Assembly: GCA_977017645.1 (NCBI GenBank) | Contig: OZ360221.1 | Span: 11,966,001 to 12,030,000 of the forward strand | Length of the DNA stretch: 64,000 bases | Direction of reading: 5' to 3' | Source: Torpedo marmorata | Lineage: Eukaryota | In this document: positions 1 through 64,000 of the stretch, piece by piece | Layout: each line of letters begins with the position of its first letter | How positions within the stretch are numbered: the first letter of the stretch is position 1 | Notes under the pieces: generated by a model | Told to the model about the DNA's origin: nothing | Databases searched by the model: none | Seen by the model: only the letters and a program-made list of their open reading frames with translations | Position numbers and translations under genes: made by a program

Positions 1-324
1 ATCGTACTCCTTCCGCACGCCCACCCTGCTCCTGTTGAACCTGCACCTCCTCAACTCCTTCCCTGATGTTCAGGGACAATTAATGCACTGGCTTTGTTAC
101 TGTATTGTAGTTCTCCATCACTGCTTGACAGAGACTAAGTTCTAGTGTTTACCGTTGGAAGGGACAGGTTTTGTCCTTGGGATAGCGTTCGCTCTTTGGG
201 AAGGCCTGTGGGTTGATTGCAAAGGCTGCTCTTTGCAAGACTTTTCTTTTGCAAGACTCTGTGAGCCTCGAACCAGAGTGTTGTCATAGATTCTGACCTA
301 AAGCCCACTTGTGCACCCACACAG

Positions 325-1955
325 ATTAGCTATGCTGGCATTCATTTCAAGAGGAATCGAATATAAGAGCAGGGATGTGATGTTGAGTTTTTATAAGGCA
401 CTGGTGAGACCTCACTTGGAGTATTGTGAGCAGTTTTGAGATCTCATTTAAGAAAGGATGTGCTGATGTTGGAGAGGGTTCAGAGGAGGTTCACAAGGAT
501 GATTCTGGGAATGAAAGGGTTATCATATGAGGAACGTTTGACGGCTCTTGGCCCGCACTCGTTGGAATTTAGGAGAATGAGGGGGATCTCATTGAAACAT
601 TTCGAATTTTGAAAGGCATGGACAGAGTAGATGTAAAAAGCTTGTTTCCCATGGTGGGAGAAGGGGGCACATTTTCAGGATTGAAGGGCTTAGAAAAGAT
701 GCGGAGGATTTTCCTAGGACACCAGATGTGAATGTTGTGGATACGTTTTTTAATTTACAACCTTCGCGTAAAGGTTTAATATCCTTTACTTATAATGAAA
801 TGGCTGACCTAAGGCATGCCCCGATACTTAAAATTAAAAATGCTTGGGAACAGGATTTAAATTTGTCCCTATCGCAAGAGATCTGGGATTCAATTTTTAG
901 GTTAGTCAATACTACGTTGTTATGTGCTCGCCATTGTTTATTACAATTTAAGGTTGTACACAGGGCCCATATTTCCAAAGCCAAATTATCTCTATTTATC
1001 CAGAGGTAAACTCGTGTTGCGATAAATGCAAGAGAGATGAGGCCTCTTTAATTCACATGTTTTGGTCCTGTCCTAGTCTTGAAAAGTATTGGAAGGAGGT
1101 TTTCCAAACTTTATCTTAAATCTTGGATATAAAGTTAGAACTGAATCCTTTGGTAGCACTTTTCGGTGCAACGGGAGAAGATGATGTTTTGTTGACTCCA
1201 AATAAATGTCGTATCTTGACTTTCACTTCTCTTTTGGCTAGACGTGCTGTACGACTCAGGTGGAGGGACACCGCCCCGCCTACTCGTGCTCAGTGGCTGA
1301 AAGATATTATGTTTTGTTTAAGTTTAGAAAAGATTCGATATGCAATCAATAATTCTAGCATAAGATTCCAAACGTTGTGGGGACCATTTTTGAATTATTA
1401 TCACAATCTTTAGATATATTTTATAATCTGAGTTTTGTTGTCTTTTTTCATTCACTTTTAGGAGTGAAGTTTATTGTTGTTTCTTTCTGCCATGCAACGT
1501 TGTTGGGGGATGGGGTTTTGATTAACATTTGATTTTTTATTTTTTTTTCTTTTGTTGTTTTTTTTGTCTTTGTATATTTTATTTACTTTTGCTATGTTAT
1601 TATGGATACGATGCAATATGTAGATTTGTGTAATTTCTTACTTACATTTTGCATTCCATATAAATATGTACTGGCTTTATTTTTTATGTATAAAGTCAAT
1701 AAAAATATTTAAAAAAGATGCGGAGGAATTTCTTTAGCCAGAGGGTGGTAAATCTGTGGAATGTGTTGCCACAGGTGGATGTGGAGGTCAAGTCATTGGG
1801 TGTATTTAAGGCAGAGATTGATATGGGGAGAAGGCCAGGCAGTGGGGCTGAGTGGGAAAATGGATCAGCTCATGAATAAATGGTGGGGCAGACTCGATGG
1901 GCTGAATAGATGGACTGATGGACCTATTTTTGCTCCTGGGTCTTATGGTCTTATT
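325..1955 (+). mobile_element. CR1/HER1-type LINE 3' fragment (host of the 709-1712 L1)
   Basis: RPHLEYC..LERVQRRFTRMI-type coding remnant and typical 3' tail, continuous across the L1. Confidence 0.85.
709..1712 (+). mobile_element. 5'-truncated L1/Tx1 LINE inserted in a CR1 element
   Basis: WEQDL..LLQFKVVHR..LEKIRY..WGPFL ORF2 C-terminal motifs, AATAAA, 15-bp TSD AAAAGATGCGGAGGA (694-708, 1713-1727). Confidence 0.88.
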
Positions 1956-2810
1956 GTTACATTGATGCTAAAGTCGGCAGTGTCTTTTGTGCTGTTTGCC
2001 TTCCAGTTATTGATCTTTTCTATAGAACAAAGCAATATGCTTTGGACTTGCTGATGATAAATGCATCCAGATATTGCAAGCGGACTTTCTGTTGAACCTG
2101 TGGGAAGGTTTAGTTACACTGCGGCGATGCAAAGTGTTACTTTGATAACAGATTCCAGGGTATTGCAAGCAGGATCTTGATATTATAACAATGAATTGTT
2201 TATTGCTCCTTAATAACTGGGCTGAGTTATCTTTTTGAAATGAAATGGCTCCTGCCATCTTTAAACATTTCACGAACATTGGCTTACAAGTGGTCATGAG
2301 CAGGATAACTGGTCCACTCTTTTACTAGTGGCTCTGGTGATTCAGACCACCCCCTCAAAGCAGCTGCAACCTCCACTTACTATCATTTCTCCTAAAAGTC
2401 AAATGTCCATGCTCTGGTTTAATTCTACAGAGGCATGTCAGGATTGTCCTGAATTGACTCCCAAATCCTACCCGAGGTATCTGAGTGAAAATAACTTGAA
2501 GATTGTTGCATGGGATAGGGGCTGTTGACTGACTGGAACTGAGGGTCAGTATCCTGGTACGCCAGCTATATGAAAGGGCATAGCCTTTATGCAGCCACGG
2601 AGCACAGTTACAGTAAATAACAGTTACTGTAAAGTTGGCACTGCCAACTTTAGCATCAACGTAACTGGTGCTAATCTGTCTGGGTGCACAAGTGGGCTTT
2701 AGGTCAGAATCCATGGCGAACCCTCTGGTAAGGGCTCACAGAGTTTGCAAAAAGAAAGTGCAGCCTTTGCAGTCAACCCACAGGCCTTTCCAAAGGGCTA
2801 AAGCTATTCT

Positions 2811-3044
2811 TCTTTCTTTTTCAATCTTTTTATTAATCATATTATAAGTAAACAATACATGAGGAGAGTAGGAGTACACAATCAAGAAGAAAAAAAATCA
2901 CTATGTGACATCATATGATATAACATATTGCATTACACCACAATTAATGAATATGTTCTCAACTCCTCAAACTGAAATCTTCCCCCAAAAAAAGGAATTT
3001 TTTTTTATTATATAGAACCCCAACTGATCTTAAAAAAAAAACAA
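2811..3044 (-). mobile_element. Very short L1-type 3' end insertion
   Basis: T-rich tail with TTTATT (AATAAA on minus), 15-bp TSD GGCTAAAGCTATTCT (2796-2810, 3045-3059). Confidence 0.8.
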
Positions 3045-3194
3045 GGCTAAAGCTATTCTAAGGACAAAACCTGCCCCTCTCAATGGTAAGAACACTAGAA
3101 CTCAGTCTCTGTCAAGCAGTGAATGGGATATGCAACACTTCACATGGAGAACTACGCTATAGTAACAAAGCTGGTTAATTGACTGTCTTTGTGG

Positions 3195-3467
3195 ATGACC
3201 AGAGGCTTTTTCCCAGGGTTGAAATGGCGAACACATGGGGCATAGTTTTAAAGTGCTTGGGAGTAAGTACAGGAGGGATGTAAGAGGTAAGTTCTTCACA
3301 CGTGGAATACGCTGCCGGCAACAGTGGTGGAGGCAGGTACAATAGAATCTTTTAAGACACAAAGATAGATACATGGAACGTTCGGGGTTACGCCATAGGG
3401 AAATTCTAGGCAATTGTTATTTTGTCGGCATAACACTGTGGATCGAAAGGCCTGTACTGTGCTGTAG
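3195..3467 (+). mobile_element. CR1/HER1 3' fragment
   Basis: GGGCATAGTTTTAAAGTG..GGCCTGTACTGTGCTGTAG tail. Confidence 0.8.
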
Positions 3468-5248
3468 ACAGCACCAATAGCCTGAATACGACCGGGATTG
3501 TCTGATCTCAGAAGTTAAGCAGGCACAGGACTGGTCAGTACTTAGTAGGTATGGAAAAATTAACTTGGAATTATGAAATGGGTGGCTTGCAACTTCCTAA
3601 TTTTCAAAATTATTATAAAGCAGCTCAATTAAAATTTGTTAATGAATTTTTTGACTTAACTAAATCTCCTGCTTGGATTAAAATAGAATTAAATAATATA
3701 GGTGATGACACTAAAGAAGAAATTATTTATAAATGGGATTCTAAATTAATATCAACAAGAAAGAAAAATTCGCCTATTTTTAAACATTTGTTAGAAATAT
3801 GGAATAAGACGGATAAGGAAATAGGAGGAAAAGGATTGATTTCTCCAAGGATGCCTTTATATCAAAATGGACTTATTCCATTTACTATTAATAATCAATT
3901 ATTTAAAATTTGGTTTCAAAAAGGAATTAAAAAGATTAGTGATTGTTTTGAAGCTGGGAAATTTATTACGTTTCAAAGAATGAAAGATAAATTTAATATA
4001 TTAGATAATACACTTTTTGCTTATTATCAAATTAGAGCTTTTCTGATTGAGAAATTAGGTTATGCTTTGATTTTACCAAGACAAAATGAATTAGAATTAT
4101 TAGTTACTAATGGAGATGTTAATAAATTTATTTCTCAAATGTATAAATTGTTTCAGAGGAAAATGCCTAAAGTAGGTTTGCATAAATCAAGATTAAAATG
4201 GGAATTAGATTTGAATGTAAGAATAGATGAAAATCATTGGAAAGAATTATGTAAATTAAGTATGACGAAGATTATTAATGTTAGATATAGATTAGTACAA
4301 TATAATTTTTTTCATCAATTATATTTAACACCTAAAAAATTAAAGAAATTTAATCCGACATTATCAGGTTTATGTTTTAGATGTAATAAAGAGGAAGGGT
4401 CTTTTGTACATTGTACATGGTTTTGTCCAAAAGTTTATGATTTTTGGTTGAAAGTTAAAAACTTTTTAGATAAAGTATTTAAGATTACATTTCCAATGGA
4501 TCCTATGATATTTTTGTTTGGAGATATTAGAAAATTTAGTATTAGGATGAAATTAAATATGTATCAGATAGAATTTTTGCGAATTGCTTTAGCTGTTTCA
4601 AAGAAGTGCATTGCTATTACTTGGAAATCTGATTTAGATTTAGGATTAGAAAGATGGCATGCAGAACTTCGTTCATGTATACCACTTGAAAAAATTACTT
4701 ATAATTTACGTAATAAATATCATTTCTTTTTAAAAATTTGGAGCCCATATATGAAAGCTGTTGGTTTAAGGATTTGAAGATCTCTAGATATCGGATCTGC
4801 TGGCATACTTGACCTCCATAATATAATTAGTTTATAGATTGACATTCCCCTTACTCTATCTTTTTCTTTCTTTTTCTTCTTTTTTTTTTCTATTTTTATT
4901 TTTTATATTTTTATTTTTATTAGATTAGTGGAGTTGGGAGGGGAGGGAGGGAGGGGGGGTGAAATTGTATCACAAATAATTTGATAATTTTATATTCTAT
5001 TTTATGTATTTTGTGATTTAAAATTTTTAAATAAAATATTTTAAAAAAGGACTGGTCAGTACTTGGAGGGGAGACCGCCAAGGAACACCAGGTGCTGTAG
5101 GTTTCTGTGAGGGGCGCTGGACAAAGTAGCGACTCTCTGTCTGCCTTACGGTAGACAAAAATTAAAGAATTTCATGTATGTTACATTCTAAATGTAGTAT
5201 TACGTGACAATAATGGAACCTTTACCTTTACCTTTACCTTTACCCTTT
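3466..5248 (+). mobile_element. 5S rRNA-derived SINE (SINE3 type) with Rex-like 3' tail, split by an L1 insertion (parts about 3466-3543 and 5048-5248)
   Basis: CCTGAATACG..TCTGATCTCAGAAGTTAAGCAGGCACAGGACTGGTCAGTACTT | GGAGGGGAGACCGCCAAGGAACACCAGGTGCTGTAGGTTT reconstructs a diverged 5S rRNA. It is followed by a roughly 110-bp body ending GAATTTCATG..GTGACAATAA and an (ACCTTT)n tail. Confidence 0.85.
3544..5047 (+). mobile_element. 5'-truncated L1/Tx1-clade LINE with uninterrupted ORF2 C-terminus (3551-4777)
   Basis: GGLQLPNFQNYY motif and CFRC..HCTWFC zinc knuckle, 3' UTR with G-rich tract, AATAAA and A tail. Perfect 17-bp TSD AGGACTGGTCAGTACTT (3527-3543, 5048-5064). Confidence 0.93.
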
Positions 5249-6614
5249 AGATTTCTGTCCTAGGAATACTTGGGTTTACTCGTGGCCATAGCTGCAAGTT
5301 CATATTCTTCCGCAATAGGTTGTGGAAATGAGTTTAATGTATCTAGTGATTTGTGGGTTGTAACCTGGAGAAATGAACCACAAGAAGCTGTCAGGGCTAT
5401 AGATTTAAAGACACAAATGATTCCCAAATCTCCTTCAGCTGGGAGAGCTGCCATCCGAAGCTAGTCTGGAATACTCGTGGCTTCCAATCCCACATTATAG
5501 GTTTGCCTTTTAATCGCTTCCAAGCAGCCTGGGCTGCTCAGTAAAATCTACCTTGCTATAGCATAGCTTTCATCTCAAATCTAAACTTAATTTCAAAAGC
5601 ATTTGCTGCTTCTGTGCTGCAATGGAATGTGTCAAAATGTTGTACCGACCTGACTCCCTGCCTGCCTAAGGAACACTGAAGCTAATTTATGTTGCAGCCC
5701 TTTTACCTTGAGGAGCTAATTCCTGAGGTTGGGGGTAGACGCGGTGTTATATTCTTTCTCGACAAATGCTTTTTCTGAAGTTGAGGCTCGTCAGCAATTC
5801 GACTGAAGCATTTGTGTGTGTGTGTCACAAGGAGCTGAATTCACTTCATGGTATGCTCACAACAAGCAGCTGACAGACTAACACCTTGTGTCCATCTTTC
5901 ATCGCTAGCAGCCTGCTTGGGAACCATACTTTATATTCTGATTAAAATCTTACATTTATTATGTTTTATTTTGGGGGAAAAAAATCATACTTTTCTGTGC
6001 GTTCCACTTGAGTGTGTGCCAGCTTTATCTCTCGAGTCTAAGTGTAGCCACTGTGCCTCTGAGACAGTCTTGCCCTCAGTGTCTTTGTTGTGTCTGAGTT
6101 TTGCAGAGGTCAAGAATTGACTGAAGGGCAGGTGTGAGAATCCTACCTTGCAATCAGCACTGTCTGATTTGCCTACCAAACGCCTGCCTCCAGCGAAAAG
6201 CTGTGTGGGAATGCTTGCCAAATATTTGGTTCAAATTGCTCACCGTGTCATTCAGTTGGTTGCAGGGGCGAACACTGCTGCCAGTGTTTTTATTGTGGCC
6301 AATAATACATGCCTTGTGTGTGGTGTCGGGTAAATGAAATAAAGATCCAAGTGGCTTACAAAGGGGCCAGGTGGGGAGGTGGAGTGAAGAAAAGATGAGG
6401 TGATGAAGGGTGGTCTTTACCTCATCCAAAATATTCTTTTTAATATTTTATATATATTGACTTGTAGGATGTGGACAGAATCACGATGGTTTTTCCATGG
6501 AAGAAATTAATTCTACTCAAGTCCATGTTGCCTCTGTGCGAGAATAATTTGGGGAGTCCTACCTCTGTCCTCTGCAAATTATTTCCTTTCAGATACTTAT
6601 CCAGCTCCTTCTGA

Positions 6615-7350
6615 ACTTGAATTGAATTGGTTATTGTCACGTGCACCAAGACACAGTGAAAAGCTTTGTTTTGTATGCTCTCCAGACAAGTCAACCCATA
6701 AATACAGCAGGCAGTGCAATAATAAAACAAGGTGCAGGTTATAGTGTTACTAGAACAAAGTGCAGGGTACATAGAAAAGTATAGTTAAACAATATAGGGG
6801 ACCATCTTTTGCAAGTGAGCGATTCATTCTGGAGTCTGATAACTGCAGGAAAGAAGCTATCCTTGAATCTGGAATTTCATGCTTCTAAACTCGTGTTTCG
6901 TCTGCTCGATGGAAGTGGGGAGAAGAGAGTGTGACCATGGTAGGATGGATCCTTTAATGCAGCCATTCTCAACGGGGGCCACAGAACATTTAAGTAAAAA
7001 CCTTGTTTTCTTTTCACCTTGCTTAACACAAATATTTTAAACTTTTTTTTATGTAGCCGGTCGGAGAGGAGTACGGAAGAAACTAACTAAACTTGACTGC
7101 TTCACAGGGAAGGGGGATCCATAAACTTTGAGCAGAGTCCTAAGGGGGCCATAGCCCAAACAAACCAGGTTGAGAATGGCTGCTTTAATATATTTGCAAC
7201 TTTCATGAGGCAGTGGGAGGTAAAGATGGAGTTGATGGAGGGGAGGTTGGTTTGTGTGATGGCCTGAGCTGTGTTCACAAGTCTGTGTATTCTTGAGGCC
7301 TTTGTCAGAGCAACACTCGTACCAAATTGTGATGCAAATTGACAGGATAC
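6615..7350 (-). mobile_element. Degenerate Rex1/Babar-type LINE 3' fragment
   Basis: TTATTGTCAC tail and AAGAAGCT..CTTGAATCTG remnant similar to other Rex copies in the window. Confidence 0.65.
6960..7182. mobile_element. hAT-type MITE
   Basis: 14-bp TIR CAGCCATTCTCAAC...GTTGAGAATGGCTG, 8-bp TSD CTTTAATG/CTTTAATA. Confidence 0.85.
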
Positions 7351-7512
7351 TGAACCCTAACCCAAACACTGCAATTGCAATTAGCCTCCTCTGCTGCCAC
7401 GGCAGTGCTTCTCAACCCCAACCACTGTGTTTATTTATTTAAAAATCCTCCTGTCACTGCTGGTTCTTTAATTAACCACTTTCATTCAAAGTCCTCTATT
7501 TTTCGACCCCTT

Positions 7513-7755
7513 TACGGTTAGAGTAGCGGTTAGCGCAACGCTGTTACAGCGCCAGTGATCGGGGCCGGGATTCGAATCCCGCGCTGTCTGTAAGGAGTTT
7601 GTCTATTCTCCCTGTGTCTGCGAGGGTTTCTTCTGGGTGCTCCGGTTTCCTCCCACTGTTCGAAATGTACTGGGGGTTTAGGTCAATTCAGTGTAATTGG
7701 GCGGCACGGGCTCGTGGGCCAAAAGGGCCTGTTACCGTGCTGTATGTCTAAATTT
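7513..7755 (+). mobile_element. tRNA-derived V-SINE (HE1-like)
   Basis: A/B boxes (TAGCGGTTAG, GGATTCGAATCCC), V core GGAGTTTG..TTCTCCC.GTGTCTGCG.GGGTTTC, CR1-like tail GGCCTGTTACCGTGCTGTATG. Confidence 0.88.
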
Positions 7756-8406
7756 GCCAATGGGAACAATCTTTGTCTCATCTCTGACCATGCCCTTCAT
7801 TTTTTTTAAATCGCTGTATGCAAACTCCTCTATTCTCTGGTGTGTCCACTGAACTGAAGTTCCTCATCACTGAAATAATTTATTCTGCACTCTAAAATCA
7901 TAAGACATCGGAGCAGAATTAGGCCATTTGGCCCATCGAGTCGCCCCGCCATTCCATCATGGCTGATTTACTATCCTTTTCAACACCTTTCTCTGCCTCT
8001 CCCTGTAACCCTTGATTCCCTTCCTCATCAAGAACCTATCTACCCGTCTTAAATATGCCCAAAAGCCCTCTCCAAAGCTCTTGCATCTTTCCCACAACTG
8101 GGCACAATGCTCCAGGAAAGTAAGGTGACTTCCTTTCATCCACTTTCTGCCTCTTTATAAAACCCAATTCCCCTAATGTTTTCTCAACCTGCCCTGCCAC
8201 TTTCAAACAACTATACCATTAAACCAAGAGTTTTGTTTTGTGCCATTTAAAATTGTCATCTAGATTTTGTCTTTTCACGTTCTTTCTACAAAAATGTAAT
8301 ATTTCACAATTTCAGTATTAAATTTCATCTGCTATCGAGCTGACCATTTCATCAGCCTCTGTCTCTCCCTCTCCCTTTTTCTCTCTCCCTTTTTCTCTCT
8401 CCATTN

Positions 8407-8539
8407 NNNNNNNNNNNNNNNNNNNNNNNNNNNNNNNNNNNNNNNNNNNNNNNNNNNNNNNNNNNNNNNNNNNNNNNNNNNNNNNNNNNNNNNNNNNNNN
8501 NNNNNNNNNNNNNNNNNNNNNNNNNNNNNNNNNNNNNNN
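8407..8539. other. Assembly gap within a CT-rich tract
   Basis: Run of N. Confidence 1.
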
Positions 8540-8772
8540 TCTTCCTTTTTTTCTTCCTCCCTTTTCTCTCTCCCTTTTTCTCTGTCTCTCCCTCCCCCCA
8601 TGCTGGTTCACTGCACTTCCACGTTTTGACATCTGCACCCCAGTCCAAATTGTCCATATATTTTGAGACAAGTATCAGCAATCCTCTGAGCAATAGGGAA
8701 CTCCACCGTGCAATAATCTCCAATTAGGTAAACAGTCTTTTATGACCACTCTATTTTGCCTGTTACTTGCCT

Positions 8773-9022
8773 GTGGCAACGCAGCTAGTGTAGAAGTTAA
8801 CGCAACGCTATTACAGCACCAGCAACCGGGGTTCGTATCCTGTGCAGTCTGTAAGGAGTTTGTACGTTCTCCCCACCCGTGTCTGCGTGGGTTTCCTCCG
8901 GGTGCTCTAGTTTCCTCTCAACTTTCAAAACGTACGGGGGTTGTTGGTTAATTGGAGTATTTGGCCGGCGCGGGTTCATGGGCCGGAAGGGCCTGTTACC
9001 GTGCTGTATGTCTAAAATTTAA
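8773..9022 (+). mobile_element. V-SINE (HE1-like)
   Basis: Same head, core and tail. Confidence 0.85.
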
Positions 9023-9794
9023 AATGTAGCCAATTTTCTACCAATATTGCTGCAGCCGCTTTTATTCCATAGTCTTCCATGTGGACGTTGCTTGTATCTT
9101 GCGACAACCCAACAGATTTACCGTTAACATTCACAATACTTTTTAGACATTTCACATTTAGTTAATCAGTTTATGTTAAACTCCCCAAAGGCTGTGGTGG
9201 AATTTAAATGTGTGTCCTGTATCAATGGTCCCAGATACGAGTAAAGTAATTGAATCGCTGCTACCATCCCTAAAAGATTATTGTGCGTGTGTGTGTATAC
9301 CTCTGTCGCTATTGTGGTCTAGCTTGCGTCCTCTTTCTTGCTTTTATATTTTATTGCTTGTGCAGGTGTGTTCTCAATTACACCCACTCTTTCCTGGCAA
9401 TAACTTTCGTTTTTCTCCCATCTTTCTCAAGTATAATTATTCTTGTGCTCTCTGAAAATGATATCTGACCCTCAATCTTTTAAAGCTGAAGAGATCAGTG
9501 GAGTAGTTAAATGAAATATGAACGCTTGTTAAAAAATCAAGATGTAGTGCTAAGGTGTGTCTGAACTTTTACCACATAAACAAATGTTTTTAAAGGTAGC
9601 TGCATGGAACATAGCATATAGAACAGTACAGCACATGATTAGTCCCCCTGATGTCCGTGACAAACATGATCACAAAAGTACAAAATGCAAATGACATACT
9701 TCATTGGTCTTTAGCCACAACCAAAATAAATCCTGTGTATTAATCAGGTTGCTTTTAGATTGGTGAAGGCGGTGGCAGAGGCAACAATGAGTGC

Positions 9795-10035
9795 ACAATT
9801 AGTGAAGCGGTTAGCGCAAAGCTATTACAGCGCCAGCGGCCCAGGTTCGAATCCACCGCTGTCTGTAAGGAGTTTGAATGTTCTCCCAGTGTCTACGTGG
9901 GTTTTCCCTGGGTACTCCGGTTTCCTCCCACCCTTCAAAACACATGGAGGTTGTAAGTTGATTGGTACATTTGGGCAGCACGGCCTCATGGGCCGGAAGG
10001 GCCTGTTACCATGCTGTACGTCTGATTTTAAAAAA
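9795..10035 (+). mobile_element. V-SINE (HE1-like)
   Basis: Same head, core and tail. Confidence 0.85.
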
Positions 10036-10534
10036 TAATAATTTAAAACCTCATCAACCATCAGCCAAGGAACTGATGTTTTTTCCACTAATTATTGACT
10101 GAAAAATGTGAAATGCTACACTGTCCTGACGGGAGATAATGGGGATTCTCTTCCCTCGATGTGGTTTGTGTGGAGCAGAAACTTTTACTGTATTCTTTTC
10201 AACGGGTTGATTTGGCTGGGTGGATTTCTACCAAAAGTCTACCACATATAAATCAGACACAAGGGCACAGATTTTTCCTCGCAAGGCATTAAGTGAGCCA
10301 TTGGGTTTTTACAGCAACCTGGCTACTTTTTACCATCACTAAATAGATTGTTAAAATCTTTTTGGATGACTTAGGTGGAGGTTAAGCTTTCATTCTCTGG
10401 ATTACTGATCAAGTAATGGAATTATTATTCTCCTGGACCCGTACAGATAAGATTGGTAGAGACGGTGCTGGAAGTAGAGCACATAAATCACTGGAACTGC
10501 ACAGCAAATTGGTCAGCATGTTGGTCTTCATTAA

Positions 10535-10970
10535 GACCATAAGATATAGGAGCAGAGTGGGTCATTTGGCCTGTTGGGTCCGCTCTGCCATTCCATCATG
10601 AGCTGATCCATTCTCCCACTCAGCCCCACTCCCCTGCCTTCTCTCCATAACCTTTGACACCCTGTCTATTCGGATACTTATCAATCTCTGCCTTAAATAC
10701 ACCCAACGACCAGTCCTCCACAGCCGCCCGTAGTAGCAAATTCCAGAGGCTCACCGCTCTGGCTAAAGAAATTCCTCCGCAGCACTGTTTTAAATGAGCG
10801 CCCTTCAATCCTGAAGCTGTGCCATCTTGTCCTTGACTCCCCTACCATGGGAAACAACTTTGCCCCATCTACTCTGTCCAGGCTTTTCAACATTCAAATT
10901 GCTTCTACGACGTCCCCCCTCATTCTTCTGAACTGCAAGGAGAACAGTCCAAGAGTGGTCAAACGTTCCT
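10535..10970 (-). mobile_element. CR1/HER1 3' fragment
   Basis: LDRVDGAKLFPMVGESRTR remnant and ACCATAAGATATAGGAGCAG tail. Confidence 0.85.
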
Positions 10971-11074
10971 GGCTGTGAAAAGTTAAGACTGTGATCATTA
11001 TATAAAATTTCATAGCTGTAGCTTAACTCTTTCAGTTGCTGATTGTATTGTGCATTGCTGTTCCCAGTTATGAT

Positions 11075-11455
11075 GAGAGTTCAAGTTTGTCACATTATAC
11101 CTGGAACACCGAGAAAGGACCTTCTCCAAGCAATCCAACAGGTTATCTCTAACATTCTTGCAGCTGGGTATGGAGCACAATTTATGGCGTATAGAGTTAC
11201 AATGAAAGGTAAATTAGCACCAAGGAAGGGCAGCATGATAACACTGTTGTGGGGTTTATTCAGGAGCCTGATGGCTGCAGGGAAGAAGCTTTCTTTAAGC
11301 CTGTTGGAGCGTGCTTTCGCATTCTTGGGCCTTTTCCCTGATGGGAGGAGCGAGACGAGTGTGTGTTCGGGGAGTGATGAGTCCTTAAATATGTTGGCTG
11401 TCTTTCCTGGGCAGTGGGAGAAGTGGATGGAGTCCATGATGGCCGTAAGGGGGTA
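11075..11455 (-). mobile_element. Rex1/Babar 3' fragment
   Basis: [23 protein letters not shown]-terminal motif. Confidence 0.8.
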
Positions 11456-11567
11456 GGGTTTGCAGCTTACTGTTGTTCCAGGTGAGGGCTTACAGCTGCT
11501 CTGTGCAGCTTGCAAAGGTTCAAAGGGAAAGTCCAACCTAGTTCATTCTTACAACTGTCAATAAATA

Positions 11568-11992
11568 TCGTATATACTCGTGTAATCGTTGATATTGTGT
11601 AATAGTTGACCCCTTTTGTTTGGCCCAAAAATCGCATGTTTTCATATGACCGCAGGAAAAAGAATCTCAGGGTTGTATGTATGTACTATGACAATAAATC
11701 TGATATCTGACCCGTGTAAAAGTCGACCCCACCCACCTTTTTTTTTTGGCCCCGACGCCCGCCCATCCGAGCTCCCGACGCCCCGACCGCGGTTCCTCCC
11801 CCCGTCCACCCGCCCATTCGAGGTCCCGAACACGGACTCACCACCCGGTCCCGGACATCGAGCTCCCGACGCCATGAACAACGCAGGTACTTACCGCAGT
11901 CAAGAGTATGACCCATGTAAAAGTCGACGGCCCCTCAAATTTGAACCGAAAAATTGGTCCAAAAAATTTGACGATTACATGAGTGTATACAG
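11568..11992. mobile_element. Tc2/pogo-type MITE with GC-rich interior
   Basis: Imperfect TIRs TCGTATATACTCGTGTAATCGT / ACGATTACATGAGTGTATACAG, TA flanks and GTAAAAGTCGAC subterminal repeats. A short Rex-type tail is inserted at about 11652-11708. Confidence 0.75.
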
Positions 11993-13289
11993 TACATCTT
12001 GGCTATTTAGAGGTAAACAAGAAAATTTACGCATTGGCTATATTTTTCAGTTTGATGTTGTCTAAGGTACACTTCAGATGAGGGGAGGTTTAACTTCAAT
12101 TCAATTACTAGTTCTCAACAACCTGCTTTATCCTGTCATCTCAGCCGAATAGACTTTTTTTCTTGCCCCCAGGTTGGAGAACTTGAGTTGAGAAGGACTA
12201 TGAGCCCAGACAATCTCACAACTCAAATGGCTTTTTTTAAAATTTGATGGCACATTGAACTCCATGTGCTGTGCTAGATGTCTGCAAGAGCTCCTCACTT
12301 TGTGTCACTTCCCTACTTTCCTTCTACTACTTTGAGTTCTGAATCTCTCTTCTTAATTTGTGAACAAATCTGGGAGTGACAGAGTTTCTCTGCGCCACCA
12401 TGGTTTATTCTTTAGATTATTTAAACGTCTGTCTTGTATTCTTGGCTTCAATCCAGATGATGTGGTGGTGATCACACCTCTGAAACACCCGCAAAAATGG
12501 GTCAGAGCGATGGAGTTGGTTTGAAACTTTGCAATAAAACCCAAGAAGTGACTATAGCTTCTGCAGAAAGGGCAGAAGACGGGTAGTTCAGCACATTCAT
12601 TATTTTAGGGGACTGATTGTGTATTCACATTGCACAATCCCACTGTTGATTATAATTTTGCAGGCTACCCGGTATCTGTAGTGATCGTATCTCAAACTCT
12701 TATCTAATGCTTCAACATTAAAGAATCCTCTATTTTTTTTTAAAGCAAGCACAAAATGGAGCTTGCGTGAGTTGCCAATCCCTTCCTGGGTTGGAGGAGG
12801 TTTGCTAATTCAGCACATTTTTTTAAGCATTTGATCTCCTACTGAACCATATCAGTTTATGGCACAAGTGATCCATCATCGTACCTATGTTGGGTGATCA
12901 TGCTATCTTCTTGTTGCTGTTGTCTGTTTTTTGGCTGAACTAGCCCTGATTTACTGAACGTTTGTAAAAGCACTCTTTCAACCAGCTTGCACAATTCAAG
13001 AAAGAGTCTTGAAAACTAATGGTAGGAATTTGACAACGTTTAATAGTGAAATTCTACTTTGTATTATAATGAAAACATGATCTGAGTAATTATCCTGACA
13101 TTTTTTTAAATCTATCACATCCAGTCAACAAATATTACAGGAGATGATGTATGATTTGTAGTCGATGTGCTTGTTTTGTTCTACGTGGAATAACTGCTTA
13201 GTTGTATTGAGGGCAAAGGGAGTGAGAAAAAGATCTGCTTTATTTCAACTTTTCTGTGTTTCTTTCTGCTGTCCCATATTCCTGAAATG

Positions 13290-13665
13290 TAAGACCACAA
13301 GGTATAGGCTATTCAGCCCATCGAGTCTGCCCTGCCATTTAATCATGAGCTGATCCATTTTCCCACTCAGCCCCACTGCCCGGCCTTCTCCCCATAACCT
13401 TTGATGCCCTAGCTAATCAATAACCTATCAATCTCTGCCTTAAATATACCCAATGGCGTGGCCTCCATAACTGCCTGTGGCAAAAATTCCACAGATTCAA
13501 CCACCCGCTGGCTGAAGAAATTCCTCCACATCTCTGTTCTAAACAGACACCCTTCAATCCTGAAGTTTAACACAGAACATAAACACTACAGCACAGTAAG
13601 TTATGCCCTCTTGTCCTAGACTCTCCCACCCTGGGAAACAACATTTCTACATCTACTCTGTGGAA
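13290..13665 (-). mobile_element. CR1/HER1 3' fragment
   Basis: RVDVEMLFPRVGESRTRGHN remnant and tail. Confidence 0.85.
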
Positions 13666-13984
13666 AGCAAGTTTTTCTCTTGTTTTCCCAGTGTTCTGAG
13701 GGTTCAAGGAGTAGCTGTTGTTGGAGGAGCCTGGGGAGTGAAATATAAAATAATAAGTAAAATCAGATAAGGTGGGAGCTACCATGCAGTGAGGAAGAGG
13801 AGTCTGCAACTTAGGATATGTTCTTTACTTTGTTCGAATGGGCAATAAAATCCTGGAGGCTGTCTCCTTCCAGGTGTGCAGAATGATGTGAGGGAAAATA
13901 GACTAGGTAGTGGGGAGAAACAATGCGATTACCAGAGCAGCTACTATTAAATCAAAGCTCATCCACTGATTTCGGTTAGACCAC

Positions 13985-14835
13985 TCCCCACTGTCCCTCT
14001 CTTCCCTATCCCTCTGTCTCCTTTCCTCCAATTCTCCACCCCCTGCCCTCTCTATTCACAGAGCTAACCCCCCCTCCCCGTTTTCTCGTGCTCTCCCTCC
14101 CTTATCAACCTTTTGCCTGTGGGCCTGTGCTCCGCCCCCTCCCCCCACCTCCATTTTATTCAGGGGCCTGCCTACATTTTGCTCAGTCCTTAATAAAAGG
14201 TTCAGGCCCGAAATGTTGTTTATGTATCTCTTATGACTTTTACACAGCCGCTGCGTAACGGGAAATTCTCGCAAAATTCCCGCAACGCTGGCTGTGTAAA
14301 AAGGTCGGGATGGAAATTAGTAACTAATTTCCATCCCGACATTTTTCCTGCAGCAGCCCTAGACATTTTTGCGGACTGCCTGCAGTCTAAACTGAACTGC
14401 AGGCGGTCCGCAACAATGGGCTGATGAATACGACGTACCTGATGACGCGTTAAGCTCGCGACCTGCAACGCAGGATTTTTAAATGTGCAGCAAGCCAAGG
14501 AGACACTAGGCTTTTTTGGACGCAGGTTAATGACGTCATTGACGACGTCGAAGTAGTGACGCTGTGCGTCAAACGTAGGTTGTACGCCCAAGTCGACGTC
14601 GACCCACGTCCACCCTCCGAAATCACCGCAACGCAGGAAGTTAGTGTAAACGTCCTTCCTGTGTGAACGGCCACTCCGGAGGGTAAGTATGCAAATTGAT
14701 GATGGGAAATTCTCGGTACTTCTGTCTAAAAACCACATATCTTTGCTATATAAAGTACACTGTTTGACCTGCTGAGTTTCTCCAGCATTCTGTTTTCACT
14801 TCAATCTCTGCGTCTGCAGACTTTTGTGTTTCACT
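13985..14835 (+). mobile_element. Penelope-like element 3' region/pLTR (interrupted by a MITE)
   Basis: C/T-rich 3' region, AAGG.TCAGGCCCGAAA motif and GACCTGCTGAGTTTCTCCAGCATT..GTGTTTCACT end, as in the coding Penelope copy at 59262-60050. Confidence 0.7.
14232..14736. mobile_element. CpG-rich palindromic MITE (PIF/Harbinger-like)
   Basis: Ends GACTTTTACACAG / CTGTCTAAAAACCAC, TWA-like flanks and internal perfect palindromes. It interrupts the Penelope pLTR. Confidence 0.55.
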
Positions 14836-15364
14836 CATCCAGTGACTTAGGTCATCTGTCAACTGCTGCTTGATTTGAAATTGGTATACTGATCTAAACT
14901 CTCGAAGCAGGGAAAAATGATTGGCTGTTGTCATCATGAGTGTGGTAAAATGGTGTAAAATTATTGATGTACTTACTTCATTGATACTATCCAATGTAGA
15001 ATGACTGTAGAGCAAGCTTTGTCTGTTGCAGTTTGTCTCTGCTGTTGTTAAAGGTTTGTTTAAAATTCATCTGCTTCAGCAGTTTGGATGAGATGGGCTA
15101 AAAAGTGAGCATTGCCTTTTCAGCACCTCCTTCGACAGCTTGTTGACATTGTTTTGCAAAGTGGGATTTCACCATTGAAGGTTGTCGAATTCCTGTCATT
15201 AGTTTTCGAGTCTCTTTCCAAGACGATAAGTGAAAGCTTGAATTGATACTGGGGACAATGGATCCGAAGTGAGGTCATGATTGCTTCAGTCTCAACTGCT
15301 TAGATCGGCTGACTATACATCACGTGAACTCACCAAGTTCTTTGCCCACTGTCGGGGAATCAAT

Positions 15365-15630
15365 TTTAAGTGGAGAGATTTAATGGGAACCTGAGGGGCA
15401 ACTTTTTACACAGAAGGTGGTGGGTGTATGGAACAAGCTGCCAGAGGAGGTGATGAGGCAGGTACTATTGCAACATTTAAGGAACGTTTGGACGCATACG
15501 TGGATCGGATAGGTTTCGAGGGATATAAGCCAAACGAAGGCAGATGGGACGAGAGAGGGTGGGACATTTTGATCCACAAGCTCAAGTTGGGCCAAAGGGC
15601 ATGTGTCAGTGCTCTGTGACTCTATGATTC
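15365..15630 (+). mobile_element. CR1 3' fragment
   Basis: FTQKVVGVWNKLP..AGTIATFKERLD remnant. Confidence 0.8.
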
Positions 15631-15912
15631 TATTCTTTGAATTTGTGCAAGTGCAGATTGATTCCTGCATGACCAGTTTCTTTTATGAGGAGAGATTAAG
15701 CAGAGTTGGCCGATGAGAGGTTACCTCATTGAACTCCATAAATCCAACTGTCCAGGATCAATCTTGACCTCGTGCTGTGTGAAGTTGTGGTTTTCCCCTT
15801 GTGCTCTGGTTTCCCCTTGCATCCCAAAGGTGAGCTGATTGGTCGGTTAATTGGCTGCTGTAAATTACCCTGAGTGGAGAACCAGTGTGGAGTTGATGGG
15901 CATGTGAGCGAG

Positions 15913-16150
15913 GGCGGCACGGTTGGCGTAGCGGTTAGCGCAATGCTTTTACAGCGCCAGCGATCGGGACTGGACCGGGGTTCGAGTCCCGCGCTGTCTG
16001 TAAGGAGTTTGTACGTTCTCCCGTGTCTGCGTGGGTTTTCTCCGGGTGCTCCAGTTTCCTCCCACCGTTCAAAACATACATGGGGTGTAGGTTAATGGGG
16101 TGTAAATTGGGCGGTACGGACTCGTTGACTGAAATGGCCTGTTACCGTAA
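15913..16150 (+). mobile_element. V-SINE (HE1-like)
   Basis: Full head GGCGGCACGGTTGGCGTAGCGG, core and tail. Confidence 0.88.
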
Positions 16151-16465
16151 TGAAAAAAAAAGATTGGTTACGATAAGGTGTGGGTAAGACTGATGGGAAT
16201 GCTGGGAGCTGGAGCATAGATGCGATGGGTTGAAATATCTCTTGCAACCTCTCTTAAAATGTCTCATAAGAAAATATGAGAAATTAACAACATTTCTAAA
16301 GAGCTTTAACAAGGTCGATGTCGAGTTGGTGTTTCCTTTGACTGTGGAGTCAAGAATTTGTTATCTCAGTCCTGAATGGCTGGCCTCTTAAAATAAGACG
16401 AGGGTGATGCGTCTTTGGAATTTTCTTCTCAAGAGGAAGCTCAGTTTCAGCATATGTAAAACCAG

Positions 16466-17550
16466 AGAACATTATAGCACAGAAAACAGGCCCTTCTAGA
16501 CTGTGACAAACTATTTTTTTGCCTAGCCCCACTGACCTGCACCCAGTCCATATCCCTCCATACCCCTCCCGTCCATGTACCTGTTCAAATTTTTCCTAAA
16601 ATGTTAAAATTGAGCCCGCATTCACCACTTCAGCTGGCAGCTCATTCCACACTCCCACCATAGAACACTACAGCACAGAAACAGGCCTCTTCGTCCCTTC
16701 TAGTCTGTGCCGAACCATTTTTTTTTGCCAGTCCCACTGACCTGCACCTAGTCCATAGCCCTCCATACCTCTCCCATCCATGTACCTGTCCAAATTCTTC
16801 TTAAATGTTAAAATTGAGCCCGCTTTCACCACCTCAGCTGGCAGCTCGTTCCACACTCCCACCACTCTCTGTGTGAAGAAGTTCCCCCTCATGTTCCCCC
16901 TAAACGTTTCCCCTTTTACTCTTAACCCATGTCCTCTAATTTGTATCTCACCTGCCCTCCGTGGAAAAAGCCTATCTGCATTTACTCTGTCTATCCACCT
17001 CATAATTTTAAATACAGTACCTCTATCAAATCTCCCCTCATTCTTCTGCGCTCCAGGGAATAAAGTCCTAACGTGTTTAACCTTTCCCTGTAACTCAGTT
17101 CCTGAAGTCCGGGCAACATCCTAGTAAATCTTCTCTGCTCTCTTTCTATCTTATTGATATCTTTCCTGTAGTTAGGTGAAGAAATATGTGAATAAATTCC
17201 CCCTAATGTTCCCCCTATCAGCCTTAACCTATGTCCTCTGGTTTGTATCTTACCTAACCTCAGTGGAAAAAGCCTACTTGCATCTACTTTGAAGAAGGGC
17301 TCAGGCCCGAAACGTTGGTTATATATCTTTGCCTCCTTTGGACGCTGCGAGACATGCTGAGATCCTCCAGCATTTCTGTGTTTTTACTAGTATCTCGGCG
17401 GCTGCAGACTTTCGTGTTTCACTTTATCAATACCCATCATAATTTTAAATACCTCTATCAAATCTCCCCTCATTCTTCCACACTCCAGGGAATAAAGTCC
17501 TAACCTGTTTAACCTTTCCCTGTAACTAAGTTCCTCAAGTCCTGGCATAC
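16466..17550 (-). mobile_element. Nested CR1 3' fragments plus a Penelope pLTR (17289-17422)
   Basis: Two consecutive tails AGAACAYTAYAGCACAGAAA (16466, 16662), ORF RVNADRLFP..FFTQRVVGVWNELP, and a GAAGAAGGGCTCAGGCCCGAAAC insert. Confidence 0.8.
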
Positions 17551-17754
17551 ATTCAGCAGATTGAGGATTTTTGGCTATGGGGTTAGTGTATGAAAGTAAC
17601 GCTGAAGTCAAAGATCATCATGATCTTACTGAATGACAACGTAGGTACAAAGCGTTGATCGGCCTCCTGATGCTTTTGTTGTGTCGACATGTGAGTACAT
17701 TTGACTCGTGCCTTGGTGTCACATTGGTGGTTCTATTTTATCAGCAGGGTATTT

Positions 17755-18340
17755 ATGCTGCAACTGTACAGGGTACTGGTGAGGCTGCATCTGGAGTACT
17801 GCGTGCAGTTCTGGTCTCCTTACTTGAGGAGAGATATACTGGCCTTGGAGGCAGTGCAGAGGAGGTTCACCGGGTTGATTCCAGAGAAGAGGGGGTTAGC
17901 CTATGAGGAGAGATTGAATCGTCCTGGGACTATACTCGCTGGAATTTAGAAGAATGAGAGGGGATCTTATAGAAACGTATAAAATTATGAAAGGCATAGA
18001 TAAGATAGAGATAGGTTTTTTTTCCCACTGGTGGGGGAGACTAGGACATAGCCTCAAGATTATGGGTAGTAGATTGAGGACAGAGATGAGAAGGAACTGC
18101 TTTTCCCAGAGCGTGGTGAATCTATGGAATTCTCTGCCCATGGACGCAGTGGAGGCGACCTCAGTAAACATTTAAGACAAGATTGGATAGATTTTTGCAT
18201 AGTAGGGGAATTAAGAGATAGGGGACAAAGGCAGGTAGGTGGAGATGAGCCTGTCATCAAATCAGCCACGATCTTAATGAATGGCGGAACAGGCTCAATG
18301 GGCCAAATGGCCCACTCCTGCTCCTATTTCTTATGTTCTT
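17755..18340 (+). mobile_element. CR1 3' fragment
   Basis: LEYCVQFWSPYLRRDILALEAVQRRFT..MRGDLIETYKI. Confidence 0.88.
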
Positions 18341-19293
18341 ATCCCAAGCAGCACTTCTCAGAATCTGCGGACAAAAAAACCCAAGCCTGGTCTTGTAGAA
18401 CAGAGCAGGGTGAGCAAAGCTCTCTTGAAGGTGATACAAGTGTGCTCTCTCAACTGAGCTTAAAAGATCCCGTGGCACTATTTTGCAGAAGAGCTGGTGA
18501 ATTAGGGGCTTCCTCAGCCAGTAGTTGTGAAAACTGCTTTGATATAGAATTTTGTTGTGTGCGAACTGACCTCTTTTTCTTGTATTGTAATAATGACTAT
18601 TCTTCGAAGGTACTTCACTGGATGCAGAGCCATTTTAAAAGGGACACGAGAGATGTTGGATAAGTGCCAGTCTGACATTTTTATAGAATGAAATGTGAAT
18701 CCACAGAGGGTAAAAGGGTTCATTTGGTTTGTTGTGACTGGGCTGGTACTTTAAAAAAAAGAAGCTATTTAGTTCTGTCTCACCAACAGCCTTTCCAAAA
18801 GGCAGTATTTTTCCTTTGGGAAGTTTATTAAATTATCTGTTTATTACCTTTTTAGCGCCTGTGCGTTCCAGATCATCAGTTTGTATCAAAAGGGGAATTT
18901 CAAACTCAAAAGCAAAGCTTCAACCCGTTTGAACTATGCAGAGTGAAACTGTTTTTATTCTTTGATTCGAATCCTGCAAACATTGCTGTGAAATACCTTG
19001 TGAGTTGTGTCTGTTTGTATTTGTTTAAATGTAGAAGTTCCATGTCCTGCTGAACATGATATTGAGGACCTCTGACTGTAGATGGACCTGGCAGTTCAGA
19101 TGTATTGATAACAGGTTCTGTCAATAAGATCCCAAGCAGCACAACGGAGTGTTTTCCCCTAGCTATGTTCGAATCATTCAGATGGTCAGAAAGTGAAGGA
19201 TATCCCGTGTGGGTAGGAGTACTTTCATTCACCTATTTTAACTCTGCAGCATAAAGTGATGAGGAAAATTGCTCCTTTTCCCTGTCTATTTGG

Positions 19294-19545
19294 GCTGGCA
19301 CGGTTAGCGTAGCAGTTAGCGCAACGCTGTTACAGCGCCAGCGATTGGGACCGGGGTACGAATCTGGCGCTGTCTGTAAGGAGTTTGTATGTTCTCCCCG
19401 TGTCTACGTGGGTTTCCTCTGGGTGCTCCGATTTCCTCCTGTCCTTGAATGTACCAGGGGTTGTAGGTCAATTGGGTGTAATTGGGAGGCACGGGCTGGT
19501 GGGCCAGAAGGGCCTGTTATTGTGCTGTAAGTCTAAATTTAAATG
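19294..19545 (+). mobile_element. V-SINE (HE1-like)
   Basis: Same family, with (TAAATT)n tail. Confidence 0.88.
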
Positions 19546-20699
19546 TAAAATTTAAATTTTAAAAATTAAATTTAAATTTAAAGATTTTAATATTTTTAAT
19601 AGAATGTCTTCGCCTGAAATTTAATTCTGATAATAATCTGCAAAATATTTTTTATTGAGCGCACCATGCTTTTGAGAAGCATCCTCGGGAAATCTGGGTA
19701 CGCTTCAACCCAATTACTAATTACTTTTGAGACCCAACAGACTTCAGATGCTGGAATGTGGTGCAGGAAACAAACTGCTGGAAGAACTCAGCGGGTCGAG
19801 CAGCCTCAGTGGAGGTAAAGGGACGGTCAACTTTTTGAATCGATACGGTATATCGACCCCATTTTTGAGATTAAATGCAGTCATCATTTGGTGGAAAAAG
19901 CATGTGCCAGGTGTTGGACAGCAAGATCCCTAGAATTTTAGAGGATATGAAGTCAATGCAAAAAAAAATCCAGTCCAATTAATGTGTTTTTGACGGTGTT
20001 TTATGTAGTTTGACAGGGAAAGGAAGTTTGGAGAACTCCACTCTTAATTTTTGAACTTCCTTGCATCCATTTAAATGGGCCTCCTGGTTTGAATGTTTTT
20101 CTCAATAAGTGACTGCTGATGGTGCCGCACTGAAGGATGTTTGGCCTTGCTAAGTTTAAGATGGTGGTTTAAAATCCATCCATTTTCCGGGAGGGAAGCT
20201 GATGTATTTTGTTTGTGCGCAAAGTGGGCACGTGGTATATGTGCTTTATGCTTAAAATTTCTTCGTGGTTTATACGCGGCTGGCCCAAAGAGATTGTGCA
20301 TCCTTCTCAACCGCAAAACATAACCAGACATTTTTTTTGTTGATTTGAAACCCTATGAAAGGCAGACCAAAAAGCTTGTGAGGAAAGTTAAATTAAAGTG
20401 GGACCCCGATCAATAAAAAATATTCTTCTAAGCGATCTCAAACAGGTTTTTTTTCTGTTAGTTTTGAGTCTCTCTAAATTGCATGCTGAAGGCGTAAATA
20501 AAAATGTTTGCATTTCTAGCACGATTGTCCCTTTCAGAATACTTTCTAGCCAATAAGATACTTTGGGGTATAGTCGATGTTGCGATGTAGGAAACGTGGC
20601 AATAATTTGTGCACAGAAATCTCCCACAATCAGTATTGTGACGATGGTCTGTTTTAGGAACATTGATTGAAGAATTGGTTAAATTTAAATTTTTTAATT

Positions 20700-20953
20700 T
20701 AAATTTAAATTTAGACATACAGCACAGTAACAAGCCCATTCAGCCCAAGAGCCCCTGCCGCCCAATTACACCCAATTGACCTACAACTCCCGGTACGTTT
20801 TGAAGGGTGGGAGGAAGCCAGAGCTCCCGGAGGAAACCCACGCAGACACGGGGAGAACGTACAGACTCCTTACAGCGCGGGATTCGAACCCCTGGTCCTG
20901 GTTGCTGGAGCTGTAAAAGCATTGCGCTAACCGCTACGCTAACCGTGCCACCC
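20700..20953 (-). mobile_element. V-SINE (HE1-like)
   Basis: Reverse complement of the same family. Confidence 0.88.
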
Positions 20954-21841
20954 TTCGTCTTTTTCGAAATAGTACTGTAGGATATTTCAGAAGAGCACAT
21001 TGAGTTTAATACCTTCTCTAAGTCTGCTGACCTATAATCTCAGCCTGGACTTTTATGCTCGAGTTGCCAGAATGGGACATCAACTCAAAAAGCTCTGTCT
21101 CAGACAAGAGTACTGACCCAGAGCTGATTGCTGCATAAATCCCTGCACAGCTTTGCTTCGACACAGCAGTAAAACTTCATCACACTTCAGAGAATGGATT
21201 GCTTTGCTTGCCGTGTCCACTGCACACTCCTAGTTGCACGTGAATTAAGTACTTGTGCACCATCATATTTGCACTAAAGCCGACGTTTTGGATTTTGTTC
21301 AAGGTCGAGTCAAGCTCAGGGTTGCTTCTTGCACCTTGCACTTCGTTCAGAATTGTTCATTACCTGAACTGCTTGTCTGTAGTCATGGTTTGCTACTGTG
21401 TAGAAGGATGGTAGTGGTTCCTAAAGTGTGAGTTGCTGCAGGGTAAACTTGTATATATCTGTACCTCTGATGGACGCTGCAAGACCGGCTGAGTTCCTCC
21501 AGCATTTCAGTGTGTTTTTACTTATGAGGATGGAAAACAGCTTAAGTTATTTGGAGATTTGGGACAGAGATGCTTAAAGTTTTGTGGGCGAGATTAATTG
21601 GAAATGCTCTTTGCGCTACTTTAGCCTCAATGTAAACTCCAAGTTCTGCAGTAGACAGGTTGAAATTTTACACATCTGGGAAAAAGAACTACCATGCTAG
21701 CCCTTAAGTTTCAAAGGCAGCCTCGCGCGTTATTTGTGTGGGAGATTGGACGCAGACAAAGGGAACGTGGGTGCAGGTTAGAGGTAGACAAGAACTGACA
21801 GGTTTCACGAGCCCACGAGAGTGAGGAAAGTTTGTACCTAC

Positions 21842-22333
21842 CATTCTCCTTTGGTTGCTCAGGCAGAAAGTGCAGATCTGTTTGGGCTGGCTGTTCTCGG
21901 TCTCGGTGACCCTGGTGCCGGGGTAGTAGCTGGACGTGCTCGTATGGCAGGGTTGTCCATCGCCAGCTTCTCCCAGCAGCAGCACGTTTCCCAGGTGCGA
22001 GATGTAACTCGAAGCCAGTCGCAGCGTCTCTATTTTGGAGAGTTTCCTGTCAGCGGGCTCGGTGGGGATGAGGGTCCTGAGGGCCGTGAAAGCCGTGTTC
22101 ACACTGTTGGTCCTGTCTCTCTCTCTGGCATTTGCAGCTTGTCTCTGCCTAATGACTCCTGGCACCCTGGCTTTCCTTTTCCTCTTTCCTCCTCCACCAC
22201 CGTAAGGTCCCAGGCTGAAAGATGTTTCTGAGCTCGAGCTCTCACTGTCGAGTTCCTCATCTCCTTCTGACAGCATGCCGATCTCCGGGTAGAGGCAACG
22301 GCTGGGCACCGATCTCAGCATGGCAAAAGACAT
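21842..22333 (-). CDS. scx: Scleraxis-type bHLH transcription factor, coding exon 1 (164 codons, phase-0 GT donor)
   Basis: Translation [97 protein letters not shown] matches SCX-diagnostic residues ([26 protein letters not shown]). Similarity stops exactly at ATG|GTAGGT (donor at 21841-21840), where SCX/TCF15 genes have their intron. Confidence 0.9.
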
Positions 22334-22509
22334 TGGTGCTCAAGCAGGATTTATTCACCCAGAGTGTCTCCCCAGCAGCTTTCTTTTTCTGTCCCTCAAA
22401 ACCCAAAGGTTTAGATCCAATAAAATAAGAGACAATTTTCAAAAATTCATATTTGGGTCACTGTCAGACCCTCTTCCCCCACCAAGATAAATTTCTTTCC
22501 ACTTTAATT

Positions 22510-22682
22510 TGGTTATTTCTTTTTGTGCTTCTCCCTCTCTCTACCTCTTACCTTTCTCTCCCTTTCTCTCTTTCTATCTCTCCCTATATATCTCTATTTC
22601 TCTGTCTCTCTATTTCTCTTTTGCTCTCTCTCTTTCTTGCTCTCCTTTTTCCTCTATATCTTTCTCTCTTTATATCTTTCTC
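22510..22682 (-). repeat. (GA)n-rich polypurine low-complexity tract in predicted scx 5' UTR
   Basis: Imperfect CT/TC repeats on the plus strand between the TATA box and the ATG. Confidence 0.85.
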
Positions 22683-22835
22683 CAAGTGTTTTAGGCTTCG
22701 CTGAGATCAGGTTTTTATAAGTCGGAGGCGGGATTCAGTCAGGGGGCGTTCTAGGGAGATCTCTGTGAAACACTTCTTTCTCTTTTTAACCCTTTACCTG
22801 GGCTTTTCTCAGCCCTGGGGCATTTCACGTGTTTG
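22680..22835 (-). promoter_or_regulatory. Putative scx core promoter
   Basis: TATAAAA on the minus strand (22719-22713), GC-box-like GGAGGCGGGA/GGGGCG (22724-22748) and E-box CACGTG (22826-22831), about 380 bp upstream of the ATG. TSS predicted near 22685. Confidence 0.55.
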
Positions 22836-23294
22836 TAGTTGCTGGCCGTGCCAGGGATGTAGTAAACCAGCATCTTCTATCCTGATCAGAGCCTGAGGAT
22901 TTGGTTTAAATCCATTTTTGCAGCTTGAAAACTTAAGCTTGTGGTTTAAAAAGCTTAAATTGATTCACAGAACTGGATGAGCTACTCTTCAGAGCTGTGT
23001 TTGTTTTCACAAGATGTCTGGTTTAATTCCCGATATTTTTTTAATGTCACTTCTAGTGTAAACGTACCTATAATCAAGTAACACACAGTCCATTCCCATT
23101 CCTGCTTCCTGTACCCTTCAATATCCCACACAGTCTAATTCTAGTCTTTACTTGTCACCAAAATATCCCAACTGGTCTCTTGCTCACTTCCAACCCTTCT
23201 ATGTTTTTTTATTGCACTATCTGCATCTGTGAATATTTATTGATCTAACCTTTTGTACTTTCTCTTTTTCTGTCTTTGCACATTGTGGCAATAT

Positions 23295-23669
23295 AGAACA
23301 TAGAGCATCGAACATTGCAGCACAGTACAGGCCCTTCACCCCACAATGTTGTGCTAACCTATGTAAACCTACTCAATAAACTAAACCTTCCATTCCTCAT
23401 AACCCTCTATTTTTCTTTTATCCATGTGCCTGTCTAAGAGTCTTTTAAGTGTTCCAGTCTCCACCACCATCCCTGGCAATGCATTCCAGGCACCCACAAC
23501 TCTCTGTGTAAAAAAAGCTTACCCCTGATGTCTCCCCTAAACTTTCCTCCTCTCACCTTGTACACATGTCCTCTGGTGTTTGCTACTCTCGCCCTGGGAA
23601 ACAGGCGCTGGCTGTCCACCCTATCTATGCCTCTCATAATCTTGTAGACTTCTATTAAGTCACCTCTCA
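23295..23669 (-). mobile_element. CR1 3' fragment (host of the Helitron)
   Basis: MRGDLIEVYKIMRGIDRVDSQRLFP. Confidence 0.85.
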
Positions 23670-24418
23670 TCTTCTAATATATATTTGTGCATGTATGTCT
23701 GTTTGTCTGTTCTCCGTGCAAATCAATATGGAGCACTCTAGAAATGTCCAAGGAGGTTCAGTAGGGGTAACATTTGATGCTGAATGTCATGACCACATTG
23801 AATTTAACCTTTAAGGTCATATGAAGTTCAAAAGTTCAAAACAAATTGAACTTGCACCAGGGACACCTCAATTAGTGCATCAATGTACATTCAGAATAAA
23901 AACAAGTGGCCAAACCCAGTTCAATATGGGCCCAAAAAAGCGAAGCAACATTGGCAGAAGCTCTTCACAAGCCCGTAGAGTTAGACAAAGGAGAAAGCAA
24001 GAGACAGCAGAGGAGCATTAGTCTCGCCTCACTGTTGATGCTTCCAGACATGCAAGGAGCAGGCAGCAGGAAACAGAACAGCAACACCAGGCCCACCTCA
24101 GTGCTCAGGCCTCCAGACAAACAAGGAGCAGGCAGCAGGAAACTGAGGAACAACGCCAAGCCCGCCTCAGTGCAGATGCCGCCAGGCATTCCATGAGCAG
24201 GCAACAAGAGTCTGCTGAGGAAGAACAAGCAAGACACGCAAACAAAAGCCACCAGCCGAAGGGCAGCACCATTTACTACAGCCAACCTGCTAAATTCTGC
24301 ATTCAATTACTCAGTTGATATTGATTATTCTTCCATTAATGCAGTTGTAATTGGCTCCATGTCAGAGGTATGCCAACATTGTGGAGTAAAGCCCGGGCAA
24401 CGCCGGGTATCCTGCTAG
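23670..24418 (+). mobile_element. Non-autonomous Helitron retaining the RepHel N-terminus
   Basis: 5' TC, 3' hairpin CCCGGGCAACGCCGGG then CTAG, inserted at A^T (host CACCTCTCA^TCCTT) with no TSD. Broken ORF from 23926 has 23-aa ET.EQ...RL repeats and AFNY..IGSMSEVCQHCG. Confidence 0.88.
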
Positions 24419-24894
24419 TCCTTAATATAATGCATTGTAGTAATGTAGTTGGTGTATTTTATGTACCTGCGTGGCTGCAGCAAGCAAGAATTTCAGTGCA
24501 TCTGTGAGTTTGTACTTGTGTGCATGACAATAAATTCTCATCTCCTCTCTTCAAATCAATCAAATAGGAATATCCCCGTTTTCATATTGGATATTCATCC
24601 ATTCCTTGCATTGACAATTCTTTCCAATGAAACGTTATGGGCTCTGTTTTACAAATGGTTTAACATTAAATTTAATATCCAGTCACCTGCAGAAATTCAT
24701 AAATCCAAATGTTTGTAGCCAGGCATATATTGCAGAGACAAGTGAGATGCAGGCAACTTGTCGTTAAGTTACTGGTCAGAAATGGTACCCCATGGATCAC
24801 CAGATATCCTTGGTATCAATGTGTGAGCAATAGTGATAATCGGGTAACTGTAAACATGGAGTGTATTGACCCATTGATCACCAGATAATCATAT

Positions 24895-26375
24895 TATTTT
24901 GGGGGCAAAAAAGAGGATGTTAAATTAAATAATAAAGGGCTAAGAGGACAACCCTGTCTAGTTTCTCGAAATAGCCTAAAAAGTGAAGATTTTTGATAAT
25001 TCGTAATTACAGCAGTGGCTGGAGCTTGATAAATCAAGTTAATCCAAGAGATAAAACCAGGGCCAAAATTAAATCTTTTCAAAACTTCAAACAGATATTT
25101 CCATTACACTCTATCAAAAGCCTTTTCTGCATCTAACGACACTACACATTCTGGAGTTTTAAGCAATGGGGAATAAATTATATTCATTAATCTACGGATA
25201 TTGAAATGTGAATATCGATTCTTTATAAATCCTGTTTGGAAAAAATTCTTCCTCAGATTATCTTTATAGACCAATCTATTAGCTAAAATCTTGGAAAGAA
25301 TTTTAGAATCAATATTCAATAACGATAGTGGTCTATAGGAAGCACAATCAGAAGGGTCTTTATCCTTTTTAGGAATTAAGGAAATTGACGCTTCATAAAA
25401 TGTCCGTGACAAGGTTCTAAAAAGATTAGGATCACTAAATACCTTACAAAGTCGGGGGGTAAGTATATTAGCAAAACATTTAAAAAACTCAATGGTATAA
25501 CCATCCGGGCCTGGCGCTTTGCCAGACTGAAGGGAAGAAATTGCTTTAAAAATTTCCATCTCTGAAATTGGAGCTTCCAATAAAAGTTGATCATTAGGAG
25601 AAATTTTAGGGATATTCAACCGTTGCAGGAATTTATCCATAGAAACAGAATTGTCGAGAAACTCAGATTTATATAAATCAGAATAGAATTCCTGAAATGT
25701 CTTCATGATCAACATGATTCAAACACAATGCTACCAATCTTTTTTACAAATTTTAGTAATCTGTCTTTTGGCCATAGCTGATTTTTAATTGACTAGCTAA
25801 CAATTTACCTGATTTATCCCCATGTATATAAAACTGACTTTTAAGTTTAAGAAGTTGGCTTTCAATAGGGTATGTTAAAAGTAAATCATTTTGCATTTGA
25901 AGTTGTACCCTTTCCTTATAAAGATCAGCATTAGGCATCCTTGAATATACTCTATCAATTTCTTTAATCTATTATTCAGTAGCAATAATTCTTCCTTTGT
26001 ACGTTTTCTTAACCCAGCTGAATAGAAAATTATTTGTCCCCGAAGGTATGCCTTAAACGTATCCCAGACAGTTAAACTCGACATTTCCTCAGTTAAATTC
26101 GTTAAGCAAAAATAAGAGATTTGCTCCTTAATAAAGTCTACAAATTTTTCATCTTGAAGTAAGGTCGAATTAAACCGCCACTGCTGGGCTCCGGATGTGA
26201 CATCAGAGAGTGTAAAAGAGAGCTTCAAAGGCGCATGATCAGAAACAGCAATTGCGCCGTAGGCACAATCCATTACCGAGGGAACTAATCGATTATCAAC
26301 AAAGAAATAATCAATCCTAGAATATTGATGATAAACATGTGAAAAAAAAGAAAACTCTTTATCATTAGGGTGTTA
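24895..26375 (-). mobile_element. L1/Tx1 LINE internal fragment (EN end to RT)
   Basis: SDHAP (EN), GKAPGPDG, SYRPLSLLNIDSKIL, SLDAEKAFDRV, TRQGCPLSPLLF, with frameshifts. Confidence 0.92.
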
Positions 26376-26759
26376 TTTGAGAAAGTCTGAAGTGTGCATT
26401 CTAAAACCAATTCTACCAACACCTCGACAGGTCATATTCAGTGCCCGTCAGTACCTTTTTGCCACTGTCCTGGCAGACTCCCAGGACCTAGATTAGTTTA
26501 AAGAGGCTCATTTGGATTGTGTCAATTCACTTTGATTCAGGTTTTTTTTGGTTATTTTTCAAACTTGCTTTTGCCTTTGTTCAAGATGTTTAAAATTTGA
26601 AAGTTGTCATTTGGACCCTTGTTCTCTTCTGGTTTGCTCTGCAATATAACCTTTAGTTTTGTTTTAAATGTGACTCATCCACAGCATACTCAAAGACTAG
26701 CTGAATCCCATGCTCTGTCCACTAACTACAAGTCAAATCAGGACTAGTCTGTTGTACTA

Positions 26760-26945
26760 GAGACTGCATGCTGTAATCTGGAGCAAACAAAAACAAACCG
26801 CGGGAGAAACTCAGCTGGGCAGGCAGCATCTGTGGAGGCAGAGAGATGGTTGCTGTTTGGGTCGTGTCCTGATGCAAGGTCTTGACCTGAAATGTCAACC
26901 ATCACAGATGTTACTTGACCCTCCTGAGTTGCTCCAGTGGATTGT
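26760..26945. mobile_element. Old Penelope-type pLTR fragment with inverted halves
   Basis: GAAACTCAG..CTGAGTTGCTCCAG inverted arms around CTGATGCAAGGTCTTGACCTGAAA. Confidence 0.55.
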
Positions 26946-26957
26946 TTGACACTAGTC

Positions 26958-27188
26958 CAGCCATTCTCAACGGGGGCTCTACGGCCCCTCGAGGGGCCAC
27001 AGCACATTTAAGTAAAAGCCTTGTTTTCTTTTCACCTCACGTAACATAAATACTTTTTGTTTTTTACGTAGTTGGTAGGAGAGAAGTGCAGAAGAATCCA
27101 AAACTTGACTGCTTCACAGGGGAGGGGCCCATAAATTTTGAGCAGAGACCAAAAGGGGCCATAGCCGAAGAAAGATTGAGAATGGCTG
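26958..27188. mobile_element. hAT-type MITE, second copy of the 6960 family
   Basis: Same TIR CAGCCATTCTCAA...TTGAGAATGGCTG and same internal sequence. TSD degraded. Confidence 0.8.
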
Positions 27189-28139
27189 CTCTCTTCCATT
27201 ATACTGTTGCCTCAAGCTGGGTTAGAATTGGGGCAGTTTGTTTTACGGGGTGGTGCCTACGTCCTTGCATGATGGTTCGTGATCAAATAGTCTGCCAGCT
27301 TTTTCCATTGACGCTCATGGATAAAACACAGAATTGCCAGAAAAGGGTACTGGAGACCAGGAGCACCTGTTATCAAGGTGTTGGTAGAATGATATGGGCA
27401 GAGATCCAAAGGCACTCACTGTTGGATTCTGATTCCATGCTCAAGTTTGTTCCTGCTCCAATTATCGCTAGCTGGCGATGCCAAAGAGGCTTGTAATCAG
27501 GGATCATTTGGGACTTTTGAGAATGATGGTCAGGGGAGTACAGAAATCAGCAGCATGCTGCTTTTGCGTTGAATTTGCAAAACAATGGAGACCTTGCATC
27601 TGGGAAAGTCATTGGAATATATGAAACGGTAAGCATTTGATTTGATATCCACACTGGGAGCTGGACAGTATGGAGCTGTCTCTCTTTACCATTTTGATAT
27701 TGTAACAGCATGATGTTATTCTGTGGCTGTCTGTCACTTCAAAAGATGTATAAAATTTAACAAAACTTCTTTAACCTCTGCACTTCATTTGAAGTGCCTC
27801 TCTGGTGGGTCATGCAAGCTGACCTGAAACATTGTGTTTGAAAGGACCAGGTTTTGGTGGATTCTGCTTCAGCACCTGCCCTCGTTACAATTCGCCATAG
27901 TTCCCCTTGGGGGCTACTCTGTGTTTAAATAGGCTCAAGAGGCCGAGATTCAGGCCTTCTTCCTCTAAAGCTCAGTTTCCACATTTGATCTTGTGATTTA
28001 TGTCTTCCTTGTCCGTCTTTATCTCCACTCCCAAATCTCTTATTTATCTCTGTTCAATTTTATATGCTGGGACAGTGCTTGCAAGGATATTAGTTACTCA
28101 TATCATGAATGTTGTTACCACAAATTCGTAATTATGCAA

Positions 28140-29580
28140 ATGGGTGCCATTAATAAATTAATAAGAAGGCGAATGCAATGTTGGCATTCATTTCTAGAGG
28201 AATGGCAGACAAGAGCAGGGATGTAATGTTGAGACTCTATAAAGCACTGGTGAGACCTCACTCTGAGTACTGTGTACAGTTTTGAGTGCCGTATTTTAGA
28301 ATAGATGTGCTGGTGTTGGAGAGGGTTCAGAGAAGATTTACTGGAATGATACCAGGAATGAAAGGGTTAGCATATGAGGAACAATTGTCAGCTCTTGGAC
28401 TGTACTCGTTGGAGTACAGAAGGATGAGGGGGGGACCTCATAGAGGCATTTTGAATGCTGAAAGGCCTGGACAGAGTATATGTGACAAGAATGTTTCCCA
28501 TGGTAGGGGATTCTAGGACAAGAGGGCATAATTTCAGGATAAAAGGGCGTCAATTTTAAACAGAAGATGCGGAAAAATTTCTTTAGTCAGAGGGTCGTGA
28601 GTCTGTGGAACTTGTTGCCACAGGCGGCTTTGGAAGCAAGGTTGTCGACAGGTATTTGATTAGTCAGGGCATCAAGGGTTACGGTGAGAAAGCTGGGGGG
28701 TGGGGCTGAGTGGGAGGATGGATCAGCTCATGATTAGAATGGCGGAGCAGTCTCGGACCAATGGGCCTAGTTCTGCTCCTATATCTTGTGATCTTGTGAA
28801 TATTGTGCATATTTAAGCTATGTAAGATAACCAGCACAACCAATTGGAAGGCAGAATACAATGTTAATAGGAGGGCTCTGAGCGATGTGTACGAACTGAG
28901 AGGTCTTGGTGTCCATGTCTATAGGACACTTAAAGCTGTTGCATGGGTTGATAGCATTCTTATGAAGGCCAATGGAGTGTTGGCCTTCATTAACTGTGGA
29001 ATCAAATTCAAGAGCCAAGAGGTAATGACAGACCGTGGTTAGACCCCACTTGGAATATTGTGTTAATTTCTAGTCACCTCCCTACAGGAAAGATGTGGAG
29101 AGAGAAAGCAGGGGAGATTTACAAGGATGTTGCCTGGATTGAAGAGCATGTCTTGTGAGGATAGGTTGAGTGAACTTGGTCTTTTCTCCGTGGAGTGACG
29201 GAGGATGAGGGGTGACCTGATAGAGGTGTACAAGATGATGAGAGGCATTGATCGTGTGGACGGCCAGAGGCTTTATCCCAGGGCTGAAATGGCTAACACG
29301 AGGGGGCGTAGTTTTAAGGTGCTTGGGAGTAAGTACAGGGGAAATGTAAGAGGCAAGTTTTTCACAAGAGAGTGGTGGGTGCATGGAATGCCCTGGTGCT
29401 GGAGGCAGCTACAATTGGATCCTTTAAGAAGCTATAAGATGGGTACATGGAACAGAGAAAAATGGAGGGTTATGCAGTAGGGAAATTCTAGTCAGTTGTT
29501 AGAGTAGGTTATTAGGTAGGCACAATGCTGTGGGTCGAAGGGCTTATACAGTGTTGTAGATTTGTATGTTCGATGTTCTA
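28140..29580 (+). mobile_element. Two tandem CR1 3' fragments
   Basis: LERVQRRFTGMIPG and MRGDLIEVYKMMRGIDRVD, with two tails (about 28800 and 29580). Confidence 0.85.
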
Positions 29581-29744
29581 ATTTACACCCATTGCAAACG
29601 TTAATGAAAACATTCCGAGTTCTGGGTTGTCAGTCAATCTTCTGGTCAGCAGAAGGAAATGGAAGGAAACTTAGCTGTTGATTGTCCCCATCAACAAGGT
29701 TGACAGGGTGGCAGGACCCCATGTTCATTTTTCTCTCTGGATAA

Positions 29745-30770
29745 TTGAATTGTTTATTGTCATGTGTACTGAGATACAGTGAAAAACTTTGTTTTGCGTG
29801 CTATCCAGGCAAGTCCATGCAAGAATAAAAATATAGTGTTGCAATAAAATAAATGTGCGGAGAAGGCAGCAGTTCAGGGATATTGTTAAAGAGAAAAGTA
29901 CTGTTAAACAGTGCAAGGCATCATCCTTTATGACTGGGGGGTGGGTCCATTCAAGAGTCCAATAACAGCAGGAAAGAAACTGTCCTTGAATCCGGTGGTG
30001 CATGTTTTTAAACTCGTGTATCTTTGCCTGCAACATGACACATGACTATATTGTACAGTCCGTTTGTTGACATTTCTCTCTTTTGTATACGCATCTTTTC
30101 CTGAGTTCAGTTTTTTGCACTACCGATAAGTAGAAATTCTGTCTGGCCCACAGGACAAAGAATCTCAGGGTTGTATGTGATGTGAACTTTGAACTTTGAC
30201 GGGAGGAGGTAGAAGAGAGTTTGACTGGGGTGGGACGTGTCCTTTAATTTGTTGGCTGCTTTCCCGAGGCAGCGTAAGAGTGGATGGAGGGAAGTGTGAT
30301 GGCCTGCGCTGCATTTGCAACTCTCTGCAGTTTCTTGTGGTCTTCCCATCCCACACTGTGATGCATCTGGACAGGAGATATTCTACATTACATCTGTAAA
30401 AATTGATAAGGGACACTGGAAGCGTGCCAAATTTCTTCAGGCCTCTGAGGAAGTAGAGGCGCTGGTGCACTTTCTTATGTCGTGTCAACGGAATGCACTG
30501 TCCTGACCACATAACTCATTGTTGCGTAAGTAATAGCCCATCTGGCCCATCGAGCCTGCTCCATCATTCAATAAGATCACGGCTGATCTGGCCATGGATT
30601 CAGCTCTGCTTATCCACCTGTCCCCCAGAACCTTGATTTCCCTACTATGCAAAAGTCTATCAATTTGTATCTTAAATGCATTCAATGAGGCAGCCTCCAC
30701 TGCTTCCTTGGGCAGAGAATTCCACAGATTCACTACTTTCTGGGAGAAGCTGTTGCTCCTCATCTTTGTC
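29745..30770 (-). mobile_element. Cluster of Rex and CR1 fragments
   Basis: QRLYFLRGLKKFG..NFYRC (Rex) and NSFSQKVVNLWNSLP (CR1). Confidence 0.75.
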
Positions 30771-31204
30771 ATTGCAGTCAGTGGGTCAGTTTAGGCAAAA
30801 GCAGATTCACGATATGAATCGGGAAGATGACCCAACATTATCCTAAAACAAGGCTGAAGATGATTTTTTTTGATGCCCGAGTATATTCAGTTCTTTACAT
30901 GGACACGCCTGGCATTAGCATACCAAGATCTTCTCACCTGGGCTGCGTTGGTCCTAACCTAAGGATTTAAATATCCTCACAGATGCCCAACAGCAGGCCT
31001 TGGATTGGCCGGTCAAGCTCTGCTACCTCACTTAGGGATGAGACTCATCAAGGGGCCCTTGATGAACAAACTTCCTTGCTGAAGGATTGCAGGACGGTAT
31101 TGTCGACATTCAACCACGTGGGTGCTAGTTCATTTTGTCGACAGGAGAAATCAATTTCTTTGCATCTTGGTGTACTGGTCCAGGGATATTCAATGCACAG
31201 GACA

Positions 31205-31580
31205 GGGAGTTGTGAACTCGGCCAGCGACATCATGGGCTCCATTAAGGACATCTACAAGAGGCGGTGTCTCAAAAAAGCAGCCTCTATCCTCAAGGACCC
31301 TCACCACCCAGGCCATGCCCTCTTCACACTGCTACCATCAGGAAGAGGGTATAGGAGCCTGAAGATGAACACCCTACAGTACAAAAACAGCTTCTTCCCC
31401 TCTGTCATCAAATTTCTGAATGGACAATGAACCTCAGACACTACCTCACTTTCTCTTATTTTTGCACTAATTTATTTATTTTTTAATAATGTGATTTATA
31501 GCAATTTTTGAACCGATAATGCTGGCACAAAAGAACGAATTTTGTGACACGTGTTCATGATAATAAATTCTGATTCTGAT
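31205..31580 (+). mobile_element. Rex1/Babar 3' fragment
   Basis: [25 protein letters not shown], (ATTCTG)n tail. Confidence 0.88.
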
Positions 31581-32069
31581 TTTGCTTTCCAAGATGGAGA
31601 AACTCCTCGTAATTCACAACTGGACATCTAGGATGAGAGGCTGAACAAACGTCCCAACTACTTCCAATATTTTGTTCTAAGCTGTTGGCTAAGCATTCAC
31701 ATACTCGTCCTCTGCTAAACACAGCATTTCCATAGGAGCTGAACTTTAAGCGATATTGCAGGCCTTTCTTTTGTAAGATGTTAGGAGTAGCTTCCAGAAT
31801 ACTTTCAGCACTGTCTTTGCTCAGGCTATGGCTCCTTTTAACTGTCTCCATGCGCCATGCTGACCCATCCCTCTCTGTTGAAATTGAAGGGAGATCGATC
31901 CTGCTCTTCCCCCAGTGCTAAATGCTATAGTTTGGCAGCAACTGCGCCAAACAGCCAGATCCAATAGAATGAAAGTATGGTTGGAAAGCAGCTGGAGCCA
32001 TTTTTGGAGCCAAATTTACTGGTGGGTTTTGTGTGGACAAACTTAATGACTTAAAAATAATCAACATTG

Positions 32070-32545
32070 CTTGCATATTGATGTTTCAATGTGAAACTTG
32101 CAAAGACAACAATAAAATAAAGTATTAACAAATCTTGTATAACAATACAAATAATGTTGAAACCTATGTTACATTAAAAGGAAAAATAAAAAGAAAACCA
32201 CTATACTAATTTCTAAATATCGATCCCCTACCTTCGGAGGCTGCACAAACAATCCACTACTAATAATAAAAAAAAGGGAAGGTAAATATTGGGTTCAAAA
32301 AACAGAAACTAATTGATCTTACAAATTTTGAAAGTAATTAAGAAAAGAACCCCATAAAGAAACAAAATTAAGATTCATATCAGTAGTGGAACATTGCATT
32401 TTTTCCAAAGTCAGACATGCCATCATATTGATCATGAGTGGGAGGGACAGCATTTTTCCATCTCATTAAAATGGCCCTTTTTGCGATAAGGGAGGCGAGG
32501 GCAACTACATGGGATTGAGAAGCAGTCAAAATTAAACCAGCTGCT
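32070..32545 (-). mobile_element. L1 3' fragment
   Basis: Minus-strand ASLIAKRAILMRWK..LEKMQC-like remnant and T-rich UTR. Confidence 0.65.
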
Positions 32546-33499
32546 GTTAAAACTGCTGTTTTTTGATTAGTTTTTAATTTCTTCTACTGTCATAATTCAG
32601 CAAGAATGTGCTGTTGTTTGTTTAAAATCTTCAGCAATACTGGGCTCAGGGGCCCTCTTGGCACCTTTTAAAATCCCTTTAACCTGTTCTAGCAAGCTCT
32701 GTGTGCAGATTTTTTCCCCTCTATTTCCTTCCTACTTCATTTACTATGTCCATCCATTCTGCTGATATCTTTAACACTTAGTTTTTCCTCTAATCATCAA
32801 TGCTCAGCATTAAGCACTCTGTTTTTCCGCAGTCTACTACCTTTCAGCACCATTTCTCCGTAAATATCACTTACACTTGGCCATGACAGAATCTAGTATT
32901 TCTGTGCAGTTTATTGTTGGGGTTTCTTTGAACAGATTATCTGAGTTTAATTCTGTCATTTTCGTGATCCCACGATTGGAAAGTAATCCTTGGCGCCTTT
33001 CCTCCAGAGTTTTGGAAGTGGGATAAGCTTGATTTTACACTAAATAACTTCCCTCAGCTCCCTAAAAAGACTCTCCTTCTGTTCGGTGAACTGTTTTGCT
33101 CTTTGAGTACGTGTGTTTGAAGCTCTCTTACACTCGGCCTGCACTAATCGCAAGTGCAGATGTTAGGTGAAGTTAAACCAATATTATTTCTTCACTGCCT
33201 TGCGCAGAGAAAACTGTAGCTAATCATGGGGCCTTCTGGAGACGATTGTGCTTTTCCTTTAAGTTCGTGTCAATTTAAGACCAAGTATTTGGGGAGAATG
33301 TATTGCCGGTAAACGTGCTCATGGAAGAATTATAGGGAAATGAAATCCAAAGTGGGTTTGTTTGTCAGGTGAAAGATAGGAAGTGGTTGTGGTTGAAGTT
33401 TCTTTTTCTATATTTCTAATGGTTGTATAATCGTTGTTTGGCAATGTTCATTGTGTAATTGCCACAGAAAGGTAGAGACTTTCTGTTGAGGAATGAGTG

Positions 33500-34400
33500 T
33501 CAGAATCAGATTTATTGTCATGAACATGTGTCACACAATTTGTTGTTTTGTGGCAGCATTATTGTGTATTACAGGAGCAAAAATTGCTGGAAATTACATT
33601 TCCGTAAATACACTATATAAAAATAAATAGTGCAAAAGAAGAGAAAAAAAGTGAGGTGGTGTCTGTGGTTCAATGTCCGTTCAGAAATCTGATGGCGGAG
33701 GGGAAGAAGCTGTCTTTGTAATGTTGGGTGTTCGTCTTCAGGCTTCTGTATCTCCTTCCCGATGGTAGCAGTGTGAAGAGGGCATGGCCTGGGTGGTGGG
33801 GGTCCTTGATGATAGAGGCTGCTTTCTTGAGACACCGCCTCTTGTAGATGTCCTTCATGAGTTCACAACCCTCTGTAGTCTTTTCCTGTCCTGTTCATTG
33901 GCACCTCAGTACCAGACAGTGATGCAACCAGTCAGAATGCTCTCCATGGTACACCTACAGAAATTTGCAAGTCTTTGGTGACATACCGAATCTCCTCAAA
34001 CTTCCAACAAAATATAGCCGCCGGCGTGCCTTCTTCATGATTGCATCGACATGAAGTCCCCAGGATAGATCTTCAGAGATGTTGACACCCAGGAATTTGA
34101 AGTTCTTTACCCTTTCCACTGCTGACCCCTCGATGAGGACTGGTTTGTGTTCTCCTGGTTTTCCCTTCCTGATGTCCACAATCAGTTCCTTAGTTTTTCT
34201 AACTTTGCTAAAGATGTTGTTATGACACCACACAACTAGGTAATCTATCTCACTCCTGTACGCTTTCTCACTGCAGTGTGTGGTTCTGCCGCCAACTGTG
34301 GTGCCATCGGCAAATTTGTAGATGGCATTTGAATTGTTCCTAGCCACACAGTGATGGGTCTAAAGAGAATAGAACAGTTGGCTAAGCACGCACCCTTGAG
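33500..34400 (-). mobile_element. Rex1/Babar RT and 3' fragment
   Basis: [34 protein letters not shown]. Confidence 0.9.
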
Positions 34401-35569
34401 GTATTTAGTAGTGTGTGTGTGTGTGATGTACCGATACCTTTGTAACAAATGCAGTGTATTTTATAGAGAAGGAAAACCAGTCATTAACCTGGAGCCTGAA
34501 ATTTACAAGCACTTGCAATTGCCCTCTGATTGACCGGAGGAGTTTACGAGCAATTGTGTTTAAATATATTTGCCTATATTAAGCCGCTGAATTTGTACGT
34601 CTTTCAAGAGCAGACTAACTAAAGAAGCCAGGAATTTTCCCTACTGTTTATCCTGCAATTATTAAGACGTGCTTTTTGGTTACATAATATTCTGGAATGC
34701 AGGGACCAGAATTGAGTTGCTGCTGTTTACTGCCTACTTCCATAACTTTCATTTCATCGACACAGGAGTGTGATTATGTGTCTTGTGTTATTGCAAAAAT
34801 TGCATTGGTATAAGATCTTGCCAATGAGCCCCAGGTTGAGCAGACTATCTGCATGACTTCTGTGCTCATTTTCCTGCTGTGCATTACCATGCAGATTTGC
34901 AAAAGCTCTGGTTGCCATTCTGCGTCAGTTGTTCATGGTCCTCCAGTGAGAGTGTGGCTGCTTGGCAGACATTTCCTCGTCTTTCCACAGCTCACCCTGT
35001 CTCGCTGTGAAAGGATATTTTTGGAACCTTTCCAACTTGCTTGAACTCCAGAATGACACTGAGGTTCAAGCAATAATTTGGTGTATTACTGCCACACTGG
35101 CTTTGTTTTCCCCCATTCACTCAATCCCACTGCCGATTTCCTCTGATTTCCATTTCTGCCCCTTTGCTATTCTCTGGCAGCCTGTATCCCAGATTTGTGA
35201 AGCTGAGCAAGTGCATAGTATGATTTGCAGAAGCAAAAGTTCCTTGTTTTATGCATTATTATAGTCACTGGTTCATTCTGGGCTGAGCCCCTCACATTGA
35301 TCTGGCCACTCAATGCTCAAGTTTGCTTTATCAAGATTCATTTAATGCATTACCTACATTTTAAGTACAACAAACTTATCACAAATTGGTCATCTTGCTC
35401 TGAGGCGCCAGGAACCGGAGAACGCTGTTTCGTCTGTTTATTGTGTTGACCACCAATAAACTTGACTTGAGCATGGATCAGTATGTGAAATTACAATGCT
35501 GTGGCCCTTACGGAGACTTGGCTTTTGCAAGTGCAGGCAGGATTGGTTGATTAAAGTTCTGGGGCTTAG

Positions 35570-37370
35570 ATGTTTCAAAAGGGATAGGGAGGGAGGTAAA
35601 TGAGGAAGGGGTGGCATTGCTAATCAGGGATAGTATCACAGCTGCAGAAAAGGGAGGATGCCTACTGACTCATTGCGGGTGGAAGTCCGAAACATGAAGG
35701 GAACAATTACTCTACTGGGAGTAGTCTCCAGACCCCCAATAGCCACCGGACCACCAAGCAGATCAGTCAACAGATTTTGCAAAGGTGCAAAAATAATGGT
35801 TGTTGTCATGAGAGACTTCAACTTCAACTTCCCCAGTAATGACTGGCACCACCTTAGTGCAAAAGTGTTAGATGGGGCAGAATTTGTGAGATGTGTCCAA
35901 GAAGGATTCCTGACACTGTGTGTGGACAAACCAACTGGAGGAGAGGCCATACTGGATCTAGTACAGGGTAACGAGCCTTGTCAGGTGACAGACCTCTGGG
36001 TGGGGGAGCATTTCGGAGACAGTGACCACAACTCCCTGACCTTTATCATAAGGATAGGAGCAGGCGATATGGCAATGTATTTAATTGGGGGAGGACTAAT
36101 TACATGGTATTATACATAGGGTTACCAGATTTGCCAAATAGAAATACAGGACACCCTGTTCAAATTTAAATTCATATAAGTTTTTAAGTATATAAGTTTT
36201 TCCCATGTAGTAATATTATTTTATCTCAATGTGCGAATGTATATGCAAATTAGAAATAATTTGAATTTATACAGGAACTTGGGAGTGTTAATTGGGAACA
36301 GATATTCTCAGGGAAATGCACAGCAAGAATGTGCAGGATAATTTGGGACCACTTGCATTGCATTCTGGATAGATTTGTCGCACTGAGACAGGGAAGGGAT
36401 GGTAGAATAAAGGAACCATGGTTGACAAGAGAGGTGGAACAATTAGTCAAGAGGAAGAAGGAAGCATACTTAAGATTTAGGAGACAAAAATCAGACAGTG
36501 CTCTTGAGAAGTGTGTGATAGCCAGGAAGGAACTTAAAAGGGGACGTGAGAAGGCCATGCTTGGCAAGTGGGATTAGGATAAACCCCAAGGCGTTCTGCA
36601 TGTACATGTAGAACAGGAGAATGACGAGAGTGGGGGTCAGTAGGGATAAAGGCGGGGGTACGTGCCTGGAGGCAGAGGAGGCGGGGAGGGGTTCAGAATG
36701 AATACTTTGCTTCAGTGCTCATCAGAAAGCGAGACTTGGTGAATGTGAGGTCAATGTATAACAGGCTATTGCACTGTAGTATGTCGAGGTTAAGAAAGAG
36801 ATAGTGTTGGAGATTCTGAAAAACATTCAGATAGATAAGTCCCCGAGGCCGGGTGGGATTTATCCAAGGTTACAACAGAAAGCGAGGGAAAAGATCGTTG
36901 ATGATGATGTTTGCATCCTCCCTGGCTACAGGATTGGAGGATGGCAAATGTTGTTCCTTGTTCAAGAGATGTAAATTGAAGAATCCTGGGAATTAAAGAC
37001 CTCTGTCTTGCATCAGTGGTGGGCAAATTATGGGAGAGGATTCTTAGGGACAGTATTTACGAGCTTTTGGAGAAACAATCTTTTGAGGGGCTTTGTGAGG
37101 GGAAAGCACGTTAGACCACAGTTAGAATAATATGCTGATAACTCACGCTTTCAGAAACGTGTGTTAGCAGTGGAGAGGGTGCTGAGATTTACTGAGATGT
37201 TGCTGGGGCTGAAGAATTCGTGTTCTGAGGAGATTTAGCTAGGCTGGGGTTGTTTTCTTTGGAACAGAGGTGGCTAAGTTGTATAAAATTATGCGAGGCC
37301 TAGCCTGGGTGAACAGGAAGGACCTATTTCCCTTGTCAGGGAAGTAAATTTTGAGGGGAAATTAGATTTA
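35570..37370 (+). mobile_element. Degenerate CR1 ORF2 (EN to RT)
   Basis: DFNF..AILDLV..GEHFGDSDHN, PWLTREV. Confidence 0.85.
36117..36266. mobile_element. One-ended hAT-type MITE (MER53/Blackjack-like left end)
   Basis: TAGGGTTACCAGATTTGCCAAATAGAAATACAGGACACCCTG start, flanked by a TTATACA duplication inside the CR1. Confidence 0.55.
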
Positions 37371-37984
37371 TTTCTTCTTATATTACTTCAATGCTGAATT
37401 CACAAGAATTTATTTCAATAAATCCTGAAATGTTTTTCTTTGTGAAAAGACCAAAATGTTGTCTCCTGAACCTGCACCTGCCCTTGTGTATCTAATGTAC
37501 ATGCTCTAGGCTAGGACTCAATATTTGTGTGCCCTCTTAACTTTCTCACCATTTCCGATGAAGTGCCATGCTAGAGGCTTTGTCCCATAACCACCTCCTC
37601 TTGGGCCTTACTACTTGATCTAGGATGGCTGAGTGTAGAGGAATCTCTGTGGAACTACGTAAATTTGTCATTTTCTGTTAGGATGGCTGTTGAAATGGAT
37701 GTGTAGTGTTGGCACTAAATCAGTTTCTGGAGTAAGAAGGGTGGTGAAACAGGACCTTGAACAGTGGCTCGTGTTGCTTCTGATGCTGGTTGGTTTTGAC
37801 GTGCAAGTAGGATGGCGTGGTGGCTGTGGTCCGAGATGGTCCCTGTTGCGTGGGTCTGTAGAGATGGAATGTGTCAAAGGAAAAGATGTGGTGCTGTAAA
37901 ATGGTGGCTGTTAAAGTAGCCCAGACTTGCATTGCTGCAGTTCATATGTCACATTTTGTTCATAAAGCCTTTTAAATTAATTTT

Positions 37985-38193
37985 TTAAAATTTAAATTTA
38001 GACGTATGAGCCCGTGCCCCCCAAATACACCAATTAACCTTCAACCCACGTACGTTTTGAAGTGTGGGAGGAAACGAGAACACCCGGAGCAAACCCACGC
38101 AGACACGAAAGAACGTACAAACTGTTTACAGACAGCGCCGGATTCGAACCTGGGTCACTGGCGCTGTAATGGCATTGCGCTAACTGTGCCGCC
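37985..38193 (-). mobile_element. V-SINE (HE1-like)
   Basis: Reverse complement. A partial inverted copy lies at 38971-39069. Confidence 0.85.
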
Positions 38194-38429
38194 CCTTTTA
38201 GTTTGTAAACGTGGAGAGTGAGCTGTGTGGGTATTGCTTGTGTACCACTTTCAGAGCTGTAAGTCTGATGCACTCTGGCAAGTAGATCGAGATCAGTGTG
38301 GTAAACCGATCCTGCTGCAGACTGAGTTTTGGGCTCCCCATATCCTCACCTTAATTCATTCGGTGCAGAATGGAGTTCAGGTTCAAGTTTATTGGTACAT
38401 GCGCCAAGATGCAGTGATAGATGTTGTAT

Positions 38430-39708
38430 CAAGATGCAAACCATGGCAAAGGTGGCATGCTTTGGATCTTGGGCAGTCCCTTTACACCTCCACACTTTGC
38501 TCTTGCCATCACTCTGATACAGGTTAATCTTGGTCTCATCTGTCCACAAGACCCTTTTCCAGAATTCTGCAGGCTCTTTTAAATACTTCTTGGCAAACTG
38601 TAATAGAACCATAGAACATTACAGCACAGAAACAGGCCTCTTTGGTCCTTCTAGTCTGTGCCGAAACATTTTTTTTGCCTAGTCCCACTCCCATCCATGG
38701 ACCTGTCCAAATTCCTCTTACCGGTAAATGTTAAAATTGAGCCCGCAATCACCACCTGGCCGTCGTTTCTGTAGCTAACTAGTGGTTTGCATCTTGCAGT
38801 GTAGCCTCTGCAGATGAGACCAAGATTAACCTGTATCAGAGTGATGGCAAAAGCGAAGTGTGGAGGCGTAAAGGAACTGCCCAAGATCCCAAGCATACTA
38901 CCTTTGTCATGGTTTGCATCTTGCAGTGTAGCCTCTGTACTTCTGTTCATGAAATCTTCTGCAGACAGTAGTCTGCATGGGTTTGCTCCGGGTGTTCTCG
39001 TTTCCTCCCACACTTCAAAACGTACGTGGGTTGAAGGTTAATTGGTGTATTTGGGGGGCACGGGCTCATGGAGCAGAAGGGTCTGTACACCTGCCTCCTG
39101 AAGAGTGTTTCTGATCTGTCGGGCATGTGTTTGGGGATTTTGATGATGAAAATTCTGTCATCAGCAGTGGTGGTCTTCCTTGGAATACCAGTCCCTTTGC
39201 GATTACTGAGCTCACCAGTACGCTCTTCCTTCTTAATGATGTTCCAAACTGTTGATTTTGTAAATCCTAAGGTTTGGGCGATGTCTCTTTCTGTTTTATT
39301 CTTGTTTTTCAGCCTCGTAATGGCTTCTTTGACTTTTATTGGCACAACTATGGTCCTCATGTTGAAAAATGGCAACTACAGACTCCAAAGTTGATCAAAA
39401 GCTTAGAGGCAAACCTAGCTCTCTTATACCTGCACCAACGAAGCAATTAAACATACCTGAGTACTCAAAAACACCTGTGAAGCCAAATGTCCCAAACATT
39501 ATGGTTCCCTGAAATGAGGGAACTATGCATAAAAAGTGCTGTAATTTCTACATGGTCAAACCAAATTGTATACAAATAACCTTGAATAAAATCTGGAATG
39601 TGCACTTTAATTACATGTGAATTGTTTGGACACAAATTTAAAACTGTGGAGCACAGGGACAAATAACGGAAAAAAGTGTCTTTGTCCCAAACATTATGGA
39701 GGGCACTG
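38430..39708 (-). mobile_element. Rearranged Tc1-like transposon remnant
   Basis: TIR CAGTGCCCTCCATAATGTTTGGGAC plus TA at 39708 with an inner direct repeat near 39491. Transposase remnants DIAQTLG..STVWNIIKK..GIPRKTT and WKRVLWTDETKINL. Confidence 0.9.
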
Positions 39709-39831
39709 TAAGTCCCTGATTGAGTTTGTTATTGAGGAGTCTGATGGTGGAGGGGTAGCAGCTATTCCTGAACCTGGTGGTGCGAGTCTTGTGGCACCTA
39801 TCTCCAGAGGCTGTTTCTCCATGCCATTCCT

Positions 39832-40046
39832 NNNNNNNNNNNNNNNNNNNNNNNNNNNNNNNNNNNNNNNNNNNNNNNNNNNNNNNNNNNNNNNNNNNNN
39901 NNNNNNNNNNNNNNNNNNNNNNNNNNNNNNNNNNNNNNNNNNNNNNNNNNNNNNNNNNNNNNNNNNNNNNNNNNNNNNNNNNNNNNNNNNNNNNNNNNNN
40001 NNNNNNNNNNNNNNNNNNNNNNNNNNNNNNNNNNNNNNNNNNNNNN
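39832..40046. other. Assembly gap
   Basis: Run of N. Confidence 1.
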
Positions 40047-40627
40047 ACAAAAGTTGTTTATCTGTTGCAAGTGGGATGGATGTTAATTAAAATGGTGTCA
40101 GCCAGCAAACTGCAGATGAAGTCTGATCAGTAACATTGTTAAGAGTGAAACACGAAAGTCTGCAGGCACTGTGAATGTAGTAAAAACAGAAATGCTGGGG
40201 GAACTCAGCAGGTCTCGTAGCATCCATAGGAGGCCTTCTTCAAGGTATCTTGTATTTGCAACATTGTTAACTAGATTTTCCAGGTCCCATTTCTTATCAC
40301 TGCTCGTTTATAGAAGTTATAGTTACTGAGTGACTGTGACCTTCAGTTCAGACCACTGTGTGACACCTTGTCAAACCGAGGCAGGTGTAACAAATAGGTC
40401 AAGGAGAGCTTTCAGCCCACAAAGACAGTTCAGCTCGTTGGTGCCATTATCCAACTGCACTCACAGCTCTCTATTGTGCTTAATTCCACAATGTAAACTT
40501 TATACCTAAATAGCGGTAATGATTTGGTAATGATTTTTATGAAAGAAAAGGAATTTCTTTGTGAGGACATTCTTGATTTTAATTACATTTACATTAAATA
40601 CAAAACCGTTTTCCTCTTTGAAGTAAT

Positions 40628-40812
40628 AAATACACAGAAATGCTAGAGGAACTCAGCAGGTCAAGCAGCGTCCATAGGAGGTAAAGATATATATCTAAAG
40701 TTTCGGGCCTGCCTGAGCCCTTCTTCAAGGTGCCTACGGACGCTGCTGAGTTCCTCCAGCATTTTTGTGAATTTACTACAATCGCAGCGTCTGCAGAATT
40801 TCTTGTTTCACT
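40628..40812. mobile_element. Penelope pLTR fragment with tail-to-tail inversion
   Basis: AAATGCTAGAGGAACTCAGCAG...CTGCTGAGTTCCTCCAGCATTT. Confidence 0.65.
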
Positions 40813-41099
40813 CCTCTTTGAAGTCATGTTGTCTCGGCTGGTCATCTTAAATTGCTGCCTTCAAAGAATGTAGGCTTTCTCCTGTATCCATTCAGTCCCT
40901 CCTGTATGTAGGTATGCACTGTGTGAGGAGCTGGCCCCAAATGGATGAGGTCGGAAAACAGACCACATGTTCTTGGGGGAGAGTGCAAGGGGTTTATGCA
41001 CACACTGCAGCCAAATGGCTCACATGTCAACCTGCAAAATAGAACTTGTCAATTTAAGATGAAATGCAATTAATTTCTGTCCCACTACAATTGCAAATA

Positions 41100-41801
41100 C
41101 AGTAAAACCCGTGGTATCCGGCACCTATGGGGATTGGTAGATGCCGGATAAGTGTATTTTCCGGTTGCTTGTTGAGACTTACTCTTACAATGCCTAACTA
41201 AGAATAAAGAATAAACAGTTTAAAAGATAAAAAAATACTACACTGTACTTGCACTGATCAAACTTCGCTGGCATAAATATATAAACCTTATTTTACTTTA
41301 TTTTCAGTTACATTCTTTGAAAAAATTTGACTTCCTCCCCCTCCACGGAGCCGCCCGAAAGACGAACAATAACATTATAGATAATTAAACCCCCCGCTCC
41401 CCCCCCCCCAAGTTTACAGATAAAGCCTCAGACCGGGGCGACTCTTACTAAGCAGGGATAAGGAGACACTTTAAGAGAGTCACCCCAATGGCGAGCGACA
41501 TCAACCAGCTCTTCATCCTGGGCAACACCATTGCTGTTTCACACAACTTTATTCGAAAACAGCTGCTACGAGCAAAGCACGACCAAGGCACTCCGCTGGC
41601 TGAATATTTGCTCCCATCTTCGCCAAAGATTTATGTGTTACTTCAGAGAACATTTATTTTTACAATTTTAAACTTGCATTTTTTTACCTATTATTTTATT
41701 CTTATTTAATTTTTTTTAAATGTATTTAGTTTCCTTGGTTTTTTTTTGTCGGTTGCTTGAGGCTGCCGGTTGCTTGAATTCCGGATACCGGGGTTTTACT
41801 G
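41100..41801. mobile_element. Tigger/pogo-type MITE
   Basis: TIR CAGTAAAACCCGTGGTATCCGG...CCGGATACCGGGGTTTTACTG with TA flanks. Confidence 0.85.
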
Positions 41802-42488
41802 TACAAAGAAATAGAGGTTTTCAAGGTGCTTTTGAATTTTGGTCAGCATTCTGGCTGCCCTCCTGGTCTCCCATCTCTGTTTATCCTGTGGCTGTGGTTT
41901 AGAAACCAAGACTGAATCAAGGAGAGATGCAGCATGGAAACAGTCACATTAATCCAAGTCGGGCAACGTGTAACTCAATTCATTCTCCTCATTACACAGA
42001 CGCACATTTCTCCCCCCCGCCCCCCATATATTTGTATTTATCCAATTCATTTCTGTATTGTGGCGGATGAGATAATCATTTCACTTCTTGTGTGTGTGTA
42101 CTGAATATGTGAATTTAGCCCACTCAAAGCTCTTAGTAATTCAGCTCTGAAGAGTATTGCACATGGCTGCAGAGCAGATGAAGGTGCAGGAAATGGAATA
42201 AGGATCGCATTGTCGTGGGGACAGTGCTCTTCGTGAATTGAGGCTGAGGCAAATGTGTGGCTTTGAGTGAAGGGAGCTTGAACTGGAACCTTGAAATGTT
42301 GACGATGTAAACGTACAGATCAGGAGAAGCCAGAGAAAGTGTTTGCAGGGAATTGGAACCGTGTAGCTGTTTGTGAATGTGTGGCATGTACTTGGCGAGT
42401 ATTGAGAGCTAATAGGTATGTGGAATGTTAAAATAATGTATGAATATAGGTGTTGACTGTGAATGGTTTAAAGAATATTGAGAGAATA

Positions 42489-42660
42489 GGGCGGCACAGT
42501 TAGTGTAGCATTTAGTGTAACAGCACCAACAATCTGGGTTCGAATCCGGTGCTGACTGTAAGGAGTTTGTATGTTCTCCCTTGACTGCATGGGTTTCCTC
42601 CAGGTACTCTGGTTTTCTCCCACGTTCCAAAGATGTACGGGTCAGTAGGTAAATTGGTCA
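42489..42660 (+). mobile_element. V-SINE, older copy
   Basis: Head and V core present. Confidence 0.75.
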
Positions 42661-42789
42661 GCTCAGTGGATAATATTGTATTTGCTTCAACCAAAAGTAT
42701 GATTGCAAATAGGATTAAAGTAGGAAAAATATTTTAAAAAGTCATAACTCAGGGCTGTTTATGTGAATGCAGGGATCATTCATAACACG

Positions 42790-45140
42790 TTTGGTACAAA
42801 TGAAGTAGGTGCAATCAATAAGTTTGCAGATGACCTGAAAATTGCTGTCATTGATAGTGAGGAGGTTAGTCATAGGCTGCAAGATGCTATTGATCAATTG
42901 GTAGGATGGGCATAACAATGGCAGCTGGAATTTAATCCTGATGAGTGGGAGGTGATGAACTTTGGGAAAACTAATAAGGTTATGACTTGTGCAATGAATT
43001 GTAGGGCCCTGAAAAATGGATGAACAGAGTAAGAGGATCTTGGTGTACGTCCTGAAGGTGGCAGCGCAGGCAAATAAGATCAGTGAAGGAGGCACACGGG
43101 ATATTTGCTAACATTAGAGTGAGGTTATGGTACAACTTTAGAAAACATTGGTTTGTTTCTGCTGGAGTACTGTGTATGGTTCTGGTTGCACAGTGACCTG
43201 TTCTTGACAGTGTGGAAGAACAGAGGGACCTTGGGGTCCAAATCCATAGAACTCTCAAGGTCGCCGTGCAGGTTGATAGGGTAGTTACGAAGGCTTATGG
43301 TATGCTGGCCTTCATTAGTGGGGGATTGAGTTCAAGAGTCCTCTACATTTTAATCTCTGGTTAGACCACACTTGGAATGTTGTGTTCAGTTCTCATTGCC
43401 TCATTACAGGAAGGATGTGGAAGCTCTGGAGAGGGTGCAGAGGAAATTTACCAGGATGTTGCCTGGATTGGAGAACGTGTCTTATGAGGCAAGGTTAACA
43501 GAGCTGGGGCTTTTCTCTTTGAAGCGAAGAAGGATGAGAGGTAATAGAGACTTAATAGAGGTCTTCAGTTTTACGAGATACATAGATCGGGTGGACAGCT
43601 GGTACCTTTTTCCTGGTGCGAGAGTAGTAAACACCATCTGTATAAGGTGAGGGGAGGAAAGTTTAGGGGAGACGTCAGGGGTAAGTTTTTTTTACACAGA
43701 GAGGAGTGGGCACTTGGAATGCATATCCAGGGATGCAGGTGGGGGTTGGTACAATAGGGTCTTTTAAACGGCTCTTAGGCACATGTTTGCAAGAAAAATG
43801 GAGGTTTATGGGTGTGAGATAGGGAAGGTTTTGTTTGTTGAGTAGGTTTATAGAGATCAGCACAACATCATGGGGCGAAGGGCCTGTACTGTGCTGGAAT
43901 GTTCTATGTTCTAAGTAAAGAGTAGGTCCCTGGAAAGTGTTGTAAAACAGAGAGACCAAGGACCACAGGTTCATAGTTCCTTGAAAGTGGTGATACAGTG
44001 TGGTGAAAAAGGCATTTTGCATGCTTGCATTCATTGGTCAGGGAATTGTGAGTACAGGAGATGGATGGACTCGTGTTACAACTGTACAAGATGTTGGTGA
44101 GACAACACTTGTCGGATTGTGCGCAGATTTGATCACCCAACTTCAGGAAAGATGCTAAGCTGGAAAAGATTCACGAGAACGTCAGTGGGACTGACAGGCT
44201 TGAGTTAGAAGGAGAGGCTGGATAGACTAGGACTTTTCTCCCTGGAGTTGAGCAGGGAGGAATCTTGGAGGGAGGTACTTGGATTATTTTTATTAATTTT
44301 AAAAAAAAATTTAGACATACAGCACGGTAACAGGCCATTTCGGCCCACGAGTCCGTGCCGCCCAATTTACACCCAATTAACCTACAACTCCTGGTACATT
44401 TCAAATGTGGTGGGAGGAAACCGGAGCCCCTGGGGAAAACCCACGCAGACACGGGGAGAACGTACAAACTCCTTACAGACAGCGTGGGATTCGAACCGCG
44501 GTCCGATCGCTGGCGCTGTAAAGGCGTTGTGCTAACCACTACGCCAACCGTGCCGCCCCAAATAAAGGGACAGAGATATTATGAGGGACCGAGATAAGAT
44601 AAATAGACTCCCAGGGTAGGGGAGTCTAAAACCTGAGGGCATAGATTTCAGGAGAGAGGGGAAAGATTTAAAACAGACTTGAGGGCTACTTTTTTCGCAC
44701 ACCAGGTGGTAGCTATGTGGAACAAGCTGCCAGAGGATGTGGTAGAAGCAGGTACAACAGCAGGCTTTAAAAGACATTTAGCATAGTGCACGGACAGGGA
44801 AGATTTTGAGGGATATGGGCCAAACACAGGCAATTGGGACTATCTTCGGTATACAACTTGGTCATTGTGGGTATGCTGGGCCAAAGGGCCTGCTACCATG
44901 CTGTAAAACTCTGACTCTATGTTCTTGATTAGCCAGGGCATCAAAGGTTATGGGGAGAAGGCCGGGCTGTGGGGCTGAGTGGGAAAATGGATCAGCTCAT
45001 GATTAAATAGAGGGGCAGACTTGATGGGATGAATAGCCTATTTCTGCTCCTATGTCTTATAGTCTGACTTTAAGAAGGATGTGATGTCCCTCGAGGATAT
45101 TCACCAGGATGTGCCTTGGATGGCCTGTTTCAATTATGAA
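42790..45140 (+). mobile_element. Stack of CR1 fragments
   Basis: KFADD remnant, ECCVQFSLPHYRKDVEALERVQRKFTRMLPG, several tails. Confidence 0.8.
44305..44558 (-). mobile_element. V-SINE (HE1-like)
   Basis: Full-length reverse copy. Confidence 0.88.
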
Positions 45141-45144
45141 GAGA

Positions 45145-45321
45145 GTGAAACACGAAAGTCTGAAAACGCTATGATTGTGGTAAAAACACAGAAGTGCTGT
45201 CGGAATTCAGCAGCGTCCATAGGAGGTAAAGAAGAGCTCGCTCAGGCCCGAAACATCGGTTATATATCTTTAATTCGTATGGACGCTGCAAGACCTGCTG
45301 AGTTCCTCTGGCACTTCTGTG
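45145..45321. mobile_element. Inverted Penelope pLTR insertion with 15-bp TSD
   Basis: TCAATTATGAAGAGA at 45130-44 and 45322-36, with internal inverted arms. Confidence 0.75.
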
Positions 45322-45344
45322 TCAATTATGAAGAGAAACTGGTA

Positions 45345-46555
45345 ATCGCCTATCGCCACAATCGCTCCACAGCAAATGCAATATCGCTGGCTCTCCACTC
45401 AGCTCTGGACCACCTCGAAAACAGCAATTCATACATACGGTTGCTCTTCATCGACTACAGCTCGGCCTTCAATACCATTATTCCCTCAGTGCTGGTCAAG
45501 AAGCTACAAACTCCAGGCCTCTGTACCCCCCTCTGCAACTGGATCCTTGACTTTCTCATCGGAAGACCACAGTCAGTACGAATTGGAAATAACGTCTCGT
45601 CCTCACTGATTATCAACACAGGCGCACCCCAAGGATGCGTGCTTAGTCCACTGCTCTACTTGTTATACACTCATGACTGTGTGGCCAGGCACAATTCCAA
45701 TGCCATATACAAGTTTGCCGATGACACCACAGTTGTTGGCAGAATAACAAACGGCAATAAGGAAGCGTACAGGAGGGAGATAGATCAGCTCGTTGAATGG
45801 TGTAATGGCAACAACCTTGAGCTCAACGTCAGCAAAACCAAGGAGATGATTGTGGACTTCAGGAGGAAGTCAGGGGAACACGACCCAGTCCTCATCGAAG
45901 GCTCAGTCGTGGAGAGGGTCAAGAACTTCAAATTCCTGGATGTCAACATCTCCGAGGATCTGTCCTGGAGCATCCACGTGGATGCAATCACAAAGAAGGC
46001 TCGTCAGCAGCTATACTTTGTAAGGTGTTTGCGGAGATTCGGTATGTCACCAAAGACTCTCGTAAACTTCTACAGGTGTACCGTGGAGAGCATTCTGGCT
46101 GGTTGCATCACTGCCTGGTATGGCGGCGCCAACTCCCAGGACAAGAGTAAACTCCAGAAGGTTGTTAACTCGGCCTGTGACATCACAGGCACCAAACTTC
46201 ACTCCATCGAGGACATCTACATGAGGCGGTGTCTTAAAAAAGCAGCCTCTATCCTCAAGGACCCCCACCACCCAGGCCATGCCCTCTTCACTCTGCTTCC
46301 ATCGGGAAAAAGGTACAGGAGCCTAAAGACGAGCAACTCAACGGCACAAGGACAGCTTCTTCCCCGCTGCCATCAGATTCCTGAATAATCAATGAACCAA
46401 AGACACTGCCTTACTTTTCGTGCACTATTGTTTATAATTTTTTATAGTAATGTCGTTAGATGGTTAATTTGAATGTTAATTGCACTATGATGCTGCCTCA
46501 AAACACCGAATTTCATGACTTGTTCATGACAATAAATTCTGATTCTGATTCTGAT
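45345..46555 (+). mobile_element. Young 5'-truncated Rex1/Babar LINE (RT nearly intact)
   Basis: [47 protein letters not shown], (ATTCTG)n tail. Confidence 0.93.
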
Positions 46556-46559
46556 TTTA

Positions 46560-48515
46560 ATATCTGTAATCAGAGTTATAGGTTTTATGGAAGGTGTCTT
46601 AAACTAGTGGGCAGAGGTTTAGAATGAAGTTTTAAGGGGATCTGGGGAAGATTGTTTTCACCCAGATGTTGGTTGGAGCAGGTGGTGGAGGGAAGGTCCT
46701 CTCACAGCATTTAAATAGCAGTTGGGACAAGCTCCTGAATTGACATAATACAGTAGGCTATAGGGATTGCTATATAGATAGGTGCTTCGTGATTAGCATG
46801 GACAGGGAGGGCCAAAGGGTCTGTTTTTTTTTGTGCAAAATGTATTTTTGACAATGATAGATGAATTAGTGGCATGAATAGGGAAAGTCGAGTGAATGTT
46901 GTAATCGTTATACAGGCATGGTTACAGGATGGCCAAAGCAGGAAACTAAATATTCCTCAGAAGTTGACATATTTGAAAAATAGCCAAATGGAAAAGGAGG
47001 AAGGGATTTTTTTTTTGGTGGGGGAGATGTCAGTGAGGTGGGAGCCTTGTCATTGGTGGATGATAGCTTTGATGGATCTTCACACAGAGAGTGGTGGGGG
47101 TGTGGAACGAGCTGCCAGCTGAAGTGGTGAATGCGGGCTCAATTTTGACATTTAAGAAAAATTTGGACAGGTACATGGATGGGAGGGGTATGGAGGGCTA
47201 TGGACTGGGTGCAGGTCAGTGGGACTAGGCAGAATAATAGTTCGGCACAGACTAGACGGGCCTGTTTTCTGAGCTGTAATGTTCTATGGCTCTATGGTTC
47301 TATAACAAAAGGTACCAATGTTGAGGAATGCCATGGGGCAGAAAATATGAGTGGGAGTTGTCTATCAACTGCTGAAAAGCTGAATTTGTTGTTCACTTAA
47401 GGAATAAAGGGGGCTGGTAACAAATATACACAGCTCCCAGTAATCAAAGAGGAAGAGGGGTGTGATTGGGGTCCTTATCTGGATCAGACAAATAGGCAAA
47501 GGCAATCCAAAAGAGCATTTGATGAATACATGCAGGGCGTCTCAAAGGAATACATTCAAGATGGGTTCCAGAACAATACATTATGGCAGCAGACTATTTT
47601 GGATTTGGTAATGGGAAAATGAGACTGAATTAATTAGTAATCTCAGTAAAAGGCCCTCTGGGAAAGAGTAATCTTATTGTGATGTAATTTCACATTCAAG
47701 TTAGAGTGACAAATTTAACAACAAAACTCGAGTCTTAAATAAGGCAATTACTTTGGTATGAGGGAGACTTGGCTAAGACGGATTGGAAAATTAGATTAAA
47801 AGGTATGGTCGATCAGCAGTGGCACATGTTTAAAGAGTTATTTTAGAATTCTCAACTAATGCATATTCCATTGAGAAATAAAGACTGGGGGAAAATGATC
47901 CATCCATGGCTAACTAAAAAAAGGTTAATGATATTACAGTGAAAGAAAATTCTTATAAAATTGTAAAGAATAGTAGTGGGTTTGAGCACTGGGTGGATTT
48001 TAGAAACTAGAAATTGATAGAGGGGGAAGTAGAGTACGAGAGTGTGCTGCAAATAAAAATAAAGGCCAGAGTTTACGGCAGTGTACGTGCAGGGAGAGGC
48101 TGAGACATGGAATTAATCATAAGGAATGGGGAAATGGCAGAGATGTTAACCAAAAGATTTTTTTTCAGTGGTGGTCTTAATGGTGACAAAAGAAGCATTC
48201 CTAAAGTAGTAAGTAACCCGGGAGCAAGAGAGAGTGGAAAACTTGAAACGATTAATGGCATTAAAAGAAAAAGAACGAGGCCAACTGATTGGACGAAGGC
48301 TGACCCTTGGACTTGATGGGCTGTGGCCTCGTGTTTCAGAAGATGCAGCAGCAGGGAAAGGGGATTCTTCGGTTGTCCCCTTCCAAAATTTCCCAGATTC
48401 TGTGAAGTTTCCATTGGATTGAAAAATGGAAGGAGGGAGGGAGGGAGGAAACATGCCAGTCAATCTGACATCAGTTGTCAGAAAATCGCATGAAACTGTT
48501 ATTAAGGAAGTGGTC
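46560..48515 (+). mobile_element. Degenerate CR1 fragments
   Basis: Tail at 47080-47300 and eroded EN/RT remnants. Confidence 0.6.
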
Positions 48516-48689
48516 AAAGAGAGTGAACCACAGACACTACCTCACTTTTTTCTCTTCTTTAGCATTAATTATTTATTTTTAAATAGTTTATTTACAGAAA
48601 TGTAATTTATAGCAATTTTTGCACCGGTAATGCACAATACTGCTGCCACAAAACAACACATTTCATGACAATAAATGTGATTCTGATTG

Positions 48690-49830
48690 TGACCCTCAAT
48701 TCCGTCCTGACCCACTTAGAGAGAACGATGCCTCATACACCAGTCTATTGTTCATTGACTTAAGCTCAGCGTTCAACACGTCATACCTCAGAGATTGGCG
48801 CATAAACTGTCCTTGCTGGGACTCAACACCGCTCTCTGCAACTGGATTCTGGACATGTTGACCGAGAGACCACACTCCATCTGGGTTGGTAGCAAAATCT
48901 CAAGTCCCATCACGATGAGCATTGGCACACGTCGGGGCTGTGTGCTCAGCCCGCTACTGTTCACACTCAGCCCACTACCGTTGACTCACGACTGCACTGC
49001 CAGATTCAATTCAAACAGAATCATCAAGTTTGCGGATGATACAACAGTAGTAGTTGGCCTCATCTGCAAAAATGACGAGTCGGCTTACAGAGAGGATGTT
49101 GGATGGCTCATAAAATGGTGCGAGAACAACAACCTGAGCCTTGACATGGACAAGACAAAGGAGGTGTTTGTGGACTCCAGGAGGACGATGGTCGACCATT
49201 CTCCATTAATGGTTCCGTCATGGAGAGAGTGGAGAGCACAAAGTTCCTTGGTGTGCATATAAAGCTTGACCCATCCTGGATGCACAACACCTCCTCATTA
49301 GTCAGGAAGGCACAGCAATGCCCACTTCCTAAGGACGTTGAGGAGGGCAAGGCTACCAGCCCCCATCTTGACAACTTTTTTCAGTAGCACATTTGAGAGT
49401 GTCCTGTCTGGCTGCAACATTGTGTAATATGGTAGCTGCAAAGCATCAGACCATACAGAGGATCAGCAAAACGCCTGTGGTCTCCCTTTCCTTATTGATG
49501 ACATTTACCAGGAGTGTTGCATAAATAGGGCTCAAATAATTGTAGAAGACCCTTTCCATCTAGCACACAGTATCTTTAACCCACTGCCATCATGAAGGAG
49601 GTGCAGAAACATCAAAATCAGGACTGCCAGGATGGGGAATAGCTTCTTCCCTCAGGCTGTGAGATTGATGGACAGAATCCTGTAACTGAGTAAATCATCC
49701 CAAATATTTATAAATATTTAACGTGTATCTTTATGTATATATGTGATTATTATGTGCTGTGTATTGTATGTGTGTGCACCATGGTCCAGAGAAACGCTGT
49801 TTCATCTGGTTGTGTATATTTACATTCAAA
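48690..49830 (+). mobile_element. Rex1/Babar LINE, older subfamily
   Basis: [29 protein letters not shown]. Confidence 0.88.
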
Positions 49831-49904
49831 TGTTAATTTGAATTGTTAATTTTTGTTAATTGTTAATTTGAATTGTTAATTTGGAATGTTAATTTACATT
49901 CAAA

Positions 49905-51760
49905 TGTTCCTTGACTTTCTCATCGGAAGACCACAGTCAGTACGAATTGGAAACAACGTCTCCTCCTCACTGATTTTTTTAAATATTTTATTTTTCATTT
50001 TCAGAAATTTTAAAAAAACATTAATAAACAATCACGAAATATACACAAATTTCAAACGTGTCAAGTACAGAATACATTTGACCCCTTAACCCTCCCTCCA
50101 TCACCCAAAAAGAATAAAACCGAGACAAAAGAAAAGGAAAAGAAAACTAAACGTACCGTCAGCGCTTACAACTTTTGTCCAAGTATTTGGGGATGACACA
50201 CCCTTAAAATAATTATATCTTACAGTATACCGTACCTCAGGGGTTTGATTACAACTGAGCACCCATGTGCTCCAAGTACGGTCGCCACACTTTAACAAAG
50301 TTATCATACTTATTTCTAAGACTATATGTAATTTTTTCCATGGGGATACAGCTGTACATTTCCGTAGACCATCGTGTGATGAGAAGGGGGGAGTCGGACT
50401 TCCAAGTAACTGCAATGCATTTTTTTGCTACGGACAGAGCAACTTTTACAAATTGAAATTGGAATTTAGATAATCTGTTGCTTATGTCCATGAGGTTTCC
50501 TAAAAGATACAACTCCAGGTCTAGTGGAAAGGCTACTCCCGTAATCCTAGTTAGTACGTTAGCTAAATCATGCCAAAAGGGCCTTACCTTTGCACATGAC
50601 CAGGTGGAGTGTAAAAAGGATCCAATTTCTATCCCACACCTGAAACACATTTCTGATATTTCTGATTTTGACGTGTAGTTTTTGTGGTGTGAGATGTAAT
50701 TGGTGTAGGAAATTATATTGAACCAGCCTATATCTGTCATTAATGACTGCTGTCATGCTGTCTAAACACCAGTCTGACCAGCATCGTTCGTGAATTGTTA
50801 TGCCCAAGTCCGACCTCCTCCTCACTGATTATCAACACAGGCGCACCCCAAGGATGCGTGCTTAGTCCACTGCTCTACTCATTATACACCCATGACTGTG
50901 TGGCCAGGCACAATTCCAATGACATCTACAAATTTGCCGATGACACCACAGTTGTCGGCAGAATCACAAACGGCAATGAGGAAGCGTACAGGAGGGAGAT
51001 AGATCAGCTCGTTGAATGGTGTAATGACAACAACCTTGCGCTCAACGTCAGCAAAACCAAGGAGATGATTGTGGACTTCAAGAGGAAGTCAGGGGAACAC
51101 GACCCAGTCCTCATCGAGGGCTCAGTAGTGGAGAGGTTCAAGAACTTCAAATTCCTGGGTGTCAACATCTCCAAGGATCTGTCCTGGAGCCTCCACATTG
51201 ATGCAATCACAAAGAAGGCTCGCCAGCAGCTATACTTTGTGAGGTGTCTGAGGAGATTCGGTATGTCACCGAAGACTCTCGTAAACCTCTACAGGTGTAC
51301 CGTGGAGAGCATTCTAGCTGGTTGCATCACTGCCTGGTATGGAGGCGCCAACTCTCAGGACTAGAATAAACTCCAGAGGGTTGTTAACTTGGCCTGTGAC
51401 ATCACAGGCACCAGACTTCACTCCATTGAGGACATCTACATGAGGCGGTGTCTTAAAAAAAGCAGTCTCTATCCTCAAAGGCCCCCACCACCGAGGCCAT
51501 GCCCTCTTCACTCTGCTACTATCGGGAAAAAGGTAAAGGAGCCTAAAGACGAGCACTCAACGGCACAAGAACAGCTTCTTCCCTGCTGCCATCAGATTCC
51601 TTAATAATCAATGAACCAAAGACACTTTTCGTGCACTATTATTTATATATATTTTTTATAGTAATGTCGTAAGATGGTTATAATATGAATGTTTGCACTA
51701 TGATGCTGCCGCAAAACACCGAATTTCATGACTTGTTCATGACAATAAATTCTGATTCTG
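49905..51760 (+). mobile_element. Rex1/Babar LINE split by an L1
   Basis: Near-identical to the 45345 copy and rejoins across 49976-50814. Confidence 0.9.
49976..50814 (-). mobile_element. 5'-truncated L1/Tx1 LINE
   Basis: CFRC..HSTWSC..EKITYSLRNK, 16-bp TSD CTCCTCCTCACTGATT (49960-75, 50815-30). Confidence 0.92.
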
Positions 51761-52779
51761 AACTTGAAAACTGCCTTTGGCTAAGGATTAAAAGGGCTGC
51801 GGGTAATGTACCTAGAGGATCGGAGAGATTCACTGGTGTTCAAGTTGCCAAGTGTGCCTAGGTTTTCTAAGAATGCAAGCATAGGTGGGAAAGTTAAGTT
51901 TTGAGGAACGTAAAATTTGCAAAGTGTCCAGATAGGTTGTGAATAAATAAACATGTGGAAAGGTTTCCTGTGATCTACCCAATCTCTGCCACTCAGGTTG
52001 TATATTGATTACGGAACTGCTGTGGGTGCTGTGTATGGGTTTTCAGAAGACACCTGCTACTTTCTATTTTCCTCATTTCTTCCAAACCTCTTGTCGTGGA
52101 CCTTTATCAACTCGATATAGTTTGTCAAGTTGTCAAAGATCGTCAAAAATTGAAGATATCAACACTGGCTGTGGTGTTGCCCAAGTGACTAGGCGTCTAG
52201 ACTGCCTCGGTGTCAATTAAAAGAAAGGTATCTCAACGTTTTATTGATTTCTTTCCAGGTGTTTGAGGGGAAAAGTCTGCGTGGTGGTGATTATTTTTCA
52301 GCCTGACTCTCCAGTTAATGCAACCCAGATATTCCACCTGCCTTTAATAAGAGCCGGGGTTTGCAAACAACAGACCCACACTTGTCACACTCTGTAGAGT
52401 TTCATTGAGTCTTGAGATTTTTGGCTGAGGAAAACTTTGATGGGAGGGAGGGGGTGAGATGAGGGTGTAGGCTGTGGGACAGTTTACTTTAGAGTTCTGG
52501 ATTAAATGTCTGTGGACGCAGGAAATTGTACATAGCTTACAATCTAAAAGATCCCTTATAGATTTGGAGTTGAGATGTTTATTATTCCCATTTTTCTTCC
52601 CTTTCTCCTCTCCTAAAAGCCAAATTTTGAATAAAATATCAACAATAACCATCAATGTTCAGTCAAGCTATTAACCTTATCTGTCCTTGCATTTTAGAAA
52701 TGGGCCCACTGTGTTAATTATTTGCCGAAAACCTTGTTTTTATTTTCACTGCCCTCATTCTTCCATTTTCTTTTCACTT

Positions 52780-52990
52780 ACAACACGGTAGAAGCCGATT
52801 CCGGCCATTTAAACCCATGCTGCCTAATTACACCCAAATTAACCTATGTTTTGAAGGGTGGGAAGAGACCAGAGCACCCGGGGAAATCCCACAAAGTCAC
52901 TGGGAGAACATGCAAACTCCTTACAGACAGCGGCGGATTCTAACCCAGGTCGCTGGCGCTGTAATAGCGTTGCGCTAACCGTGCCACCCC
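52780..52990 (-). mobile_element. V-SINE (HE1-like)
   Basis: Reverse copy. Confidence 0.8.
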
Positions 52991-53549
52991 AACATAACAG
53001 ATATAGCAAGTAATTAAGAAGGTAAGTGGGATGTTGGCCTTTCAGTACACTGCCAGCTACGCCATCAGGGCCTGACGCCTTGCGACGGCTGACCTCTTGA
53101 AAGATATTCTGACGTTGGCCTCTGCGTTAGATGCCTAAGCTTTGGAGACAGTGAGTCAGTTAACCCTGCAGGGGGTTCGTTTTCATTTTGGCTACTGACA
53201 GTAGAAACAGCCTGAGGTATAAAATGGTCATGACGGTCGTGTGGAGTTCAAAAGGTTGAGATCATGGGAAAACTTCGGAATGGTGCAATATCTTGCTTTC
53301 AGCACAGCAGCTGAGAGCACAGGTATCCTCCATAGAGATTGCAGGTAGGTAGGTGGTATTCCTAGGGGGTGTGAATGAAAGGAAAGTACAAAAGAAAGCT
53401 GGCCTGATCCCATTGTATCTCTCTCCAGGTTAACCGATCTGTGGTGGTGGATATCTTAAGGGAGCAGAAATAGGCCATTCGGTCAGTCGAGTCCATTCTG
53501 CCATTCCATCATGAGCTGATCCATTCTCCCACTTAGCCCAACTCCCTTG

Positions 53550-53740
53550 TCAGTCGACATTTTGAGCCGGAACTCCTTCATCAGGAATAGCAAGAACCTG
53601 AATAAAGGTGGGGGGGGCGGGCGGGGAGGGCGTTTGGAGCACTGGCTGGCATGTGATAGGTGGATACAGGGGGGAGGGAGCAGAGAAGAAAGCTAAGAGG
53701 TGATAGGGGGCAGTGGCAGAGGGGTGAGAAAATGGCACTC
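53550..53740 (-). mobile_element. Penelope pLTR fragment
   Basis: Minus strand CCTGATGAAGGAGTTCCGGCTCAAAATGTCGAC preceded by a C/T-rich region. Confidence 0.6.
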
Positions 53741-54390
53741 CAATAGCAGAAAGTGGAGGCGGTGCAGAGGAGGTTCACCAGGTTGATTCCAGAGATGAGG
53801 GGGTTGGCCTATGAGGAGAGATTGAGTCGTCTGTGACTGTACTCGTTAGAATTCAGAAGAATGAGAAGGGATCTTATAGAAACGTATAAAATTATGAAAG
53901 GCATAGATAAGATAGAGGTAGGTAAGTTGTTTCCATTGGTGGGGGAGACTAGAACTAGGGTACATAGCCTCAAGATTCAGGGTAGTAGATTTAGGACGGA
54001 GATGAGGAGGAACTGCTTTTCCCAGAGGGCGGTGTATGGAATTCTCTGCCCATTGAAGCAATGGAGGCTACCTCAGTAAATATATTTAAAACAAGTTAGG
54101 ATAGATTTATACATAGCAGAGAAATTAAGGGTTATGGGGAAAAGGCATATACCGTATATTTCGGCGTATAAGTCGACTCGCGGATAAGTCAACCCCCCTT
54201 TTTCAGCCTAATTTTAATGGTTTTATTGTATATCCGGTGTATAAGTCGACCCCCAATTTTCAGGCTGTCCGGGCCTCCCAGCAACAACCCAAAATTTGTT
54301 ACAACACCCCAATCGCCAAGTAACAAAGCTGTAAGTTAAGCAAGTAAGTAAAAAAAACAGTAAAAAAAACCTTTGCTTCTGGCCGGGAAG

Positions 54391-54549
54391 ATGCCAAATG
54401 GAGCTGGGTCCAAGTCTTCAGTTTCGGCTGCAGCCAGAGTCGGCGACGGACGACTCCATTCTCCACATCGGGTGCGGTGCTGCCTCATTGAAGAAGTTGC
54501 CTCACTGCCCAAGTGTGCTCGGTGCAGGAACCACGGTACATGTCGGCTC
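54391..54549 (+). pseudogene. dmrt1: Captured 5' fragment of a dmrt1-like gene (start codon plus N-terminal part of DM domain), frameshifted
   Basis: ATG CCA AAT (MPN.., as in DMRT1 N-termini), then AAG AAG TTG CCT CA CTG CCC AAG TGT GCT CGG TGC AGG AAC CAC GG TAC ATG TCG = KK(L)P-/LPKCARCRNHG/YMS, versus DMRT1 KKSPRLPKCARCRNHGYAS. Confidence 0.82.
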
Positions 54550-55136
54550 CCGAGCAGGTGCGGGGACCTCGTTCTCCCGGGCAGGAGCGGCGACGTCGTT
54601 CTCCCGGGCAGGTGCGGGGACTTGTTCTCCCGAGCAGGTGCGGGGAGCTTATTCTCCCGAGCAGGTGCGGGGAGCTCTTTCTCCCGGGCAGGAGCGGCGA
54701 CCTCGTTCTCCCGAGCAGGTGCGGGGAGCTCGTTCTCCCGAGCAGGTGCGGGGAGCTCGTTCTCCCGAGCAGGTGCGGGGAGCTCGTTCTCCCGGGCAGG
54801 AGCGGCGACCTCGTTCTCCCGAGCAGGAGCGGGGAGCTCGTTCTCCCGGGCAGGAGCGGCGACCTCGTTCTCCCGAGCAGGTGCGGGGAGCTCGTTCTCC
54901 CGAGCAGGAGCGGGGAGCTCGTTCTCCCGAGCAGGTGCGGGGAGCTCATTCTCCCAAGCAGGTGCGGCGACCTCGTTCTCCCGGGTAGGAGCGGCGACCT
55001 CGTTCTCCCAGGCAGGAGCGGCGACCTCGTTCTCCCAGGCAGGAGCGGCGACCTCGTTCTCCCGGGTAGGAGCGGGGACCTCGTTCTCCCGGGCAGGAGC
55101 AGCGACCTCGTTCTCCCAGGTAGGAGCGGGGACCTC
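54547..55136. repeat. GC/CpG-rich 24-bp minisatellite (about 24 copies) inside the transposon
   Basis: Unit CTCGTTCTCCCGRGCAGGWGCGG(GGAG/CGAC) repeated in tandem. Confidence 0.95.
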
Positions 55137-55353
55137 GGGCTCTACAATTGAAGAATATCTGGGTGGTTTATGGCAGCGCCCGGCGGTGGGGAGGTGTCAG
55201 GGAGCGGCGGCGCCAGCGGTGGGGAGGTGCTTCCAGCGTCGACCTATACACCGAATCGGTTTTTCTTGGGTCGACTTATACGCCGAATCGGGTTTTCAAG
55301 GGTCGACTTATACGCCGAATCAGCGTGGAGTAGTTTTTGAGCTGATTTTACGG

Positions 55354-56225
55354 TGTTATGGACCATGACTGACCATTTGGACTGCAGACGGTCAGCAGGA
55401 AGGATGAAGTCTTTTGGAGTATACACTGGGGCCAGGTACTGAAAGAGTTAACTTCCCCAGCTACTTGGTGTACCCAGACAGAGAGAGACCAGAGAGAGAG
55501 AGAGAGAGAGACAGACTGGACAAGATACATTTGTTTCACTTTTGCAAAAAGCAGGTGCAGATTTCTGCAGGAAAAGCAGACAGTTGTAAGTTGCAAAGGC
55601 TACAGGACACAGCCAAATCCAGGCTTGTGCAAGCCAGAGAAAATCACTGGCAGAAGAGCACATGGCCTCCTGTCTCAGAGAGAAATTCTGAGAAAAAGCA
55701 ACTTCTGTGGAGAACAGGCGTGAGATCAGCGAGACTAGCTGTGAGATTCAAGCACACGCCTAAATCAGTGGTATACTGATCTGGAACTTGCAATCCTTAT
55801 GAACATACAAGAAGGGGACGTCATCAGAGAAGAAAACAAGTATTTGTAAGTATAAACAGTCATTGTCTCTCTCCAACGTTCATTCAGAAGTACTTCTACC
55901 AGACACAGAGCTGAAGTTGAAGCCTGAACTTAGAGAGTGAATTTGTAGACTGTATTATCTTTTTTTTTGACTGACTTGTTTTTTATGACTGACCTGGGGT
56001 TTTTGGGGAAAGTTTTTTTTTCCATTTTTACATAAGGGTTGGGCACAGACTGTAATGGTCTGGGCTTTACACACACACCTTTTAGATAAGAATAGTGTTT
56101 ATAGACGTTTATAGTGGGGTTAATTGTTGTGAAATTATATGTTTAGTTGTGTTTAATAAATATAAATTTCAATTTTACCCCTTTTGCATTGCGTCTTCTG
56201 TCGTTGCTGGTTTGAATTTGTAACA
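55354..56225 (+). mobile_element. Solo LTR (Gypsy-like, 4-bp TSD) nested in the Tc2-type element
   Basis: Termini TGTTA...TAACA flanked by ACGG on both sides (55350-53, 56226-29), AATAAA at 56155-60, internal (GA)n. Confidence 0.8.
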
Positions 56226-56879
56226 ACGGTCTCAAAAGTATATCTGGCGTATAAGTCGACCCCCGTTTTTTGAGAGATTTTTGAGGGTTTCAAGACTCGA
56301 CTTATACGCCGAAATATACGGTAGGTGGAGATGAGCCTATCAGATCAGCCATGATCTTATTGAATGGCAGAGCAGGCTCGACGGGCCAGATGGCTGACTC
56401 CTGCTCCTATTTCTTATGTTCTTGTGTAAGGGAAGGGTTTGGGGGGCTGGAGGAAGGGTATCGATGACAGGTGGGGGTATTATTGGATTTGATTTGCATG
56501 AAGCTTTGAAAGGTTGCATGAGACAGAGTTGGTTTCAAATAAGAACTCAACTAACTGTGTGTGTATTAAAATCTTGCTAATTTTCCAGTTTCAGGCCAAC
56601 CAAGGGATAATGATGAGGGTCTATTGTCGTTAAATAAGTACGGATATGTGCAGATGCACTGAAATTCTTACTTAGAGCACCCAAATAGGTACATATGATA
56701 GATCTACAATAGTATAATTTAATTATCACATATTCCAAGACTGAAAAAAGATTTGAACATAAAATAGATAAATATTCAGTTGCAATTAGTTCAAGGGGTG
56801 GGGGGGGGAGTGATGTTTCAGTAGTGCAGACACATCTTTTGGTGGTCCCAGAATAGTTTATGGTTTGGAGAGTAAGAGA

Positions 56880-57540
56880 GCTTCAAGAGCCTGATAGAAT
56901 CATAGAAAACCGACAGCACAATACAGAGGTGCAGACATGAGACTTCTGTACCTTGTGCCTGAAAGCAGCAGCAACAAGAGATTGTGACCAGGGTGAACAG
57001 AAGCCTTGAAGATGTTGGCTGCCCTTTTGAGGCAGCACCTCACATAGTCGCTTTCACTAGATGGAAGGTCGGTGGCCGTGATGGACTTGGCTAGATTTGT
57101 CGCTTTCTGCGTTCCTGGGCACTCAAGTTTCTAAACCAGGCCATGATGCAACCAGTTAGGATGCTTTTCGCAGTTCACCTGTAGAAGTTTGATGGAGCAT
57201 TTGACAACATGTCAAATTCCCTCAGATTTCTTAGAAAGTCGAGGCGTTGGTGTGTCTTTTTCATGGTTGCTTTGATGTGCTGGCTCCAGGAGAGGTACTC
57301 CAATATGTGGACTCCCAGGAACTTGAAGGTACTAATCCTCTCCACCGCCGTCCCGTCGATGAAGACTGGTTCCTGGCCCCTCGGCCTCCCCTCCCTTATG
57401 TCCACAATCAGCTCCTCGTTTGTGCTGACGTTGAGAACAAGATTGTTGTTCTGGCACCACCCAACCAGATTCTCCATCTCCATCCTATATTCTGATGCAT
57501 CATTTCCCGTTATTACACGGTGGCGTCATCAACAAATTTG
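56880..57540 (-). mobile_element. Rex1/Babar fragment
   Basis: LVGWCQNNNLVLNVS..FKFLGVHI..LSW. Confidence 0.85.
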
Positions 57541-57626
57541 TGCTCAATGAAGCGATCTCCCAGTCTACGTCCACTCTCTCCGACGTAGAGGAGGCCACAA
57601 CTGGGGTACCGGATGCCGTAGATGAC
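57540..57626 (-). mobile_element. Penelope GIY-YIG endonuclease sliver
   Basis: Minus-strand translation VIYGIRYPSCGLLYVGESGRRLGDRFIEH. Confidence 0.75.
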
Positions 57627-57631
57627 CGGAG

Positions 57632-58092
57632 GTTAATTCACAGGACCATAAGAGTGGCAGAGAGGATTACTGGAGTTTCCCCCCCCCCCCCAATTGACAT
57701 GATCTACCGGGATCGTTGTCTGAAGAGGGCACGTAAAATAATTGAGGACCCCTTCCACCCTGCACACAGCATCTTTCAGCTGCTCCTGTCGGGAAAGAGA
57801 CACAGGAGTATCAGAGCCAGCACCACCAGGCTGAGGAACAGCTTTTTCACACTGACAGCGAGAATGCTGAACGACCAAAGGAATTGTTCACACTAACCAT
57901 CCGAGACCCTCATATTTACAAAACAATATTTATTTATTTATTTGTATATATGAATACGTGTCCTGTGTATGTATTGTTTGTCTGCATGTGTGTTGTGTCT
58001 GGTTGTGTGTCTGCGTGTTTTGCATCGAGGACCGGAGAACGCTTTCATCAGGTTGTACTTGTGCAATCAGATGACAATAAACTTAACTTGAA
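57632..58092 (+). mobile_element. Rex1/Babar 3' fragment
   Basis: IIEDPFHPAHSIFQLL..RLRNSFF, GACAATAAACTTAACTTGA tail. Confidence 0.85.
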
Positions 58093-58149
58093 ATTTATAG
58101 ATTTCGCTGGATGAGATATGGACAGTGGAGACACAATGAGTGACAGAGG

Positions 58150-58405
58150 GGTGGCACGGTTGGCGTAGCGGTTAGCGCAACACCTTTATGGCACCAGTGA
58201 TCGGGACCGGGGTTCGAATCCCGCGCTGTCTGTAAGGAGTTTGTACGTTCTCCCCGTGTCTGCGTAGGTTTTCCCCGGGGGCTCTGGTTTCCTCCCACCG
58301 TTCGAAACGTACCGGGGGTGTAGGTTAATTGGGTGTAAATTGGGTGGCACGGACCCGTGGGCCGAAATGGCCTGTTACCGTGCAGTATGTCTACATTTTA
58401 AAAAA
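58150..58405 (+). mobile_element. V-SINE (HE1-like)
   Basis: Full-length copy. Confidence 0.88.
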
Positions 58406-59261
58406 ATTTAAAAACTAGAGCTCAAATATTTTACGGACTTACTTTGTTCATGGGGGTAAAGTGAGAGAGTCCAAGGCATTGGCGCCATGATGTGGCAGCT
58501 CCAATCACTGTGCCACAATGCGGCGCTTTAAAACATTCCTCCTCCTTTTCCAGCCCCTTGTAGGTTTTCTTCTTCACTATCAGCAACCATTTTACAGCCC
58601 TATAGTCCTCTCGGAGTGTTCTACCGCAGGGGACAGTACTTCTTTAATGACATCACTTATATGTCAAAATCTTCTCCTTATGCAGGGTTCAAGTGAGCAC
58701 TGGAAACTCTATTTCCCTCTCCTCTTTGGTTATGTGCCAAATATTTGGGTAATATTCATGGGGGTGGGTGCAGGAATTACCCAGGGTGCAAGAATGGGGA
58801 ATAAAAGACCACATGTACCATAATTAAAAGAATATTTGGTTGAGGTCATTGCCTAACAAACGACTATGAATCATTCCTGACTTTTAGCAGGGCATTCCTT
58901 TAGCTAACTATTCTCATCACATTCTTCCTCTATATTTCGGCTGCAGTTCTTTTTTTCCCTCTGCTTTTTAAGCAGCGGTTACAGATGAAAACTGGATGAG
59001 GTGTATTAATGTGGGGCTGGCCGAGGATCAGTGGAAGTTGACGGCACCTGGTGGGGCACAGGTACGGCACATCGCAGCACAGCTCTGGTGTTGAGTGGGG
59101 AAGTGACCAGTTGGCATGGTGTACTTCCCTTTCCCAGCAGGTGAAAGCCTCGGCATGCTACTTGAAGACTGGCCCAGTGGCGAGATATCTATGAACAGAA
59201 GGTTGCACAACCGTCAAATTTTTAACCCTTTGCAGCTTTTTAGACATGAACTGGTAATGGT

Positions 59262-60050
59262 GGAACACGAGAGTCTGCAGATGCTGTGATTGCAGTAAAT
59301 ACACAAAAGTGCTGGAGAAACTCAGCAGGTCCCGCACCACCCATAGGAGGCAAAGATATATAACCAATGTTTCGGGCCTGAGCCCTTCGTCAAAGTACGA
59401 GCAAAAAGCAGGCAGGCACCTAATTAAATAGGGAGAGGAGGGAAGAAGGGGCAGGGGGAAGAGCACAGGCCAATAGCCAAGTGGACATGGATAGGAGGGC
59501 AGGAGAGAAAAGCTGAGAATTGATGGGGGGAGGGAGTAGCTCTGTGAATGCAGAGCTGGAGGAAAGGAGACAGAGGGATAGGGAAAGAGAGAGGGGAAAG
59601 GAGACGTAGGGAATGGGAGAAAGGGGGGGGGGAGCCTAACGGAAACCGGAGGTCGATGTTAATGCCGTCTGCTTGGGGTGTGCCCATGTGGAATATGAGG
59701 TGTTATACCTCCAAATTGCAGGTGGACTCAGTCAGACAGTGCATGAGACCATGGACAGATGTGTCGGCATGGGAATGGGGAGGGGAATTGAAATGGGTGG
59801 CCACTGGGAGATCCCCGCTATTGCAGCAGACAGAGCAAAGGTGCTCAATGAAGCAATCTGCCATCCTACATCCAGGGGCGATTGGTGTGAAGGGAGGAGT
59901 GGAAAAGGGAGCGGTCTCTGCAGAAGGCGGAGAGGAGAGGGGAAGATGTATCTGGTGGTGAGATCACATTGAAGGCGGCGGAAATTGGTCTCACCACCAG
60001 ACACATCTTCCCGTCTCCTCCCCTTTCCGCCTTCTGCAGGGGCAACTCTA
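59262..60050 (-). mobile_element. Penelope-like element 3' coding end plus pLTR
   Basis: FRRLQCDLTTRYIFPSP, MGTPQADGINIDL C-terminus, TTGACGAAGGGCTCAGGCCCGAAAC motif. Confidence 0.8.
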
Positions 60051-60059
60051 TCAACATTC

Positions 60060-62070
60060 GGATGGCCAGGGGAACATTAGGGAGAACCAGCATGAATTTG
60101 GGTGTGGGGAATCATCTCTCTTGAACTTGATAGAATTTTTTTGAAGAGGTAACAAAGAGTGTAGACGAGGGCAAGCAGTTGATGTTATTGATATGGATTT
60201 CGGTAAAGCATTTGATATGGTCCCGTGTGGAAGGTTGGGGCACATGGGATAGGAGGCCAGCCTGCCAACTGAATAAAAACAAATGTGGATGTAGAGGGCA
60301 GTTTTTCGGACTAGAGGCTTGTGAGCAGTAGACTGCCTCAGGGTTCAGTACTGGGACCCTGGCTTTTTGTAATGTGCATAAATGATTTGGACAAGGATAT
60401 TTGTGGCAAAGTGAGTAAGTTTGCTGATGACACAAAAATATGTGCTACCATGGACAGTGAAGGTTACCTGGGTTTGCAACGGGATCGAGATCAGGTGGGG
60501 AACTGGGCTGAGGGGTGGAGAAGTGCGAGGCGCTGAATTTGGGTAAACCAGGACAGTACTTGCTCTGTTAACAGCCGTGCCCTGAAGAGTGCTTGCGGAG
60601 CACAAGGACTGAGGGGTGCAGGTTCATAGCTTTTTAAAGATAGCAGCACAGGTTGACAGAGCAGTGAAGAGAGAGTTTGGGACTCTTGGCTTCATTGGTC
60701 AGAGCATTGAAAACAAGTGCTGGGACATCATGTTAAAGTTGTACAAGACGGTGGTGACTTAGAATATTCTATGCAGTTTTGGTCATCTCGCTACAGGAAG
60801 GATATTATAAATTTGGAATTTTAAAAGTACAGAAGAGGTTTACGAAGTTGTTGCCAGGATTAGGGAAGTTGAGTTAGCATGAGAGAATGGAAAACCTCGG
60901 CCTGTTTTCCTTAGAGCGTAGGAAGTTGAGAGGATTTTATTGAGGTCTATAAAAAATCATGAGGGCCATAGATACAGTATGGCAAATCATGACAGTTCAC
61001 CAGAATGGGAGAATCCAAAACGAGAGGGCATAACTATAAGGTGAGGTGGGTGGGATTTAGAAGGGAGGTGAGGGAACAGTTCTTCACTCAGAGGGTGGTG
61101 GGCACATGGAACCAGACAAAGTGGTGGAGGCAGGGACGTGAGATTCCTTTAAGAAACATTTGGATAACTGCATGGATGGGAGGGCTCTGGGCCTAATGGG
61201 GGCAAGTGGGACTAAAGCAGGAGGGCACTTTGTTTGGCATGGGCCTGTGAGCCTGTTTGGACCATAAGATATAGGAGCAGAAGTGGACCATTCAGCCCAT
61301 CGAGTCCGCTCCGCCATTCCATCATGAGCTGATCCATTCTCCCACTCAGCCCCACTCCCCTGCCTTCTGCCCATAACCTTTGATACCCTGACTATTCAGA
61401 TGCCTATCAATCTCTGCCTTAAATACACCCGACCTAGCTTCCACAGCTGCCCGTGGTAGCAAATTCCAGAGGTTCACCACTCTCTGCATTCTGTTTTAAA
61501 TGGGCGCCCTTGAATCCTGAAGTTGTGCCCTTTTGTCCTGGACTCCCCGACCATGGGAAACAACTTTGCCACGTCTACTCTGTCCAAGCATTCGAAATGC
61601 TTCTGTGAGTTCCCCCCTCATTCTTCTGAACTCTAAGGAGTACAGTCCAAGAGCCGTCAAACGTACCTCATGTGCTTATCCCTTAATTCCAGGAATCGTT
61701 CTTGTGAATCTTCTCTGAACCCTCTCCAATGCCAGTACGTCCTTTCTTAAATAAGGAGCCCAAAATTGTACTCCGTATTCCAATTGAGGCCTCACCAGTA
61801 CCTTAAAGCCTCAACCTCACATCCTGCTCTTTCATCCTATTTCTCTAGATATACTGTAAATGCCAACATTGCATTCGCCTTCTTCACCACCGACTCACCT
61901 GGAGGTTAACCTTTAGGGTATCCTGCACAAGGACTCCCAAGTCGCTTTGCACCTCGGAATTTTGAATTTTCTCCCCTTCCAAATAATAGTGAACCCTTTT
62001 ATTCCTTCCAACAAAGAGCATGACCGTACACTTTCCAACATTGTATTTCATTTGCCACTTCATTGCCCAT
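60060..62070. mobile_element. Tail-to-tail CR1 fragments (plus 60060-61260, minus 61261-62070)
   Basis: PQGSVLGP..KFADDTKI, plus a reverse tail ACCATAAGATATAGGAGCAG. Confidence 0.85.
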
Positions 62071-62146
62071 TCAGTGCACTGGGACTATATAACTCTATGG
62101 CAGCAAGCCACAAGTTCCTCTGTATTGTGACCCGTTTTTAGAAATC

Positions 62147-62242
62147 TTGCCATCGGCGAATCTATCGATGGAGTTGAAGCACAGTCATGAGTGAAGAAGG
62201 TGTATGGTAGGGGGCTCAGTACACAGCCTTGTGTGGCCCTGT
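62147..62242 (-). mobile_element. Rex RT sliver
   Basis: [18 protein letters not shown]. Confidence 0.75.
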
Positions 62243-64000
62243 TTTTAAAAAAAAATATTTTATTTTTCATTTTCAGAAATTTTCACAAAACATTAATAAA
62301 CACAAGTTTCAAACGTATCGAATACAGAATACATTACACCCCTTAACCCTGCCTTCCCCACCAAAAAAGGAAAAAGAATAAAACCAAGACAAAAAGAAAA
62401 CTAAACGTACCGTCAGTGCTTACAGCTTTTGTTCAAATATTTGGGGATGTCACACCCTTAAAATAATTATATACATTACATTATACCATACCTCAGGGGT
62501 TTGATTACAACTGAGCACCAATGTGCTCCAAGTATGGTTGCCACACTTTAACAAAGTCATCATATTTATTTATTTATTTTTCAATCTTTTTATTGATTTT
62601 GTAAAAATTACAATACAGAAATTAAAATTAAAAAGGCAATGTTGCACAGAAAGAGTACAATTTAACAGTGAGTAACAATAGAGATATATCTTCGGTACAA
62701 CATCATATTTATTTCTAAGACTATATGTAATTTTTTCCATGGGGATGCAGCTGTACATTTCCGTAGACCATCGAGTGATGAGAAGGGAGGAGACAGACTT
62801 CCAGTTGACTGCAATGCATTTTTTTGCCACGGACAGAGCAACTTTGACAAATTGAAATTGGAATTTAGATAATCTGTTGCTTATGTCCATGAGGTTTCCT
62901 AAAGATACAACTCCAGGTCTTGTGGAAAGGCTACTCCCGTAATCCTAGTTACCACGTTTGCTAAATCATGTCAAAAGGGCCTTACCTTTGCACATGACCA
63001 GGTGGAGTGTAAAAAGGATCCAATTTCTATCCCACACCTGAAACATATTTCTGATATTTCTGGTTTTGACTTGTGTAGTTTTTGTGGTGTGAGATACAAT
63101 TGGTGTAGGAAATTATATTGAACCAGCCTATATCTGGCATTAATGACTGTTGTCATGCTATCTAAACACCAGTCTGAACAGCATCGTTTGTGAATTGTTA
63201 TGCCCAAGTCCAACTCCCACCTCTCTCTCGATCTTTGTGGGCCCGGCTTTCACTTTGGAGTATGAAATACATTCTAGATATGAATTTAGGTGCATTTCCC
63301 AATCGAAACAACTCTTCCATTTCATTACACCTAAGTGGGGTCATTGTAGGACCCCATCTATCCCTCAAGAAGGACCTTAGTTGAAGAAAACAGTAAAAGG
63401 TTCCATTAGACAAATCATATTTACTCTTCAATTGCTCAAAAGACATAAGTTGTCCTTTCTCATAACAATCTTCAATATACCGGAGTCCTTTCTGGTGCCA
63501 GATATTTAAGATTTTGTTACCCAAAGCCATGGGTATAGTTTCATTTTGGATCAAAGGTGCCTTTGGTGATATTTCCACCCTTCCTCCAGCACATTCATTG
63601 ATTTCCTGCCAAATTTTAATCATGTGTTTTAGAATGGGGTTATCCTTTCTTCCAGATATTAATTTGGTGTTCCATTTGTAAATAAAGTCCTTCGCTATTT
63701 TCTCTCCCATGGTGTGTAGTCCAATTTGGACTCACGAGGAGGGATCATCCTCCTCGAAAAAGGATGAAAGAAACCTCGATTGGGCTGCTAAATAATATTT
63801 CTTAAAATCCGGTAATCGCAAACCTCCTAAATTGTAATCCCATGTCAGCTTCTCCATGGAAACTCTGGAGACCTTACCACACCAGATGAATTGCCTTACG
63901 TATCCGTTAAGTGTCTTAAAAAAGACCCGCGGCAATGGGATTGGTAAGGACTGAAAGAGGTATTGCAGTCTCGGCATCACCTTCATTTTAATGCAGTTCA
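62243..64000 (-). mobile_element. L1/Tx1 LINE 3' half (continues past window), same subfamily as 49976-50814
   Basis: MPRLQYLFQSLP..GGLRLPDFKKYY..CFRCGIEIGSFLHSTWSC, near-identical 3' UTR. Confidence 0.93.
62572..62700 (-). mobile_element. Tiny L1-type 3' end nested in the L1
   Basis: 14-bp TSD CATCATATTTATTT (62558-71, 62701-14). Tail TCAATCTTTTTATT is shared with 2811-3044. Confidence 0.8.

What the first reader, a model, noticed from the sequence alone, without database searches (positions are those of the whole stretch)
54152..56321. A DNA transposon that has captured the 5' end of the sex-determination gene dmrt1 (Pack-TIR-like element)
Seen: perfect 25-bp TIRs with TA duplication enclose ATG CCA AAT.. 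(54391) and, 100 bp later, AAGAAGTTGCCTCACTGCCCAAGTGTGCTCGGTGCAGGAACCACGGTACATGTCG. With two 1-nt deletions this reads KK(L)P(R)LPKCARCRNHGYMS. Known: the LPKC..NHGY signature and the MPN start are DMRT1-type, whereas DMRT2/3/A have TPKC..NHGV. dmrt1 duplicates have repeatedly become sex determiners (medaka dmy, Xenopus DM-W). Inference: a Tc2/pogo-type non-autonomous element captured dmrt1 exon 1 and was mobilised afterwards, since the TIRs are unmutated and it sits in a CR1 tail far from any dmrt cluster. A dispersed family of dmrt1-exon-1-bearing elements may therefore exist, able to supply gonadal small RNAs or raw material for dmrt1-derived genes. I do not recall such an element being described.
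Basis: partly seen in the sequence, partly recalled or inferred. Interest (0 to 1): 0.92.

Follow-up and report, generated by a model that had tools for sequence, protein, structure and literature searches.

The report
Jumping gene carrying a dmrt1 fragment
A small cut-and-paste transposon in a cartilaginous-fish genome carries a broken copy of the first ~68 codons of the testis gene dmrt1, and public read sets suggest this cargo-bearing element has multiplied to many copies in several related species, which is rare for animals, although the fragment itself looks like a dead passenger.

Summary
A TA-flanked element with perfect 25-nt terminal inverted repeats spans 54152-56321. Inside it, an ATG at 54391 opens MPNGAGSKSS..., and LPKCARCRNHG follows in the same frame.

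All 8 scored database relatives are chondrichthyan DMRT1 proteins. A frameshift-aware alignment matches 44 of 56 codons to a ray DMRT1, covering codons 1 to about 68. The piece has two or three frameshifts and an internal deletion of about 16 codons. Only the first 12 of the 47 DM-domain positions remain, so it cannot encode a DM protein.

- The 2.17-kb unit is composite. A roughly 1.3-kb TIR element holds a nested 872-bp LTR-like insert (TG..CA ends, ACGG duplication) that most family copies lack.
- LPKCARCRNHG needs no frame correction.

New evidence:
- An in-window paralogue of the host LINE-like tail gives an empty site with a single TA.
- Contigs of four coded runs, labelled as four organisms, cover the dmrt1 part many times (107 and 99 distinct contigs at one site). 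The family majority there restores the DMRT1 residue.

So a dispersed, amplified Pack-TIR family is supported. The transposon superfamily, the nucleotide match to the parent gene, expression, sex linkage and any function remain untested.

The parts
53754..54149 (+). Host repeat: 3' tail of a highly repeated LINE-like element, left of the insertion
   Evidence: Loose ends at 53754 in X1 (559) and X3 (542) and very high depth. In-window paralogue at 17846-18233, 85% identical. The ORF at 53861-54079 has no Pfam hit, so the class (CR1 or other) is not established.
54150..54151 (.). Left copy of the TA target-site duplication
   Evidence: the paralogue reads GGCAGG-TA-GGTGGAG with a single TA where this copy has TA + element + TA.
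54152..54176 (+). Left terminal inverted repeat, 25 nt perfect
54229..54260 (+). Inner TIR-like unit, a second copy of the 15-nt motif plus a C-run and T-run
   Evidence: 54236-54250, 1 mismatch; 88% direct match to 56238-56270.
54261..54390 (+). Segment upstream of the ATG, origin unknown (candidate dmrt1 5' UTR); multi-copy with the family
   Evidence: At 54335 the family majority differs from this copy in 100 contigs of X1 and 77 of X3. No parent sequence was available for comparison.
54391..54549 (+). dmrt1-derived pseudo-exon: codons 1 to about 68, with frameshifts at 54451 (+1 nt), near 54503 (-1 nt) and after 54537 (-1 nt), and an internal deletion of about 16 codons
54547..55137 (.). 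27-bp GC-rich minisatellite, 21.9 copies, 70% G+C. All three + frames are open, which produces the 331-aa ORF.
55231..55321 (-). Three tandem 32-bp TIR-like units, inverted relative to the left end
55350..55353 (.). ACGG, left copy of the 4-bp duplication around the nested insert (right copy at 56226-56229)
   Evidence: One search prints both junctions. In one search the joint 55351->56228 has 3 letters that fit either side.
55354..56225 (+). Nested 872-bp LTR-like insert: TGTTA...TAACA ends, AATAAA at 56158. Not part of the canonical TIR element.
   Evidence: Contigs skip it (6 in X1, 1 in X2, 1 in X3). 105 loose ends at 56228 carry the sequence that precedes 55352. X3 depth is 0 over 55489-55956. 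CpG o/e is 0.25 against 0.74-1.84 for the TIR element.
56238..56262 (+). TIR-like unit in direct orientation; folds back on the right TIR
   Evidence: -16.9 kcal/mol, z -3.7, 0 of 200 shuffles fold as well.
56297..56321 (-). Right terminal inverted repeat, 25 nt perfect
56322..56323 (.). Right copy of the TA target-site duplication
   Evidence: In X3, 254 records stop matching just after 56323, with unlike flanks.
56324..56423 (+). Host LINE-like tail, right of the insertion
   Evidence: Paralogue at 18236-18340, 88% identical. Loose ends at 56423/56427 in X3.

Best explanation
This is one copy of a non-autonomous cut-and-paste DNA transposon, about 1.3 kb in its canonical form. It has 25-nt TIRs, several TIR-like subterminal units and a TA target-site duplication.

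Its internal region contains a transduplicated piece of the host lineage's dmrt1 gene. The piece runs from the start codon (possibly with some 5' UTR) to about codon 68 and is fused to a 27-bp GC-rich minisatellite. I infer that the capture happened once in an ancestral element, most likely by gap repair or template switching during repair or replication. The cargo-bearing element was then amplified in trans by a transposase recognising the TIR and subterminal units. Today many copies exist in at least four sampled organisms.

This copy landed at a TA in the tail of a LINE-like repeat. It later received an LTR-like insertion (872 bp plus a 4-bp duplication).

The dmrt1 piece is a decayed passenger. 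It has frameshifts and an internal deletion, and it keeps only 12 of the 47 DM-domain positions, so it cannot make a DNA-binding DMRT protein. No function is shown.

Shown here: the anatomy, the dmrt1 homology, the TA duplication, the multi-copy state and the nested insert. Inferred: the capture mechanism, amplification in trans, a single origin and the lack of function.
For: - TIRs and motif units.
- TA duplication: an in-window paralogue of the host repeat (85-88% identical) runs straight across the site with one TA. Paralogous joins 54147->56324 occur in 5 contigs of X1 and 3 of X3.
- dmrt1 origin: 8 of the 8 proteins with E <= 10, among 31 candidates, are chondrichthyan DMRT1. Their N-termini start MPNGAGSKSS. 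tblastn reaches E 4.6e-9 at this place only. 44 of 56 codons are identical, z about 10. DM is the only Pfam hit and DMRT1 the top PDB hit.
- Family carries the cargo: at 54422, 107 contigs of X1, 6 of X2, 99 of X3 and 8 of X8 read C where this copy has T. That turns Val11 back into the Ala of DMRT1. At 54464, 30 contigs of X3 read A, which turns His into the Asn of DMRT1. At 54450, 82 contigs of X1 differ from this copy.
- Youth of this copy: CpG o/e is 0.74-1.84 in the element parts against 0.23-0.35 in the host tail.
- No transposase: the only Pfam hit in the 4 internal ORFs tested is DM.
Against: - No nucleotide sequence of any dmrt1 locus was available, so the parent-copy match is at protein level only. 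The boundaries of the captured piece are not fixed.
- The runs are Logan contigs, mostly 150-400 nt. No listed record links the dmrt1 part to both TIRs in another copy. The tool states that depth is not a copy number.
- Depth falls about 5-fold between bins 54319-54435 and 54436-54552 in X1 and X3. Many copies may therefore lack the DM-box end or differ in it.
- This copy differs from the family majority at 8 or more listed sites within 54152-55351, so it is not brand new.
- No other copy lies in the window. No translated copy was found in the protein libraries.
- The organisms are coded, so how far apart they are is unknown.
Confidence: 0.85

Rival explanations
1. The family is functional cargo, not only a passenger. 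Transcripts of the dispersed dmrt1 5' pieces, antisense or read-through, would feed germline small RNAs that act on dmrt1, or the pieces would act as dispersed dmrt1 5' regulatory or first-exon modules that can seed chimeric genes.
For: The cargo keeps the ATG and about 130 nt upstream. The family is multi-copy in four coded organisms. CpG content is undecayed. Run X8, guessed to be RNA, holds contigs over the dmrt1 part (8 contigs at 54422). Tan et al. 2021 report in their abstract that a proportion of animal Pack-TIRs are transcribed, often as chimeras.
Against: No run is on record as RNA, and the tool warns that X8 may be DNA. Frameshifts and the internal deletion show no constraint on coding. 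No inverted duplicate of the dmrt1 part exists within the element that could form dsRNA. The nested LTR-like insert points away from the cargo, judging by the position of its AATAAA. Rfam gave only a sub-threshold chance-level match.
Confidence: 0.08
2. The dmrt1 piece is private to this copy or a few copies. It would be a secondary insertion or a local pseudogene that happens to lie between two ends of a common TIR family, so the cargo was never mobilised.
For: No listed contig spans from the cargo to a TIR. Terminal bins are 3-15 times deeper than the DM-box bin.
Against: 107, 82 and 100 distinct contigs of X1, and 99, 30 and 77 of X3, cover sites inside or just upstream of the dmrt1 part. 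The majority there differs from this copy, and twice the difference points towards the DMRT1 residue. A single native dmrt1 exon cannot give that many distinct contigs.
Confidence: 0.04
3. Chance resemblance, or the reverse direction of transfer, with the TE as the source of the dmrt1 N-terminus.
For: The individual library E-values are weak (0.03). The full-library phmmer search found nothing at E <= 0.001.
Against: 18 of the first 20 codons from the Met plus 11 consecutive DM-box residues match in the same frame, and z is about 10 against shuffles. The same DM-box residues occur in human DMRT1 chain 4yj0_A, so the gene predates this lineage-restricted element.
Confidence: 0.01

Closest known systems
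Pack-TIRs of animals (Tan et al. 2021, Nat Commun, PMC8277862; abstract and sections 7 and 14 read)
   Same: A TIR element with a target-site duplication whose interior holds a fragment of a host gene and no transposase. TcMariner-type elements are one of the two main carriers in that survey (115 of 370).
   Different: That survey found 4 multicopy cases, and its worked example sits on three chromosomes. Here 80-107 distinct contigs per site in one run cover the cargo, and four coded organisms hold it. The survey also required at least 90% identity to a unique parent copy; this cargo is decayed and would probably fail that filter. Its supplementary list of cases could not be read.
Pack-MULEs of plants (named in the abstracts of PMC8277862 and PMC5861414, seen in search listings)
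   Same: Transduplication of gene fragments followed by amplification of the cargo-bearing non-autonomous element.
   Different: A different superfamily. Mutator-like elements have long TIRs and 9-11-bp duplications (recalled); this element has a TA duplication and 25-nt TIRs. The host is an animal.
Partial dmrt1 duplicates that became sex determiners: Xenopus dm-W (PMC9250109) and medaka dmrt1bY (PMC2820524); abstracts seen in listings only
   Same: Both derive from dmrt1 and are tied to transposable elements. One dm-W exon derives from a DNA transposon, and TEs rewired dmrt1bY regulation.
   Different: Those genes keep an intact DM domain and are single-locus genes. This piece keeps 12 of 47 DM positions, is frameshifted and is dispersed.
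Turmoil-1 of C. elegans (PMC2572040; abstract seen in listing)
   Same: An animal DNA transposon that incorporated protein-coding fragments (transduplication).
   Different: There the fragments lie in the terminal repeats of one element; here the cargo is internal and amplified.

Membership tests
Pack-TIR (cargo-bearing non-autonomous TIR transposon) | Terminal inverted repeats at both ends | tested here: met
   25 nt perfect, 29 of 30 with the flanking TA.
Pack-TIR (cargo-bearing non-autonomous TIR transposon) | Target-site duplication and an empty site | tested here: met
   The in-window paralogue has a single TA at the site. Paralogous joins occur in X1 and X3. The orthologous empty site was not available.
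Pack-TIR (cargo-bearing non-autonomous TIR transposon) | Internal sequence derived from a host gene whose parent copy lies elsewhere | tested here: met
   Met at protein level: 44 of 56 codons match ray DMRT1 and 8 of 8 hits are DMRT1. The nucleotide match to the species' own dmrt1 locus cannot be tested with these tools.
Pack-TIR (cargo-bearing non-autonomous TIR transposon) | No transposase gene inside | tested here: met
   13 ORFs of at least 50 aa were listed. Of the 4 tested against Pfam, only DM appears, plus two chance-level hits. The other 9 ORFs were not scanned.
Multicopy (transposed) Pack-TIR | Several copies with cargo at different loci | tested here: inconclusive
   Many distinct contigs cover the cargo: 107 and 82 in X1, 99 in X3. 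In X3, 254 records at the right terminus have unlike flanks. No single record joins cargo, TIR and flank.
Tc1/mariner/pogo superfamily | TA target-site duplication | tested here: met
Tc1/mariner/pogo superfamily | An autonomous partner encoding a DD(E/D) transposase with the same TIRs | not testable with these tools
   No eukaryotic genome search is on hand. The motif occurs nowhere else in the window.
   No reference TIR or TE library was available. Any resemblance is recalled only.
Functional DM-domain (DMRT) gene | Complete DM domain (47 profile positions) in an open frame | tested here: not met
   Only profile positions 3-14 of 47 match. Frameshifts lie at 54451 and near 54503. The sequence after 54549 is minisatellite.
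Solo LTR (nested insert 55354-56225) | TG..CA ends, a short target duplication, and family copies of the host element without it | tested here: met
   TGTTA..TAACA ends and ACGG on both sides. The joint 55351->56228 and 105 loose ends at 56228 show copies without it.
Solo LTR (nested insert 55354-56225) | A matching full-length LTR retroelement | not tested
   No other copy lies in the window.

The most novel reading that the evidence does not exclude
An amplified Pack-TIR family, present in several elasmobranch-like genomes in perhaps hundreds to thousands of copies, has spread the start codon, the upstream leader and the first DM-box codons of dmrt1 around the genome. In the germline it would feed small RNAs or chimeric first exons that modulate dmrt1, or give rise to dmrt1-derived genes. 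That would make it an unrecognised layer in a lineage whose sex determination is reported to be unlike that of other vertebrates (PMC12318234, passages read).
Probability: 0.06. Interest if true: 0.85.

Novelty: new member of a known kind. Interest (0 to 1): 0.6.

Why it matters
Gene-fragment capture by cut-and-paste transposons is routine in plants. In animals it is reported as rare and almost always single-copy: 4 multicopy cases were found in 100 genomes (PMC8277862, section 7).

A cargo-bearing family that amplified to many copies and is seen in several species would be an unusually clear animal case of transposition-dependent transduplication. The cargo here is the 5' end of a gene whose duplicates have repeatedly become sex determiners.

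Practical consequences:
- The copies can create false dmrt1 hits in gene prediction, PCR, sex-marker screens and RNA-seq mapping in cartilaginous fishes.
- The family gives a datable marker. Family members in different species retain different ancestral DMRT1 residues.

The fragment itself most likely does nothing.

Tried and rejected
Led nowhere:
- phmmer of the 55-aa frame-1 read against 1.84 billion representatives gave 0 hits at E <= 0.001. The query is too short for that library size, so this is not evidence against homology.
- The search for homologous proteins with the 66-aa read (length band 36-115 aa) gave 1 protein with E <= 10 among 4 candidates. It is an unnamed eukprot DM-domain protein (P0009), which I did not fetch. 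No translated TE copies were found.
- The same tool over 182-579 aa gave only the 8 true DMRT1 proteins among 31 candidates. Other copies of the element are therefore not in the protein sets.
- The Rfam scan of 53500-57000 gave one sub-threshold match (mir-14, 19.8 bits against a gathering score of 53, E 0.97), which I take as chance.
- A literal search of papers for the 15-nt motif found 0 papers.
- No other copy of any element part lies in the window.
- The search of earlier findings never opened (not open; my own omission of a required field). No earlier findings were used.

Considered and rejected:
- The 331-aa ORF (54373-55368) as a gene. All three + frames are open through the 27-bp array, so the ORF is a by-product of the repeat.
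- The minisatellite as a continuation of dmrt1. No similarity appears beyond YMSA.
- Depth as a copy number. The tool says it is not one. My rough ratios to apparently single-copy flank positions (about 25-32 in X1, 13-20 in X3) would suggest hundreds to thousands of copies, but I do not rely on them.

Literature. Nothing describing a TE-borne dmrt1 exon-1 fragment turned up in these searches:
- 802 papers held at least 3 of 4 terms; the 20 listed were read as titles and abstracts.
- Pack-TIR, 3 papers.
- the main text of Tan et al. has 0 occurrences of shark or dmrt.
- 292 papers, 15 listed.
- passages of PMC12318234.
Supplements are closed. Supplementary Data 1 of Tan et al., the list of 370 cases and their species, could bear on novelty and was not seen.

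Recalled and not tested: the DMRT paralogue signatures, the exon structure of dmrt1, and the target-duplication sizes of other superfamilies.
Full report
**1. What is in the sequence**

The stretch 54152-56321 is bounded by inverted repeats. The repeat finder reports arms 54150-54179 and 56294-56323, 30 nt and 97% complementary. Read directly, 54152-54176 is the exact reverse complement of 56297-56321 (25 nt), with TA outside each end.

A 15-nt core of the repeat occurs 7 times in the 64-kb window, allowing up to 2 mismatches. All 7 lie inside this element, against 0.01 expected by chance. The units are arranged as follows:
- two in + orientation at the left end (54163, 54236);
- three in - orientation as a 32-bp tandem at 55231-55321;
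- one in + orientation at 56246;
- the right TIR itself.

The last two fold back on each other (-16.9 kcal/mol, z -3.7). Such repeated TIR-like units are what one expects of transposase binding sites. That reading is an inference.

**2. The target site**

The element sits in the 3' tail of a highly repeated LINE-like sequence. A paralogue of that tail lies in the same window at 17846-18340, 85-88% identical on both sides of the insertion point.

Aligned, the paralogue reads GGCAGG-TA-GGTGGAG across the site. The host copy reads GGCATA-TA-[element]-TA-GGTGGAG. A single TA was therefore duplicated.

Read sets show the same. Contigs join 54147 directly to 56324 in 5 contigs of X1 and 3 of X3. In X3, 254 records stop matching just after 56323 and continue with mutually unlike sequence (agreement 0.38), as expected of copies at many different loci.

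I could not test the class. The tail ORF has no Pfam hit. A nearby ORF (50795-51364) hits RVT_1, but it is not shown to belong to the same element.

**3. The dmrt1 piece**

From the ATG at 54391, frame 1 reads MPNGAGSKSSVSAAARVGDG... and, 38 codons on, LPKCARCRNHG (54505-54537) in the same frame. Frame 2 carries DDSILH...GAASLKKLPH. Frame 3 carries YMSA.

- Pfam's only hit is the DM domain (E 0.034, profile positions 3-14 of 47).
- The best solved-structure hit is DMRT1 chain 4yj0_A (E 0.031).
- I searched the first 55 residues while letting candidate length follow the 325-aa ORF. This returned 31 candidates, of which 8 had E <= 10. All 8 are chondrichthyan DMRT1 proteins: Hypanus, Pristis, Chiloscyllium, Mobula, Heptranchias, Leucoraja and two Scyliorhinus. 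All 8 begin MPNGAGSKSS.
- tblastn of these 8 proteins against the window hits 54391-54537 at E 4.6e-9 to 1.3e-6. Elsewhere in the window, hits to DMRT1 have E of 0.59 or more; the one exception lies in the element's own minisatellite (54557-54724, E 0.001) and reflects its Gly/Ala/Ser-rich composition.
- A frameshift-aware alignment gives 44 identical of 56 aligned codons to the Hypanus protein. The score is 148 against mean 62, sd 8.3 and maximum 89 in 100 shuffles. Frameshifts lie at 54451 (one extra base) and near 54503 (one base missing), and about 16 codons are deleted between DSIL and GA.S.
- The two ray and sawfish proteins score higher (148, 146) than the two shark proteins tried (129, 129). 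Four of the 8 proteins were tried.

The homology therefore reaches from the start codon to about codon 68. It is not a gene: only about a quarter of the DM domain is present, and the frame is broken.

**4. The rest of the interior**

At 54547 the sequence turns into a 27-bp minisatellite (21.9 copies, 89% matches, 70% G+C). Because 27 is a multiple of 3 and the unit has no stop, all three + frames are open. This produces the 331-aa ORF, which I do not regard as coding.

The 130 nt between the inner TIR-like unit and the ATG are of unknown origin. They may be dmrt1 leader sequence.

**5. The 2.17 kb is composite**

Contigs of three runs join 55351 to 56228, skipping 876 bases (6 in X1, 1 in X2, 1 in X3). 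In X1, 105 loose ends at 56228 carry the sequence that in the window precedes 55352.

The skipped part, 55354-56225, begins TGTTA and ends TAACA. It is flanked by ACGG on both sides and has AATAAA about 60 nt before its end. Its depth profile is quite different, and it is absent from X3 (depth 0 over 55489-55956). Its CpG o/e is 0.25.

I read it as a solo-LTR-like insertion into this copy. The canonical element is then about 1.3 kb. I only observed this insert.

**6. A family, not a single copy**

I laid contigs of four coded runs, labelled as four different organisms, on 53500-57000 at 80% likeness or more. Sites inside or just upstream of the dmrt1 part are covered by many distinct contigs whose majority letter differs from this copy:
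- 54335: 100 contigs in X1, 77 in X3.
- 54422: 107 in X1, 6 in X2, 99 in X3, 8 in X8.
- 54450: 82 in X1.

At 54422 the majority letter turns this copy's Val11 into Ala, the DMRT1 residue. At 54464 the X3 majority (30 contigs) turns His into Asn, again the DMRT1 residue. One native exon cannot supply that many distinct contigs. The direction of these differences fits descent from a dmrt1-like ancestor.

X3 also holds single-copy-looking contigs over the right unique flank, about 93% alike (243 bases, 16 other letters, 2 gaps). Organism C is thus a relative rather than the same species.

Caveats:
- The contigs are short, and none listed links cargo, TIR and flank.
- Depth is not a copy number.
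- Depth falls about 5-fold from bin 54319-54435 to bin 54436-54552 in X1 and X3. Subfamilies may differ in how much of the DM-box end they keep.
- No run is on record as RNA, and X8 is only guessed to be RNA. Expression is therefore open.

**7. Age**

CpG o/e is 0.74-1.84 in the element's own parts, 0.23-0.35 in the host tail and 0.46 for the window. The TIRs are intact. This copy is therefore much younger than its host repeat.

It is not pristine. It differs from the family majority at 8 or more listed sites within 54152-55351, and it has since acquired the nested insert.

**8. Mechanism**

Shown: a TA-duplicating TIR element without a transposase hit in the 4 ORFs tested, carrying a dmrt1-derived fragment, with many related cargo-bearing sequences in several genomes.

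Inferred: a single capture into an ancestral element by gap repair or template switching, the models discussed by Tan et al. 2021 (passages seen). Amplification in trans by a Tc1/mariner/pogo-type transposase then followed. Only the TA duplication supports that class.

The cargo is most likely a neutral passenger. A small-RNA or new-gene role is possible but has no evidence here.

**9. Comparison and novelty**

The thing is a Pack-TIR in the sense of Tan et al. 2021 (PMC8277862). That survey of 100 animal genomes found 370 Pack-TIRs, 115 of them on TcMariner elements. Only 4 were multicopy, and the worked example sits on three chromosomes (section 7). Its pipeline required at least 90% identity to a unique parent (section 14).

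A decayed but highly amplified, multi-species family with dmrt1 cargo is therefore a new and unusual member of a known kind. My searches found no description of it. Supplementary lists could not be read.

It differs from dm-W and dmrt1bY, which are single-locus genes with intact DM domains (abstracts in the listings). In sharks, Dmrt1 is reported as male-biased in juvenile gonads but not detected in gonadal primordia (PMC12318234, passages). A master role for dmrt1 fragments in that lineage would therefore be surprising.

**10. Verdict**

- Observation: confirmed.
- Core interpretation: supported, with one structural correction (the nested insert).
- Functional speculation: untested.
- Interest: moderate to high for transposon and sex-gene evolution. 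It is limited by the likely inert cargo and by the indirect, short-contig evidence for copy number.

Noticed in passing
window 55354-56225: Nested 872-bp LTR-like sequence (TGTTA..TAACA, ACGG duplication, AATAAA at 56158) that contains an (AG)n run at 55476-55515. It is far deeper than its surroundings in X1, X2 and X8 but absent from X3. That suggests a lineage-restricted, very abundant repeat.
   Followed up: partly
window 17846-18340, plus weaker matches near 470, 10550-10950, 13330-13660, 28300-28800, 30540-30770 and 61260-61730: At least seven further copies or fragments of the same LINE-like 3' tail lie in the window. The copy at 17846-18340 served as the paralogous empty site.
   Followed up: partly
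window 50795-51364 (+) and 57175-57483 (-): ORFs with reverse-transcriptase (RVT_1, E 3.5e-14) and ALKBH8_N-type matches. These are retroelement remnants on both sides of the finding.
   Followed up: partly
window 54436-54552 versus 54319-54435 (depth bins): Depth drops about 5-fold between the ATG-proximal and DM-box halves of the cargo in X1 and X3. At 54450, X3 has almost no depth although neighbouring sites are deep. Family members may differ structurally here, for example by lacking the frameshift or the internal deletion.
   Followed up: no
window, whole: The window holds 349 N letters. They were left alone.
   Followed up: no
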